From contig CAXXGO010000003.1 of NCBI GenBank assembly GCA_963666835.2, forward strand, positions 576,001-640,000: 64,000 nt of DNA, written 5' to 3'. The position numbers and the translations under genes were made by a program. The notes beneath the pieces are model-generated. The model had not been told where the DNA came from and did no database searches. It saw nothing but the letters and a program-made list of their open reading frames with translations. The DNA comes from Phycisphaerae bacterium (GTDB lineage: Bacteria; Planctomycetota; Phycisphaerae; UBA1845). This document shows, piece by piece, positions 1 to 64,000 of the stretch (positions are counted from its first letter, which is position 1; each line of letters opens with the position of its first letter).

Positions 1-708
1 ATCGTCTGCCTAAGCACTTCGATAGCTCTGGATTCGTGCATGGAGAACGAGCTGGCTTCGGCGCGGGCCGCCATCGAGGAAGTTGTCGAGCTCGCCGCTC
101 AGCTAGCATGCCCGTTTGTGCGCATCCCGGCCGGAGAACTCCAGGTGTTGGACAACAAGCGGTTTGCCGTGTCCAGGATCGCTGCCGAGGTTGCCCAGTT
201 GGTGCCGAGCGTGACTCGGCACAATGTGACCCTGCTGGTGGAGAACGGTGGAGACCTGCCCGGAAGCGAAGCACTCTGGTTCGTTGCTGATGCGGTAAAC
301 CACCCGGCCGTCAAGGTCTGTTGGAGCCAGTGCACCGCCATGACGCTCGGCGAGCGGGCAACGGTATCCCTGCCGCGAATGAGTACGAAACTCGGCTTGG
401 TTCATATCACCGACGCCGAATACGACCGCCGGAACCTCTTGAGCCAGTACAAGCTTCCCGGTCAGGGTCAGACGGAGGTAGCGAAGCAGATCGAGTTACT
501 CAAGGGGCTGATGTACGACGGGTATCTGGTATTCGTCTGGCCGAAAGCTCAGGTCGAGTCATTGCCGGAGCCGGAGGTAGCCCTTCCCGAGGCGTCTGCG
601 TTCCTGCGTGCCTGCTTGGACAGTCAGCAGGACGTTCTCTCCGCCTATAAGATCGACAAACGCAAGGTCAAATTCGCTTCGCGGATCGCGGCTGTCGGAC
701 AGGAGTAG
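1..708 (+). CDS. Sugar phosphate isomerase/epimerase family (xylose isomerase-like TIM barrel), 5'-truncated by the window edge
   Basis: Frame is open from base 1; 'VELAAQLACPFVRI', 'VTLLVEN', 'LVHITD', 'YDGYLVF' resemble the AP_endonuc_2 fold; some metal ligands look degenerate. Confidence 0.7.
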   Translation: MVCLSTSIALDSCMENELASARAAIEEVVELAAQLACPFVRIPAGELQVLDNKRFAVSRIAAEVAQLVPSVTRHNVTLLVENGGDLPGSEALWFVADAVNHPAVKVCWSQCTAMTLGERATVSLPRMSTKLGLVHITDAEYDRRNLLSQYKLPGQGQTEVAKQIELLKGLMYDGYLVFVWPKAQVESLPEPEVALPEASAFLRACLDSQQDVLSAYKIDKRKVKFASRIAAVGQE

Positions 709-772
709 CGCCTCGTAGCGACGCGGGCATGACGGCCGGAGAAGCGCAAGACCTTCAGGAGGAAGTCGCTGA

Positions 773-2128
773 GTGATTCCACGGGTCGTTGTCGCGCTTG
801 GCTGCACGCTAATCGTAGCCGCGGGAGTGGTAGCAGCTTCCGTATCCGGCGGATCGAGACTCTCCTCGCTGCCCCGTTCGGCTGCATTCGGCTGTGCAGC
901 CCTTTCTCTGCTCTGCTCCGGGCTGGTCGCAGCGATGCTACATACAACGAACGAGTGCCCATCCGGAGCTCCCCGTGAGTCGAGTGCAGTCTCTGCGGCG
1001 CGATTGACGGCACTTCTTTCGGCCGTACTGGCATCGACGCTTCTTGTGCTGACCCTCGGCATTCGCATTGTCTACGTAGTCGTGGACCTGCTTCATGTAT
1101 ATCCGTCGGAAGCCGGCGCCGAATTCGGGTACGATATGCTGGGGTTGTGGAGTCTGGGTCTGCTGCTCACATCCTGCGTCATCTCTCAGGTTTCCACCCG
1201 CGATCCGCAACTTCCGGCATGCACGCTGTTGATAGCCACGGTAGCGACGGTGTGGGTGAGTCTCTCGGCTCCGGTCTACCGCATGGCCTCCTTCGGCGGA
1301 GTGGAACAAGCCGGGGCGTCCGCGTTGTTGATGGTCTCGCTGGCAGCATTGCTGGTTGCGGCGGGCCTGTTCGCGGCACTGGCGGCGAGGCGTAACCGCC
1401 CGGGGGAGAAAGTCTCTGCGCCGGCAGGTTCCGCGTCAGTATCCTGGCCGGGGTTTGATCGCACCTGCGGGAGTCTGGCGCTCGCGTTGATTATACTGGC
1501 GGCTTACCAGTTGGCTGTCCCGCTTCCGCTAAGTTGGGGCGGGTTTCGCGGTGCCGCGGGCGTACAGGCCGTCAGCGCCGCCCTGGGTGCCTGTGGATGC
1601 TATCTACTGATTTCGCCCTCGTGGAACGCTCGCCTGGCAGACGCAGTGGGGGCACTCGGTTCGCTCTCGCTGTGCGGGGCGGCCGTGGCGGTCCTCCCGG
1701 AGCAACCGGTCTCTCTTGTTGAACGGTACCCGATGGTGTTTAACGCGATGATTGTCGCTTTGGCTATCGCGGTGGCGATCTGCACGTGGAGTGTTGCCAC
1801 GTGCGGGGCGGGCTGTTCCACGCCTTCTATTCGCGCGAGATTCGTACCGCTCGCCAAGCGATTCGCGTTCATCGACGCCGTCTTTGCCCTGACGGTAGCA
1901 GGCTTGATGGCCCTTTGGCCTCGGATGCGGTCGATCGGCATTCCGGACGACTCCCTGGGTCGAGTGACGGCCGGCTTCGGCGCCAACCTGTTCCTTCTGT
2001 TGGTTATGTTGTGGTGCTCGCGCCGTCTGAAGCGGATGACGCTGCACATTCTGACTCTGCTGGCGCTGCTCTCGGCGGCGGGGTTCATGGTGATGCGGAT
2101 GCGCCCGTTCACCCCCAGTTACGGCTAG
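773..2128 (+). CDS. Hypothetical polytopic membrane protein
   Basis: 451-aa ORF with many hydrophobic segments; AGGAGG upstream of the GTG start. Confidence 0.6.
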   Translation: MIPRVVVALGCTLIVAAGVVAASVSGGSRLSSLPRSAAFGCAALSLLCSGLVAAMLHTTNECPSGAPRESSAVSAARLTALLSAVLASTLLVLTLGIRIVYVVVDLLHVYPSEAGAEFGYDMLGLWSLGLLLTSCVISQVSTRDPQLPACTLLIATVATVWVSLSAPVYRMASFGGVEQAGASALLMVSLAALLVAAGLFAALAARRNRPGEKVSAPAGSASVSWPGFDRTCGSLALALIILAAYQLAVPLPLSWGGFRGAAGVQAVSAALGACGCYLLISPSWNARLADAVGALGSLSLCGAAVAVLPEQPVSLVERYPMVFNAMIVALAIAVAICTWSVATCGAGCSTPSIRARFVPLAKRFAFIDAVFALTVAGLMALWPRMRSIGIPDDSLGRVTAGFGANLFLLLVMLWCSRRLKRMTLHILTLLALLSAAGFMVMRMRPFTPSYG

Positions 2129-2195
2129 AAACAACCGCGCGAATGGAAGCCGGGTCTCGGCCACAATTGCGCGGTCATTGATGGAGCGAATTCTC

Positions 2196-2645
2196 ATGCG
2201 AGCTGTGGTTCAGCGAGTAGACGAGGCGAGAGTGGTCGTGGACGGAACAGTGCACAGCTCGATCGCGCGCGGGCTGTTGGTATACCTCGGGGTCGACCGC
2301 GACGACGGCGAGGCTGACGTGGTGTATCTGGCGGACAAAGTGCGTCATCTACGGATCTTCAGCGACGATGCGGACCGGATGAATCTGAATGTCGGGCAGG
2401 TCGGCGGCGCTGTAATGGTGGTGAGCGCCTTCACCATTCAGGGGGATGCCCGCCGAGGGCGCCGTCCGTCGTTTGAGCAGGCGGCCGCCCCCGATCGAGC
2501 CCTCGTGGTCTACGGAATGTTCTGCGACGCGTTGAGTCAGACCGGGATCCGCGTCGAGCGTGGGAGCTTCGGCAATACGATGGAAGTCCGGTCGGCCAAC
2601 GCCGGGCCCGTATGCATCCTGCTTGAATCGCGCCGGGTGTTCTGA
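2196..2645 (+). CDS. dtd: D-aminoacyl-tRNA deacylase
   Basis: MRAVVQRV start, S(A)FT, GRRPSF and NxGPV (Gly-cisPro) motifs. Confidence 0.95.
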   Translation: MRAVVQRVDEARVVVDGTVHSSIARGLLVYLGVDRDDGEADVVYLADKVRHLRIFSDDADRMNLNVGQVGGAVMVVSAFTIQGDARRGRRPSFEQAAAPDRALVVYGMFCDALSQTGIRVERGSFGNTMEVRSANAGPVCILLESRRVF

Positions 2646-2695
2646 AAGGCCTCGCCCGCAAGCTCGATTGCTCCCTGCGCGCGGCCATGATGAAA

Positions 2696-2752
2696 GGAAG
2701 ACAACCGGCTTCGCTGCCCCCAAATGTCGGGGGCAGGTCACCGGTTGCTTCC
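2696..2752. terminator. Long hairpin between convergent genes, probable bidirectional terminator
   Basis: GGAAG.CAACCGG...CTGCCCCC-loop-GGGGGCAG...CCGGTTG.CTTCC. Confidence 0.5.
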
Positions 2753-2801
2753 CTTCCTCCTGATAAGCTCTCTTGCACTACCTGCGGAAGCTGAGCCCTA
2801 T

Positions 2802-5800
2802 CTACGAGTTGGGGCCGGTGAAGTTGGTCTGCAGGATTGCATAATCGGCAACGTCGACGTCGCAATCGTCGTCAAGATCGCCAACGGTGCTACCATCGGG
2901 ATTAATCTCAGCCCCGTTCGGCGTCAGGTCACAGACATCATCGTCATTGGTCACCCCGTCGCCGTCGATATCGACATCGCAAGCATCACCGGTTCCGTCA
3001 CCGTCGAAGTCTTCCTGGTCCGGATTGGGTTCGCTCGGGCAATTGTCAGAATCATCAACGACTCCATCACCATCAGAATCGTTCAGTATCGTCAGATCGA
3101 TATCGTCGACCACCCCGTCGCAATTGAAGTCGCCATCCGCCCAACCGCAACTGTCATCGCTGTTGCATCCGGCGGAGCCGGCCGCCATAGTCGCCAGAAC
3201 GATGACCTCATCATCAGTATTCCGAACACCATCCAGATTGGCGTCACCGTACTCGGTTCCCAGGATGACCTCTACTAGCTCCCGGACGTCCTCGGTGTCG
3301 ACCGCCATGTCGCCATTCATATCACAGCTCAGGTCCATCATCACGGCCTCAGCCAGATTCGACCAATCTCCCAGATTGCGGCAAACATAGTCAATATCGC
3401 GCGAATCGACCAAGCCGTCCCAACCCAACGGTTGAGCTCCGGCCACAGGACCAGTCTTCGTATCGCCGGCAACATCGCCGCGGAAATCTCCGGGAGCGTA
3501 GGCCTTGCCGGTCTTCAGAAGGCCGCCGATGTCAGTCGGAGCGTTGAAAGTCGGGTCGGCGGGCGGGGCCGCCGGCGGAACGAGTTGAGGTCCCCGATCA
3601 GCCCAAGGATAGGGCAGGCCGACGTCCGCCAGCGCCAGGTCAATAGCAACCGCTCCATCCTTCCGGTTGAGTTGTCCGTCGTTCATGGCCAGCCCATCGG
3701 CAAAGTAGCGCAGATCCTCCTTCGTCAGGTTCCCATCGCCGTCAAAGTCGCCGATCACTTCGGGAATCGCGTTATCCGCGTCCATATCGCCGATATCGCC
3801 GGATCCGGTCGCAACACCGGTGCGTTGCCAGCTTCGCGGCGCGAAGAAAGCCTTGACTAACTCGGTAGCATCATCCAGATCTCGAACGGCATCACCGTTG
3901 AAGTCGCCTTGGATCCGGTTCCGTTCCGCCAACTCCAATCCGGAGCTCACCGTGTCATAGCCGGCACCATCCCAGTAGTAGTAGCTGCCTGTACCGGAGC
4001 CGTCGGAATAGACCCCGCGACGCGACAATAGCGAGTTACGTTTGGGCACGAGCCCGGCTTCGTTGTTGGAGCCGTATGGATCCGTGTCGCCGCCCCAACC
4101 CATGCCGTTGTAGCGGCGTGCGAACTCTTGAAGGTCTGCGTTCGGCAGCACCCGTTCCGGATACTCGGTCGGATTCAGTACGTTGTGGACACAGTCAATA
4201 CCAGCGGGCAAAAAGAACGTGGTAGCCAAGTCCTGCCCCGGCATATTCGCAGCAGACTTGCAGTAGTCGGCGGGATACATGTGGCAATCGCTGTCGTGAA
4301 CGCACTCTTGAATCACACAGTGGTTCTCATTACCTGGACAATCCCCGTCCGCGACGCAAACGACTGCACAATCTCCAGTCAGTCCGGCGGCGACACAGTC
4401 GTCGTCGCCGTCGCATGCTATCGTTGGATCCTCCACGCACACCGCGGTCTCGCACACTCGGCTAGTGTTGCAGATATCCTCCTCCACGCCGGTGGTGAAG
4501 TCATCGATAGCATCGAAGATGTTGTTCAAGTACTCCGCAACCTGCTGATTGTCCAAAGGTGGATTGCTTGCTGCTACAGCAGTGTCATACTTATCCCGAT
4601 GACTCCAAACGCAGAGATCATTCGACGTCGCGCAATCCTGGTCATCGAAACACATCTCGGGGTTTGCGCTACCCAGGGTCGACTCGCACCATCCGTGTCG
4701 ATTCCGGTTCGGATCACCTCGCACACTGAAGGAGCCGCTCCCGGCAATCTGATAACCGAGGCACGGATCGCAATTGTCCAGAATCGCGTCAATCGTCGGA
4801 CGAACGTAGTTGTCCGGCGTATTGCAGGCGGTTTCCCCTGTGTCCTTCCACACGCCGAGAATCTCGTACTTCCCGCCCCGGGCGTCCTTAGCCGCGCGGC
4901 TCGAGCCGGCCACCCCGGTATATCCGACAGCCAGGCGTCGATTCTGCACGGCGTTTTCCATAATACTCGATCCACCGCAGTTCGATGCTTGATGATCGGG
5001 ACCGAGATTAGTCAGACTGGTGATCTTGACTTCGTCGCCGATGTTATCCCCACGACCCCAACTCGTGTCGATCCCGAGAGTACTCATCGCTGCGTTACGC
5101 GTACCGGAGCCAACGTCACGAGTGGCGGCCACGAGGTTCTCACCGTTGGGCAAGCGCCCGCTGGTGAAGAGATACTGGGCCTCGCTGAACTTGACGCTGT
5201 CCCGGCCCGTACCACGATTCGAGATAATGGCTACCGGCACCCACGCCGCCACAAAGTCGAAGATCGTATCTTCGTTGGGGTCGGGGTTCGCCGGATTGTC
5301 AGACCGCCACGTATTCAGCGACTTGCTCACGTCGCGCAGAACACAGGTCTCGCCTTCCGGGCAGTCGCCGTCCTCCCCGCACGGATCGCCGCTCGTATCG
5401 CACCAACCGAAAACACAAATCTCGACTGGCTCACAGGTTTGGCCGTGATTGCAGGCGTAGTCGCCGCAGCACGCCCGACCGGTGAAACTCGTTCCGTCGT
5501 GGCACTCCTTCAGAGGGCAGTGGTCTTCGGCGGAGTAGCAGGGCATCGGTACGCAGGGCCCGTTAAGCCCCAAGGCCGTGCAATCCGAGGTAGACTCGCA
5601 AGATGTCCGATGGTCATCTCCGCACCAATTGCTGCTGCTGCAAGCCCCTAGCTCTCTTGTTAGACTCGCAAGTTGGCTGATGTTTCCACTGGACGACGGG
5701 ACCGGGCACGTTCCATACCCATCCCCGGCCGGTGGAGTATCCCAGGCAGCGGCACCTTCCGGTCCACGCACGCCCCACGCCCCCGGCACGTCCATGAATG

Positions 5801-6404
5801 CGAATTCGATTTCGCACGGTACGAAGGGCGTCCCACTGCAATGGGTCCCAACGGACTCCGGGATACCCTCGGAACAATACTCGTAGTGTTGAATAAGGCC
5901 GCGTTCCGTCGGCGGCAATACCGGGATTGCTCCGATTGTCTGATTCTCGACGAACTCGTTGAGCCCGTTAACCGAACCGACACTGCGATACTGGAACATC
6001 CACCACCACGGTTGGGTCTGCGGATACATTCCCACCAGTTGGTCCGTGAAAGGAAAAGTCGGCAGTTGTCCTGCAAAACCATCGCCATCGACGTCGATCC
6101 AGTCGTTTGTGGAAGCGGGCCGACTGAAGAAATCGGCAAACAGGCTTGCTCCCGACCCACTGACCTGACCCCCATCGGTCAAGAACCCGGGTTCGTTGAT
6201 CGGGCCTTCCGTGCAGCAGCCGTTATCAAAAACGCACACCTCGCCATCAGTGCAATCCGCATCCTCCCAACAGGGCAGCAACGTCCCCGAGCCGGCGGAG
6301 GAAGCGTCATCACAGTAGCCCACGCAGTCCGCCACAGTCCTCGTTGACCAAGATAACATCATCCCGCACACAGCAAGCAACCACGCCATTCTCGCTCGTT
6401 TCAT
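2802..6404 (-). CDS. Large secreted PstS-like phosphate-binding-fold protein with Cys-rich inserts, dockerin-like and thrombospondin type-3 repeats
   Basis: Signal peptide; colinear PstS motifs [42 protein letters not shown]; about 9 CxxDxDC-type repeats; GDxNxDG dockerin-like loops; [18 protein letters not shown]3 repeats. Confidence 0.75.
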
Positions 6405-6477
6405 CGTCGGTCCTTTCTCTCTGCCTGTCCTTCCTTTTTCCCTCCACCGAATTCACTCCACCCCACCTTTGCTAGCA

Positions 6478-7542
6478 TCAATCGTCCATCATATTCGGGT
6501 CCATATTCAGAACGTCACTGGCGCCGGTCAGGGAGTAGTATCGGTCACCCCACAAGCGTTTGCGGACGGACTCCAACGGCATCAAGGGCTCAACGTGTCC
6601 GTCGCAAAACAAGAAGTTCGCGGTCCCGCCGAATCGCTCTCGAAGTCGCTTATCCCCGCCGGGATGATGGCGTCCGACAGCGTTCATCTGCGATACCCCC
6701 GAACTGTGATCGAGGATGTTGACTTTGTTCTTGACATCCTTGCTCTCGAGCAGTCCATAAGTCACTTGGTCATGCTGGAGTCCGTACAAGAAGCCCGACG
6801 CCTGGGGAGCGGCCTCGTATTCGTTGAAGCCGGATCCCACATGGTAGAACGGGTTCACCGGGCGATGCGATTTAACGAGGACCCCCTCGCCGGTTTGAAT
6901 ACCTAGAGCCCGCCAGTTATTGAGGAACTCTGTGGCAACGATGGTCTTTCCCGCCGACCGTATCCGGTTCTCGCGAACAAACTGATTCACGCGTTGGCCA
7001 CCGGACAGTTCCGGCGTGAACTTGTTGCGAGGAATGATCGCCGCGTTGGCGGTGTAGGCCATTCGCGAAGCCTGTTTATCCTGTAGCTCATTCGGCTTGT
7101 CGTCCGAGTTCTGATCTACCTGTTCACCCATTTCCCAATCACTCTCGACCAATCCGGGGTTTGTCCGCGGAGCTCCTCCATGCTCCATCTCCGGGCACTG
7201 AAAGGCCTTTGTCGCTGCCTCACCGGCTTCATACAGGAAGTATGACCAGTGGATGTAGCCGTGTGGATGATTGGCCGTCTGGCTGGCGAGGGACCAGTTG
7301 CCTTCTTCGTCGTCCGGATACAGATAAGCGGTCGGGTACGTCGAGTTCGATACATACAAGTAGTTTGCCAGCGCCTTTCCGATGTGATTAAGATTAGTCG
7401 CGCAAACCACAGCGCGGGTGTGCTTGCGCGCATGACTCAAACTGGGGAGCAGAATCGCCATGAGCATGGCAATGATCGAGATCACCACCAGTAGCTCGAT
7501 GATCGTGAACGCTCCACAAGAAGGCCCTCGATACTTAGTCAT
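6478..7542 (-). CDS. Prepilin-type N-terminal cleavage/methylation domain protein with C-terminal H-X9-DG-type motif (DUF1559-like)
   Basis: AFTIIELLVVISIIAMLMAILLPSL..AR...C..NL..IG; FQCP; RH...ANFLFCDGHVE; AAGGAG RBS. Confidence 0.9.
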   Translation of the reverse strand: MTKYRGPSCGAFTIIELLVVISIIAMLMAILLPSLSHARKHTRAVVCATNLNHIGKALANYLYVSNSTYPTAYLYPDDEEGNWSLASQTANHPHGYIHWSYFLYEAGEAATKAFQCPEMEHGGAPRTNPGLVESDWEMGEQVDQNSDDKPNELQDKQASRMAYTANAAIIPRNKFTPELSGGQRVNQFVRENRIRSAGKTIVATEFLNNWRALGIQTGEGVLVKSHRPVNPFYHVGSGFNEYEAAPQASGFLYGLQHDQVTYGLLESKDVKNKVNILDHSSGVSQMNAVGRHHPGGDKRLRERFGGTANFLFCDGHVEPLMPLESVRKRLWGDRYYSLTGASDVLNMDPNMMDD

Positions 7543-7632
7543 CTCCGATGCTCCTTTGCAAACGTGCAGGTACGTCTCACAACCCGGGCAACTGCGATCG
7601 GCCGCACCCCGGACAACCCGACCGCCTGCAGG

Positions 7633-7687
7633 ATTCTCGGAATGCTCAGTTAAGGAAGGATGAGCCGTTTGTTAAACTTCGGTCAAG
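7633..7687 (-). promoter_or_regulatory. Pho-box-like array (4 direct repeats, 11-bp period) plus a -10-like hexamer
   Basis: Minus strand reads CTTGACCGAAG TTTAACAAACG GCTCATCCTTC CTTAAC-N10-GAGAAT; cores start at + positions 7682, 7671, 7660 and 7649. Confidence 0.65.
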
Positions 7688-7808
7688 TTCGGGGCAGCCG
7701 TAGTCAGCCCCGGCGTTGGACCGCAAGAAAGGACGGCGGCGCGGTGAATAACGACCGCAGAAATGGGGACCGAGACAACACGGGAAGCGGTTTGCGACGC
7801 GGTTCGTA

Positions 7809-8279
7809 CTAAGTAACCGGCGCCAACGCCGGCGGGATCATCCACGATACCGCCCAACCCTCCGCATCAACGCGCGAAAGACAGGCAACCGTACCGGCGG
7901 GAAACCGAAAGAGAGAAGCCGCGCCCTCCCCCACAATAAGATACGCAGCCAGGCAGCCAATAAACGGCAGGTGACTGACGACCATCACATCTTCGGTCCA
8001 CTCAGTAATCGTAGCAGCAAAGGCCTCCACGGAGTCGTCGGGCGCCAGTCCCTCAACGGCGGACACGCTTCGACCGGCGGCGACTACCTCGGCCAGCAAT
8101 TCGGCCGTTTCCTGCGCTCGCGTTTTGCCGCTGTGGACTATCCGGTCAACACGGACCCCGGCCCGCCCCAGCCACGCGGCAACCCGTTGGACTTCGGCGC
8201 GCCCGCGGGCACTCAACGGCCGCTCGGGATCCACCTCTTTCGCCACAGCATCACCGTGTCGCACCAGGTAGATTCGCAT
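7809..8279 (-). CDS. sixA: Phosphohistidine phosphatase SixA
   Basis: LVRHGDA, RPLS, RAQETA and VSHLP motifs. Confidence 0.92.
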   Translation of the reverse strand: MRIYLVRHGDAVAKEVDPERPLSARGRAEVQRVAAWLGRAGVRVDRIVHSGKTRAQETAELLAEVVAAGRSVSAVEGLAPDDSVEAFAATITEWTEDVMVVSHLPFIGCLAAYLIVGEGAASLFRFPAGTVACLSRVDAEGWAVSWMIPPALAPVT

Positions 8280-8354
8280 GGTGTTCCGCCTTTCGCCACG
8301 TACAGAAAGCGCTCCAACTACGTCGCGAGAACGGTTACCGCATCCCAGAGAAAG

Positions 8355-9137
8355 TCAGGAGTCTGCGGCAGCCTGCTGCGTCACTCGGTCGATTCCTTCG
8401 AACAGGGCCGATCCGATCCGCACAAGCGTTGCTCCGTACTCGATTCCGTATTCGAAATCGCCGCTCATTCCCAGCGACAGCTCTCTGAAGCGCGGGCCGC
8501 AAATACGCTCGGCAACGAACTCGTCGAATAGCTCCCGCACCCGTTCAAAGGTGTGCCGAGTCACGGTCTCGTCATCGGTCAAAGGCCCCATAGCCATGAG
8601 GCCACGAATGTCGATGTTCTTCAGTGACCGGAGCTGCTCGGCCAGATGGGTAGCCGCAGCCACGGCGATGCCGTGCTTGGCCGGTTCGCCCGATGCGTTG
8701 ACCTCCAGAAGAACCGGAACGACCCGCTTTAGTTTCCCCGCCCGAGCGTCAATCTCTTCTGCAAGCCGCAGGCTGTCCAAGGAGTGGATCATGTCGATCC
8801 AGGGCAGAACCGTCTTGACCTTATTGCGTTGGAGATGGCCCACCATGTGCCAGTGCGGCCGGGGCTTTGCGTCCAGCGAAGGGTTCCGCGCGCGCCGCGC
8901 CAACCACTCGTTAACCATACCGGCGCGCTTGGCCAGCTCCTGGACGCGGCTCTCCCCGAGATGGGGCACCCCCATCTCGACCATCGTCCGCACCACATCG
9001 ATACTGACGTACTTCGTGATCGCCACGAGCGTAACGCTCTCTCTGTCACGACCCGCCCGGCAACACGCGTCTGCGATCCGCTGTTCGACCCGCTTGAGAT
9101 TCTCGGCGAGCTTCCGTCTTACAGCTACCTGTTCCAT
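8355..9137 (-). CDS. yggS: PLP homeostasis protein, YggS family
   Basis: LVAITK, WHMVGHLQRNK, GLMAM, LSLGMSGDFE, GATLVRIGSALF. Confidence 0.95.
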   Translation of the reverse strand: MEQVAVRRKLAENLKRVEQRIADACCRAGRDRESVTLVAITKYVSIDVVRTMVEMGVPHLGESRVQELAKRAGMVNEWLARRARNPSLDAKPRPHWHMVGHLQRNKVKTVLPWIDMIHSLDSLRLAEEIDARAGKLKRVVPVLLEVNASGEPAKHGIAVAAATHLAEQLRSLKNIDIRGLMAMGPLTDDETVTRHTFERVRELFDEFVAERICGPRFRELSLGMSGDFEYGIEYGATLVRIGSALFEGIDRVTQQAAADS

Positions 9138-9329
9138 GGCCTCTTGTACTCCCTGGCAACGGCCTGACGCCGACTACCCGCCCCGGTAGTATAACGGCGG
9201 CCGGCGGATCAGACCAAACCGCAGTCGGCCGCCAGTTCCGCCGACGATCCTCGCCCTCAGCCGCCGTCGTCGCGGTGATATCCGCGCCGGGGCTTGAACA
9301 ACGCACCGGTCAACGGGAGGATTAGGCCC

Positions 9330-9938
9330 ATGGCGTCAATCGAAGAAATCATCGTCGACCCCCCGGAGGAAGGTGCCGTAGGCGATCCTGCCGTGTGGTT
9401 CGGATCACCGGGCCCTTTCGAACTTGAAATCGGCAGTGGAAAGGGTGGATTCCTTCTGAGCCGAGCCCGGGCTCGGCCCGATGTCCGGCTGCTCGGCGTC
9501 GAGTGGGCCAGCAAGTTCTTCCGTTTCTGTGCGGACCGCATGGCCCGCTGGGGTCTTGAGAATGTTCGCGTCATGCGTACGGACGCCAAGTTCCTTGTTC
9601 TGCGGCAGTTGCCGCCCGAGTGCGTATCGGTTCTACACTTGTACCACCCCGACCCCTGGCCTAAGAAACGTCACCACAAGCGGCGCTTGGTACAGGCGGA
9701 TTTCGTGGAGGCGGCCGTAGAGGCTCTGGTCCCGGCGGGACGGTGGCTCATCCAGTCAGACCATCAGGAGTATTTTGAACAGATGGCCACCCTGCTCGGA
9801 GGACATCCCGCATTGCAGAGCCTGACGTGGGAAGACGGGCGCTGTGCGGTCGACCCTGACTGGGCCGGTACGAACTTCGAAATCAAGTACACTCGCGAAG
9901 GACGACCCATCTACCGCGCCGCTTTCAGGTTGAAATAG
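9330..9938 (+). CDS. trmB: tRNA (guanine-N7)-methyltransferase
   Basis: EIGSGKG, PDPWPKKRHHKRRL, TNFEIKY; GGAGG RBS before ATG 9330. Confidence 0.95.
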   Translation: MASIEEIIVDPPEEGAVGDPAVWFGSPGPFELEIGSGKGGFLLSRARARPDVRLLGVEWASKFFRFCADRMARWGLENVRVMRTDAKFLVLRQLPPECVSVLHLYHPDPWPKKRHHKRRLVQADFVEAAVEALVPAGRWLIQSDHQEYFEQMATLLGGHPALQSLTWEDGRCAVDPDWAGTNFEIKYTREGRPIYRAAFRLK

Positions 9939-9944
9939 CGCCGG

Positions 9945-11981
9945 TCACGGGGACTCCAGCGGGGTAAACCGCAATACCAGTCGCGCCGAGAAGTCCCTCT
10001 GGCCGGTTGCATGCACCTCGTAGGATGAGAACTCGAGCATCCGGCCGAGCGAAACCAGCTCGCGAACGGCTTCCACCGGCATCATTGCCGGAGCCTGCCT
10101 ATCGGACAACAGAAGCGGGCGTTGTGTCATCATAACATCCAACATCGAGTCCTCGCGTAACACGCGGAGCACGGGGTTATGAGTGTCATGCGCTCCGGCC
10201 AGCATTTCGCTGAGATCGCTGGCCGGCGACGCCAATCCCAGCAACACGCCATTCACCCCCAGGATTAGGTCGTCGGGCTCCAACACGCCTTCAGCCGGCG
10301 CCCCGTGCTGGACCTCGATGATGCCGACAACTCCAGGATCGAGTTCGGGGTCTATCTCGACGCCGATCTGGCGTCTCAGATCCCGCGCCGCCCCGCTGGG
10401 CGTCCGCCACCAAGTGGGATCGAGCAAAGAGGGCCTATCCTTCTCGACTGCCTCCAGCCAGGAACCAAGCGCTGCCGCCGCAGGACCGGGTTGAACAACC
10501 GACACCGTCTTGCGGTTGGCGCGGTAGAAGTTCAACTCCTGCATCTCCGGGACGGTCGCCAGTCTTGGGATCAACCCGCAGTGTGCGTCGACGATCCGGA
10601 CAATGTGTTCCCGGCTAAGGGCCAATACAAACCACCCCCCCCGAGTCGCCCACGCGGGCTCTACATTCGCCAGAAGGCGCATTATTGGGAACCGTGATCG
10701 CTCGGCATATTGTTTCAGAGAGACGTACGTGATGGGCGTACCAAGATGGGCACTCTGGAGGATCTTGGGCGCGTCGATCGGTTCGACCGGATCGACTACT
10801 CTCAGCAGCTCGATCATCCTGTCGGCAATGCGGCGGACCTCGCGCATGGTGGCGGCACTATCCTGACATTCGACCATTAACGCGACTTGCGGGGTAGCGT
10901 CCTCGGCGGTGAGATCCTGATCCCAAGCGGTCACCACGTGTGGGCCAAGCAAGTCCAAGAAGCCGGGGTCACTCGTCGCTTTCTCATCTGAAACGCCGAG
11001 CAAGGCCAGGTATCTTCCCAATACCCCCGAAGACGGATTACCGATCGCCTCGCGAAAAACGCGCCCAACATCGACGGATGTTGCCGAGGCGAAGAGGGTC
11101 GTCCGAGGAAGCCGCAGCAGGCGACCATAGGCCGGTTGGGTGATCGCGTTACCGGCGCGCGGCACTGTTCGACGGCCCCGGATAGAGAAATCTATGTGCC
11201 CGTCATGTTCGTACATCCCGACGGCCACGCCATCCAACTCCGGTATCAGCCATCTGGGTCCCGAGCCAGCTTCCACCGGTCGGCGGCGCGCAGCATAAGC
11301 GGTCGCCAAGGGCCTCCCAGGAAGATAAGCCGCCAAATCGTGATAGCTCTGAGCTTGTTCGAGAGCGTCCCCTCCCTGCCCGACCATAAGGCGTCCGGTC
11401 TGACTTAGCAGGGACCGGGGACCGCTTCGGCGAGCCATAGCCACGATTCCGTCACGAACGACAACGCGCAGCCCGTCGTTCGTGCGGAACGACCGCACAA
11501 CAGATGTCTGCCCCTCACCCCGTCGCTGGTCCTTCGGGAACCACCGATCGATCACATCCCCGCTACGAACACGGGCCAGCCACACCGCCCCCCCTAGTTG
11601 CGACCAGGAGTCGGCAACCACACCCACCTCGCTCCCCAGAAGCTCATCAATGTCGACCGAGCTACCTCGACCGAGGAATCTGGCGACGGCGGCTCGCAGG
11701 CTTGGCGGCTGGTCTGATCCTTCGCCACCCGCCGCAAGTGGAAGCAATCGGCCTGCGTGGGTTTGCAGCAAAGCGGAATCGACCTCTGCCGGTCTGTGGA
11801 AATCAACGAAGAGCTTGGCCGAAGCGGGAACGAATCTGACAAACGGGGTGAGCCCGGAGGATCGTGGGTCGTCTTGCTGGGCGAACGTGACCGAAGCGAC
11901 TACCGCCGCAACTGTGATTATCGTCACCTGGAAGACGCGCGCCGTGCGAGCTTCTCCCACGCTGCCCTGCGAGAGTATCAT
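9945..11981 (-). CDS. Exported protein with C-terminal PDZ domain
   Basis: N-terminal hydrophobic signal; 'IIEVQHGAPAEGVLEPDDLILGVNG...LRVLRE' PDZ signature; no protease motif seen. Confidence 0.6.
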   Translation of the reverse strand: MILSQGSVGEARTARVFQVTIITVAAVVASVTFAQQDDPRSSGLTPFVRFVPASAKLFVDFHRPAEVDSALLQTHAGRLLPLAAGGEGSDQPPSLRAAVARFLGRGSSVDIDELLGSEVGVVADSWSQLGGAVWLARVRSGDVIDRWFPKDQRRGEGQTSVVRSFRTNDGLRVVVRDGIVAMARRSGPRSLLSQTGRLMVGQGGDALEQAQSYHDLAAYLPGRPLATAYAARRRPVEAGSGPRWLIPELDGVAVGMYEHDGHIDFSIRGRRTVPRAGNAITQPAYGRLLRLPRTTLFASATSVDVGRVFREAIGNPSSGVLGRYLALLGVSDEKATSDPGFLDLLGPHVVTAWDQDLTAEDATPQVALMVECQDSAATMREVRRIADRMIELLRVVDPVEPIDAPKILQSAHLGTPITYVSLKQYAERSRFPIMRLLANVEPAWATRGGWFVLALSREHIVRIVDAHCGLIPRLATVPEMQELNFYRANRKTVSVVQPGPAAAALGSWLEAVEKDRPSLLDPTWWRTPSGAARDLRRQIGVEIDPELDPGVVGIIEVQHGAPAEGVLEPDDLILGVNGVLLGLASPASDLSEMLAGAHDTHNPVLRVLREDSMLDVMMTQRPLLLSDRQAPAMMPVEAVRELVSLGRMLEFSSYEVHATGQRDFSARLVLRFTPLESP

Positions 11982-12089
11982 TGATGAGTTGACCCTGTTA
12001 ACCCCGTCCGTTATTCGACGCCCGCGCGTTACCGCAAGACCGACTTGCGCAGATGTCGAGCCTCTGGAGCTCGCAAACCCGGGCCGCTA

Positions 12090-12755
12090 CTACTCGGAGC
12101 CGCTGTCTGGCACAGCACCGGCATGGGGTGAGGAAGCCTCCGAAACATCATCGGCGGGTGAATCGCCTTCCTGAACACCCGAGGAAACCTCGGCTTGTTC
12201 CAGAACGTCAATCAAGTCGAGTATCCGCCCATCCAGCGCCCGTTGCAGCGATTCTCCGCTCCGGCGTTTCGTATCCAGGCGATCCAAGAACTGTCGACCC
12301 CACTGGTCCAATTCCTGTGTGGTCGGGTCGTCCACTTCGGGGACGGGATTGCCGACTGCGTCTTCGATCAGCGGCATTCCGCCGTCCAAGCTTGACCAAG
12401 TAGCCTCCTGGCCTGCACGCACTCCGACCTGGCGGTCAAAGCTTCCTAAGAAGGCCATCACCACTACCGCGGCCGCGGCGAGTGGCCCGGCGATGTATAG
12501 TCCTCGCCGAACCCGGTGAGTCCAGCGCGAGCGACGTTCGTCCATGCACGCCAGCAGTCGATCGCTGAATCCATCATTTAGTAGTACGGGGTCTTCATCC
12601 GATTCGAGGATGTGCCCGGTCACCTCGAGTAGCGCCAGAGCCCGCCGGCAATCCGGACAACGCAGCCGATGAGCCCCAAGCTCCGTCTCCATCGCCGGCG
12701 ACAGTTCGCCGTCGAGATACGCGTCAAACAACCGACGTGCTTCCTCGCAACGCAT
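12090..12755 (-). CDS. Zinc-binding (zf-HC2/ZAS) transmembrane anti-sigma factor
   Basis: MRCEE..YLDGEL..HRLRCPDC (HxxxCxxC) followed by one TM segment; directly downstream of an ECF sigma. Confidence 0.88.
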   Translation of the reverse strand: MRCEEARRLFDAYLDGELSPAMETELGAHRLRCPDCRRALALLEVTGHILESDEDPVLLNDGFSDRLLACMDERRSRWTHRVRRGLYIAGPLAAAAVVVMAFLGSFDRQVGVRAGQEATWSSLDGGMPLIEDAVGNPVPEVDDPTTQELDQWGRQFLDRLDTKRRSGESLQRALDGRILDLIDVLEQAEVSSGVQEGDSPADDVSEASSPHAGAVPDSGSE

Positions 12756-12815
12756 GGTCCGATCTCGTCAAAGTACCTCAAGCGAACGATCCGTTCCGTT
12801 CGCGTCCATTCCCTT

Positions 12816-13433
12816 CTACCCCACTTGCCCCGAAAGATTGCGAAGATGATGCAATTCCTGATCGCTTAGGGATTCCAATAACTCCCGCAGACGCTTACGG
12901 GCCCGGTGAAGGTGGCTTTTGACCGTTGCCACGGGCAACTCCAGAACCCGCGCGATCTCCTGACAGCTAAACTCCTGCCGATAAAAGAGCAACACGGTGG
13001 CCCGCTGAACGGGGGTAAGGCGGTCAACCGCGTGCCAGACCGTGTCTTTGAGCCGCCCGGCGTCCTCGGATTCCAACGATGCCGCGGAATTGTCATTATT
13101 CGCCAGGGGCAGTGTCAGCACATCGACATCGGTCCCCTGGGTCCGCTTGCTGCGCATGCGGTTAAGGCAGACGCGGTATCCGATCGTGAACAGCCACGTG
13201 CTGAACCGATACTCCACGGAGAAGGTATCGAGCGAGGCAAACGCCTTCAGGAAGGCGTCCTGGCAGATCTCCTCGGCATCATGGTGGTTACGGATCATCC
13301 GCCAGATGAAAGCGAAGAGGCGATCCTTGTGATTGTCGACCAACTCGCGCACGGCCCCCCTATCGCCGCTACGCGCGCGACCGATGAGCTGCCGCTCATA
13401 CTCCCGGCTAACCGTCCCGGTACTTTGAGTCAC
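12816..13433 (-). CDS. ECF-family RNA polymerase sigma factor
   Basis: DAEEICQDAFLKAF, FSTWLF, EIARVLELPVATVKSHLHRAR. Confidence 0.93.
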   Translation of the reverse strand: MTQSTGTVSREYERQLIGRARSGDRGAVRELVDNHKDRLFAFIWRMIRNHHDAEEICQDAFLKAFASLDTFSVEYRFSTWLFTIGYRVCLNRMRSKRTQGTDVDVLTLPLANNDNSAASLESEDAGRLKDTVWHAVDRLTPVQRATVLLFYRQEFSCQEIARVLELPVATVKSHLHRARKRLRELLESLSDQELHHLRNLSGQVG

Positions 13434-13456
13434 TGGTGCACCTACCTCACACAGCC

Positions 13457-13487
13457 ATTATAACCCTCGAATCGTCCCAACGTTGCA
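13457..13487 (-). promoter_or_regulatory. Candidate promoter of the ECF sigma gene
   Basis: Minus strand TGCAAC-N16-GGTTA (ECF-like), overlapping a TATAAT. Confidence 0.4.
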
Positions 13488-13577
13488 GTTGAGCCCCTCT
13501 ACTATAGAATCGGCCGCGAACGGCCGGATGCAAGGGCAGGATCGTATTTTCTGCAAACTATTTACAGAACAGTGTTT

Positions 13578-14050
13578 ATGAGCAAGAGTCAGGCGTCCGA
13601 TAACTCGATTTGCCGCAATCGCAAGGCCGGGTACCGCTTCGAGATACTCGAAAAGTACGAATGCGGCGTCGTCCTGCTCGGCACGGAGGTCAAGAGCTTG
13701 CGCGAGCGTAACGCCTCCCTGGACGAGGCTTTTGCACGCCTGGATCGCGACGAACTCTGGCTGCTGGGGTTTCATATCGCCCCCTACAGCTTCGGGCACA
13801 CGACCAATCACGAGCCCATGCGCCGCCGGAAGCTGCTTCTGCATTCCGGGAGATTCGCAAGATTAAGCCGAAAGTGGAGCAACGCGGGCTGACCCTGGTG
13901 CCACTGCGAGCGTACTTCAACGAACGCGGGATCGCCAAAATCACGATCGCGGTCGCCCGTGGTAAGAAGCTGGTCGACAAGCGGCAGGATCACAAGGCTC
14001 GGGACCACGGCCGGGAGATGGAAAGAGCGATGCGCCGATCACGGCGATAG
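13578..14050 (+). pseudogene. smpB: SsrA-binding protein SmpB, split by a 1-nt frameshift near 13846 (probably a sequencing error)
   Basis: NRKA, GTEVKSLR, RKLLLH in the first frame; [24 protein letters not shown]...GKKLVDKR...TAG continues in the -1 frame. Confidence 0.9.
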
Positions 14051-14112
14051 CCCCACCGTCAAGACTGCGATCAGGGATCACCATCTGCCTGGATCCGGAC
14101 TCCTCCAGCCCT

Positions 14113-15564
14113 TCAGCTTTCAGAGGACGAATCTTCGGAGCGATGCGGAACCAGCATACTGAAGACCGGGTTGACTGCGAGTGACACCAGCATGCCTATC
14201 GTACCCGCTTCCGGGGAAGAGGATCCTCGGGCAAACAGCACAATGCAGGTACCCAAGCCCAGGACGGACGACGACACCGCTCCGAAGCGATTCACCCGTC
14301 GGCTAAGCAGACCCCAGACGAACGGGCCAAGGAACACCGCGCCGATTGCCCCCCAGGATATGCTAAGTATGGCTACAATGGTCTCCAACCGCCTGGCCGC
14401 CAGAACAACTGACGCTAACACGAATAGCAAGCTTGCACCGCGCATTAATAGAGTCAGCCGTGCGTCACTGGCGCTCGGATTGATGAAACCGGCGTAAACG
14501 TCCTTCACAACCGCAGCACTCGAGATCAAGACCAGAGCGGCCAGGGTCGACATCGAGGCCGACAGCACCAACAATAGAATGAGTACCGATAGCGATTCAG
14601 GCACGACATTGGCCAGCAGCTCCGGCATGAGCCTGTCGAAGACCGGCTTGCCCTCAGCAAAGGCGTTCGGAGCAATCTCGGGCGACAGAAACAACCGCGT
14701 AGTTGCCCCGGTGAAATAGGCCGTTCCACCGATCAGAACGGCCAACCCCGTCGAGGCGACCATGCCGATCCTGATCGACCGGTCGTCTTTGATCGCATAG
14801 AATTTCTGGAGAAGCTGCGGCATTCCAAAGGGAGCCACACTAGTCAGAAAGACCAGACAGAAAAGCGGCCACACACCCGGCGGTCCTACCCATCCCGCCA
14901 GCTTGGGGTTGATCTCCGAGAGACCTCGGCTGATACCGGCTACGCCATTACCCTTGCCTATCGTAAACCACAGCAGGATCGAGACTCCTAAGACCATAAT
15001 CATGCCGAAGCACACATCGATCAACGCCATCGATTTATAACCGCCGAGCACCAGGTACATCGCGGTGAACGTGCCCATTATGATGACTGCTGTGACGAAC
15101 TCTATGTCAAAATGGGATTGGAAAAGATAGGAGAGCCCCATGAATACGGCTGAGGAGTACGGCACGAAGAATACGAACACGCAGATTGCCGCAAACAGCT
15201 TCAAAAACCGGCTATTGTAGCGCTTTTCGAAGAACTCAGGCATGGTATGCGCCCCGAGGGCGATGGATGTCTCCTTGATCCGCTTGCCGAGCAGCCACCA
15301 TACGCCAAGAACGCCAACGAACGCGTTACACGCGGCGATCCACAACCCGGAATACCCAAACGCCCAGCCGATCTTGCCGGCGAAGCCGATAAAGAGCACC
15401 GCGGAGAAATACGCGGCCGCGTACGTGAACGCGGTCATCCAAGGCCCGATCCCGCGCCCCCCGAGGAAGAAATCGGAGAACGAGCGGGTCTTTCTCATCC
15501 CCCACACCCCCACGAACACGATCATCAGAGCGTAGGCGGCAAGGACGATCCCCTTCAGCAACAT
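14113..15564 (-). CDS. Sodium:solute symporter (SSS; PutP/PanF-like)
   Basis: FFLGGRGIGPW, TMPEFFEKRY, PQLLQKFY, SASMST; many TM helices; GAAGGGAG RBS. Confidence 0.9.
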   Translation of the reverse strand: MLLKGIVLAAYALMIVFVGVWGMRKTRSFSDFFLGGRGIGPWMTAFTYAAAYFSAVLFIGFAGKIGWAFGYSGLWIAACNAFVGVLGVWWLLGKRIKETSIALGAHTMPEFFEKRYNSRFLKLFAAICVFVFFVPYSSAVFMGLSYLFQSHFDIEFVTAVIIMGTFTAMYLVLGGYKSMALIDVCFGMIMVLGVSILLWFTIGKGNGVAGISRGLSEINPKLAGWVGPPGVWPLFCLVFLTSVAPFGMPQLLQKFYAIKDDRSIRIGMVASTGLAVLIGGTAYFTGATTRLFLSPEIAPNAFAEGKPVFDRLMPELLANVVPESLSVLILLLVLSASMSTLAALVLISSAAVVKDVYAGFINPSASDARLTLLMRGASLLFVLASVVLAARRLETIVAILSISWGAIGAVFLGPFVWGLLSRRVNRFGAVSSSVLGLGTCIVLFARGSSSPEAGTIGMLVSLAVNPVFSMLVPHRSEDSSSES

Positions 15565-15624
15565 CTGGCTACTCCCTTCGCGAGCCGCATGCACCGGCCG
15601 CGCAGCCTCGTAAGTAACTAAGGT

Positions 15625-17058
15625 CTAGAAGCTGATACTAAGTTCGGCCCGCAGGAAGGCGGCCGGGTCATTACGCTCGTTGGTGTAATAATCGCCCGGG
15701 AAGAACAGCTCCGCTATCAGGTGACCGCTGACGTTGTCGGTGAACTTGTAGGCCAGCTTCCCGGCCAGCAGTTGCCCACGGAAGCAGCCGCTGCCGCTGA
15801 ATCCATCCTGCCCGGCGAACGTGTTCTGGTCGGCAAACAACAAGTGGTAGTCGGAACGTAGCTCCATCTTCTCCGTTGGATGCCCCGTCCACCCCATGGT
15901 AAGCCGGTGGAGATTCGTCATATCTCCCAGCCGCGTCTCCCCGGCATAGGTGAAGATGTACAGCTCGCTAAAGCGAGGCCAGCGTCCCCACAGCGTGTCG
16001 AACGCCTCCACGACATCCGTTCCGGGATCGTCGCCGGACAGATACTCATAATCGAGCCGAAAGACGCTGTTCCACTTGTCGGCCGTCGCGTAGGTCAGCC
16101 TGGCGAGAGCCCCGAACGCGCACATCCGCTCACCGTTCTTCCTTCCGAATTGCCCGGCGAGGTTACCCCGCAGTTTCCAGCGATCGTTGAAACGATGCTC
16201 GGCTCGAGCCCCTATGGTGTAGATCTCGGCATCGTCTCCGTCGGGCAGTTCCGCGTTGGTTTTCTTGTAGATGAAGTACCCGTCGAGCTGCGTCTGCGGC
16301 AACGTCGTATTAGTCACCCACACGATCGCTCCGGTCTCGTCCTGTTCGATCAACGGGCGATCGCGATTGGAGATCGGATAGAACCAGTTCTCCCCGTGGG
16401 CATCTTGCTCCAAGTAGATTAGGTCCAACCGGGTCTCGATCTCCGTGAACTCGGCAGTGAGCCGGACCGCATCGAAGTACACCGACGACGACCCATCCAA
16501 CGGGGTGCCGTCCATCACCAGCCACCGGTCCCCGAGCATCAGTTCCTGCCGCCCGGCCTGCAGAGTGAACGGAGAACCGCCGATACTCTTCAACTTCACG
16601 TTGAGCCAGTCAATCATGAGCGAAGTCGGAGCCCAATTGTCCCGGCTGAGGGGGCGATCATAGTGTTTGCCCTCCCAGGCCAGGCGGAGGTTGAACTCGA
16701 CGTCTTCAACCGGCGTAACGGTTGTCCAGATGCGGACTCGCTGGCGTTGCCAGTGCCACTCGTGCCCGGCGGCCTTGCGGTCCAGGGTGAACACGTTGCC
16801 CATATAGGTTTCGCGTAGCCGGATGTCCATGCCCCACTCCAACCAGGGCACGGGGTTCGTGATCTTGTCCAACAGGCTCGGGGGGGCGTCGGGAGCCTCA
16901 TCCTCGGCGAACACCGCGTCAGAGACTGCCAGGGCGAGGCTTGTGCTCTCACCTCCCGGGGGCTCGGCACCCCGGGCATGACCCGACGCGAACGGGCCGA
17001 GAGACCACAGAGTCAATCCGACTATCACGGGCGAACTGAAGAGCCTCACTTTGTTCAT
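15625..17058 (-). CDS. Outer-membrane beta-barrel, alginate-export (AlgE-like) family
   Basis: Signal peptide, GRQEL..GD, YLSGDDP, amphipathic strands, C-terminal F; AAGGAG RBS. Confidence 0.75.
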   Translation of the reverse strand: MNKVRLFSSPVIVGLTLWSLGPFASGHARGAEPPGGESTSLALAVSDAVFAEDEAPDAPPSLLDKITNPVPWLEWGMDIRLRETYMGNVFTLDRKAAGHEWHWQRQRVRIWTTVTPVEDVEFNLRLAWEGKHYDRPLSRDNWAPTSLMIDWLNVKLKSIGGSPFTLQAGRQELMLGDRWLVMDGTPLDGSSSVYFDAVRLTAEFTEIETRLDLIYLEQDAHGENWFYPISNRDRPLIEQDETGAIVWVTNTTLPQTQLDGYFIYKKTNAELPDGDDAEIYTIGARAEHRFNDRWKLRGNLAGQFGRKNGERMCAFGALARLTYATADKWNSVFRLDYEYLSGDDPGTDVVEAFDTLWGRWPRFSELYIFTYAGETRLGDMTNLHRLTMGWTGHPTEKMELRSDYHLLFADQNTFAGQDGFSGSGCFRGQLLAGKLAYKFTDNVSGHLIAELFFPGDYYTNERNDPAAFLRAELSISF

Positions 17059-17258
17059 CCGGCAAGTTCTCCTTATAAGGCTCCGGGCGACCATCAAAGG
17101 ACCGTCGCGGTTGGAACCGCCGTACTCCCCGGGCCGGCCGCCCCGGGCGCAATCGACCCCGCACCGTACCCCGAGGCTGGGGAATCCTATCATGAACCCG
17201 TGGTTTTCCGCCAGCTTACCCGCTGATAGCCCATCATGTAGCGTTTTGTGTGCTCGGA

Positions 17259-17287
17259 TTGCCCGCGTTGTCGTCGGACAGTAAAAT
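17259..17287 (+). promoter_or_regulatory. Sigma70-type promoter upstream of the S8 peptidase
   Basis: TTGCCC-N17-TAAAAT. Confidence 0.55.
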
Positions 17288-17363
17288 CTGCGCCCACGTC
17301 GACGGCCAAGCCGTCCTAACCAAGCTAACAACGAGTTCCTACGCTATACGAGGAGACCCTTAG

Positions 17364-19259
17364 ATGCATCTTCGATTTAATCCGATCCGGTTCCTCCGGA
17401 CCATCTGCTTGGCGGCCGCGCTGATTGCCGCCCCCGTGTTCGGTTCGGGTGACGCTCCGAAGCAGAAGATCAAGATCGACAAGCTGGATGACCTGCCGAA
17501 GCACATGTACCCCGTGTCCGGCAAGGCTTCGGTGCTGATCAACTCCAAAGAGCGCGTCCTGGAACTGGCAAGAACCGTCCGCGCGGACGTTGAGGCCGAT
17601 CTGGCCGGCTACGAGATAACCGACCCAACCACGCTCAAGCGCATGTACGGCACGTTGCTCAGCATTGATCTCATCGAGGGCAAATTCGACGCGGCGTTGG
17701 CTCGCATCGAACAAATCCGTGCTCTGGAGGACAAGGAGGCCAAGAAACTGACCGCGGGCCTGACGAACATCGCCATGATCGCAGCAAAACGGGAAGTGGG
17801 CTCCGATGCACCCACAGCGGAGTACAAGGCGGCCTTCAGCCGTCATCTAACCAAGCTCACTGCCGCATTGCCCTGGTCCGTCGTTCAGGACACGATCCAA
17901 CAGAGCAAGGGGCGGCTGGAGATCTTCAGCGAGAATCTGCTCCGCGGCCTTGTCGAAGCCCAGATGGACCCGGTCGTTGCCGAGACGGGCGAGCTCAACG
18001 GCGATCAGGCCGCCGGAGTGATCGGCATCCGCTTCACTATCGACGAGCGTCTCCCGCTCAAGAGCGAGACCATCGCCGTTTATCAGAAGCTGATTGAAGC
18101 CAACAAGACGGTGAAACCCGACATCTGGGAGGCGCGTTCGGTTGCTCTGTCGAAGGACATGAAGCTCAAGCCCGTCCTGGCGGCCGTTTGGGACTCCGGC
18201 GTCGACGCCGATATCTTCTACGGGCGCATGTTCGTCAATGCGAGCGAGTTGCGGGACGGTAAGGACAACGACGGCAACGGCTTCGTCGATGACATTCACG
18301 GGATTGCCTACGACATGAACGCCCACCGAGCGACCGGAGTCCTGTTCCCGCTGGGAGACGCGGCCGCGCGAATGCCTCAGGTAATGCAACACACCAAAGG
18401 CCTTATGGACATCCAAGCCGCCATCGACAGCCCCGAGGCAACCGAACTGAAAAGGCACCTGTCCTCGCTGGATTCGGCAGACGTGAAGGGGTTCCTCGAA
18501 GACCTCAGCCTGGCGGGCAACTACTCGCACGGGACCCACGTGGCCGGCATAATGGCAGCGGGGAACCCTTTCATCCGTCTGTTGGTTGCCCGGCACACGT
18601 ACGACTATCACACGATCCCCGTCGCCCGGACAGAAGATTGGGGCGAGCGCGACGGTGCGAAGTGCCTCGATACCGTCGAGTACCTCAAACGTCATCGCGT
18701 ACGCGTCGTCAATATGAGCTGGGGAGAATCACAGCAGGACGCGGAGGATTCTCTGGAAGCCAACGGAATCGGCGAGAGCGCGGAAGAACGCCTCGCGATC
18801 GCCCGCCGGGTTTTCGCCTCGCAGAAGGAAGGGCTCTACAACGCAATCAAGAACGCTCCGGACATCCTATTCGTATGTGCGGCCGGAAACGCCGATAACG
18901 ATGTAGAGTTCGACGAGTACATTGCTTCGTCGTTTGAGCTGCCGAATCTAATTACCGTCGGAGCAGTGGATCAGGCGGGAGATCCCACCTCATTCACCAG
19001 TTTCGGCAAGACCGTGCAGGTGTACGCCAACGGATTCGAGGTCGAAAGCTACGTTCCCGGCGGCGCGCGGATGAAGTTCTCGGGTACGTCGATGGCGGCT
19101 CCGAACGTGGCCAACCTGGCGGCGAAGATGATTGCCGTCGACCCGACGTTGACCCCGACCAAGGTGATTGAGTTGATCAAAAAGGGCGCCGACCGCACGA
19201 CTGCCGGCGGCACGTCGTTTTTGCTCATGAACCCGAAGAAGACGATGGATCTGCTCTAA
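17364..19259 (+). CDS. Secreted S8 (subtilisin-family) serine peptidase
   Basis: Catalytic triad motifs VWDSGVD, HGTHVAG, GTSMAAP; AAGN oxyanion motif; signal peptide. Confidence 0.93.
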   Translation: MHLRFNPIRFLRTICLAAALIAAPVFGSGDAPKQKIKIDKLDDLPKHMYPVSGKASVLINSKERVLELARTVRADVEADLAGYEITDPTTLKRMYGTLLSIDLIEGKFDAALARIEQIRALEDKEAKKLTAGLTNIAMIAAKREVGSDAPTAEYKAAFSRHLTKLTAALPWSVVQDTIQQSKGRLEIFSENLLRGLVEAQMDPVVAETGELNGDQAAGVIGIRFTIDERLPLKSETIAVYQKLIEANKTVKPDIWEARSVALSKDMKLKPVLAAVWDSGVDADIFYGRMFVNASELRDGKDNDGNGFVDDIHGIAYDMNAHRATGVLFPLGDAAARMPQVMQHTKGLMDIQAAIDSPEATELKRHLSSLDSADVKGFLEDLSLAGNYSHGTHVAGIMAAGNPFIRLLVARHTYDYHTIPVARTEDWGERDGAKCLDTVEYLKRHRVRVVNMSWGESQQDAEDSLEANGIGESAEERLAIARRVFASQKEGLYNAIKNAPDILFVCAAGNADNDVEFDEYIASSFELPNLITVGAVDQAGDPTSFTSFGKTVQVYANGFEVESYVPGGARMKFSGTSMAAPNVANLAAKMIAVDPTLTPTKVIELIKKGADRTTAGGTSFLLMNPKKTMDLL

Positions 19260-19342
19260 CACCGCAACCGGGAAGGTCGATCCGTCGACCCGCCCGAGGC
19301 GGATAGTTCCGTGAAAACCAGATATCTCGGAGGTGTTCTCCC

Positions 19343-21466
19343 GTGGAGATGCGTTCTACAACCTATGCGTTAGCGCTTTTGATGGCCCTGTCTCTGGTCG
19401 GCTTTGCCAGTGCCGATCCCCCGGTGCGAGACCACGAGATCGAGCCGGACGACTACTTTGCCATTGGCGTAATCACCGGCTGCTACCCGTCGCCGGACGG
19501 AACCTACGTTGCCTACACCGAAAGCCGCTGGGATCCGATCCCCGGCAAACGCGAGCTGGACCTCTGGGTAGTAGAGGTGGCCACGAAGTCCGTTCGGCGT
19601 TTGACTCTCGACTGGGCCTCGGACAGCTCTCCGAAGTGGAGCCCCGACGGGAAATACATCTACTTCGGCAGCGCGCGCAAACGCGCCGGCGAGACGGACC
19701 CGCCGTGCAACGGCAAGAGACAGGTCTGGCGGGTGTCGCCCGAGGGCGGTCCCATTATGCCGGTGACCCGCGTCGCCAGCGGAATCGGGATGTTCGACCT
19801 CTCCGCCGATGGGAACTCCGTCTACTACACGACCACGAAGAAACACATAGAAGATGAATGGAAGAGTCTGCGCAGCCAGTACGGCGATCTCGAATACGGC
19901 CACGGCGTAAACGACTTCTCCCAGGTCTGGAAAATGGACCTGAAGCACTGGTGGGCCGAGAAGCTCGTTGATGAGAACCGGGTCATCTACTCCATGGCCG
20001 TATCGCCGGACGAGCGGCGTATCGCCATGCTCACTACGCCCGACGATACGCTCTTGACCCGCGAAGGTTGGTCCCGGGTGGACGTCTACGATACGCAAGA
20101 CAAGGAATATGCAGTCCTGACCGGAGAGAGTTTCCGTGACGACCACCCGTCGCCGTACTCGTGGTTTGCGGGTCTGGCCTGGTCGGCGGACAGCGAAGCC
20201 CTGGCGTTTTCGATCGGATTCGACGGCTTCCCGTCTCAGGTCTACGTTGCGGAGTGGGTAAACGAGCACAATTCGATATGGCGGCTGTCGCGTCCGAAGG
20301 GTGTGGAAGTCAGCGGCGGTACGGTCGCGTGGCGCGGCAATTCTCGTGATTTGTGCTTCTCTGCGGAAGAGAAGGCTCGGTCACGGGTCTATTGCGTTGC
20401 GGATGTTGACGGCGGTCGCCAGGGCAAGTCCGCGAACTGGACGCCGGGCGACATCGTTACTCACGGGTTCGGGTTTCCCCCGTCGGGTGGACCGCTTGCG
20501 GTGGTCCTGAGCACCACCACGCAACCGCGAGATATCTTCCTGCTGGAAAAGCCCGGCGAATTCGAGCAGTTGACCAAGGCCAATCCGCAGGTTGATACCT
20601 GGATACTGCCGCAGATTTCCATCGTCTCCTGGGAAGGAGCCAACGGCGATACGGTGGAGGGTATTCTCGAACTGCCGCCCAACTATAAGGCCGATGATGG
20701 TCCCCTGCCCATGGTCGTGGAACTGCACGGCGGACCGACCTCGGCCACGATGTTCCGGATGCGCCTTTGGATCTACGGCCGCACCCTGCTGGCCGCCAAG
20801 GGATACGCTTTGCTGAGCCCGAACTATCGCGGATCCACCGGGTACGGCGACGACTTCATGACCGACCTGATTGGTCGCGAGAATGACATTGAGGTCGAGG
20901 ACATTCTCAAGGGCGTGGATGCGATGGTCGAAAGGGGCATTGCCGATCCCGAGCGCCTCGGCGTGATGGGATGGAGCAATGGCGGTTTTCTCGTCAATGC
21001 CCTGATCACCAAGACCGACCGCTTCAAGGCGGCCAGCTCCGGAGCCGGCGTGCTCGATATGGTGATTCAGTGGGGTACGGAAGACACTCCGGGTCACGTC
21101 ATTAACTACATGAACGGTGCCCTGCCGTGGGATGACCCGGAGCACTATCGGAAATCGTCACCGATCTACGATCTCCATAAGGTGCGAACTCCGACGATCA
21201 TTCACGTGGGCGGCGCCGATCCGCGAGTTCCCGCAGCCCACAGTCGCGCCTTGTACCGCGCGTTGCGGCACTACCTCGATGTGCCGGTCGAGTTGGTCGT
21301 TTATCCGAACATGGGGCACGGGCTTACCAAATACGAATACCGCAAGGCCAAGATGATGTGGGACCTGGCCTGGTTCGACAAATACCTGCTCGGCAAGACC
21401 GGGGAAGAGACCGAAGAAGAAGCCGAGGAAGAAACCGAACAGCCGGACGAGGTGATCGAAGAGTAG
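19343..21466 (+). CDS. Secreted S9 family peptidase (prolyl oligopeptidase/acylaminoacyl peptidase)
   Basis: SPDG propeller repeats, HGGP, NYRGSTGYG, GWSNGG, DPRVP, GHG. Confidence 0.93.
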   Translation: MEMRSTTYALALLMALSLVGFASADPPVRDHEIEPDDYFAIGVITGCYPSPDGTYVAYTESRWDPIPGKRELDLWVVEVATKSVRRLTLDWASDSSPKWSPDGKYIYFGSARKRAGETDPPCNGKRQVWRVSPEGGPIMPVTRVASGIGMFDLSADGNSVYYTTTKKHIEDEWKSLRSQYGDLEYGHGVNDFSQVWKMDLKHWWAEKLVDENRVIYSMAVSPDERRIAMLTTPDDTLLTREGWSRVDVYDTQDKEYAVLTGESFRDDHPSPYSWFAGLAWSADSEALAFSIGFDGFPSQVYVAEWVNEHNSIWRLSRPKGVEVSGGTVAWRGNSRDLCFSAEEKARSRVYCVADVDGGRQGKSANWTPGDIVTHGFGFPPSGGPLAVVLSTTTQPRDIFLLEKPGEFEQLTKANPQVDTWILPQISIVSWEGANGDTVEGILELPPNYKADDGPLPMVVELHGGPTSATMFRMRLWIYGRTLLAAKGYALLSPNYRGSTGYGDDFMTDLIGRENDIEVEDILKGVDAMVERGIADPERLGVMGWSNGGFLVNALITKTDRFKAASSGAGVLDMVIQWGTEDTPGHVINYMNGALPWDDPEHYRKSSPIYDLHKVRTPTIIHVGGADPRVPAAHSRALYRALRHYLDVPVELVVYPNMGHGLTKYEYRKAKMMWDLAWFDKYLLGKTGEETEEEAEEETEQPDEVIEE

Positions 21467-21497
21467 AAGTCGGGGGCCGAGTCCTTCGAAATCGAAC

Positions 21498-21542
21498 AAG
21501 CCCCGCCCCGCCAAGCGTATAGCCTGCGGGGCGGGGCTTTGT
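21498..21542 (+). terminator. Rho-independent terminator
   Basis: AAGCCCCGCCCCGC-loop-GCGGGGCGGGGCTT followed by TGT, after the S9 gene. Confidence 0.75.
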
Positions 21543-21616
21543 GGATCGCTGGTGCGTAGTTTCAACCGAACCGGCAGTGCTTGCTGCGGCGTCGGGCAGC
21601 GTTGAGGGCAAAGGGT

Positions 21617-22396
21617 ATGAGATCCCAGACGAAAAGCTCGCTTCTCGTTTCGTTCATCGTATCGATCGCGCTTTGTGGTGTTGTGGGGATCTACTGCCTG
21701 CTTTGCGCCCGGATAGGCTGGATCGAGGAGAAGATCCTCGGCACCACGGCCGCTATCGGGGGAGCGTCGCTTATGGGATTGGCAAGTGCCGCAGCCTGGG
21801 AACGCCATCGTTGGCACCCGATCGGGCCGGCCGGCATTATGGCCGCCGCTGCCGCGTTGGCGCTGATCCTGGTGGGGATATGGCTCGAACCAAGCTGGCG
21901 GAACGAGATCTTCTGGAAAACGATGGCGGTTGCATGTGTTGCCGGCGTGGCCCTGCCTACTCTCGGCTTGTTGTCGACCGCGCGTTTGCGGCGCGAGTAC
22001 GGGTGGGTACGCCGGGTAACGGTCATGGTTGTCACCATACTCGCCGGGCAGATTGCCTTTACATTTATCGCTGAAGTCGACGACGAGGTCTGGGGCCGGA
22101 TGATGGGCATCCTGGCGATTGCGTCGGTTTGCGGAGTCATCGCGGTTCCAATCCTGCACCGAGTCTCGGCCCTGCGTACAACCGAGGAAGTCCGCACCTT
22201 CGAGTCTACGCTGTCACTCACGTGCCCGCGGTGCAAGACGGTTCAAGACCTTCCGACCGGCCGGGCACGTTGCCGTGAATGCAAGCTGCGGATCAACATC
22301 GAAATCGAAGAGGAGCAGTGCCGATCATGCGGGTACCCGCTATATCGGCTTACCTCGGATGTTTGCCCGGAGTGTGGTACGCCGCTGACCGCGTGA
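21617..22396 (+). CDS. Membrane protein with C-terminal double zinc ribbon
   Basis: About 6 TM segments, then CPRC..CREC and CRSCGYPL..CPECG. Confidence 0.7.
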   Translation: MRSQTKSSLLVSFIVSIALCGVVGIYCLLCARIGWIEEKILGTTAAIGGASLMGLASAAAWERHRWHPIGPAGIMAAAAALALILVGIWLEPSWRNEIFWKTMAVACVAGVALPTLGLLSTARLRREYGWVRRVTVMVVTILAGQIAFTFIAEVDDEVWGRMMGILAIASVCGVIAVPILHRVSALRTTEEVRTFESTLSLTCPRCKTVQDLPTGRARCRECKLRINIEIEEEQCRSCGYPLYRLTSDVCPECGTPLTA

Positions 22397-22450
22397 TTGG
22401 CGGGCGTCCCGTGATCGCTCTGGCGTTTTCGGGTCACGCGGACGGGACCT

Positions 22451-22670
22451 AGCCCGAAGGGCTGTAAGATAGTAGCCGTGGGCAAGCGCAGCGCCGCCCA
22501 CGGACGTGGGCTACGCGCAGTCCTTTCGACCCTGAAAGGTGTCGCATCGAACGCGTCGAAGGATCGAGAACCTGTACGCCCCATTCTGGGTTGGGTTTCT
22601 TCATCGACGCTATCCGGTGGCGGCGCTGCGCACGCTACGGGCTACTTCCTAACTAACAGGCCTTCGGCCT
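22451..22670. repeat. About 220-bp palindromic non-autonomous element (MITE/REPIN-like)
   Basis: Terminal inverted repeats AGCCCGAAGGGCTGT / ACAGGCCTTCGGCCT (13 of 15 match) and an inner inverted pair GCGCAGCGCCGCC / GGCGGCGCTGCGC. Confidence 0.7.
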
Positions 22671-22730
22671 GAGGGGGGTGGTCGCCCGGGTTCAAGATGC
22701 GTTTTGCCGAACGCCTGCAACAGCCGAGCC

Positions 22731-24911
22731 CTACCGCGGCCCGGTGGGGTTCTTCTCGGGGATCGGCGTGAACGACACTGTCCCGCTCTTGCGATCCACG
22801 CCGATGCTGCAATTGCGAACCTTCGGGTTGAGCGAGTCGGGTTCATCGAGCCAGGTGGTGTTGTCGAATCCGCCGAACGGCTGCGGTGCGACCTCGGCAC
22901 CTTCCTTGTCGCCGTCGCCTTCCTTCGGCTCTGGTGGTGGTAGTGTCGCGTATGTGTCAGTACCTCCCACATCAAGGAAAAGTGCCATGGAGCTGCTGTC
23001 CGTCCAATAGCTGCTGATCTCGTCGACCTCTTGGAAGCGGTCGTAATACATCGCCATGCCGGGCCGGTGGTTGACCTGGCCGCGATAGACGTCGTCCCCG
23101 CCCACATCTATCAGTCCGGAGAAGCTTCGGTTGATCGAGTAGCTCAGCCCGTCCCCTTTGAGCTCGTAGATGTCGTTGCCGCCGACGTTGACCAGCAAAC
23201 CAATCGTGAAGTCGTGCCCCCAGCCGATCGACATGTTGGACGTAGCCTCGCCGATGTGCAGGTCGTCCCCCGCCTCGTCGACCAGGGCACCGATACAAAA
23301 ATGCGCCCCGGTGCCCTGCGAATAGCACACCCCGCGATATTCGTCGTTGCCGGCGCCGTCGTGGAGGATCCCGGTGCCGAACCAGTAGCCCGTGCCCATC
23401 GTCCAGTTGCCGGAGGTGTAGCGGTCGTGCCCTTCGCTATCGAGCAACGCTCCAAGCCCCCCCGCCCACGAATGCCCGTCGGCACCGTCGCCCCGCCGCC
23501 CCATCGCGCAGCCCTGGGCGTTATTGACGGTGATATCCTCCCCGGGCGAATGGTACGAAGGCCGACCGGTGATCTTCGCGTCGCGTACTGCCGTATACGT
23601 GTCATCGCCCATGCGGTCGGCCAGCACTCCCACGCCGCCGACCCCGCCGAGCCCCTGTCCGTCCGCGTAAAGCACGTATTGGTCATCCCCGGCGCTGTCG
23701 AACATCAACCCGACCCCGAAATAGCCGCAGCCCTGCCCGGAGTACTTGACGAAATAGCGATCCCGGCCGCCCAGGTCAGCGCAGAGCCCCATGCCGAATT
23801 GTCCGACCCCCTGGGCGTAGCGTGTTGCTTCGTAGTTGTCGTTTCCCCCCGCATCAAGTAACATACCCACTCCGCACAGCCCGGCTCCCTGCGCCGGGCC
23901 GGTTGACTCGTAAAGGTCATTCCCGCCGCAATCGAGCAGTAGGCCGATCAACCGCTCACCGGAAGAAGCCGCCACCGAACCGGTGTAATGGTCGTCGCCG
24001 CCCAGATCGACAACCAACAGAGTGTCAGTTCCGTCGACCTTATCCGCCCCACCCCCGCGGATCCGAATCCAACCCCACGGAGTCTCCCAGTCGAACGAGA
24101 ACTCCGGCGCCGGGTCCAACCCGGAGAGTGCCAGCCGAGCGTCGTCGAGGGCCTGCACACATTTCTCGCCCGCATACCACAGGCTGGCTTCGTCCCACGT
24201 TTGGGCGACGTCGTCGACTTCCGGGCAGTAGTCGAACGCGTCGACCTGTTCTTCCCCGATATTCAGACGGCGCGTAACCGCCAGGCGCTTCTTGGCATCC
24301 ACGTTGCGAAAGGCCAGCTCCGCCCAGTGGTGCGCGTCAACGATATTGAGCACCAGTTGACCCAGCACCTGCCGCGCAGGCTCGGGAATAACCGCGACTT
24401 TGGCCGCAAGGTCCTCGGCCAGGAGCGGGTACGGTGAATCGGAAGCGAAAGTAACAAATCTCGTCGGCCGACCGGCCGCGCGGTGCAGAGTGAGGATCGC
24501 TTCGTCCAACGGCGTTAGGGGCGCCGTGAGATTAGCCGAGTACCCGCGAAGAGCCCCGAACTTCGGATTCGTCCCCAGTCGGTGTACGGCATGAAAGAGA
24601 TGCCCTACGCCCCGTGCCGGCTCGGCGTCCAGCACCGCGGGGTCCAGATTCGTACGTGCTTCATTGGCCAGAGCCCGCGCATAAGCAATGGTATCCAGCG
24701 GTGCCGCGAACAGAGAATCGAACGCCCGAAGCTTGTACGGAATATCCGCGGGAAAGCGCATCCACCAGCCGTGGGGGCGCCAGCCCAGATCGGCGCGAGT
24801 CATGCCCACGGCCGCGAGCGTTTCATCCAGGGCGTCGCCCTTCTCGGCGTAGGTTGCGGAGGACGAAAGAGCCCCGGCCACGATTGCGATAATCAGATGT
24901 CTTGCGTTCAT
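22731..24911 (-). CDS. Secreted protein with 12 DxxGxDxY glycine-rich repeats
   Basis: Signal peptide; about 25-aa repeat (L)DxxG(D/N)DxY...QGxG..GxGxL. Confidence 0.75.
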   Translation of the reverse strand: MNARHLIIAIVAGALSSSATYAEKGDALDETLAAVGMTRADLGWRPHGWWMRFPADIPYKLRAFDSLFAAPLDTIAYARALANEARTNLDPAVLDAEPARGVGHLFHAVHRLGTNPKFGALRGYSANLTAPLTPLDEAILTLHRAAGRPTRFVTFASDSPYPLLAEDLAAKVAVIPEPARQVLGQLVLNIVDAHHWAELAFRNVDAKKRLAVTRRLNIGEEQVDAFDYCPEVDDVAQTWDEASLWYAGEKCVQALDDARLALSGLDPAPEFSFDWETPWGWIRIRGGGADKVDGTDTLLVVDLGGDDHYTGSVAASSGERLIGLLLDCGGNDLYESTGPAQGAGLCGVGMLLDAGGNDNYEATRYAQGVGQFGMGLCADLGGRDRYFVKYSGQGCGYFGVGLMFDSAGDDQYVLYADGQGLGGVGGVGVLADRMGDDTYTAVRDAKITGRPSYHSPGEDITVNNAQGCAMGRRGDGADGHSWAGGLGALLDSEGHDRYTSGNWTMGTGYWFGTGILHDGAGNDEYRGVCYSQGTGAHFCIGALVDEAGDDLHIGEATSNMSIGWGHDFTIGLLVNVGGNDIYELKGDGLSYSINRSFSGLIDVGGDDVYRGQVNHRPGMAMYYDRFQEVDEISSYWTDSSSMALFLDVGGTDTYATLPPPEPKEGDGDKEGAEVAPQPFGGFDNTTWLDEPDSLNPKVRNCSIGVDRKSGTVSFTPIPEKNPTGPR

Positions 24912-25038
24912 TCCCGGTGTCTACCCGTAAACGCGTCGGTCGACAAGCCGCGTCAGACGCTTCGGGGAGTCATGGTGCGGGCGAAGGGATAGCCGGGACC
25001 CTGGGCAATCGACTCGTTGGTCGTACAATCGCGGTCGA

Positions 25039-25470
25039 ATGTGCGATTGGACCGAAGCCGACATCTCAGGGATCTCTGAAGAGGACTTTCCGGTCCGGTG
25101 TGACCGGTGCGGCCGCCTTCTTACCGGGTTGGGCGATTCCGGGCGATGCCCCCAGTGCGCGACGGCCTTCGTTCGCAGGCAGCGTCTGTGGGAGACGCAC
25201 GGCGCCGAGGCGTTCGCCACGCCGCCGATTACGGAAACGGAGCAGCCGGATCGAGGTTTCATCACCGTGACGCTGACCGTGGTGGGAATGACGCTCCTAC
25301 TGCCCGCCATCCTGCTGGCGTGGGACGTCGTGTTCGGCACATTCGATCTGTGCTTCGGCCTGTTCGCGTGGTTGTCGGTTGTATCCGCGATTGCATGGCT
25401 GGTTTTCGTTCGGCATGGAAGATCCAACCCGCCTGAACCACCGAACGACGGATCCGGCCCGCCTCCGTAG
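25039..25470 (+). CDS. Small membrane protein with N-terminal zinc ribbon
   Basis: CDRCGRLLTGL...RCPQC followed by two TM segments. Confidence 0.6.
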   Translation: MCDWTEADISGISEEDFPVRCDRCGRLLTGLGDSGRCPQCATAFVRRQRLWETHGAEAFATPPITETEQPDRGFITVTLTVVGMTLLLPAILLAWDVVFGTFDLCFGLFAWLSVVSAIAWLVFVRHGRSNPPEPPNDGSGPPP

Positions 25471-25509
25471 AGAGTAAGCAGTACGGCAGGTCAATGACCT
25501 GGTCTACAG

Positions 25510-26994
25510 CTACGGGGCGGAAAGCGCGTTGGCGAACGCGGCTACGTCGGTCAGGTCGACATCGTCATCGTCCGTGTCGAACGCGAAAAGACATGCATCC
25601 ACACACTCCGGCGCAGCCGGCGACGGCCCCTCCCCGGGCCCCGCCAGGCAATCCACCAAGGCCGCGTAATCGTCCAGATCGACGTCATCGTCCGAATCGA
25701 AATCCCCGCCCTCCATAACGTCGCAGAAATCCGGGGCGAAGTTCTCGTTACAGTCAATTGACAAACCGGCAAACTCATACACCGACCCGGAGTCGGCCCC
25801 GTTATCGTCATCCCCGTAGGTCGCTGCCAACCCTATGTCAGCGGATACCGCCACCGCCGTACCCAGACGGTCTTCCACCGCTGCATCGGCCGCGATCAGC
25901 TTGGCCGTCTCGCCCCAGCCCGTGCCGTCGTAAGTGAACAGGTACGCCGCGCCGGAATCCTCACCGCCGCAATCCTGATCCGGCGCCCCGATCATCGCCG
26001 CATCACCGAAAGCCGCCACCGCAAGACCAAAGGAATCACCCGCCGCCCCGTCTTCGGCCACGAGCTTCGCCTCCTCGTCCCACGAGTCTCCGTCATACCT
26101 GAAAACATAAGCCGATCCCGAGTCGGCCCCGTTATCGTCATCCTGGAAAGCTCCGATCACGGCCACGTCGCCGTCCACCGCCACGGAGTATCCGAAAGAG
26201 TCATCAACCGCCCCATCGCTCGCGGTCAGCTTAGCTTCTTCTTCCCAATCCACTCCGTCGAACGCAAAGACATACGCCGAGCCCGAGTTCAACCCGTTAT
26301 CATCATCCCAGCGAGCCCCGACAACCACTACGTTCCCGGAAACCGCCACCGAAATGCCGAACCAATCGTTCGCCGCCGCATCGGAAGCCGTAAGCTTGGC
26401 GTCCAATCCCCAGCTTCCCGCGTCGTAGCGATATACGTAGGCCGAACCCGACTCCGTCCCGGCATCGTCGTCGCGCCACGCCCCGACCACAACCACATCC
26501 CCGGATATCGCCACGCAGCGCCCGAACCAGTCGTACACCGCTCCGTCGTATGCCACAAGCTTGACATCCTGAACCCAGACATCTCCCAGGCGGCGAAAGA
26601 CGTAGGCGGCCCCGGCACGATCGGCCACATCACTGTTCCCGTACGCTCCGACAACCGCCACATCACCGTCCACCGCCACGGAATATCCGAAGGAGTCCCC
26701 GCTTTCCCCATCAGAAGCCCGCAGCTTGGCGTCCTCGACCCAGCCCTCTTCGGGATCGAACTGAAACACGTAGGCGGATCCGGAATTGCGGCCGTTGTCG
26801 TCGTCCATACTGGCCCCAACCACCGCGGTGTTCCCGGAAACGGACACGCTCATTCCGAATCGATCGAACGTGGAAGCGTCGGAGGCGGTCAACTTGGCCG
26901 ACTCCTCGGCTACGCATTCTCCGAACGCTCGCGGCCCGCCGGCCACCGTCAGCAGGACCACAAACCCAGCCGCCAGGGAAACTCTAATCGACAT
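25510..26994 (-). CDS. Secreted FG-GAP repeat seven-bladed beta-propeller with C-terminal dockerin-like domain
   Basis: 7 x KLxAxD...D.FG.SVA.SG...VVGA..DD..G..SGSAYVF; C-terminal DFDSDDDVDLDDY; AGGAGG RBS. Confidence 0.88.
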   Translation of the reverse strand: MSIRVSLAAGFVVLLTVAGGPRAFGECVAEESAKLTASDASTFDRFGMSVSVSGNTAVVGASMDDDNGRNSGSAYVFQFDPEEGWVEDAKLRASDGESGDSFGYSVAVDGDVAVVGAYGNSDVADRAGAAYVFRRLGDVWVQDVKLVAYDGAVYDWFGRCVAISGDVVVVGAWRDDDAGTESGSAYVYRYDAGSWGLDAKLTASDAAANDWFGISVAVSGNVVVVGARWDDDNGLNSGSAYVFAFDGVDWEEEAKLTASDGAVDDSFGYSVAVDGDVAVIGAFQDDDNGADSGSAYVFRYDGDSWDEEAKLVAEDGAAGDSFGLAVAAFGDAAMIGAPDQDCGGEDSGAAYLFTYDGTGWGETAKLIAADAAVEDRLGTAVAVSADIGLAATYGDDDNGADSGSVYEFAGLSIDCNENFAPDFCDVMEGGDFDSDDDVDLDDYAALVDCLAGPGEGPSPAAPECVDACLFAFDTDDDDVDLTDVAAFANALSAP

Positions 26995-27121
26995 CCCCCA
27001 ATCCTCCTGATAGACCCAAACCCCGCGGACTCCTCCGAGCCCCCCAAATGCGCACACAGACAACCCGAGTGTAATCCAAATTACCCGCCGGGTTCAAGGA
27101 CTAACCCGAACCTCGCACAAA

Positions 27122-27199
27122 CCCGCAGGGTCCGGCGTGCGGACGGCTTGCGTCAGCAGCGTTCTGCCGCGGTTTGGTACGCGGAGCGGACCTTACGGG
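27122..27199. repeat. Degenerate REP pair (GTAGGGTCCGC family)
   Basis: CCCGCAGGGTCCG...GCGGACCTTACGGG inverted ends, matching the REP at 29561. Confidence 0.6.
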
Positions 27200-27334
27200 C
27201 CATAACTCCCGTCAAACAGCAGAGTTACGGCAATCCCCCGCCGATGTCGGGAAGATCGCCGCTCCAACACCGCAGATGGCGGTCCCCATCCGAGCGATAC
27301 CCGCCGGGATTCTACTCAAACAAATAATCTTCAC

Positions 27335-27363
27335 TTGATTCCCTATGCGTGTAGCGGTACGAT
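27335..27363 (+). promoter_or_regulatory. Sigma70-type promoter
   Basis: TTGATT-N17-TACGAT. Confidence 0.55.
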
Positions 27364-27444
27364 ACAACCTGTTCGTCCGGCGAGCCGATAACGGCGGTTC
27401 GCTGCTCACGGAACGGGGAATCCAGACAAGGGGAGGGATACGTC

Positions 27445-29493
27445 ATGTCACGCCTCGCTACAGTACTTACGCTGGTTATCGTTCTGACCGTCATCGGCCC
27501 CGCCGGTGCTCGGGAGATTCTGGTCGATGCGTCCGCCACGAGCGCGACACCCGACGGCGAGACCTGGTGCAGCGCCTATCTCTACCTCCAGGACGCCCTG
27601 GCCATCGCTACCGCCGGCGATGTGATCCGGGTGGCGAACGGCGTGTACAAGCCCGACGAGGGTGCGGGGCAAACCCCCGGCGACCGCGAGGCTACCTTCC
27701 AGCTTGTGGACGCGGTCGAGATGTACGGCGGCTACGCCGGCTGCGGGGCCGCCGACCCCGACGAACGCGACATCACCCTCTACGAGTCCATCCTGAGTGG
27801 TGATCTGAACGAGGACGATTACACCGGCGGAGAAGCGAGCAATTGCTGCTACGCGCATGACACCCCCGGCTGCGATGAGCCAGCCTGCGAGGCGGCGATC
27901 TGCGCCGCAGACCCGGCTAATTCCTACTGCTGCGACGAGCGCTGGGACGAGTTCTGCGCCAACGAGATTCAGTTCGAGTGCCCCGGCCTGTGTGATGCTG
28001 AGTTGTCTGATAATAGCTACCACGTGGTAACTGGAAGCGAAACGACCTCGACAAGTGTCCTCGACGGCTTCACGGTTTGCGCGGGCGCCGGCGGTCCGGG
28101 CCATCCGACAGAGCCTGGCATTGAAGTCGGCGCCGGGATGTACAACCGCCTTGGCCACCCCTCCATCCGCAACTGCCTATTCAGAGATAACTTCGTCCAT
28201 GGTTGGGGTGGCGGAATGTACAACTATCAGAGCAGCCCTACCATCGCCGGGTGCCGCTTCGTCGCCAACAGGACGGATGGGGGCGCAGGAATGGGCGTGA
28301 TGAATGAGGGCGGAAGCAGCCCGACGCTCATCGACTGCGTCTTCCATGCAAACTGGAGTGGGGGCATCTCGTTTGGCGGGGGAATCGCAAACCTCGAGGG
28401 CTCCAACCCGCTCCTGCTAGATTGTCTGTTTTCCAGGAACCACGCTTATATTGGAGGCGCCCTGATCAGTGATTCAGACTGTGCGCCCGTTGTCATCGGC
28501 TCACGGTTCGTTGGCAACTCAGCGGTATCTGGGGGCGCCGTCTTCAACGTAAACTTGAGCGAACTGCTCCTCATGAACTGCGCGATGTGGGCAAACACCG
28601 CGGAAAACGGCGGAGCATTAAGGAACGTTAGCGCGGCCGTTTACATGGCAAACTGCACCGTGAGCGGGAATGTCGCCTCGGAGCAGGGTGGTGGCATCTA
28701 CAACAACACCAGCCAGACTAGCGGGCTCGCTCCGGTCACGCTTGCCAACACGATCATCTGGGGCAACAGCGACAGCAGCGGATCGGGCGCGTCCGCTCAG
28801 ATCGTCGACGACCAAGCCGCCACCACTGCGGAGCACAGCTGCATCCAAGGCGGCTGGGCGGGAACCGGCAACATCGCCGCCGATCCGCTCTTCATGGATG
28901 CTGACGGCCCGGACGGCATACCCGGTACCGAAGACGATGACCTGCGTTTGCGGCCCGGGTCGCCGTGCATCGACGCGGGTAACAACGACGCCGTGCCGCT
29001 GGACGACTACGACCTCGATGACGACGGTGACACCGCCGAGCCGATCCCGTTCGATCTGGCATGGCTGGCCCGGTTCCTGGACGACCCCGGCACGGCCGAT
29101 ACCGGCAACGCCGGTACGCTCGGCGGACCGATCGTCGATATGGGCGCCTACGAGGCCTTCGATGACTGCAACGGTAACGACGTTGCCGACTGGACGGAAA
29201 CGGACTCCGACGGTGACGGCCTCATCGACGCCTGCGACGCCTGCCCGTTCGACGAACACAAGATCGAGCCGGGTATATGCGGCTGCGGCGAGAGTGATAC
29301 CGACGATACCGACGGCGACGGCGTTCTAGATTGCATCGACATCTGCCCCGGCGCAGACGATGCCGTCTTCGCCCCCGAATGCCAAGCGGCTATCCCCACC
29401 GTCTCCGCATGGGGCCTGGTCGTATTGACGCTGCTGCTAATGACCCTCAGCAAACTGGCCTTCTCAACCCGCAGGAGCCCGCAGCCCAAGTAG
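27445..29493 (+). CDS. Secreted right-handed parallel beta-helix protein (choice-of-anchor Q-like) with TSP3-like repeats and IPTL-CTERM sorting signal
   Basis: GGGMYN..SSPTI..C.F..N repeats, LRLRPGSPCIDAG, VDMGAYE, C-terminal IPTVSAWGL-TM-RR. Confidence 0.85.
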   Translation: MSRLATVLTLVIVLTVIGPAGAREILVDASATSATPDGETWCSAYLYLQDALAIATAGDVIRVANGVYKPDEGAGQTPGDREATFQLVDAVEMYGGYAGCGAADPDERDITLYESILSGDLNEDDYTGGEASNCCYAHDTPGCDEPACEAAICAADPANSYCCDERWDEFCANEIQFECPGLCDAELSDNSYHVVTGSETTSTSVLDGFTVCAGAGGPGHPTEPGIEVGAGMYNRLGHPSIRNCLFRDNFVHGWGGGMYNYQSSPTIAGCRFVANRTDGGAGMGVMNEGGSSPTLIDCVFHANWSGGISFGGGIANLEGSNPLLLDCLFSRNHAYIGGALISDSDCAPVVIGSRFVGNSAVSGGAVFNVNLSELLLMNCAMWANTAENGGALRNVSAAVYMANCTVSGNVASEQGGGIYNNTSQTSGLAPVTLANTIIWGNSDSSGSGASAQIVDDQAATTAEHSCIQGGWAGTGNIAADPLFMDADGPDGIPGTEDDDLRLRPGSPCIDAGNNDAVPLDDYDLDDDGDTAEPIPFDLAWLARFLDDPGTADTGNAGTLGGPIVDMGAYEAFDDCNGNDVADWTETDSDGDGLIDACDACPFDEHKIEPGICGCGESDTDDTDGDGVLDCIDICPGADDAVFAPECQAAIPTVSAWGLVVLTLLLMTLSKLAFSTRRSPQPK

Positions 29494-29518
29494 GGCAGGT
29501 CGAGCCACGAGACCTGCC
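29490..29518 (+). repeat. Single REP hairpin whose GTAG foot supplies the upstream stop codon
   Basis: GTAG-GGCAGGTC..GACCTGCC; TAG 29491-29493 is the stop of 27445..29493. Confidence 0.7.
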
Positions 29519-29557
29519 ACAAGAAAGCGCGTCGCGCGAAGGCCGCGTGGCGATTCA

Positions 29558-29779
29558 AGCCCGTAGGGGCCGCTGTGCGGACCATTTGGTTCACGGGCCT
29601 GCCGCAGCTTGGTCCGGCCGAGCGGACCGCACGCGCTCCACGGGTCAACAAGTTGTCCCATGCTACCCCTATGCTACCATCGTAGGGCAGGTCGAGGCAC
29701 GAGACCTGCCGCAACCTCTGCGCGACATGCGCCTTCGTGGCAGGTCTCATGCCTCGACCATGCCCTACGTTCTTGCATC
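29558..29779 (+). repeat. Composite REP mosaic, copy A (about 220 bp)
   Basis: Near-identical to 30696-30918; contains GTAGGG(G/T)CCGCTGTGCGGACC, CACGGGTCAACAAG..CCCATG and GTAGGGCAGGTCGAGG...CCTCGACCATGCCCTAC units. Confidence 0.9.
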
Positions 29780-29843
29780 CATAAGAACTCTCCAGCCTCT
29801 TCGGCCAAGGTCAGTACCATTGCGTACGGCGGACCCTACCTGC

Positions 29844-29872
29844 TTGCATGACCCGCCCCCGCTGAGTATGAT
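29844..29872 (+). promoter_or_regulatory. Sigma70-type promoter of the RDD gene
   Basis: TTGCAT-N17-TATGAT; GGAGGT RBS downstream. Confidence 0.65.
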
Positions 29873-29922
29873 AGTGGTTCACGATCTGGTCGAATTCATG
29901 TTCCGTAGTCTGTGGAGGTAGT

Positions 29923-30696
29923 ATGAGCATAGAGCCACACAAGAGCCCTCCGACGGTTCCAAGTCCGTCGGTGTTTCCTTCACAATGTCCAATCTGCGAT
30001 CGCGCTATCACGAAACTCCGCAAGACGAGAATGCTCAACGAGACGCTGGTGTGCAAGAAGTGCTGCTACAAGTTCGCCAACCGCCGGCAACTTGCGTTCC
30101 TGATTGACTGGCTGGGGTTTTTCGTATTGTCCGCTTTGCTTCTTGCAGCCGTGGAAGCATTCCTTCCTATATCATTGGCGGGTATGGGTTCGGATTCGGT
30201 GTTCCTCGGCCTCACCGGCTTCGACGGGCCGTTGGGCTTCTTGTCGTTTTGGGTCTTGCCGATGTTCTTTTATTGCAAGGACGGATTCAGCGGCATGTCA
30301 CTTGGCAAGTGGCTGACCGGCGTGCAGGTCGTCGATAAGGACACGCGCGAGCCGGTCAGCTTCAGACAGAGCTTCAAGCGAAATCTCCCGTTTCAGATCC
30401 CATTCTTTGTCATCGCAGGCGTGTTGACCATGATCAAGGGGCGACGTTGGGGTGACGGGTGGGCCAATACGGTAGTGATCTGGCGCAAGCACGCATTCAA
30501 GACGCCGTTCGATCCGCGCGGTCTGCGTTGTACCGGTTGTGGATACAACTTGACGGGCAATGTCTCAGGTCGCTGTCCGGAATGTGGCATGCCCGTACCG
30601 GGGACAATCAAAACAGGCACAGATAAACCAGGCGAGACGAACACACTTGCCCATGCACCGGACGACGGGTTCACGAGCCATCACGGCGGGGGCTGA
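29923..30696 (+). CDS. RDD family membrane protein flanked by zinc ribbons
   Basis: RRQLAFLID, GMSLGKWLTGVQVV, RRWGD..ANTVVI; N-terminal CPIC..CKKC and C-terminal CTGCGYNLTGNVSGRCPECG. Confidence 0.85.
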   Translation: MSIEPHKSPPTVPSPSVFPSQCPICDRAITKLRKTRMLNETLVCKKCCYKFANRRQLAFLIDWLGFFVLSALLLAAVEAFLPISLAGMGSDSVFLGLTGFDGPLGFLSFWVLPMFFYCKDGFSGMSLGKWLTGVQVVDKDTREPVSFRQSFKRNLPFQIPFFVIAGVLTMIKGRRWGDGWANTVVIWRKHAFKTPFDPRGLRCTGCGYNLTGNVSGRCPECGMPVPGTIKTGTDKPGETNTLAHAPDDGFTSHHGGG

Positions 30697-30918
30697 GCCC
30701 GTGGGGTCCGCTGTGCGGACCATTTGGTTCACGAGCCCGCCGCAGTTTGGTCCGGCCGAGCGGACCGCACGCGCTCCACGGGTCAACAAGTCGACCCATG
30801 CCACCCGTATGGCACCCTCTGTAGGGCAGGTCGAGGTGCGAGGCCTGCCGCAACCTCTGCGCGACACGCGCCTTCGTGGCAGGTCTCGTGCCTCGACCAT
30901 GCCCTACGTTCTGCCATC
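30696..30918 (+). repeat. Composite REP mosaic, copy B
   Basis: Direct repeat of 29558-29779. Confidence 0.9.
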
Positions 30919-30959
30919 GAGGCCGCAATAGTCCGAGTCGCACGAATATGTGCCAACCG

Positions 30960-31800
30960 CGCGGCCCGCGGGTCCAGCCTGCCAGGGCGGCAGATCTGCC
31001 TAGCCCGCGGCGCGAGCCGCGGGATCGCGTCGCACGTCAACCCAAGCCCCGCCAGGGGCGGCACTTCGACGCCCGCATGGGTCCCGGTCATGGGCAACGT
31101 GCTCCCGTTATGATGGTGAATCATCGCCGTCCGGTCCAAACCTCGATGTCCTGTGCCGCCCGCAAGCTTCCACCCGGGGGCGGTGGCCGCTGCGCGGCCT
31201 TGCCCCCGGCTACTATCTTGCAGGCTTTCCGCCTCAAGACCGAGCCGGCCTGCAGCTTGTCAGGCTGGGGAATGCGTCGCCGCAGAGTCGGACGGATACG
31301 CTTCGCTCGCCCGGCAAAGATGTGTAGAGCAACGAGGGCTACACCGTGGGGCTAAATGACCTTTCGCCCCGAGGGGCCTTGCTTACGGCACGGTCGACAA
31401 ACGAGGCCTACCCTCGAGGGTGGCATGGAAAAACGTAGCTCGCGCAATACACTCTCCCGTGCGTCTGGAGATTACGCTTCAGGCATGGACGCTTGCAGCT
31501 TGCCCGTGGGTGTCCGCGCCGTGGCACGCTCCACGGGTCAACAAGTTGCCCCATGACACCTTGGTGGCATCCCGCGTGCGTCTTTGCGCAGCACGGGTTC
31601 TTGTGGCAGTTCGAGTCCCCCCCCCGCTAAAGCGATGGGCCACCCGTCCTACCGAGCTGCTCAGGCGATGCCACCGCCACGACCCTCTCGATTACGCACA
31701 CGGATCATCGGCTCCCCCGGGTCCGACGTGTCTTACTCCGAGAATCCTCAATGGATCGGAACACGCGCCAAACCTAAAAGGACCCGGGCCACCCATCCGT
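30960..31800. repeat. Non-coding patchwork of further palindromic repeat families
   Basis: GGCTACTATCTTGCAGGCTTTCCGCCT (about 31208) is an inverted match to the 22451 element end; third CTCCACGGGTCAACAAGTTG copy at about 31530; GGGTGGCATGG and GGGCCACCC units. Confidence 0.65.
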
Positions 31801-31820
31801 TCCGTAGTTGCGCCGCGCGT

Positions 31821-33041
31821 CTACTTGACCAGCGCGGCGTTTACCCAGTCGAAGCGGTCCTGCAGGTCTCCGTTCTTTCCAAAACCTACGACAAGCTCAA
31901 GACGCTGAGCCCCCGCGACACTCCAGCGATGTGGACCGTGGAGGGCACCGCGGCGAATACTCGGCTGCTCGAACACGACTTTGCCGTCCACGAAAACAGA
32001 GACGGATACGTCCGCCAGCGGACCGCTGTCGTCGTCCATTCCGAAGGCCGTTACGAACTCGCCGTACGCGCCCTTCAGGTCATAGGCCAACCGCGATTCG
32101 CTGTGCACGCCGATACCGTGTTCGAAGACCTCGCCGGCCACTGTAATCGGCCCGCCGGTGACATTTCGATCGATAAGGGCCGGCCAGTTCATCGACAGCA
32201 TCGGCGTGTGCTTCTGCTCCACGGGGGCGTGCTGACCGAGCCATTCCCATCGGCCGCCAATCACGTCGATGCTCACGATCCGCTCGGCTTCGATCTGCCC
32301 GTCTGCCCCGGAGGGAAGACGCACGGTTACCTTATCAGCCGACCAATCCAATACGGGAACGGTCAGACGGCCGCTGGAACGAAAGGTGACCGCCATCCGA
32401 ATGCCGGTCGACCGCACTGGCGGCGGGCTTCCCAGCGTCAGCACCACCAACAGCCGGTGCGGAACGAACGCTTCCCCGGCCTCACCTTCAACGGTGATAC
32501 CCTCCGAGTCAATCGCCGTCACAAATCCGGCGACAACATCTCCGTTTGTCAGCAACGCGCGATCCTCCGTTGCCCCGGATCCGCGATCGAACCACGCTAC
32601 CGCCTCCCGATACGCCGGCGAGATTGCCCGCGCAGTGTCCATCCGCGCTACCATATCCAGAGGAACGGACACTCGCCCTAAGTCAGCAGTTGCAATTGTC
32701 ACGGACTCCTTACCCGACGACTCGACCCGGCCGCAGAGTGAATCACCTCCTGCAAGACTCAACCACACGCCGCGCGGAGTCCGCGTAGCCACAGACGTCG
32801 TTATGCGTACGACGTCCGGCATCGGAATCCGGAGCTGCTTACCCTCGACAGTCCGGACAACCGCCCCATCAGCCATTGAAACGGCAATCAACTGCCCTCG
32901 CATCGGCTCCGCATCGATTGTCTGCACGCACACGCTCGCCTCAGCCGCCGCGCCACCGTCACTGGGCGGATCGGTGTCTTCCGCCCCGGCACAAGCAACA
33001 GTCATCAACACAAACAACCAGGTCATGTCACACCCCGTCAT
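31821..33041 (-). CDS. Exported protein with C-terminal NPCBM/NEW2 domain
   Basis: GEVFEHGIGVHSESRLAYDL, F.TAFGMDD, LELVV, DWVNAAL; ATGA overlap with the upstream stop. Confidence 0.8.
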   Translation of the reverse strand: MTGCDMTWLFVLMTVACAGAEDTDPPSDGGAAAEASVCVQTIDAEPMRGQLIAVSMADGAVVRTVEGKQLRIPMPDVVRITTSVATRTPRGVWLSLAGGDSLCGRVESSGKESVTIATADLGRVSVPLDMVARMDTARAISPAYREAVAWFDRGSGATEDRALLTNGDVVAGFVTAIDSEGITVEGEAGEAFVPHRLLVVLTLGSPPPVRSTGIRMAVTFRSSGRLTVPVLDWSADKVTVRLPSGADGQIEAERIVSIDVIGGRWEWLGQHAPVEQKHTPMLSMNWPALIDRNVTGGPITVAGEVFEHGIGVHSESRLAYDLKGAYGEFVTAFGMDDDSGPLADVSVSVFVDGKVVFEQPSIRRGALHGPHRWSVAGAQRLELVVGFGKNGDLQDRFDWVNAALVK

Positions 33042-34096
33042 TTCTGGAAAATCGGCAACAGTCGATTCGGCATCTGAAGGATAATCAGTGCCATTGCCGT
33101 GCCGTACTCCGGGCCGGCCTGCCCTTGCCAGAAGCCTGCGGGATCCTGCTTGCCCAGCAGCTCCGTCCGGATCGCCGGCCACCAACTCTGCCAATACTCA
33201 TCACCGGCCAGGAACATCGCCTGGGCCGCGTAATAGTGCCCGTAGTAGTAGTGCCCGGTCGTACGTTCCTGCGGTGGAGTGAAATGCCTGATATACTCCA
33301 ACCCGCGCGTTATTTCCGGGCCGCCGTGGATCCCGGCGTATTGCAGAGCCGCTACCCCCGCCGCCGACCGGGCAAAAGCCGAGCCGCCGGAACTGAGCAT
33401 ATACCGAAACCCACCGTCGGGGTTCTGGCTGGCTTCGACATACTCCACAGCTCGATCAATCACCTGCTTGTCGACGTATATCCCCGTGTTCCGCGCCGCG
33501 CGAAGGGCCATGATCTGGCAAATCGTGACGGAAATGTCAGCATCGTGACGCACGGGCTGATACCGCCAACCGCCCTCGCTGTTCTGGGTGCTGACAATCA
33601 ACCGAACGGCCTTTCGCAGCGTTTCACGGATCTCCACGCGCGGCGTCATCCCGTACACCTCGCTAAGGAAGAGCGTCGCGAAACCGTGGCCGTACATCGG
33701 CCCGTGAGAGGTCTCCGCCGCAAGCAGTCCGCTCTCGGAGCTGTGCTTCAGGATGAAAGACAGACACCCGTCGACGGTGTTGGCATAGCGGCCTCGGGCG
33801 GGCATGCTGCCATCGGACATAAACGCCAACCCAACAAGCCCGGTTATTCCCACGTGCGGGCCATAATGCGACAAGCGACCGTAACCACCGTCCTCGGCCT
33901 GCCGCTCGGCGAGCCACGCCAGCCCCCGTTCAACGGCCGCCGTCTGCTCCGGCGTGATCTCGGCCAGCGTCGGGGAGGCCGACCGCGTTTGCCGGACGGG
34001 ATCGGCGGCCGCAGAAACGCATACGAAGACTAACAGAAGCCCGCAGAGGGTTGCCGGCCGTCGCCACCTTAGGGATAGTCTTCGCACGTCGTTCAC
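33038..34096 (-). CDS. Prenyltransferase/squalene oxidase repeat protein (alpha/alpha toroid)
   Basis: GLAWLAERQAEDGGY, QNSEGGWRY, QNPDGGFRY and QDPAGFW (QW-like) repeats; signal-like N-terminus. Confidence 0.85.
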   Translation of the reverse strand: MNDVRRLSLRWRRPATLCGLLLVFVCVSAAADPVRQTRSASPTLAEITPEQTAAVERGLAWLAERQAEDGGYGRLSHYGPHVGITGLVGLAFMSDGSMPARGRYANTVDGCLSFILKHSSESGLLAAETSHGPMYGHGFATLFLSEVYGMTPRVEIRETLRKAVRLIVSTQNSEGGWRYQPVRHDADISVTICQIMALRAARNTGIYVDKQVIDRAVEYVEASQNPDGGFRYMLSSGGSAFARSAAGVAALQYAGIHGGPEITRGLEYIRHFTPPQERTTGHYYYGHYYAAQAMFLAGDEYWQSWWPAIRTELLGKQDPAGFWQGQAGPEYGTAMALIILQMPNRLLPIFQK

Positions 34097-34794
34097 TCAT
34101 CCGCCTCTTGAAGCGTACGGTAGTATTGCTCGATCCACTCTCGGAATCGGCCCAGATAGCGCTCGTCAGCTCCTTGGATCATCTCGTCGCGTTCGCGTTG
34201 CGGGAGGTTGCCCCAGCTTCGACGCGATTCCGACAATGGCCCGTCGGAGACGTCCGCAGATACGGGTGCCCCTCCGGGTCCGCCCAAACCGGATCCGGCC
34301 GCGTCGCTGCTGTCCTGCTGCTCGGGCCTGTTCTTCTCGTCACCGGAGTCCCCATCTTCCGATAGACGACGTTTATCTCCCTTGGAGGTCGTTCGATTCT
34401 GCGATCGCCGGCTTTGCTGTGCGGCGGCGAGTTCAATCGCCTCGTTCAGCTTCTCGACGATACTACTTTGCACCGCCTGGGTTTCCTCGCCTACATCGAA
34501 ATCCACGGTTAGACGGTGCGCAGCGGTGTCCATTGAACGAACCACAACGGCCATCACGTCTTCATCCACGCCGGTACGCGCCTTGCGAATCAGCCGCTTG
34601 CCGAGGTCGTCGCCGTTGTGGGCGGGGCTGTCCGTCTTGGGAGGCTCATCGGCCAACACCGCCGTCGCGGTGACCATTACCGTAACACCGGCTGTTACGA
34701 GCGTACGGAATCGCCGCCGCAGCCAAGACGCCGTTCCCGCCAACGGCGCGGGGAAAAGGTCGGAGTGTACCACTTGTCTTGTTTTGATCGCCAC
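34093..34794 (-). CDS. Conserved hypothetical exported protein of the MoxR cluster
   Basis: Hydrophobic segment, helical region, C-terminal WGNLP..ER......IEQYYR; GTGA overlap with the next gene. Confidence 0.7.
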   Translation of the reverse strand: MAIKTRQVVHSDLFPAPLAGTASWLRRRFRTLVTAGVTVMVTATAVLADEPPKTDSPAHNGDDLGKRLIRKARTGVDEDVMAVVVRSMDTAAHRLTVDFDVGEETQAVQSSIVEKLNEAIELAAAQQSRRSQNRTTSKGDKRRLSEDGDSGDEKNRPEQQDSSDAAGSGLGGPGGAPVSADVSDGPLSESRRSWGNLPQRERDEMIQGADERYLGRFREWIEQYYRTLQEADE

Positions 34795-34798
34795 CGGA

Positions 34799-37700
34799 CT
34801 ATCCCCCCTTCTTGGTAACTCTATCGGTCAGCCTACTGACCTCGGCCTGATCCTCCCCGAGCAGTCGAATCTCTCGGAGCTGTTCTTCGGTGGCTCTTCT
34901 CTCATCGAAAGTCTGCGCTAGAGACTTAGTGCGGCTATTGATATCGCGCTGCATCGCCCGGAGTACGAGCAGCTCGGCCACCGGGGGAACCGGCTTGGTG
35001 GCTTTGGTCTGGCCCCGACCTCCGCCTCCGCCGGCCCCATCCGCATACTTCTCGTCCATCGGCATCGCTTCAGTTTCGACTATGGCATCCACCAGTTTCT
35101 CAAGCTCGCGTACGATGCGGGTCGTTGTGGCAATGAGCGCCTCGTCGATGACTCGAGTCTCGAGATGTCGACGGGATTCATCCATCCAACGGGCAACTCG
35201 TTCGAGAGCCCATTCATAAACCGGTACGCTTTGCAGATCCGGCAGGCCTTCGTCGAGCAGTCGGCGCACGTCGGATTGCCGAGATGCCAGCCGGGATGCC
35301 GCTCGGCTCTCGGCCCGCCCCATTCGCCCCTTCGAACTTATGGTCGTATGCAGATCACCGATTCCGTCATTGACTTCACGCTGACCGGCCAGGAGGGCCT
35401 CGAGGCTTTCCCGGACGCGCCCCAGCGATCGCCGCCAAGCCTCCTCGCCAACTTCTTGGGCAAACTCTTCAAGGCGTCTCCGGGCATCATCAAGCTGGGC
35501 AATAGCCTCGCTTTGGGCAACCGTCGCGGCCTCGGTTTGCCCGGTGTTGATCTGATCCTCCGCCCTTTTCATCGCACCCGCCGCGGACCGGACGATTCGC
35601 CCTTCTTCGAACATGCGATCGAGCTTATCGAGCTTATCGCCAAGCGCCCCAGTGTTTTTACGGAGCCGGCTCTGATCATCGGCGATAAGCTCCAAGGCCT
35701 CTCCCTCGCTCCCCAACGCTTTGGCCTCTTCCGTAGCGGTTTGAACACTTCGCTGCTCGTCGATCAGAAGCGTAAGCTGCTCCTCCGCGCCCCGGAGGGT
35801 TTTCTCAAGCCGGGCCAGCTCCCGACTTCGGCGTTCCTCCAACGCGGCTACCATCTCTCGGATGGTCGCTACGGCGTTCTTCTGATCGAGGGTCGCGGCC
35901 GCAGTACGATTCGCGCGGATTGCCTCCGCCGCCGCTCGGACGCGCCGGGGCAGGCTCCGAGCCTGTGCCACCCGGCGGGCATCATCAATGGCCTGCGCTC
36001 CGTCGACGTCCCTCTCCCGCAGCATGTCGACCAGCCGGGTCATCCGGGCCAACAACTGCTCCGAATCTCGGCCGACCTGCTCCTGCTCGCGCTGCAGGCG
36101 CGTAAGAGCCGTTGTTTCCTCTTTGTCCAGTTCATCCAACGGTCGTCCAAGCAGCCTCTTCCCAAGTTCGGCCGTGCGCCGGCGTACCGCCTCCTGCCGA
36201 TCCAGCAAGTCTCGCGTCCGCGTCGCAATCCCCTGAAACTCTCCCCACTTCGCCATCCCTTGCAGAAGCGCCCGCAGGCCGTCAACGGCCTCGGTCTCAG
36301 CGGTGGCGGCGTTCCGCAAGTACGACTGTTCTTCGCGCGTTTCTCTTTGCGTGGCGGCCTCCAAAAGAGTCGTTCCCGCCCGCGCCATGGCACCTGTCCC
36401 AATACCGCGAAGGCTCAGGCCCACCGATGTCAAACGCCCTCGAGCCTGCTCATCGCCGACGCCGTTTTGAGCCATTCGCTGAGCCAGATGGTCAAGCCGC
36501 CCGGCAAGATCGCCGACCTGCCGCAAGAGTCGCGCCTGTTGAGCGGCCAGTTCGGCAATAAGCTCCCGCGTGCTTATGCCCTGGGCAACCGGCGCAGTTC
36601 CGTCCGCGATCAGCAAGGTAGTCCGATCGAGCAAGTCCGTTTCATCAAGAGTGATGCGCCGGAGACGGTCTTCCAGTGACGCCATCTCGTCACCCACGCG
36701 AAGCTCGAACTCGATCTCGCTGATAACCCGCACCTGCAGGGGGGCCGAGCGGCCTACCTGCCCGTAAGTACCCTCACCCACCCGGTTATCCTCGGCCTCC
36801 ACATGGAAGGTAAGGGCGTCGCCCGGGCTCAACCCCATTGGCTCCATGAGCCAGAGGTACTCGACCGCAGCCTCTAACCCACCTTCCGTATCGGCAGTCA
36901 TTTCCCACCCACCCACCGGGATCGACCAAATGCTACCATCGCCGATTCGCTCGGCTTTAAGCGTAACGCGGGTCAGCCCAAAATCGTCCGCAACTCGCGC
37001 CCGTAGTGATATGGCTCCGCGGGGCGTTAGCTCCGTTAACGAGGTCGGCTCCAGAACGCTGACCACGGGTGGCGCATCCGGGCGAGCCTGAATGCAATGC
37101 CGCACGGCACCGCGGTTTGCGAAACCGTCTTCGTCGCAAAGCTCTACCCTGAAGCACAAGTCTGCGACGATCTCGAAGCGGGCTGACAGGCGTTGTTGCT
37201 CTTGCGGATCAACGATCAGCGGCGTGAGATCCCCATTATCAAGACGAAGTCCGGCGGCAGCGGGCTGCCGGCGGGGGATCGGCTTACTCGCCTTGACCAA
37301 TACGGTCGCGAAGCCGCCCTGCGGCGCTTCCACCGCTCCTTCGAGCAGATCGCACGTGCGGATGGCCCTGCGGTCACCGTACGGGGGGGGCTCGATCTCT
37401 ACTTGAGCCTCCAACACCACGGGGCGGCGCACGGCCGTGATGGTACCGGGGTAATTCGCGGTATCATCGTCACCCGCCTCGAACCAGTACTCGAGGTCGC
37501 AAGTCACGGTGTCAATCATCGCGGAGAATAGCCCGTCTTCCCCGCGTTGCATGGGGAGAGTCATGACCTCTCCACTCGAATCAGAAACGTGGACAACTGC
37601 ACGTAACGACGGGCGTAAGCCGCGCTCGATCGTCATCCGCACCGTCGCCGACTCACCCAAGGCGACCTTCTCCGATCCCGGCATGGAGACTATCGAGACT

Positions 37701-38320
37701 CGCCGAGGCCACTCGAGCGCACCGGTGGGATACAGATAACGGTATAGTCCCGTACGGATCCAATCCGGGGATCCTCCAAACGCCACGGTCAACGCGACCG
37801 CCCCGACCAGCATAAGCAGACTCCAGCGGACCAAGGCTCGGCGCGAAAGGGCCTTCTCCAGGGGAATCTGCCGTACGATGCGGTCGGCGTCAGCGATTAC
37901 GCGGTCCATCATCGCCGCAGACTCGCCGCGCTGCGTGCCCGGTTCTTCCGAACTTCCCGCAATGCGCGAGTGCCGGAAGAAGTCTATCGCGTTTACCAAT
38001 CTGTCATCGAGTTTCCGAAAACGGCGTTCGAGATGTGCGGCTATGTCGCTAACGTCCAACCCGCAACGCAGCGGACGGACGATCCCCCGTAACACTGCCG
38101 TCACCAGCCCGGCAAGAAACGCCAGACCGATTATGATTCGCAACGCCGCCGGTAGCCAGAGAAGCCAGTCCGCTATCACGATGGCCAGAAGCGCGATCGT
38201 CCCCCCGCCGAGGACGGCGCACACGCCTCCAACCACCAGGCGATTCCTGATTACCCGGCGGAGCCGCTCCAACCGCGTCATGAAAGCCACAGATGTCGGA
38301 CGATCACTCATCAATCTCAA
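34799..38320 (-). CDS. Large membrane-anchored coiled-coil protein (DUF4175-like)
   Basis: 3 N-terminal TM segments, Ig-like region (PDAPPVVSVLEP, ADDFGL, VEAEDN), long Q/E/R/L heptad region. Confidence 0.75.
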   Translation of the reverse strand: MRLMSDRPTSVAFMTRLERLRRVIRNRLVVGGVCAVLGGGTIALLAIVIADWLLWLPAALRIIIGLAFLAGLVTAVLRGIVRPLRCGLDVSDIAAHLERRFRKLDDRLVNAIDFFRHSRIAGSSEEPGTQRGESAAMMDRVIADADRIVRQIPLEKALSRRALVRWSLLMLVGAVALTVAFGGSPDWIRTGLYRYLYPTGALEWPRRVSIVSMPGSEKVALGESATVRMTIERGLRPSLRAVVHVSDSSGEVMTLPMQRGEDGLFSAMIDTVTCDLEYWFEAGDDDTANYPGTITAVRRPVVLEAQVEIEPPPYGDRRAIRTCDLLEGAVEAPQGGFATVLVKASKPIPRRQPAAAGLRLDNGDLTPLIVDPQEQQRLSARFEIVADLCFRVELCDEDGFANRGAVRHCIQARPDAPPVVSVLEPTSLTELTPRGAISLRARVADDFGLTRVTLKAERIGDGSIWSIPVGGWEMTADTEGGLEAAVEYLWLMEPMGLSPGDALTFHVEAEDNRVGEGTYGQVGRSAPLQVRVISEIEFELRVGDEMASLEDRLRRITLDETDLLDRTTLLIADGTAPVAQGISTRELIAELAAQQARLLRQVGDLAGRLDHLAQRMAQNGVGDEQARGRLTSVGLSLRGIGTGAMARAGTTLLEAATQRETREEQSYLRNAATAETEAVDGLRALLQGMAKWGEFQGIATRTRDLLDRQEAVRRRTAELGKRLLGRPLDELDKEETTALTRLQREQEQVGRDSEQLLARMTRLVDMLRERDVDGAQAIDDARRVAQARSLPRRVRAAAEAIRANRTAAATLDQKNAVATIREMVAALEERRSRELARLEKTLRGAEEQLTLLIDEQRSVQTATEEAKALGSEGEALELIADDQSRLRKNTGALGDKLDKLDRMFEEGRIVRSAAGAMKRAEDQINTGQTEAATVAQSEAIAQLDDARRRLEEFAQEVGEEAWRRSLGRVRESLEALLAGQREVNDGIGDLHTTISSKGRMGRAESRAASRLASRQSDVRRLLDEGLPDLQSVPVYEWALERVARWMDESRRHLETRVIDEALIATTTRIVRELEKLVDAIVETEAMPMDEKYADGAGGGGGRGQTKATKPVPPVAELLVLRAMQRDINSRTKSLAQTFDERRATEEQLREIRLLGEDQAEVSRLTDRVTKKGG

Positions 38321-38448
38321 TCACACAATCTGCGTCCAAGAAGCTCGGCACTCTCGGCCCTGCAAAAAAGCCGTTCAACGCCCCCTTTTCACATAGGGGA
38401 ATCGAGGCGATGCTCCCCGGCAAAACACGCATGTTGTCGAGAGGACCA

Positions 38449-40938
38449 TTACATCAATCCAAAAGCCTTGCGTAATCCCCATTCCATAGAAATCAACAGG
38501 ACAAACAGCCCCAGCAAAAGACGAGAATCCCACAGCGGTTCAGTTACGTCATCCGGGATCTTCACACTTCCATCGGGGATCGCCCCGAACGCCTCCTTCA
38601 ACTGATCCAGTTCGATAACCGCCCCGCCTGTGGCATCGGCTATTCGCCGAAGGACTTCATGATTAGCCTCGGGCTGCCGCCCCTCCAAGTCGGGCTCCTC
38701 CACCTGTACCGGCGCAGATACGGCCCGCTCCGTGTCGCGGAAGGCGAGCCCGCCGGCTTCAAACAAGAAGCGTCCGGGATACGGAGGAAGATAGACGGCC
38801 TCAAACACATTCTCCTCCGAATCGAGACGGCGGGCGTCGAGTCGTCCTACCACCGCCCCCGCCGCATCGTCGTCTGCTTCGGCATTCTGTGCCGCCTCGC
38901 CGCCTGACTCGGTGAGCGCCATGACCTCTATCGTCTCCGGGTTCTCCGTCAGAAGATCCGGGTCGAAGACGCTTATCCTGATCTGCACCGGCATCCCATA
39001 CGGGTAGTGCCTGCGGTCGGTGTGGATCGTGAACCGGTGCCCCTGGGAGACTCGATCCGTTCGCATTAACCCTCGGACCACCTGCACCCAATACGTGTCA
39101 TGGGCGAGCTCACCGGTGTGACGCCGCCAACGCCAGGTATCGTCGGTGGCCTGAAAGAAGACCTTCCCGGCTCCATAGCGGCCGAGGACGACAACCGGCA
39201 TCGGTTGTCCCGAACCATGGCGGTCATCCACAAACTGCAAGAACGGATGGTGGGCTAGTACCGTCGCTCCGGGCTTGGCTCCCAGCGTGCGAGCAATCCA
39301 GAACAGCTCCGGCCGGCTTTCTAAGACCAAATCGCCGCGCACCGCCCCGTTGCTATCCGCCGGCGTCCCTTGCGTAGTCGCAAACAGCCGGCTTTGCGCG
39401 CCATCGGCAGTGAGTACCGGCCGAAACCCACTAGCGGGTGCCCCCGCGCCGGGGCCGAAGAAGGACGGATCGAGTTTGACCGGGACAAGCTTCTGAAGGG
39501 GGCAGTTCAGGTATCGGTGCGGAGCAGCCCGCTCGCCGGCGATCAGGCCGAACCCGCCACCGTGATCACCAACGAAGTCCAACAGCATCTCGATCTGCGC
39601 GGTCGACAACCACCCCGCTTGCGGATCAACATCCCCGAACAGCACCACGTCAAATCGATTGAGTTCCTCCGGCGTGCTGGGAAAACGGCGGATCGGGTCG
39701 GTCCCTTCCTGTACAAATGCTTCATCCGCTTCCAGCAGCAGGACGCTGAGCTCCACAGTCTCTTCGCGAAGAAGAGCGTTCTTGAGGTAGCGATACTCGT
39801 ATCGCGGATACCCGGCCACGAACAGTACGCGAAGGCGGTCCTCTACAATCGCAACCTCGAAATCCGCGGTGTTGTTGTCGGTGCGTCGCTCGCCCGCAAT
39901 CGGCAAAGCGTCGATCCGATAGCGAACTCGTCCGGACGCCTCCGGCTTCGCAATCAGCTCAACCGTAACCGCCGAGCGCTCCGGAGTAAGCACCGCGTCC
40001 CCGACCGCCACGACTTCACCAGTTGCTACGTCGATCATCTGTACCGTCACAGTGGCGTCGCTCGACAACCCGGTCCCGGAAAGCGGCACGCTCACCGATA
40101 CGAAGTCCTTCTTGAACACGCTCTCTTGGGCGCGGATGCGACCGAGGCTAACGTCGCGCGGCCGTTTTGAGGATCCGACTCGTAGCGCGAACACCGGCAC
40201 CTGCTGTCCCCTAGCCGCGTCCAAAGCGTCTTTCAGACTCGATGCCTCCGTCGACTGTCCGTCGCTGGCCAGGATGATCGCCGCGAGCCGTCGCCCACGA
40301 GCATCCTCGATAACCCGACTGATCGCCCCGGCCAGGTCCGTGCTCGTGCCCTCCGGCGTTGCCTCGCGGAGCCGCTCTATAAACTCGTCCAGCACGGCCG
40401 GCGTCTTGCACCAAGCCCGGTTCTCCGCCACACCCGCAAACGTAGTCAATTGCAGCGAGTTGTTCTGCAGCAGTCGACGTAAGGGAGCTCCCTGATCACG
40501 CGTTAAGGCCGCCGTAATGCTCTCACAACGCGAGAGGTCGTTGGACACCGAATCCGAAGGCGGGGCCGCCGCTTCTCTCTCCGCGGAATCTGGTGATGCG
40601 TCCGTAGCCGCATCGCGCGTTGCCATACTCATCGAAGTGTCAACGACCAGACTCACATAGGAGCGATCGATTCGGTCCCGTTGCAGAACGAGGATCGGCT
40701 GGCAGATTGCCGCGACGACCACGCCAATCAGGGACAAACGAATGAACACCAACCCGGCGCGACGAGCCCGCGACGTCCCCTCTCGGCTGTACACGGCAAC
40801 CACGGCAAGGACCGCAGCGGTGCCGAGCCCGAGCAACATCCATGCCGGCATCGCCGCGCCCCACTTGATAAGCAGCGGCGCGTCTGTGCCCAGGCGTATG
40901 CCGTCCAGTCCCAGAAGCCATTCGACCAACCGCGTCAC
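38449..40938 (-). CDS. Membrane-anchored vWA domain protein with glutamine amidotransferase-like domain
   Basis: Intact MIDAS (DTSMS, T, SDG); PRYEYRYL, GGGFGLIAG, GAGKV, TWRWR; C-terminal TM EWGLRK. Confidence 0.8.
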   Translation of the reverse strand: MTRLVEWLLGLDGIRLGTDAPLLIKWGAAMPAWMLLGLGTAAVLAVVAVYSREGTSRARRAGLVFIRLSLIGVVVAAICQPILVLQRDRIDRSYVSLVVDTSMSMATRDAATDASPDSAEREAAAPPSDSVSNDLSRCESITAALTRDQGAPLRRLLQNNSLQLTTFAGVAENRAWCKTPAVLDEFIERLREATPEGTSTDLAGAISRVIEDARGRRLAAIILASDGQSTEASSLKDALDAARGQQVPVFALRVGSSKRPRDVSLGRIRAQESVFKKDFVSVSVPLSGTGLSSDATVTVQMIDVATGEVVAVGDAVLTPERSAVTVELIAKPEASGRVRYRIDALPIAGERRTDNNTADFEVAIVEDRLRVLFVAGYPRYEYRYLKNALLREETVELSVLLLEADEAFVQEGTDPIRRFPSTPEELNRFDVVLFGDVDPQAGWLSTAQIEMLLDFVGDHGGGFGLIAGERAAPHRYLNCPLQKLVPVKLDPSFFGPGAGAPASGFRPVLTADGAQSRLFATTQGTPADSNGAVRGDLVLESRPELFWIARTLGAKPGATVLAHHPFLQFVDDRHGSGQPMPVVVLGRYGAGKVFFQATDDTWRWRRHTGELAHDTYWVQVVRGLMRTDRVSQGHRFTIHTDRRHYPYGMPVQIRISVFDPDLLTENPETIEVMALTESGGEAAQNAEADDDAAGAVVGRLDARRLDSEENVFEAVYLPPYPGRFLFEAGGLAFRDTERAVSAPVQVEEPDLEGRQPEANHEVLRRIADATGGAVIELDQLKEAFGAIPDGSVKIPDDVTEPLWDSRLLLGLFVLLISMEWGLRKAFGLM

Positions 40939-40978
40939 GGTATTCCCTTAGTCACATCCCGAACGCCTACGTTCAACG

Positions 40979-43240
40979 TCACGATGCTCCCACGTGCTTC
41001 GCCCCGAACCGCATCGCCAGCCACATTTCAACCAGCAACAACAGCAGAACCACAAAGAGCCCGGGAAGGGCCAGCTCGGTAGCCTTTACCAGTGCAGATT
41101 CCGACGCCCCCGCCTCTCCATCCGTAATCACCCGGGCAGGACGGTCCAGGGCTTTCCGCAGGGCATCGGCGTCGACGCCGGCAAGGTTCGCGCCTTGCGG
41201 ATCGAGGTTCACGGCAAACGACCGCACCGTCGGCCCGACGGCAATCACGTGCGGGCCGGATCGTTCCACAGGCTCGTGGACACAGCTCAACTTCGAACCG
41301 GTAGCTCGGACTCTACCATCCAGCTTCCTCCCGTCGCTGGTCCGCACACTAAGCGGCATAGAGCTCTGGCCGGGAGTCAACGGCTCAACCAGCGCGCCAC
41401 CGACGAAGACATTACGGTGGTCTCCGTGGTTGCGCGCCAAATATGCCACCGCATTGACCATTAGCGATACATAGTCCCCCTTCGCGGGCAGGTTGTTCCA
41501 CGCCATGTTCGCCGATGTGGTACATACCATAACTCGACCCTCACCGAACTCCGACACAATCAGAGCCGGATCGCCGTCGAGATACCGCAGGACAACCTGG
41601 CCGCGGCTCCCCGCCGGTTCAAACGGAAGATGCTCATCCACGCGGGCCAGAAACAAACCGCTCTCGGGATGCTCTGCAAACTCGGCGACGATTCCGTGAG
41701 AAAGCCCCTGCGGATCGAACCCGGTCGGACCCGACTCTGCTGCGGACGGAACTTCTCCGCGCCCCAGCGTTCCCGGCAGCAATCCGGCCCCTTTCGCATA
41801 CGCCAGCCGGTTGTAATCGGCGACGTCGACCAAATCCCCGGCAAAGAGTAGAAGCCCCCCACCTCTGGAAACGTAGTCCTCCAGGCGTCGCCACTGGTCC
41901 TGCGGCAAGCGCGAGACGTTACACATCGCTATCACGTCATATTCCGGCAGGGGCTCGCTCGGTAATTCCAGCGGATTGACGATTCTGGTTTTCACCGGGG
42001 TCACCGGCGCGCGGTCGTTCCGCACCGCAGCGCCAAGCCCTCTACTTGACGATCCCCGTACAGACGGTGTCAGGGCGGCGGCAAGATAGCCCGCCTCACC
42101 GGCCAAAGCAGTGCCCCCCGGACGCCCGTCCACAAGCAAAACCGGGATCGCTTCCCGTACGTCGATCGACAGATATCTGATGTTGTCATCCGCAAACGCG
42201 TCCGGTGCTGCCAATACCAATTGTACGTCGACGATATGCGTGCCGATTCGCGTAAGACCCACGGCAAACGTCGTCACTACCGACCGCCCCGGTTCAATCA
42301 GACCAAGCGGTTCGCGCCGGACCACTTCTCCGTCATGCCTGACCTCCAGGTTTGCACTCCGCAGAGCCGTACTACCGAGATTGGCCACTTCGGTGGCAAT
42401 GCGGACCGGGATCTGAACAGCCACCAGCGGAGACTCTATCTCGAGTCTCGTCACCGCTGCGTTCTCGACTTCGCCCGGCCCAATATGCACAAAACTGAGA
42501 TCGACCTCGGAGTCGTCCAAAGCATCAGCCAGACGGCGCGCGGCCAGAACCGCCGCAGTCGGCTCACTTGAATCGCCGTCCTCCCAATCCCGTCGCGAGA
42601 AGCTCGAAATCACATGTACGGTGCGATTGCCGGGCGGCAACTCCGAAGCGCCGAGGATCTCCCGCGCCCGCTCCATCGCCGCAACCGCATCAGGCATACG
42701 TTGCGTCGGCGACATCGCCGCCAGCCGCTCTCGAACCGACCTTCGGTCCATTGCCGCATGCGCGACAACTTCGTCGGCCGCATTTGACATCGCTACGACA
42801 CTCACCGCATCATGTGCCGGAAGGGCTGCCACCAGTTGCTCCGCGTAATCAAGAGCCTTCTCGAACCGGGTCCGCCCGGCACCATCTCGGGCGTTCATCG
42901 CGAGAGAGTCATCCAGCAGAATGACCCGATGCGCAGGAGACGTCTGCCCCGCGACGCGTGACGTAATCGGCACAAACGGACGGGCTACCGCCAACCCCAA
43001 TAGAACCACCAACACAACGCGAGTTGCCAGAAGCAGCCAATGTTGGAGGGCGATCTGCCGCGCACTGTATCGTTGTGCCGCCCGCAGAAAGGACATAGCC
43101 GCCCATCTGACCCGGCGGTAACGGCGCCGGTTGATCAGGTGAATAATCACCGGAATCAAACCGGTCGCGACAGCCGCGCCGGCTAGGACGGGATGAACAA
43201 ACGGAATCGCCGACAACACCGGTAACACTGGGAAACACAC
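40979..43240 (-). CDS. BatA domain plus vWA domain protein
   Basis: IPVIIHLINRRR..V.WAAM.FL (BatA); LDDSLAM vWA; GGGLLLFAGD; C-terminal TM. Confidence 0.85.
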   Translation of the reverse strand: MCFPVLPVLSAIPFVHPVLAGAAVATGLIPVIIHLINRRRYRRVRWAAMSFLRAAQRYSARQIALQHWLLLATRVVLVVLLGLAVARPFVPITSRVAGQTSPAHRVILLDDSLAMNARDGAGRTRFEKALDYAEQLVAALPAHDAVSVVAMSNAADEVVAHAAMDRRSVRERLAAMSPTQRMPDAVAAMERAREILGASELPPGNRTVHVISSFSRRDWEDGDSSEPTAAVLAARRLADALDDSEVDLSFVHIGPGEVENAAVTRLEIESPLVAVQIPVRIATEVANLGSTALRSANLEVRHDGEVVRREPLGLIEPGRSVVTTFAVGLTRIGTHIVDVQLVLAAPDAFADDNIRYLSIDVREAIPVLLVDGRPGGTALAGEAGYLAAALTPSVRGSSSRGLGAAVRNDRAPVTPVKTRIVNPLELPSEPLPEYDVIAMCNVSRLPQDQWRRLEDYVSRGGGLLLFAGDLVDVADYNRLAYAKGAGLLPGTLGRGEVPSAAESGPTGFDPQGLSHGIVAEFAEHPESGLFLARVDEHLPFEPAGSRGQVVLRYLDGDPALIVSEFGEGRVMVCTTSANMAWNNLPAKGDYVSLMVNAVAYLARNHGDHRNVFVGGALVEPLTPGQSSMPLSVRTSDGRKLDGRVRATGSKLSCVHEPVERSGPHVIAVGPTVRSFAVNLDPQGANLAGVDADALRKALDRPARVITDGEAGASESALVKATELALPGLFVVLLLLLVEMWLAMRFGAKHVGAS

Positions 43241-44185
43241 CTATCGCCGACCGGACACCCGCGAGGATCTTTGCCTCAATCGGGCGCTACGTGTAGCAAG
43301 AAACTCCGACAACGCGACCCCGAGAGACGACGCCGTACTCAACACGGCATAGTCTATTTGCATCCGCCCGCAGGCGTGCCGGACCCGCGACTGAAACTCG
43401 TCGACCTCTTCCAGGTACCGCGGGCGCAACGAGTGCGGCTCCGTCAGCAGTCTTCCGCCTTCTTCCAAGCCGTCGAACGCCGTCGGGCCGGTGAAGGCAA
43501 AATCCAACTCCGCCTGATCCCACAGGTTCCAGACGATCACGTCATGGCGGCGATGATGCAGTAAACGCAGTCCGCGAATGACCCCGCGCTCATCGTCGAA
43601 TAGATCACTCACCAGAATGACCAGAGCCCGGTGCTGCAAACGGTCGGCCAGCTCCGCAAGCACGCCCTCCAGCGAGGTCTTGCCCGGACCCGTTCCGGCG
43701 GCAAGCTCGCGTACCAGCAACCTCCACTGCTGCGAGTTGTTCGCCGGTCGAATGAACTTGGTAATCGCGTCATCGAACAGCGCCATGCCAACTGAATCAT
43801 GCTGCTGCAAAGCCAAGTACGATGCCGCCCCGGCAAGAGCTGTGGCGTACTCGTGCTTGGTCAACCCTGCGGCATCCGAGCCGTACTGCATCGATTCGCT
43901 GCAATCGACAACCAACACCAGCTCCAGGTTGGTCTCCTGCTCGTACTCCTTTATGTAGTACTTGTCGGTTCTCCCGAAGACCTTCCAGTCGATGTGGCGC
44001 AGATCGTCACCTTGGGCGTAAGCTCTGTGATCGGCAAACTCGACCGATACTCCGCGATGGGGACTGCGGTGCATCCCGTTGAAGAAACCTTCAACGATCA
44101 GACGCGCGCGCAGTTCCAGGCCGCCGATCCGAGCCAACACCTTGGGATCCAAACAGTCTTCCGGTTCCCGCGTGGGTTCCTGCAT
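43241..44185 (-). CDS. DUF58 domain protein
   Basis: G.HRS..RG.SVEFADHRAY..GDDLRHIDWK; DCSESM. Confidence 0.92.
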   Translation of the reverse strand: MQEPTREPEDCLDPKVLARIGGLELRARLIVEGFFNGMHRSPHRGVSVEFADHRAYAQGDDLRHIDWKVFGRTDKYYIKEYEQETNLELVLVVDCSESMQYGSDAAGLTKHEYATALAGAASYLALQQHDSVGMALFDDAITKFIRPANNSQQWRLLVRELAAGTGPGKTSLEGVLAELADRLQHRALVILVSDLFDDERGVIRGLRLLHHRRHDVIVWNLWDQAELDFAFTGPTAFDGLEEGGRLLTEPHSLRPRYLEEVDEFQSRVRHACGRMQIDYAVLSTASSLGVALSEFLATRSARLRQRSSRVSGRR

Positions 44186-44222
44186 CCTACGTCCGCCCGT
44201 CCTGGCACCGCTTCCGGCTCCG

Positions 44223-45353
44223 TCAGCTCTCCGGTCGATCCGCGCGGAACACCTGTCCGGCCAGAGCCTCGTCCATCTCGCCTTGAGGACCGTCCGGGAG
44301 GGCCTCGATCAACCGCGCAATGATGTCGTCACTGCAAACCCCTTCAGCCTCGGCGTTGAAGTTCGTCAGTATGCGGTGACGGAGTACCGGCCTTGCCACC
44401 GCCCGGATGTCCTCGGACGACACGCAGTACCGACCTCGCAACAGCGCCCGGGCTTTACCGGCCAGAACCAGGTACTGCGATGCCCGCGGGCCCGCCCCCC
44501 ACGACACGTAGTCTCGCACTATCTCCGGCATCTCACCGCGGTCGACACGAGTGGAGCGAACCAGCCGCATCGCATATCGGACAGTGTGATCCGCACACGG
44601 AACTCGGCGAACGGTATTCTGCAGCTCCAGAATGTCCTGAGCACTGAGAGTACGCGCCAAGGTGACCTCGCGTGGCGCCGTAGTCATCCTAACGATCTGG
44701 AGCTCCTCTTCCTCGGATGGATAGTCCACCAGGACCTTGAACATGAACCGATCCAACTGCGCCTCCGGAAGCGGATAGGTTCCTTCCTGTTCAATGGGAT
44801 TCTGCGTAGCCAGAACGAAGAACGGTCCGGGCAGCTTGTGAGGGAACCCCGCGGCCGTCACTTGGTGCTCTTGCATCGCCTCTAACAGCGCCGCCTGTGT
44901 TTTCGGCGGGGTACGATTGATTTCGTCAGCCAGAACGACGTTAGCGAAGATCGGTCCTTTCACAAACCGAAGCGAACGGGTCCCGGTTCCGCGATCCTCT
45001 TCAATCACCTCCGTGCCGGTGATATCCGAGGGCATCAGGTCGGGCGTGAACTGGATGCGCGAGAAGCTCAGCGAGAGCAGTTGCGAGAGGGTGCTTATCA
45101 TCAACGTCTTGGCCAGCCCGGGCACCCCCTCCAAGATGCCGTGCCCCCCGCAGAACAGCACGATCAGCAGCTCCTCGACCACGTCCTCCTGGCCGACGAT
45201 AACCCGTCGGAGTTCCTCTTGAATCTGCCGATTAGCGGCCACCAGCTTCTCGGCCAGAGCGATGTCACGTTCCATCGGTTCGGCCGAGTCTTGCGGTCTC
45301 GGGCTCTCGTCCATCCGGTTGCCCCCATCTTGAGAATCTGATTCGCCACGCAT
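44223..45353 (-). CDS. moxR: MoxR family AAA+ ATPase
   Basis: [51 protein letters not shown]. Confidence 0.95.
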
Positions 45354-45355
45354 CG

Positions 45356-46402
45356 TCAGTCGGTTTCGTTGATCCGGTTGATCAACATTCGCAGCCGCCC
45401 CGCACTCCGCCGATCGAAGTTGAATACGAGGCGAGCCTTGTCGGGATGTGCCCCCTGCTCCGCGCTTAACGGGCCGTCCGTTTGCTCGAACCGTCCATCT
45501 TTGAGGATCCCGCCAAACGTATCATTGAGCTCTGCCAGAAGCACCGCCGACACCGGCGAGTTGAGCCGCAACACCATCTGCTCCCCAACAAATCGCGAGG
45601 AATGAAACCGACTATAGAACCGCAGAATCTCCTCCACGGCCTCTTCCGCCGAATCCGTGATGCGGAACAGATTCATGTCCTCCTCATCGATCATGCCGTT
45701 TTCCAGAAGTTCGTCGCGAACGTATCGCCTCCAGTGACTCCAGTACGTCCCCCCCGGTTCGTCGCAGAGGACCACGGGAGTTGGTGCCGCTTTCACCGTC
45801 TGCACCAACGTTAGCGATTCGAAACCCTCGTCCTGCGTCCCGAACCCACCGGGAAATAGAACAACGGCCCGAGCTTCCTTGATGAACACCAACTTCCGTG
45901 TGAAGAAATACTTGAAGTTGACCAGTTTCGCATCGTTGGCGATGATCGTGTTGGCTGCCTGCTCGAACGGCAGACTGATGGCCACCCCAAAACTTGACCG
46001 GCGCGTCGCCCCGTGGTGCCCCGCGCGCATGATGCCGTCGCCGGCCCCCGTAATTACCATCCATCCATGCCGTTGCATCAGCTCGGCGAACGTCTTGGCT
46101 TGCAGATACTGCGGATGGTCTTCCGCTGTCCGCGCGGACCCGAAGATGCTGACCTTGTAAACCTCTCTATACGGCTCAAAGACCTTGAACGCGTAGCGAA
46201 GTTCTCTAAGGGCGGTGTTGATTATCTTCAGATCGCCGCGATCGGTCCTGTCAGCCGCCATCCGACAGATGGTGACCAGCATCTGAGAGAGAAGATCCTC
46301 GCTTTCCGATGGGGCATACTCTTGCACGAAACTGGCAATCGCATCGGCCCGCGCGCGGCGCGCCTGCGCGGGAGTACGGTCGGTCGGTCGTAGTTCGCTC
46401 AT
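45356..46402 (-). CDS. LOG family protein (nucleotide phosphoribohydrolase-like)
   Basis: [30 protein letters not shown]. Confidence 0.9.
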
Positions 46403-46677
46403 ACTCTTCTCTTCCACACCTCGCCTGGACGGCGTCCCCTCACCTGCAACTACCGAGCGCGGCAGACTTTCAAACGCCGGATGATAACGGTACGCACCCG
46501 CGCCCGTATTCGAACACCCCGGGCGCAGAACGCAATCCCCGCGTACGAATACACGTATCTGTTATCGGCCCAGGACCCGCAACAAGTAAGGTCATTCCAC
46601 GGAGTCGTTTCCCAAGAGGGCGGCTTGCGAGGCCTTCTAAGCTGCAATCTATCGGTCCTTCCGCCGATGAAATACGC

Positions 46678-47679
46678 ATGACCGCTGACCCCACCGCAGT
46701 ACAATCGCGCGAGGATTCCGCCATTACCGATGCTCCGCCACTCATCAGTAATGTCCTCTCTTTCGATGTCGAGGAGTGGTTCCACGCGGCCAATCTGAGA
46801 ATCCCGCCCGCGCAGTGGGAGCATTGTCCTTCCCGGTTGGATCGCCCGATCGAACGGATTCTGTCGCTGTTGGCAGAGCACCGAACCTCAGCAACATTCT
46901 TCGTCCTGGGTTGGGTGGCGGCGCGCAGCCCCGCGATTGTCCGGCAGATTCAACAAGCCGGCCATGAGATAGCCTGCCACGGGAATAACCACAAGTTAAT
47001 CTCCGCCCTGACTCCGGCCGCGTTTCGTCAGGACGTTCGGGAATCCAAGGCGATTCTCGAGGATTTGACGGGTGAACCGGTAGTCGGATATCGCGCTCCC
47101 GGCTACTCGATCAGCCAAAACACCATCTGGGCGTTGGACATCCTCGAAAGCCTCGGGTTTGCCTACGACTCCAGCATCTACCCGGTTCGATCACCGCACG
47201 CTCGATACGGACTGAACGGGGTTCCTCACACCCCGCATAGAATCCGGCCGCAATTGTGGGAATACCCTCTACCAACGTGCCGCCTGCTGGGGCGTAGAAT
47301 CCCCGCGGCCACCGGAGCGTACTTGCGAATATGGCCGGAGGTCGTAACTCGATTGGCCTTTCGGCAGAGCGCCGCCCGGTCGACGCCGGTAGTCGTGAAC
47401 ATCCACCCCTGGGAGCTAGACCCCGACCAACCTCGCATGCCGGTTCCCTGGTGGCCCGCCATGCTCCACTATACGAACCTGAACAAGACGGCGCCCCGCC
47501 TGACTCGCCTGCTCGAGGCTCATGAGTTTGACGCCATTCGCGACCTGCTTCCCGACCGCCGATCGCGAATCACCGCCCCGATGCAGCGACCGAAAGCAGA
47601 GGTGGAATCGAGGATTGGCGGGGAACTCAATGCCGCAGGGGCTTGCAAACCGGTCAAAACCTCCGCAACACCGGAATGA
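46678..47679 (+). CDS. Polysaccharide deacetylase, DUF3473/PEP-CTERM-locus type
   Basis: SFDVEEWF, ATFFVLG, HEIACHG, GYRAP, YDSS, HPWELDP. Confidence 0.88.
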   Translation: MTADPTAVQSREDSAITDAPPLISNVLSFDVEEWFHAANLRIPPAQWEHCPSRLDRPIERILSLLAEHRTSATFFVLGWVAARSPAIVRQIQQAGHEIACHGNNHKLISALTPAAFRQDVRESKAILEDLTGEPVVGYRAPGYSISQNTIWALDILESLGFAYDSSIYPVRSPHARYGLNGVPHTPHRIRPQLWEYPLPTCRLLGRRIPAATGAYLRIWPEVVTRLAFRQSAARSTPVVVNIHPWELDPDQPRMPVPWWPAMLHYTNLNKTAPRLTRLLEAHEFDAIRDLLPDRRSRITAPMQRPKAEVESRIGGELNAAGACKPVKTSATPE

Positions 47680-48198
47680 TCAGGCTTCCCCCTCCTGATC
47701 TTCCGCGGGCGAATCGAGATAGGGCTTAACGGACAGAGTCATTATCACTTCATCGCGGATCGGGATGCCCCGTTCACCGACGTCGTGAATCTGCGGCTTC
47801 AGTTCTCGGGCTCGATCAATAGCCCCGACGTCGATCGCCACCATCCTGAAACCGAGGCGCTGACAGAGCCCGATCCCGTGGAGGTTATCGTTGGGGGCAG
47901 CCAGAATTATCTCCCCGCAGCCGCGCTTCCTGGCCGCATCGATTGCGGCGAGCAGCAGCGCCGACCCAATCCCGGACCTCTCCCTCGTCGAGTTCAGCGT
48001 GAGAAGCTCCATCACACCGTCCTCAATATGGTAGGTCAGCAGCCCGACAATCTGCCCATCCCTCCGCTCGATGAAGCCCTCCTCCTCGTGCGGATAGAAC
48101 GTCCTCCCCCGGCACACCACCATCGTGGAATACCAGTATCGGTCGATGAACTCGGCCACCTCTGCCCGATCAGCGTCTCGCATTTCAGCTCTTGACAT
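47680..48198 (-). CDS. GNAT family N-acetyltransferase
   Basis: RSGIGSALL acetyl-CoA motif, NDN...QRLGF, GIPIRDE. Confidence 0.85.
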   Translation of the reverse strand: MSRAEMRDADRAEVAEFIDRYWYSTMVVCRGRTFYPHEEEGFIERRDGQIVGLLTYHIEDGVMELLTLNSTRERSGIGSALLLAAIDAARKRGCGEIILAAPNDNLHGIGLCQRLGFRMVAIDVGAIDRARELKPQIHDVGERGIPIRDEVIMTLSVKPYLDSPAEDQEGEA

Positions 48199-48393
48199 CG
48201 CGCGTGCATTTGTACACCGGATCGACCCGCTCCGCCAGGGTTGCAGACACCACTTCTTCCGACGGAGAGCGGCAGTTCATTCGGGAGTAAACGAAGCAGT
48301 CCCCACAGCTACAGCCCGAGTTTGCCGGACCCACCACCGGCGTCTATAGTCTGAAATCTGACGAATCGGGTAACCCCAACGGGATAGAGAGTC

Positions 48394-49167
48394 GTGCCTG
48401 AAAAGAACCTGGACATCGTGTTCACCGCCCCCCATCCGGATGATCTGGAGATCACCATGGGCGGCACGATCGCAAGGATGGTCAAGCTGGGCTACCGCGT
48501 CGGGATGATCCACATGACCAACGGCGAGCCGACGCCGCGCGGTACCCCTGAGACCCGAATCAAGGAGACGCACGCCGCCGCCGAGGTCCTGGGCGTCCAC
48601 GTCTGTGAGGTGCTCGACCTCCCGAATCGCGAGCTGATGGACACGCCGGCGGCTCGCTACGCCCTGGCAACCGCGCTTCGGCGGCACCGCCCAAAGATTC
48701 TGGTGGGCATGGCCGGGCGTACCCCTTCGGCTTCGCCGGACCACTACCAGGCTCAGTTGCTGACCGAGGCCGCGCGCTTCTACGCCCAGCTCACCAAGTG
48801 GAACGACCGCTTCGCGGGAACGGAGCCGCTCCGCATCGAGCACTTGGTCTACCGGCCGGTGCGCTTGAGCGCCGAGATAACTCACTGGCAAACCCAGTTC
48901 GTGGTCGACATCAGCGAGACTATCGAGCAGAAGATCGAAGCGGTTCGTTGCTATCGATCCCAGTTTGATGAAGAGCGCCTTGCCGGCGTCGAGCACCACA
49001 TTCGCTGCGGAGCCGGGGCAGAAGGCACGATCGCCGGGTTTCGGTTTGGAGAACTCTTCGCGCTTCCGCGGCCGCTCGGGGTGTCGGACATGGTCCGGGC
49101 GCTGGGGGATTGGCAAGTACCTCCGCCGTTTGCAGGAGCGTCACCGAAGGCGAAGGACTCCGAGTGA
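48394..49167 (+). CDS. PIG-L family deacetylase (BshB1-like)
   Basis: PHPDDLE, TNGE..RGT.ETR..E, PDH, CYRSQF. Confidence 0.85.
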   Translation: MPEKNLDIVFTAPHPDDLEITMGGTIARMVKLGYRVGMIHMTNGEPTPRGTPETRIKETHAAAEVLGVHVCEVLDLPNRELMDTPAARYALATALRRHRPKILVGMAGRTPSASPDHYQAQLLTEAARFYAQLTKWNDRFAGTEPLRIEHLVYRPVRLSAEITHWQTQFVVDISETIEQKIEAVRCYRSQFDEERLAGVEHHIRCGAGAEGTIAGFRFGELFALPRPLGVSDMVRALGDWQVPPPFAGASPKAKDSE

Positions 49168-49257
49168 TGGAAGCCAATCAAACTGGGCGGAGCCGGCGCC
49201 GACATCCGATAAAGGACTGAGGCGCCTGCAAAACCAGCGAACGAGAAAGGAAGTTCT

Positions 49258-49899
49258 GTGGATCTCTTCATTGATAACACCCCGGCGGACAGCGATTTCG
49301 CAATGGAAGGCAGTATCGAAAGCGCCCTTAAGCACCTCCAGGACAACCTGCGTCCTAGCGGCCGTATGGTCGTCGGCCTCCGTTGCGACGGAACCGAAGT
49401 GCCCTCGGGAGAGATGGCGGCGACCCTCCAGAAGCCCGCGGCGTCCTTCGATCGGCTGGACGTGTCCACGAGCACGCGTGGTGAGTTGGTGGCCGAGGCG
49501 ATGAGTCAGGCCTCCACCGCCCTTCTGCAGACCGAGACCGAGATTCAACGGATCGCGGACCTGTTGACGGAAGGCAAAAACGGCGAGGGGATGCCCGCCC
49601 TGGGAAAGTGCATGTCGGTCTGGCAGCAGATGAACGATGCGGTGAACAAGTCGATCCAGATTCTGGAGCTTGACGCGCAGAAGATGTTGATCGGCGATGA
49701 GGCGATGGCCGACATTCTCGCGAAGCCGATGGAGGTGCTCCTCCAAGTGAAGCAGGCTCTGGAATCGAAGGACTACGTTCTGTTGGCCGACACTCTCCAG
49801 TATGAGTTCGGCGATGTGACCCAGCAGTGGCACTCAGTTATCGCGGAAATCCGCCGCGAGGCCGAACGACTCCTCGCCGGAACGGCCGATCCTACTTGA
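49258..49899 (+). CDS. Hypothetical helical protein
   Basis: 213-aa ORF with AAGGAAG RBS; DYVLLADTLQYE motif. Confidence 0.6.
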   Translation: MDLFIDNTPADSDFAMEGSIESALKHLQDNLRPSGRMVVGLRCDGTEVPSGEMAATLQKPAASFDRLDVSTSTRGELVAEAMSQASTALLQTETEIQRIADLLTEGKNGEGMPALGKCMSVWQQMNDAVNKSIQILELDAQKMLIGDEAMADILAKPMEVLLQVKQALESKDYVLLADTLQYEFGDVTQQWHSVIAEIRREAERLLAGTADPT

Positions 49900-50248
49900 A
49901 GCGACCGCGGTATTCGGCAGCCGGATACTTAACGGCGTTCTTCTTCATCTTGTCCGCCAGCGCCGAGGAAAGGTCAATCTCCATCCGGCTGGCAAAGGAC
50001 AGCACATACGCGAGAATATCTGCCAACTCCTCGCGAATCTCGGAGATCTTATCCGGATCATCATGAACGGACGGCAGCTCATCCGTGCGGAGCCATTGAA
50101 AATGCTCCATCAGCTCGGCCGCCTCGATCGCAATTGACGCCGAGAGGTTCTTAGCGTCGTGAAACTGCCGCCAATGCCGCTCCGCGATGAACGCATCGAC
50201 AAGTCTAATCAGATCGGCCACCGTCGTCGTCGAGTCATGCACGCTCAA
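49892..50248 (-). CDS. MazG-like nucleotide pyrophosphohydrolase
   Basis: ERHWRQFH..KNL, EAAELMEHFQW, EELAD, N..KYP. Confidence 0.9.
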   Translation of the reverse strand: MSVHDSTTTVADLIRLVDAFIAERHWRQFHDAKNLSASIAIEAAELMEHFQWLRTDELPSVHDDPDKISEIREELADILAYVLSFASRMEIDLSSALADKMKKNAVKYPAAEYRGRFK

Positions 50249-50469
50249 ACTCCCTTACCAGAAACCCACTCGGATGATCTTACCCACTAACGGACCGCGC
50301 AGCACGGCACCGCCGGAACAGGTGGCCGGAGAAGGTATCAGGGTGTTTCCGGGGATGGCTGGAAAATCACCCTGACATTTCACCCCTCCCTGGTGGAACC
50401 GCGTCGACCTGCTATTCTTGGGCAACCGAGCGTGCCTTTGCGGGTATCATCTCGAAAGGACGGTGTAGA

Positions 50470-51717
50470 GTGCGCCCCCAAATAGCGTCATTAGTGTTGT
50501 TCGCCGTTTCCAGCGCCTTGCCTGCGTCGCAGGCCGGCGTCAAGGAACCGTCTGAGACTTCGGGCACTTCGTCGGCAAGACCGGTCATGACCATTACGGA
50601 GACAGAGGACATCCCCGTGGCGTTCCTGGATCGGACCGGACCGTACTGGTCCGCGGGATCCAGTCTCGCAACAGTTCGCCGAACAATGACGGCGCACGGG
50701 CAACCCGGCCCCATGTTCACCAGGTATCTCGAGGGTCCCGACACGGCATTCCGGGGCGAGATCCGCATGGAAGTGGGTTACTTTGCTACGCCCGAGCACC
50801 ACCCATCCGCACCCTTCAAGGCAGGCGTACATCGCGCCCAACTCGTCGCGCAGATGGCTCTCGACGCACCTTTTGCATCCCCGTCCCGGTATCTTCCGTT
50901 GATGCGCCGGTGGATCGAAGAACACGGCTACGTTATAGATGGACCTATAACCGAAATCTACACCGGAGGAAGTTCAACAGAGGCGACCTCGGGCACTGAG
51001 ATCCGAATCAGCGTTCGCAAACGCCCGCCCCCGCCGGCGCCGCCGCCTGAGCAACCCAGGGTCGATGTCGCCCCCGTATCCAGCACTGAAACTAAGACCG
51101 GCAAGCCCGTTAAGACCACCCCGCCCGAAGGGACACCGGGCAGGCGTCGCAAGGCCGCTAGTACCCGCGCTGCGGTCACCCAAAAGAGACCATCCGTCAA
51201 CCCGGTCACGGGCGCCCCCCGCCGCGCCCCTGCCAGGCGCCCAGTCAATCCGCCACCAGCACCGCGGACCGCCGTGAAAGTGGCGGACCTTCTGACACAA
51301 GGGCGTTTCGAGGAGGTTGCCGGTTGGCTCCTTCCCGACCGATTCGAGGGCTCACCCGCCGAGCAGGTTTGGCTGGGGCACGTCGCCTCCCGGGTCATCG
51401 CGGCCGCAAAAGGAATCAGGACGATCCAGCCTGAAACCGCGGCCAACCTCGATGCCCTGGCGGCCGCGGTTGCAGCGCGCTACGAAGTCGTTTCGGCAAC
51501 TTTCGCCGTCGATCCTCTCGATCATGCTACGGTTCGGCTCGATCCTGAGGAAACCACGAATGCTTCCGATAAACAGGCGGTCCTCAAAGACCTGGATACG
51601 CTACTCTGGCGGATCTCACTCAAGGACCTGGATGCGGTTTCCGCCACAGAACGGGTCGGGGACATCATTCAACGTACCGGGGAGTTGGTGTATTGGGACT
51701 CTCCGCCAGGGGACTAG
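50470..51717 (+). CDS. Exported GyrI-like small-molecule-binding domain protein with Pro-rich linker
   Basis: Signal peptide; GPY, WIEEHGY...GP.TEIY...TEI. Confidence 0.65.
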   Translation: MRPQIASLVLFAVSSALPASQAGVKEPSETSGTSSARPVMTITETEDIPVAFLDRTGPYWSAGSSLATVRRTMTAHGQPGPMFTRYLEGPDTAFRGEIRMEVGYFATPEHHPSAPFKAGVHRAQLVAQMALDAPFASPSRYLPLMRRWIEEHGYVIDGPITEIYTGGSSTEATSGTEIRISVRKRPPPPAPPPEQPRVDVAPVSSTETKTGKPVKTTPPEGTPGRRRKAASTRAAVTQKRPSVNPVTGAPRRAPARRPVNPPPAPRTAVKVADLLTQGRFEEVAGWLLPDRFEGSPAEQVWLGHVASRVIAAAKGIRTIQPETAANLDALAAAVAARYEVVSATFAVDPLDHATVRLDPEETTNASDKQAVLKDLDTLLWRISLKDLDAVSATERVGDIIQRTGELVYWDSPPGD

Positions 51718-51945
51718 ATCGCGAGGAATTACGTAAGTTCCGCTTTTGCAAACCTTTACGGGTAAGAGCAGCTGACTTGGCAGTGATGCGACGGCTCGCC
51801 CCCGGATCATCAAGATACCGGATTATGCTTGCCAAAGAGCATTCGCCGGGTACTCTAATGCGGTAAATCACGACGGACGGGGAAGCAGGCGCGCGATTGC
51901 GCGGTGGGCGCGGGTGATGTTCGGCAACTTGATTGACCTTAACTG

Positions 51946-53061
51946 ATGAGTACCAAACCAACAGCGGCACTCGGCGGCGCGGAGATGGCCAATTCGGGCG
52001 AGTTTCTTGAGTTCGAGAAGCCGCTTCTGCGTATCCAACACGACATCCAAGAGCTCGAGCGGGAACAACAGGAGACCGATTGCGATCTGGGTAGTGACAT
52101 CAAACAGCAGCGGTTACGTCTGACGGCTACCACGAAACGTCTCTATACCAACCTGACTCCGTGGGAGACCGTGCTTGTTGCCCGCCATCCGAAACGGCCC
52201 TTGTCGACCGACTATTTGAAGATGATCTTCCGGGATTTCTGCGAGCTTCACGGAGATCGGTCCTTCGGCGACGACAAGGCGATCATCTCCGGGTTTGCGC
52301 GGGTCGGGCGGCATAAGGTGATGTTCATCGGCCACAACAAAGGCAAGGACGTCAAGGAACGGATTGCCTGCAACTTCGGGTGCGCTCATCCGGAAGGATA
52401 TCGCAAGAGCCTGCTGAAGATGCGTCTGGCCGAGAAATACGGACTGCCGATCGTCTGCCTGATCGATACACAGGGTGCCTATCCCGGGATCGGATCGGAA
52501 GAGCGCGGCATAGCCCAGGCTATCGCGGTCAATCTCATGGAGATGTCGCGTCTACGCACGCCGATCGTGTGCGCGGTAATCGGCGAGGGAGGAAGCGGCG
52601 GCGCCCTCGGGCTCGGAGTGGGCGACCGGGTGGCGATGCTGCAGCACGCGTTCTACTCGGTCATCTCTCCAGAGGGTTGCGCGGCGATTCTCTGGAAGAC
52701 CGCGGATCAGCGCAAGCATGCGGCCGAAGCCCTCAAACTGACGGCGCGTGAGCTGCGCAAGTTGGACATTATCGATGAAATCATCGCGGAGCCGGTCGGC
52801 GGAGCGCACCGCAATCCGGAGGACGCCGCTAAGAACCTCGAAACGTACTTGACGACGGCGATATCCGAACTCAAGCGACTTTCCCTTACCAAGCTGCTGC
52901 AGAAACGGCAGGAGCGTATTCGCAGGTTGGGCAGTTTCTACGAAGAGACCGAGCCGGACAGGGCAAAGAAGGCACAGCCGAAGACGAAAGCCCGGCGAAC
53001 GACGGCCCGATCATCGCGGCTGACCAAGACCCCGCCGCGCGCTGACAAACTTACCGCCTGA
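51946..53061 (+). CDS. accA: Acetyl-CoA carboxylase carboxyltransferase alpha subunit
   Basis: LEFEKP, ARHP.RP, ELHGDR, DTQGAYPG, GEGGSGGA, ISPEGCA; alternative start at 51985. Confidence 0.96.
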   Translation: MSTKPTAALGGAEMANSGEFLEFEKPLLRIQHDIQELEREQQETDCDLGSDIKQQRLRLTATTKRLYTNLTPWETVLVARHPKRPLSTDYLKMIFRDFCELHGDRSFGDDKAIISGFARVGRHKVMFIGHNKGKDVKERIACNFGCAHPEGYRKSLLKMRLAEKYGLPIVCLIDTQGAYPGIGSEERGIAQAIAVNLMEMSRLRTPIVCAVIGEGGSGGALGLGVGDRVAMLQHAFYSVISPEGCAAILWKTADQRKHAAEALKLTARELRKLDIIDEIIAEPVGGAHRNPEDAAKNLETYLTTAISELKRLSLTKLLQKRQERIRRLGSFYEETEPDRAKKAQPKTKARRTTARSSRLTKTPPRADKLTA

Positions 53062-53179
53062 ACCGTGAGCGATCGTTTCTTTGGTCGCGGTTCGGTATAC
53101 TGCCCGACGGCAGCGTCTTTGCCGGCCGGCATATGCCCCTACCCCTGGAGAGCTGCGTGACCCCGACCGTTCAACAGTC

Positions 53180-53842
53180 ATGATAGTGTCACTAGCTACG
53201 TCGCGGGAAGGACGAGAGATCGTAGCGTATGTCCGCCGCGGTCCAGCCGGAAACACCACCTTGATTCTCGGCGGAGTCCACGGCGATGAGCCCAAGGGCG
53301 TGCGGATTGCGCTGCAGTTGATCGAGCTGCTTGGTGGGGATCGAAAGCAGGCTCGCGGCACACGTTGGGTCGTCATCCCAATCGTAAACCCCGACGGTTA
53401 TAACCGCCGCAAAAGGCGCAACGCCCGCCGCGTGGATCTTAACCGCAATTTCCCAACCGCAAACTGGGAACGTACTTCACCGCGCAGTCGGATGTACGGG
53501 GGGGACGCCCCGGCCAGCGAGCCCGAAACGCAAGCGATAATCACCACAATCAAGCGGTATCGCCCTGCCCGCGTCATCACCATCCACTCGATTGGCGAAC
53601 GGCGCTATTGCAACAACTTCGACGGGCCGGCCCTCGACTTGGCACTGCGGATGCAGCGGTACAATGACTATCCAGTGGTCCCGTCGATCGGGTATCCGAC
53701 TCCGGGAAGCCTGGGCACCTGGGCCGGACGCGAACGGCAGATTCCCACCGTCACGCTCGAGCTGCCATCCCACCACTCCCCGAGACGATGCTGGGAAGAC
53801 AACCGCGCCGCCTTACTTGCGACCGGTTCGCCCGAAGCGTGA
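53180..53842 (+). CDS. M14 zinc carboxypeptidase, murein peptide amidase A (MpaA)-like
   Basis: HGDE, NPDG, R.NA..VDLNRNF, IHS, GYPTPGSLG, TLELP. Confidence 0.8.
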   Translation: MIVSLATSREGREIVAYVRRGPAGNTTLILGGVHGDEPKGVRIALQLIELLGGDRKQARGTRWVVIPIVNPDGYNRRKRRNARRVDLNRNFPTANWERTSPRSRMYGGDAPASEPETQAIITTIKRYRPARVITIHSIGERRYCNNFDGPALDLALRMQRYNDYPVVPSIGYPTPGSLGTWAGRERQIPTVTLELPSHHSPRRCWEDNRAALLATGSPEA

Positions 53843-53881
53843 CGTCTCGGCCATCGTGCCACCAACGAGACCCTCACAGAC

Positions 53882-55720
53882 TCAATCCGCCGGCACGGCT
53901 TCGGCCAGCTCCGTCCGCATTCGCTGCCAACGAACTAACACCAAGAATACAATCCCTACAGTCATCAGCAGCACGAGAAGCTCGGCGATTACCAGCGGGG
54001 CCTTTTCCGCAACGCTGGGCAGATCCTGGACAACTAGCCGGATCAACGCCCAAGTCGCCGTAACCAGCATCAGCAGCGCCGGAATCAGGGTGTATCCTAC
54101 CGGACGACGGTAGCGATACAGCCAACAACTGCCAATCAGCAAGGCCAACGCCGCCAGCAACTGATTCGACGAACCGAACACCTTCCAAAGCACTTTGTAT
54201 CCACTGCCCCAGCCGAAGGCGAGCATCAACGCGACGGCAATCCCGGAGTTGACCCAGTAGTGCTTAAGAACCCCCAACAGGACGCGGCCCACTCCGCTCG
54301 TGCGAATCGCCGAACTCGGCTCGCCCGCCGGCCCAGCATCACCGGAAACGAAAACGTCGTAGCGACCGAAGAACGTGGCCCAGCCCTCCTCGATCATGTA
54401 GCGCGTCAGCCGGATCGCCGTATCAAGCGTCGTTACCAGGAAACCCTCCAACAACAACATTGCTCCGAGAGCCCCGGCCGCGATCGGCAACCCGAGACCG
54501 ATATTCGCCGTGTGCCCGACCGCCATCGCAAACGTCAGAACCGCATTCGCTTTAGCGCCCTGTGGGTGGCAGTACTGCACATAGTCGATGGACGTCAGCC
54601 CCACAACCAGGCAAATCACTACACACACGGCCAGGAAACTCTCCAATACCATTCCGTAATAGCCGACGCGTCGCGTGGCCGGCTCGTTGTCGAGCTGCTT
54701 GGCGGTGGTCCCCCCTGCGCACAATCCGTGGAAACCGCTAACCGCCCCGCAGGCGATGATCACGAACATCACCGGCCAGCCCGGTCCCAGCTTCGCGGAG
54801 GCTTCACCCCAGTTATTGAACGGAATGCCCTCGCCCGACCCCACATGACCACCGCCGCGCAGGGCCGCCGCCACGATGGCGACCACGAGAAACACGATGC
54901 CGAGGTATAGCACGTGAACGTTGATAAAATCCCGGCTCTGCAAAAAGAGCCACACGGGCAAGCCGGCGGAAACCAGCACGTACCCGCTTATCATCAGCTT
55001 CCACGTGCTCGGCTCGACCGCCATGGGTACCTTCAGCCCAACGGCGATCGACACCACGCAAATGGCAATCGCCAGCAGCGAACAAATCCAAACCGGTGTC
55101 TTGCGTTTCAGATACATGAACCCGATCAGCGGCGAACAAGCGGTAATCACCACGACCGACGTGGAGGCGATACCACCGATCACGGCCTTACCGTCCACGA
55201 TCCGAAAGAGCGTCTGCTCAGGGTCCATCTGGAGCACGTCCAGCGAGACCATTGACGTTAGAGCCTTCGCCGACAGATCCAGAAACGCCGCGCACACGAG
55301 CGTCAGCAGAAGCACGAGTAGAACCAACAACATCACAAATGCCCCCGGCCCGATGTAGCGCCGGGCGATCACCGTCAGGTTCTTGCCACCTTCGCGCACG
55401 GAGATGTACGTACACACATAGTCATGCACCGCCCCCAGGAAGATTCCGCCGAGGATGATCCAAACCAGCGCCGGGCCCCAACCGTAGAGCAACGCAATCA
55501 CCGGACCGACAATCGGACCCGCCCCGGCAATCGACGCGTAATGATGGGCGAAGACCACCGGAGTCCGAGTCGGAACGTAATCGCGACCATCGTTAACCGC
55601 CACGGCCGGGGTGACCCGATCCGCCCGCTCACCGAGTACGCGGGCGATATGCGGAGCGTAGAACCGAATGCCCAACCCCAACGCGACGGCCGCAGTAGCC
55701 AGAATCGCCAGTACGATCAT
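53882..55720 (-). CDS. cstA: Carbon starvation protein A family transporter
   Basis: DGRDYVPT, HHYASIAGAGPIVGP, IACGAVSGFH, TTLDTAIRL, FGSSNQLLA. Confidence 0.92.
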   Translation of the reverse strand: MIVLAILATAAVALGLGIRFYAPHIARVLGERADRVTPAVAVNDGRDYVPTRTPVVFAHHYASIAGAGPIVGPVIALLYGWGPALVWIILGGIFLGAVHDYVCTYISVREGGKNLTVIARRYIGPGAFVMLLVLLVLLLTLVCAAFLDLSAKALTSMVSLDVLQMDPEQTLFRIVDGKAVIGGIASTSVVVITACSPLIGFMYLKRKTPVWICSLLAIAICVVSIAVGLKVPMAVEPSTWKLMISGYVLVSAGLPVWLFLQSRDFINVHVLYLGIVFLVVAIVAAALRGGGHVGSGEGIPFNNWGEASAKLGPGWPVMFVIIACGAVSGFHGLCAGGTTAKQLDNEPATRRVGYYGMVLESFLAVCVVICLVVGLTSIDYVQYCHPQGAKANAVLTFAMAVGHTANIGLGLPIAAGALGAMLLLEGFLVTTLDTAIRLTRYMIEEGWATFFGRYDVFVSGDAGPAGEPSSAIRTSGVGRVLLGVLKHYWVNSGIAVALMLAFGWGSGYKVLWKVFGSSNQLLAALALLIGSCWLYRYRRPVGYTLIPALLMLVTATWALIRLVVQDLPSVAEKAPLVIAELLVLLMTVGIVFLVLVRWQRMRTELAEAVPAD

Positions 55721-55893
55721 GCCAGTCCTCCTAACAAGCTATGAAATCGACCCAAGTGCGACGATTGGCCGCCACAGTCCTTCAACGGTGCGTCCGCAGT
55801 CCGCCGCAACAGGGCACCGGCCCCTCGCTGTCGGTTTCCCTTTATACCGCGCTAGCGATTGGCGCAGAGCCAGTCTCCTTCCTCGCCGAAACC

Positions 55894-56766
55894 CTAGAGC
55901 CCGCGGTGCCACTCTGCTCTAATCGGGGCGTCACCGGCGAGAGTCGCGTCGATCTGCTCCAGAATCGCCTCGCGATCGCGCGGAAGGCGCCCTCCGATCG
56001 GGAGGTAGTTCGACGCGTGGTTGGACCGGAAGATCGCCTGGCTGGGGTTCGACTCCGCCACAATCACCCGCAGCTCTCGCAGAAGAGCATCAACACCGGG
56101 CAACTCGAACCCGGCCCTCTTCGTCAGCCGCTCCATCGGCGTACCCGGAACGATCATCAATGTCAAAGCGGACAGGTACTCAGGGTCCATCGCAGTAGCC
56201 AAACGGGCGGACGCGGCAGCGTGCTCAACAGTGCGTTCAGCGCCACCGGCGCCAAGCAGGAAGATCAGCGACTGTTTCATCCCAGCGGCACGAGCCTTGG
56301 CGGCCGCCTCTATATGCTCGGCCGAATTCGCCCCTTTGGCAATACGCTTCAACGTCACGTCGTCGCCGGATTCCGGACCGATATAGAGCAGCTTGAGCCC
56401 CGCGGCATGCAACCGCTCCAGCTCTGTCTGAGGTTTTTCGAGGAGGTTCCGGGCGGTCGCGTAGCAGCTTACGCGTCGTAGCTTCGGAAAGGTGCCGGAA
56501 AGGGATTCGAGAATCGGCTCCCACAAGTCCAGGCCCATCACCAACGCATCGCCGTCCAGAACAAACACCTTGCGAACCTCATCGCCGAAGGCCCAGCCGG
56601 CATTGGCAATGTCCTCCAGAATCTCGGAGAGCGGACGGACCCGGAACTGCTTATCACGGTACATCGCACAGTACGTGCAGCAGTTCCACGAGCAACCGAC
56701 GGTGGCCTGAAGAAGGAACGAACCGGCTTCACTGGGCGGACGATAGACAGGTTCTACGTAACGCAT
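55894..56766 (-). CDS. Radical SAM protein
   Basis: YRPPSEA, GCSWNCCTYC cluster motif, GPESG, FRSNHASNY. Confidence 0.88.
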   Translation of the reverse strand: MRYVEPVYRPPSEAGSFLLQATVGCSWNCCTYCAMYRDKQFRVRPLSEILEDIANAGWAFGDEVRKVFVLDGDALVMGLDLWEPILESLSGTFPKLRRVSCYATARNLLEKPQTELERLHAAGLKLLYIGPESGDDVTLKRIAKGANSAEHIEAAAKARAAGMKQSLIFLLGAGGAERTVEHAAASARLATAMDPEYLSALTLMIVPGTPMERLTKRAGFELPGVDALLRELRVIVAESNPSQAIFRSNHASNYLPIGGRLPRDREAILEQIDATLAGDAPIRAEWHRGL

Positions 56767-56907
56767 ATCGTCACCGTCTATCCAACGGCTTATCCCTTAG
56801 AGAGCCGCCGCTTGGCTAGACTGTCTGACGAACTCCGCGACACCGACGCCCGTCTCGGACTATCATGCCTCTATCTGGTGCCGCTTCCACGAAGATCGTT
56901 CGGGGTT

Positions 56908-56993
56908 CTCCCCCCCCTTACCAAGGGGGGATAAAGGGGGGGCGTTGCGGCCCCCAAGAACCTCCCCCGCCCCCTCCTTGGCAAGGAGGGGAG
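56908..56993. repeat. Inverted pair of CCCC..TT(A/G)CCAAGG..GG hairpins (REP-like)
   Basis: CCCCCCTTACCAAGGGGGG and CCCCTCCTTGGCAAGGAGGGG in opposite orientation. Confidence 0.65.
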
Positions 56994-57029
56994 GAAGAAG
57001 GGCGACCACCTTCCTGGAAACGGCACCCG

Positions 57030-57425
57030 TCACTCCGCCTGGTGGCGGGCAAGGATGCGTGAGACCAACGCGGCAGCGTCAGGCTCGTCCGCCAGCAGCG
57101 ACAGAGCCTCGCTGTATTGCTCGGCCAGAGCCTTCCGATCGGCTTTCATCCGGGGTAGCACGTCCGTAAGATCCTGATAGTGCAGGTCCGTCGAGAGGAT
57201 ATTCACCACCGGGCGTGGGTCCGGCGCGCCACCGAGTTCAACGAGCAACCCGGTGAGCCACTCCACGTGTTCTCGGCTCTCCGCCGCGATACGTTCTAGT
57301 GCCGACAACTCGGCACTGGCCGCGGGAGGCACAAAAAGCCGCGATCCCAGAAAACGCCCCGCGGACAGACGCTGCTCACAACTCAGCAGCCGATTCAATA
57401 CCTCGACGACGGTAGGTTTGCCCAT
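57030..57425 (-). CDS. Small ferritin-like four-helix protein, coupled to nuoN
   Basis: LNRLL..E, ESREHVEWL..L..ELGG.P; ATG shares base 57425 with the nuoN TGA. Confidence 0.65.
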   Translation of the reverse strand: MGKPTVVEVLNRLLSCEQRLSAGRFLGSRLFVPPAASAELSALERIAAESREHVEWLTGLLVELGGAPDPRPVVNILSTDLHYQDLTDVLPRMKADRKALAEQYSEALSLLADEPDAAALVSRILARHQAE

Positions 57426-59053
57426 CAGTGTACCTCTTCCACCGGGGTTGCCGGAGGCGCCTCAAACGTCACCTGGGCAACCGGCAAACGGAGCAAGTGC
57501 TGTGAGAACCGGTCGGTCATGTCCTTCAAGGGCGCGGCCCAGAACAATAACACCAGCAGCGCCACCGCACACACGTTGACCAGTACTAGTCCCCCAACCG
57601 GCGCTCGCAGCACCGGCTCGCGCTCGTCACGCAAGGTCATCTGCACGACGACCCGCATGTAGAAGTACAGGCTAATCAGCGTGTTCACGGCCAGGACCAC
57701 AATCAGGAACCAACCCAGAGTGCTGTCCAGCGACCCCAGCGCAACCAGAATCCACCACTTCCCGATGAACCCGGCAAAGGGCGGCAGCCCCACCAGCGAC
57801 ACCAGGCAGATGATCATCGGAATAGCCAGCCCCGGAGCCCGGCGCATCAAACCGCTAAAGGACGCCAGCTTGTCACTCCCGGTTTCCCACTCGACCAACG
57901 CGGTGATGCCGAACGCCCCGAGATTCATGAACATGTAGATGACGACGTAGGCCAGCAAAGCCGTAACCCCAAGATGGGTTCCCGGCACGTCCGGATGCAC
58001 GAACACGGCCACCGCCATCAGCATGTACCCGGCGTGGGCGATTGACGAGAACGCCAGCAGTCGCTTCACGCTCGTCTGCCGGTACGCCGAGAAGTTGCCG
58101 ACCGTACACGTGACCGTGGCGATAATCCCAATCGTCCAAGCCAACGGAGACAGCACGCTCATCGCCTGCGGGCCCGTGACCGCCGAGCAGAACACCAGCG
58201 CCAAGCGGGTGAGCAGCACCAGACCCGCCGCCTTACTGACCACGCTCAGCCAGGTCGTCACTTCCGTTCTGGCACCCTCGAAAGCATCCGGACACCAGAA
58301 GTGGAACGGCACGGCCGATATTTTGAACGCGATCCCGATGAAAAAGCAGATCAACCCGAGAACCAACACCAGACTCGGCCCGCCGGCGGAAAGCTGCCCC
58401 ACCGTGTAAGCCGCAATCGTCGACACATTCAGGCTTCCGACCACCCCGTACAGCAGACTCATTCCGTAGAGCATGGTCGCCGCGCACATCGCCCCGAAAA
58501 CCACATACTTAAGCGAAGCTTCGGCCCCCACTTTCGAGCGCTTATCAAACCCGACAATCGCATAGCAGGGCAGCGACGCCGTCTCCATCGCCACCACGAT
58601 CATCAGCAGATTGCTCGTGCTGACCATAAGGGCCATACCCAAGGCACTGCCGATCAACAGAATGAAAAACTCGGGAGCGTTGCGCTCATTCTCCGCTCGA
58701 CCGATCCACCACAGCCAAGTCACCCCGGCCAAAAACGCGACGAGAATGAGCTGAAAACAAACCGAAAGGTTGTCCACTAACAGAAGACCCGCTCCCGGAT
58801 CGGTAGACAAACCACTTAACCCTCCGTCAGCCACCGCCCCGGCTGTGCGAAGGACCAATATCAGCGTTGCGATAATGCCCAGACAGGCCACCGCCCCGGT
58901 CACCCGAGCCCCGCGCCCGAAGATCATCGGGCACACCACGATAGCCAGCATCGTACACACCAGCGCCAGCATCGGAGAGAACAAGGATAACTGCTCGCCG
59001 ATCTGAATCTCGGCCCACGGACTTACTTGTGCCAGAAAATTCACGTTGCTCAC
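57425..59053 (-). CDS. nuoN: NADH-quinone oxidoreductase subunit N
   Basis: EASLKY, FKISAVPFHFWCPD, KRLLAFSSIAHAGY, GLPPFAGFIGK. Confidence 0.95.
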   Translation of the reverse strand: MSNVNFLAQVSPWAEIQIGEQLSLFSPMLALVCTMLAIVVCPMIFGRGARVTGAVACLGIIATLILVLRTAGAVADGGLSGLSTDPGAGLLLVDNLSVCFQLILVAFLAGVTWLWWIGRAENERNAPEFFILLIGSALGMALMVSTSNLLMIVVAMETASLPCYAIVGFDKRSKVGAEASLKYVVFGAMCAATMLYGMSLLYGVVGSLNVSTIAAYTVGQLSAGGPSLVLVLGLICFFIGIAFKISAVPFHFWCPDAFEGARTEVTTWLSVVSKAAGLVLLTRLALVFCSAVTGPQAMSVLSPLAWTIGIIATVTCTVGNFSAYRQTSVKRLLAFSSIAHAGYMLMAVAVFVHPDVPGTHLGVTALLAYVVIYMFMNLGAFGITALVEWETGSDKLASFSGLMRRAPGLAIPMIICLVSLVGLPPFAGFIGKWWILVALGSLDSTLGWFLIVVLAVNTLISLYFYMRVVVQMTLRDEREPVLRAPVGGLVLVNVCAVALLVLLFWAAPLKDMTDRFSQHLLRLPVAQVTFEAPPATPVEEVH

Positions 59054-59105
59054 GCCCTATCTCAGGGTTACGCCCCCCGCACTCGCGGTGGGGAGAGTTC
59101 TCGCC

Positions 59106-60758
59106 TTACGGGAACAGACCGATCACGTGCGTCACGTGGCTCAACACCAGATCCAAGGTACCGTTCGTGAAGTTGAACACGGTCTGCGAGGGAAGCACGC
59201 CCAACGCAATCGCCAGAACCGCCATCGGCACGAGAATCAACGTCTCGCGCCCGGTGGCGTCAGGATAATCGACATACTGCTCACGCTCGCGACCCAGGTA
59301 GACCCGGCGAATCAACCAGAGAATATAGCCCGCGGTCAACACGACACCGAACGCCGCAACAATCGCCACGGGATACGCCCAGGCGAACTTGCCCCCGGCT
59401 TGGAAGACGCCCAGCAGGACCCACACCTCACCGATGAACCCGCACAGCCCCGGCAGCCCCAGAGAGGCGAAGAACCCGATGGTCGCCATCGTGCCGTACT
59501 TCGGCATGGTGATCCACAGCCCGCCGAACCGATTGATCTCTCGATGGTGAGCCCGCTCGTAAATCACGCCGACTAAAAAGAAGCACATGGGTGAGCTAAT
59601 CCCGTGAGCGATCATCTGGAACATCGCCCCTTGGAATCCGGCCTCGGTCATCACGGCCAGGCCGAGCAATACGTAACCCATGTGCGAGACCGAGCTGTAC
59701 GCAACCAGCTTCTTGAAGTCCGTCTGCGCCATGGCGCAGAGGGCTCCATAGATAATGCTCACCACTCCGACAATCGCGAGGAAGAACGCCCAGAAATCGG
59801 CCCCGGTCGGGAATATCGGATAGCACAACCGCAGGAAGCCGTAACCACCCATCTTCAGCAGCACGCCCGCAAGGATCATACTGATGGGGGTCGGAGCCTC
59901 CACGTGGGCATCCGGTAACCACGTATGCACCGGCACACTGGGCAGTTTGATCGCAAACCCGATGAACAGGAACATGAACATCACCGGGGCGAACCGCAGG
60001 CCCAGGAATGTCGTGCTACTCGATGCGAAGTAGTTCTGAATCGTCGGGTTCGTCGCCAGTTCAATCAGGTCGAACGTGCCGTGTTGGACAACGAATCCTT
60101 CGGCCGCCCGATAGGCACTGGGCGCGCCGTCCGGACCGGCTGACTGAATCGCCGCGTCGCTGTAGAAGTACATGACCACCAGCGCCACGAGCATCAACAC
60201 CGAGCCGGCCAGCGTGAACAAGAAGAACTTGATCGCCGCGTACTCCCGCCGCGGACCGCCCCACACTCCGATGAGGAAGTACATCGGGAGCAGCATGACT
60301 TCCCAGAAGATGTAGAAGAGGAAGAAGTCGAGCGAAACGAACACGCCCAACATCCCCGTCTCCAACAAGAGAAACAGGACGAAGTAGCCCCGAATCCCCT
60401 TGGCGATCTTCCACGTCTCGAAGTTCCAGCTCGCCAGGCACGCCAGCAAGCCCACCAGCGTGGTCAGAATGACCAGCGGGAACCCGAGCCCGTCTATGCC
60501 GACGAAGTACTCGATTGCGAGCTTTTCGCTCGTAATCCAGGGCGTGCGGAAGACCTCTTGCAGCGTGCCGTAGCTGCTGCCGAAGACCGCCTCACTGTCC
60601 GCCGCCCCGCCGAAGAACGTGCGGAACAACAGCAGAGACACCAGGAACGTCGCCAGACAGGCCGCCACGGCCACCCCCCGCACGTACCTCTTAGGCACCA
60701 CCAGGCAGGCCAAGGCGCCGAGCGTCGGGAGAAACACGATCAATGTAAGAATGTTCAT
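59106..60758 (-). CDS. nuoM: NADH-quinone oxidoreductase subunit M
   Basis: FWEVMLLPMY, HTWLPDAHVEAP, LLKMGGYG, AYSSVSHMG. Confidence 0.96.
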   Translation of the reverse strand: MNILTLIVFLPTLGALACLVVPKRYVRGVAVAACLATFLVSLLLFRTFFGGAADSEAVFGSSYGTLQEVFRTPWITSEKLAIEYFVGIDGLGFPLVILTTLVGLLACLASWNFETWKIAKGIRGYFVLFLLLETGMLGVFVSLDFFLFYIFWEVMLLPMYFLIGVWGGPRREYAAIKFFLFTLAGSVLMLVALVVMYFYSDAAIQSAGPDGAPSAYRAAEGFVVQHGTFDLIELATNPTIQNYFASSSTTFLGLRFAPVMFMFLFIGFAIKLPSVPVHTWLPDAHVEAPTPISMILAGVLLKMGGYGFLRLCYPIFPTGADFWAFFLAIVGVVSIIYGALCAMAQTDFKKLVAYSSVSHMGYVLLGLAVMTEAGFQGAMFQMIAHGISSPMCFFLVGVIYERAHHREINRFGGLWITMPKYGTMATIGFFASLGLPGLCGFIGEVWVLLGVFQAGGKFAWAYPVAIVAAFGVVLTAGYILWLIRRVYLGREREQYVDYPDATGRETLILVPMAVLAIALGVLPSQTVFNFTNGTLDLVLSHVTHVIGLFP

Positions 60759-60785
60759 CGAACCGTCGTCTTCTTCCGGAAAAGC

Positions 60786-63230
60786 CTACGGAATCGTTGA
60801 TTCGGCGACCGCCACGAGTGGAGCACTCGCGTCGACCCACCAGATCAAGACACAAATCACCACCACAGTCGCTACCGCAGTGGCGAACAAGACATAATTG
60901 CGAATCTTCCCGGTCTGAGCCTTGCACACGACCTCGCCGAAGTCCTTCGAGGAATCGGCAATGCCGTTGACCACCCCGTCGACCCCGTGATTGTCGAGAA
61001 TCAGCCCGGAGAACGCCGCCAGCCGCTCCGTAATCGCAGCAGCCAGATCAAACACCAGATCGATCACGTACGTATCGAACAACCGCGCAATGCGGGAAAC
61101 CAGAACGCAGCCCTTCACCCATACGAAGCCGTAGACCTCGTCGAAGAAGTACTTCTTCTCCAACACGAAGTGCAACGGCGCCACCGCTCGCCTGATCGAC
61201 TCGGCCACGTCGAGCCCGCGACGGTAAATCGCCCAAGCCGCGGCAAACCCGACGATGAAGGCAAAGCCGACCCCCCACATAAGCCAGTGGTGAGCCGCGG
61301 TCATCGCCGCCGTATGAGTCGCGCCGTCGGTGGCCAGCACTCGCGCCGCATCGGTCGCGGCCGGGGCCGCATCGGCAATCAGATCACGGAAGATCCCGTA
61401 GCCGGTCACGAACGTGCCGACCGCCAAAACGATCAGCGGCACGTACATGAGCGGAATCTCGTGAGCGTGATGATGGACTTCCTCATCGCGCGGCTTGCCC
61501 ATGAACGTCATCCACCAGCAGCGCATCATGTAGAACGGCGTAACGTATGCTGTGATTAGCGCCAGCCAGAACATCCACTTGGGCAGCGGAGGTATGTCGG
61601 CGAATATCGCCGCTTTCGAATCGGCCGGGTCGGCATGTCCGGGGCCGGCATGGGCATGCCCGTGACCGGAGCCGTGCTCATGGTGCTGGACCATGCGAAT
61701 CGCCCCGGCCGCCATCGGTTGTTTCGAATCCGCTGGAACACCCTGATTATCAACGCCCTTTTGACCGAAGGACGCCAGAACAACCTGAGCCTCCCCGTCG
61801 GGCTCCACTTGGGCATGCGTATCATGACCGCCGCCGTGATCGCCATGCATCTGGTGGTGCTCGTAATCCCAATCGTACGCCCGAGTCCAGGCCACCGCGA
61901 GGATCTCGTCCTTGCTGAAGAAGCCGCCGAGACCGATCTTCTTACCGCCGATTTCAAGGCCGACGATACCCGCCCCCGAAATGGCGAGCACGCCTACGAA
62001 GAACGTCCAACAGGTAACCGGCATCTTCTTGCGCAGCCCGCCCATCTTCCGCATGTCTTGCTCGTGGTGGCACCCTTCGATCACCTGGCCGGAGCAGAGG
62101 AAGAGCATGGCCTTGAAAAACGCGTGCATTATCAGGTGGAATAGCGCCGCGATCCAAGCCCCGCAGCCCATCCCGAAGACCATATAGCCAAGCTGCGAAA
62201 GCGTGGAGTAGGCCAGGCATTTCTTGATGTCGACCTGCACAATCGCCACAAGCGCCATGAGGGTCAGCGTTAGACAGCCGATCAACGCGACGAACAACAG
62301 CGCCTCCGGGGTCATCAACCGGAACACCCGCGCGACCAGGTAGACACCCGCGGCTACCATCGTTGCCGCGTGGATCAAGGCGCTGACCGGGGTAGGACCG
62401 GCCATGGCATCCGGCAGCCACACGTGCAGCGGGAACTGAGCACTCTTTCCCATCGCCCCGCAGAACAAGCCGATACCCATAATCGTAGCCAGAGAGGCCC
62501 CGAACAAAGTGAAGTTGCTGGCGAAGATACCGGTGCCGTGAGCCGCCTGGCTCGCAAAGACGCCCGCCGCTTGATCAAGATCCAGCGTATGGAGTTGGAA
62601 GAAAACCAACATCAAGCCGATCAGGAACCCGAAGTCCCCGACGCGGTTGGTGATGAACGCCTTCATTCCCGCCTCGGAGGCGAACCCCTTATCGAAGTAG
62701 AACCCGATCAGCAGGTAACTGCACAGGCCTACCAGCTCCCAGAAGATGAACAGGAACAACAGGCTGCTGCTCGCGACCAGCCCGAGCATGCTGAAGCCGA
62801 ATAACGACAGGTACGCGAAGAAGCGATGGTACATGCACTTTCCGTCCACCTCGTCGCTGTGGCCGGACATGTACCCGAGGCTGAAGACAAAAATCCAGAA
62901 AGCTACGAAGGCCACCATGAAATACATGGCCACCGTCAATGAATCCAGTTTGATGCCCACCGTAGCGGGAACCGTGCCCAGAGTGGCCCAGGGTACGCGA
63001 TAGGCATGTTCGGATAGCTGCGCACGGGACGCGGGATCCTCCCCCCACCACGAGATCAGCACAATCGTGGCGCAGACAAGCGGAACGCCCATCCCCAACA
63101 CGACACCGAACCACCCCGAGGCCGGCTTGCCCATCTTCGCTCCGAAGAAGACAAGCAGCCAGAAGCTGATAAACGGCGACAGAATTCCCGCCGCCAGTAG
63201 GATTTCGTATGTGTGTCCCGTCATCATCAA
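60786..63230 (-). CDS. nuoL: NADH-quinone oxidoreductase subunit L
   Basis: WELVGLCSYLLIGF, KAFITNRVGD, KSAQFPLHVWLPDAMAGPTPVSALIHAATMV, HAFFKA. Confidence 0.96.
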   Translation of the reverse strand: MMMTGHTYEILLAAGILSPFISFWLLVFFGAKMGKPASGWFGVVLGMGVPLVCATIVLISWWGEDPASRAQLSEHAYRVPWATLGTVPATVGIKLDSLTVAMYFMVAFVAFWIFVFSLGYMSGHSDEVDGKCMYHRFFAYLSLFGFSMLGLVASSSLLFLFIFWELVGLCSYLLIGFYFDKGFASEAGMKAFITNRVGDFGFLIGLMLVFFQLHTLDLDQAAGVFASQAAHGTGIFASNFTLFGASLATIMGIGLFCGAMGKSAQFPLHVWLPDAMAGPTPVSALIHAATMVAAGVYLVARVFRLMTPEALLFVALIGCLTLTLMALVAIVQVDIKKCLAYSTLSQLGYMVFGMGCGAWIAALFHLIMHAFFKAMLFLCSGQVIEGCHHEQDMRKMGGLRKKMPVTCWTFFVGVLAISGAGIVGLEIGGKKIGLGGFFSKDEILAVAWTRAYDWDYEHHQMHGDHGGGHDTHAQVEPDGEAQVVLASFGQKGVDNQGVPADSKQPMAAGAIRMVQHHEHGSGHGHAHAGPGHADPADSKAAIFADIPPLPKWMFWLALITAYVTPFYMMRCWWMTFMGKPRDEEVHHHAHEIPLMYVPLIVLAVGTFVTGYGIFRDLIADAAPAATDAARVLATDGATHTAAMTAAHHWLMWGVGFAFIVGFAAAWAIYRRGLDVAESIRRAVAPLHFVLEKKYFFDEVYGFVWVKGCVLVSRIARLFDTYVIDLVFDLAAAITERLAAFSGLILDNHGVDGVVNGIADSSKDFGEVVCKAQTGKIRNYVLFATAVATVVVICVLIWWVDASAPLVAVAESTIP

Positions 63231-63307
63231 ACTCTGCGGGTTCTGGCAAACTCCGGCCGACTATCGCCGCTTAATCCCGTTATTACCGATCGCAAACCAA
63301 CGCGGCG

Positions 63308-63646
63308 CTACCCGCGCAGGTCCGCAGCCTGGTCAACATCCATGGTGGCCAAGTTCTTGTACAAGTTGATACAGATACCGACGGCCAAAGCAGCCTCCGC
63401 CGCCGCCAGCACAATCACAAACAAGGCCATGATCTGCCCGTCGAGTCGCCCCGGTCCCAGGTAACGATCGAACGCCACCAGGTTGAGGCTGGCCGAGTTC
63501 AATACCAACTCGACCCCGATCAGAATCCCGATCGCGTTCCGCTTAGTCATCATGGTGAAGAGCCCGGAGACGAAAAGAACCGCGCCCACCACCAGGTAAT
63601 GCTGCAGGCCGACGTAGAGCAGATTGTCGAATTCTGGGGGAAACAT
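63308..63646 (-). CDS. nuoK: NADH-quinone oxidoreductase subunit K
   Basis: ELVLNSASLNLV, AAAEAALA. Confidence 0.93.
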   Translation of the reverse strand: MFPPEFDNLLYVGLQHYLVVGAVLFVSGLFTMMTKRNAIGILIGVELVLNSASLNLVAFDRYLGPGRLDGQIMALFVIVLAAAEAALAVGICINLYKNLATMDVDQAADLRG

Positions 63647-63649
63647 AAG

Positions 63650-64000
63650 CTAGCTCTTCTTCTCCTGCCGGGCGAGATGGGCCGCGCCCACCATCACGAT
63701 CATCAGCAGCACACCGGCCACCTCGAACGGAACGAGGTAGGTCGTCAACAGGCTTCGGCCGATCTCGGCAACCGCCGCCCCGGGCATCGCGCCTTCCGCC
63801 GCGTGCCATGCCGTGCGGCAAAGTACCGTACACAGGCAGACCAGCAAGGCAAGGCAAACCACCCCGGCCCCGATCAGCTCCCACCGCTTCGCTTCAAACC
63901 TCACCCACGGCGACTTTGTAGTGAGCATCACACCAAAGACCAACAGAATCAGCGTTCCGCCCACGTAGACAATCAACTGAATGGCGCCGATGAAGTTGGC
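63650..64000 (-). CDS. nuoJ: NADH-quinone oxidoreductase subunit J (5'-truncated by the window edge)
   Basis: QLIVYVGG...FGVML, YLVPFE...LL...VGA. Confidence 0.92.
   Translation of the reverse strand, partial: ANFIGAIQLIVYVGGTLILLVFGVMLTTKSPWVRFEAKRWELIGAGVVCLALLVCLCTVLCRTAWHAAEGAMPGAAVAEIGRSLLTTYLVPFEVAGVLLMIVMVGAAHLARQEKKS

Follow-up and report, generated by a model that had tools for sequence, protein, structure and literature searches.

The window, a 64,000-nucleotide stretch of a Phycisphaerae genome, contains two neighbouring genes on the minus strand, one for a large protein with a predicted PstS-type clamp (the PstS-fold or clamp protein) and one for a prepilin-type partner. Their features are as follows.

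2802..6404, minus strand: gene of the PstS-fold protein, 1200 aa including 59 Cys; the genome has one copy
6330..6404, minus strand: residues 1-25, a likely Sec signal peptide with a basic start and a hydrophobic stretch (from a reading of the sequence alone)
6195..6329, minus strand: variable Cys-rich N-terminal segment, residues 26-70 with 7 Cys (alignment occupancy)
4170..6173, minus strand: predicted PstS-type (PBP2 clamshell) domain with inserts, residues about 78-745 (model, VIA-align, Foldseek)
6141..6149, minus strand: first ligand loop A86-S87-L88, equivalent to T8/L9 of DING, with Ser as in X. citri PhoX
5973..5975, minus strand: S144, invariant, equivalent to S32 of DING
5790..5792, minus strand: D205, invariant, likely selectivity aspartate, equivalent to D62 of DING
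5100..5120, minus strand: R429 and S433-G434-T435, invariant second-lobe ligands (profiles and alignment)
5325..5651, minus strand: Cys-rich insert 1, residues 252-360 with 17 Cys, lineage-variable (alignment occupancy)
4605..4694, minus strand: Cys-rich insert 2, residues 571-600 with 4 Cys (alignment occupancy)
4257..4484, minus strand: Cys-rich insert 3, residues 641-716 with 12 Cys (alignment occupancy)
3081..4169, minus strand: conserved module at the C-terminus, its Asp-rich loops EF-hand/dockerin-like (profile and model)
2805..3080, minus strand: thrombospondin type 3 repeats and a final Asp-rich loop (Pfam, PDB sequence search)
6478..7542, minus strand: partner gene for a 354-aa prepilin-type protein, 74 bp upstream of the PstS-fold gene
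7644..7687, minus strand: four direct repeats of 11-bp period, YTTAAC-like and Pho-box-like, some 100 bp upstream of the prepilin start

Open reading frames on the opposite strand (4128-5651 and others) were rejected as genes and regarded as shadows of the PstS-fold gene; no test suggested otherwise. The stored representative of the large protein (P0001) differs from the genome's own protein at 0.25% of positions, none of them within the motifs described below.

Searches of the whole protein against Pfam and NCBIfam, and with phmmer against the PDB, returned nothing beyond the thrombospondin/dockerin tail: Pfam matched TSP3 repeats at the C-terminus alone, and the PDB sequences recovered were thrombospondins and weak dockerins. 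Neither the window protein nor its homolog at locus L050 passed a cut-off of the PstS families TIGR00975, TIGR02136 and PF12849, and PBP_like_2 (PF12849) matched four of 33 family members under its cut-off (best E 0.013; 15.7 versus 27 bits). Because the full-length family profile was dominated by dockerins and calmodulins when run against the PDB, a core-only profile was needed. Built from the 33 homologs and compared with 177,635 PDB sequences, it gave four matches at E ≤ 10, all of them PstS-type (E 0.011-0.079), and profile-profile alignment with hhalign against 11 neighbouring PstS proteins gave a probability of 75% (E 2.6e-5) over the second lobe only. Taken alone, these sequence comparisons lend weak support to a kinship with PstS.

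The preliminary description of this DNA had read a PstS-type fold into the protein and proposed AlphaFold modelling followed by a Foldseek comparison with PstS and DING structures. This was done for residues 72-790 and yielded a PstS match. All ten Foldseek matches of the model (pLDDT 86.6, pTM 0.85) at E ≤ 0.001 were phosphate-binding proteins, and rows 1-36 of the VIA-align comparison were PstS, DING and PhoX entries (Z 12.7-22.0; first unrelated row Z 12.6), with 252 of 260 residues of S. pneumoniae PstS1 (4lat) aligned at Z 22.0 and rmsd 3.3. An insert-poor homolog, P0060, was modelled whole (pLDDT 90.8, pTM 0.90) and compared, independently of Foldseek, with 48,161 chains. Its top 11 rows were PstS-type (best Z 19.3, rmsd 3.0, 253/260 residues), in agreement with a Foldseek search, while sulfate-binding proteins among the same chains reached Z 9.4-10.1 and ModA Z 9.2. 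A sulfate or molybdate binder was rejected on account of these lower Z values and the retained Asp and Arg. Profiles, conservation and the two structure models thus support the original fold reading, and the models make a PstS-type fold of residues about 78-745 practically certain. The domain does lie where it had been placed (residues about 75-560) and continues beyond that to residue 745-753, about position 4170 of the window. In the model of the whole homolog (pTM 0.90), the C-terminal module is predicted to pack against the clamp.

Six PstS motifs occur once each and in order in the reading frame at 2802-6404 on the minus strand (residues 83-89, 138-147, 199-207, 388-396, 427-436 and 478-497; positions 6158 down to 4914), just as initially described. 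The full set of phosphate ligands proposed at that time is also present. Across 120 aligned family rows, headed by the cluster representative of the window protein, S144, D205, R429, S433, G434 and T435 were each found in 120/120 rows; position 87 was T in 104 rows, S in 15 and a gap in one, and position 88 was L in 119. Across 292 proteins the ligand pattern was kept with one to two exceptions per column besides gaps, and a distant subfamily of about 26% identity retained the same residues. A chance motif match was rejected because of the ligand invariance and the fold. In the model the ligand residues sit, by secondary structure, at helix starts or strand ends, where the ligand residues of PstS are likewise located. 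Equivalence of the positions was set by motif and profile alignment, and all eight (T/S, L/F, S, D, R, S, G, T) matched the site listed for DING proteins, namely T8, L9, S32, D62, R141, S145, G146 and T147 (PMC7922408). A serine in the first ligand position is also known from X. citri PhoX (PMC5439949). Ala-Thr-Leu plus Asp has been described as the mark of more selective phosphate binders, and the A-T/S-L plus Asp of the PstS-fold protein corresponds to the pattern given there for highly selective ones (PMC5381212). The PstS-fold protein very probably binds phosphate.

A search with residues 75-640, in which 7,999 candidates were scored, recovered 358 proteins, and the named relatives were Phycisphaerae or Planctomycetes proteins labelled hypothetical or dockerin-domain. 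The core was present in 51/201 genomes of the class and in 10/301 genomes of a phylum-wide sample, all ten from the window's class; outside this class it was not found among the 301 phylum genomes searched. A representative search contained only close members among the best 150 matches listed. A separate Atlas search returned a PBP_like_2 cluster at 0.95, with the family assigned on 40% of its members, together with unnamed clusters, and Acidobacteriota was the commonest phylum. Compared with the 260 aligned PstS residues, the core of 420-450 aa carries about 190 residues of conserved additions, and many invariant residues lie outside the phosphate site.

The label "Cys-rich giant protein", used at the outset, fits the size (1200 aa) and the 59 Cys of the window protein, yet most of the domain's Cys (33/42) fall in three inserts, 215 aa in total, which are mostly missing in relatives (occupancy about 0.1-0.5 in the 120 listed rows). 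The N-terminal Cys segment was also of low occupancy in these rows, in which the motif blocks were conserved, and 7/292 homologs were Cys-free. Cys inserts as a defining trait were rejected, as they are dispensable. Nor are they what hides the domain from routine annotation, as had been suspected, because insert-poor homologs also fall under the Pfam cut-off. At the other end of the protein, the family profile matched dockerins at E 1e-6 and the window protein did so at E 0.17, with one marginal cohesin match in the genome. A PEP-CTERM-like C-terminus was found in 28/292 homologs; the window protein itself lacks one.

The preliminary description centred on the clamp protein alone; that protein is supported, but a conserved prepilin partner and its regulation were missed. 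The partner passed the cut-off of the N_methyl family (PF07963; 22.9 versus 21.2 bits) and stayed under that of DUF1559 (PF07596; 17.2 versus 23.3 bits). On the profile of its own group it scored 532 bits, and no other paralog in the genome exceeded 99.5; a profile of the pilin head found no PDB sequence at E ≤ 10. In the genome collection, 263 stretches encode relatives of the clamp protein, and the best 79 of these 263 loci were kept. A single prepilin ortholog group occurred in 73/79 loci, always on the same strand and upstream of the clamp gene in every one of them except L070. Four of the six loci without it have under 300 bp of upstream sequence; the other two, L031 and L076, lack the prepilin. 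The prepilin was also upstream in 10/10 loci of the distant subfamily (about 26% identity), which were taken from weak matches of the class-wide core search, and the clamp proteins at these distant loci had a PEP-CTERM ending, where complete, in 4/5 of those examined. In the class sample, all 51 core-bearing genomes also had a prepilin match at E ≤ 1e-30, and five further genomes had a prepilin match without a core match. Distances within the two families were correlated (r 0.68, 52 pairs), which was not counted as evidence of binding because shared descent predicts it. We give physical contact between the pilin and the clamp protein an even chance.

Genes for phosphate uptake or its control accompany the pair at a minority of loci: pstS lay within 8 kb in 11/79, a phoB plus phoR-like pair in 9/79, and either in 13/79. 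At L005, L027, L050, L051 and L060 the order was phoB-phoR-pilin-PstS-fold gene-(porin)-pstS-pstC-pstA-pstB, and phoU was included in loci long enough to reach it. NCBIfam searches covered every gene of L050 and a selection of genes from other loci; PstS, PstC, PstA, PstB and PhoU of L050 were over their cut-offs, and for the neighbouring response regulators PhoB was the best model, under its cut-off (225-247 versus 296 bits). The porins at linked loci were of the OprB, Porin_5 or alginate-export type. In a FastTree tree of 75 rows, from which five short loci were left out, the 11 pho-linked rows required nine changes. The scattered link therefore fits either an old operon position that was often lost or repeated arrival. 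No pst or pho gene was nearby in 66/79 loci, many of which are incomplete, or in the window, whose protein has as its nearest tree row L005 with the full operon. The host genome's own pst operon lies 400 kb away, with pstS identified by HMM, an OprB porin, and phoB, phoR, pstC, pstA, pstB and phoU identified from translations; its interval between phoR and the porin contains no pilin pair. In the host genome and in 11 loci an ordinary, separate pstS holds the slot adjacent to pstC.

The promoter upstream of the prepilin gene provides a further link. A motif sampler applied to 70 promoters found the same TTAAC-like direct repeat in 8/8 runs. A three-unit repeat model scored 10.0, compared with 5.2 ± 0.2 in 20 Markov shuffles, and a period of 11 was best (9.7 versus 5.7-6.2 for other periods). 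The model was retrained on 56 promoters, excluding the window and all pho-linked or suspect loci, and run over the 6 Mb genome, where the porin-pst promoter ranked first and that of the prepilin pair fifth. Two of 19 prepilin genes were above a score of 12, the remainder at 5.2 or less. A score of 7 was reached by 0.7% of 3,000 random 330-nt windows and by only 4/10 distant-subfamily promoters. Besides those of the pst operon and the pair, the top sites include ones upstream of genes for lamin-tail/IPTL-CTERM proteins, of a second prepilin pair, of an OmpR-type regulator and of a transposase region. The genes that follow ranks 2-4 and 6-7 have no evident function in phosphate metabolism, and two of these sites lie around another OmpR-type regulator, so that the repeat could be read by a different regulator. 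Scans for sigma-70 promoters and terminators gave none above shuffles, and a search of sequencing runs had no RNA data set among its listed holders. Pho boxes have been described as two or more 11-nt direct repeats with a species-specific consensus (PMC4415409), and 11-nt direct repeats in common with the pst promoter, taken here as the mark of a Pho-regulon member, are present before the prepilin gene. It is probable, with good though not full confidence, that the prepilin/PstS-fold pair is Pho-regulated.

Machinery that could handle an exported pilin is encoded elsewhere in the host genome, which has five secretins, 12 T2SSE-family matches, a prepilin peptidase and four exosortase matches; among the recurring neighbours of the pair, neither a secretin nor an assembly ATPase clusters with it. 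The Cys-rich inserts resemble those in the genome's IPTL-CTERM proteins. A PEP-CTERM ending alone does not establish that a protein lies on the outside. On balance, a position of the PstS-fold protein outside the outer membrane appears moderately likely.

The reading that we favour, at somewhat better than even, is that of an exported protein of the Pho regulon that captures phosphate, has a pilin of its own and acts upstream of the porin and PstSCAB. The pair would then likely be a phosphate-starvation module of the Phycisphaerae, probably switched on by PhoB binding to the 11-bp repeats. Sec would export the large protein, which likely reaches the cell surface; the PstS-type clamp predicted for it would capture phosphate outside the ordinary Pst transporter. 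The Asp-rich C-terminal module may bind Ca2+ and, together with PEP-CTERM where present, retain the protein at the envelope. The genome's prepilin peptidase would process the pilin, other loci would supply the machinery that assembles it into a type II/type IV fibre, and the clamp protein would be the single cargo that the pilin exports or displays. Captured phosphate could then be freed near the porin and pass to the normal PstS-PstCAB system.

Several other explanations were weighed against this. The clamp could be a second phosphate-binding protein, tethered to the membrane in the periplasm, whose task is to buffer phosphate or to signal to PhoR/PhoU; the pilin-like protein, with its N-terminal helix as an anchor in the inner membrane, would then serve as a tether or relay, not as part of a fibre. 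Such an arrangement agrees with the position of the pair directly after phoB-phoR in several loci, with the lack of secretion genes recurring beside it and with the second Pho-regulon binding protein, PhoX, described in X. citri (PMC5439949). Still, we consider it unlikely, as an ordinary PstS already exists in the genome and as Ca-binding-type repeats, Cys-rich inserts and PEP-CTERM endings would be typical of exposed proteins. The clamp might instead act on bound phosphorus, either as a LapA-like phosphatase or as a binder of phosphoesters or of calcium or iron phosphate mineral. In that case the large conserved loops, together with the Ca-binding module, would form the surface of an enzyme or of a mineral binder. 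An alkaline phosphatase, LapA, is reportedly known from P. aeruginosa (PMC10715133), and the core has its about 190 conserved extra residues as well as many invariant positions away from the phosphate site. The eight-residue site, however, is a standard tight Pi site, no phosphatase fold was among the structure matches listed (searches that barely cover the loops), and PfluDING was found to bind one phosphate and to have no phosphatase activity (PMC7922408); this possibility appears fairly improbable.

The strict pairing with a pilin could also point to a starvation-induced adhesin or pilus-tip protein in which phosphate binding merely switches conformation. PstS and DING have been found on outer-surface appendages of P. 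aeruginosa (PMC3949141), and the variable Cys-rich inserts might be seen as adhesin decoration; yet these inserts are dispensable, and a position within the porin-pstSCAB operon fits uptake, so that we rate an adhesin as very unlikely. Returning to exported phosphate capture with a dedicated pilin, a broader idea can be put forward tentatively, with more doubt than confidence: planctomycete DUF1559-like prepilins might be one-to-one adaptors, each exporting or displaying one nutrient-binding cargo on a shared type II/type IV fibre, the pair described here being the phosphate version. If so, a pilus-borne clamp would reach biofilm or mineral surfaces and pass phosphate to the porin and Pst.

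In the open literature that we searched, we found no description of the family or of the pair. Dockerins and Pho genes of Phycisphaerae have been discussed, each separately in the source concerned (PMC6461901), and a verrucomicrobium with 67 pseudopilin homologs has been reported, their role being described as unresolved (PMC13274419). Our analysis proposes a ligand and a regulon for several hundred proteins labelled hypothetical or dockerin-domain, and a candidate Pho box for Phycisphaerae. Moreover, one of the many unexplained planctomycete prepilins is given a constant partner, a stimulus and an output that can be measured, so that the role of planctomycete pilins could be tested in culture. 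Among the cultured carriers of the family is Poriferisphaera sp. WC338 (locus L079), and a compact, Cys-free natural homolog (L044) is suited to expression.

Compared with known systems, the protein is closest to PstS (4lat, 4ecf, 4exl, 4gd5 and 4q8r), with which it shares the predicted two-lobe PBP2 fold, the ligand positions and a Pho-type context. It differs in its low identity (13-19%, under all Pfam and NCBIfam PstS cut-offs), in conserved and variable insertions, in a 360-aa C-terminal module and in standing beside, not replacing, an ordinary pstS; the nearest short PstS, that of C. perfringens, has Ser where the PstS-fold protein keeps Asp (PMC5381212). Like the DING/Psp proteins, it would be an extra phosphate-binding protein with the T/S-L plus Asp ligand pattern and protruding loops (PMC7922408). 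In Pseudomonas, Pi limitation induces Psp/DING, for which the Hxc type II system is the secretion route (PMC2225411), and linkage to type II secretion genes and a role as an extracellular scavenger feeding Pst have been proposed or reported for this group (PMC2225411; PMC7922408). In contrast to DING, the PstS-fold protein and the family consensus lack the DINGGG N-terminus, the structural similarity is lower than to PstS (Z 12.6-13.1), and the companion is a single prepilin with a large head, not an entire Hxc cluster; the tails in the family are of the Ca-binding and PEP-CTERM types. By its sequence the protein is neither DING, for want of DINGGG, nor PstS by family cut-off. X. citri PhoX, a second Pho-regulon binding protein, resembles it in the Ser at the first ligand position and the kept Asp (Z 16.0), whereas PhoX is of ordinary size and neither a pilin partner nor a tail is among the features described in that source (PMC5439949). 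ZepA of Anabaena is comparable as an exoprotein with signal peptide and PEP-CTERM that scavenges a nutrient under a starvation regulator; its nutrient is zinc, its fold is different, and a pilin partner is not among the features described there (PMC10957091). Finally, the prepilin partner shares with other planctomycete prepilin-type/DUF1559 proteins the common type IV N-methylation motif and a DUF1559-like head ending, but it differs from them as a distinct ortholog group tied to one gene and to a Pho-box-like promoter.

The genome-wide scan for Pho-box-like direct repeats placed its top-scoring array at C3:178022, within the phoB-phoR-oprB-pstSCAB-phoU operon of the window's genome. The pair formed by the partner pilin and the clamp (the predicted PstS-fold phosphate-binding protein) is absent from this operon, at the slot which it occupies in L005, the locus of the window protein's nearest relative among the loci compared. 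Further arrays lie near other prepilin genes. The regions concerned, on contigs C1 and C3 of this genome (G000), are:

C3:171000-181000 (L081:7066-16961), - strand, phoB-phoR-oprB porin-pstSCAB-phoU operon
C1:1847930-1856300 (L082), third-ranked repeat array and the genes after it
C3:190000-209000 (L083), region with several repeat arrays
C3:555113-559000 (L084), weaker repeat array 5' of a prepilin gene, then a TPR membrane protein

Downstream of the third-ranked array, L082 encodes a second prepilin, a protein of 758 aa that ends in a dockerin, and two repeat proteins whose ends are IPTL-CTERM-like. This locus is possibly a second Pho-controlled module of pilin plus cargo. In L083 the arrays surround genes for a regulator of the OmpR type, a lamin-tail IPTL-CTERM protein of 1028 aa, a P-loop protein, an ISL3 transposase and another prepilin with a secreted protein, together with a 1014-aa ORF which appears to resemble an endonuclease/phosphatase-fold protein.

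In the window, the pair is flanked by the following features:

2178-2645, + strand, convergent ORF, downstream
7809-8279, - strand, histidine phosphatase gene (SixA-like size), upstream on the same strand as the pair
8355-9137, - strand, alanine-racemase-N-domain gene, upstream on the same strand as the pair
9945-17331, - strand, single gene run: alginate-export-type porin, sodium:solute symporter, ECF sigma factor with zinc-finger anti-sigma, PDZ protein

By motif, the convergent ORF presumably resembles a D-aminoacyl-tRNA deacylase. The histidine phosphatase and alanine-racemase-N-domain neighbours did not recur in the related loci.

The pilin-clamp layout varied among related loci. Genome G081 carries two pilin-plus-clamp loci (L093:6960-8129 and L094:7862-10141), with one copy broken by a TGA stop. 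L008 has two partner-type pilins, L070 has its pilin downstream, unlike the usual layout, L031 has a different, divergent pilin instead, and no partner pilin was detected at L076. Genomes G006 and G088 gave strong partner-pilin matches without a core match (the core being the clamp's PstS-type domain), and G079 holds the partner pilin in three copies; the pilins of these three genomes may serve very divergent clamps or other cargos. An ESM Atlas search with the core returned unnamed clusters of 550-670 aa (score 0.95-0.96), most commonly from Acidobacteriota, which hint at a possible wider clamp family.
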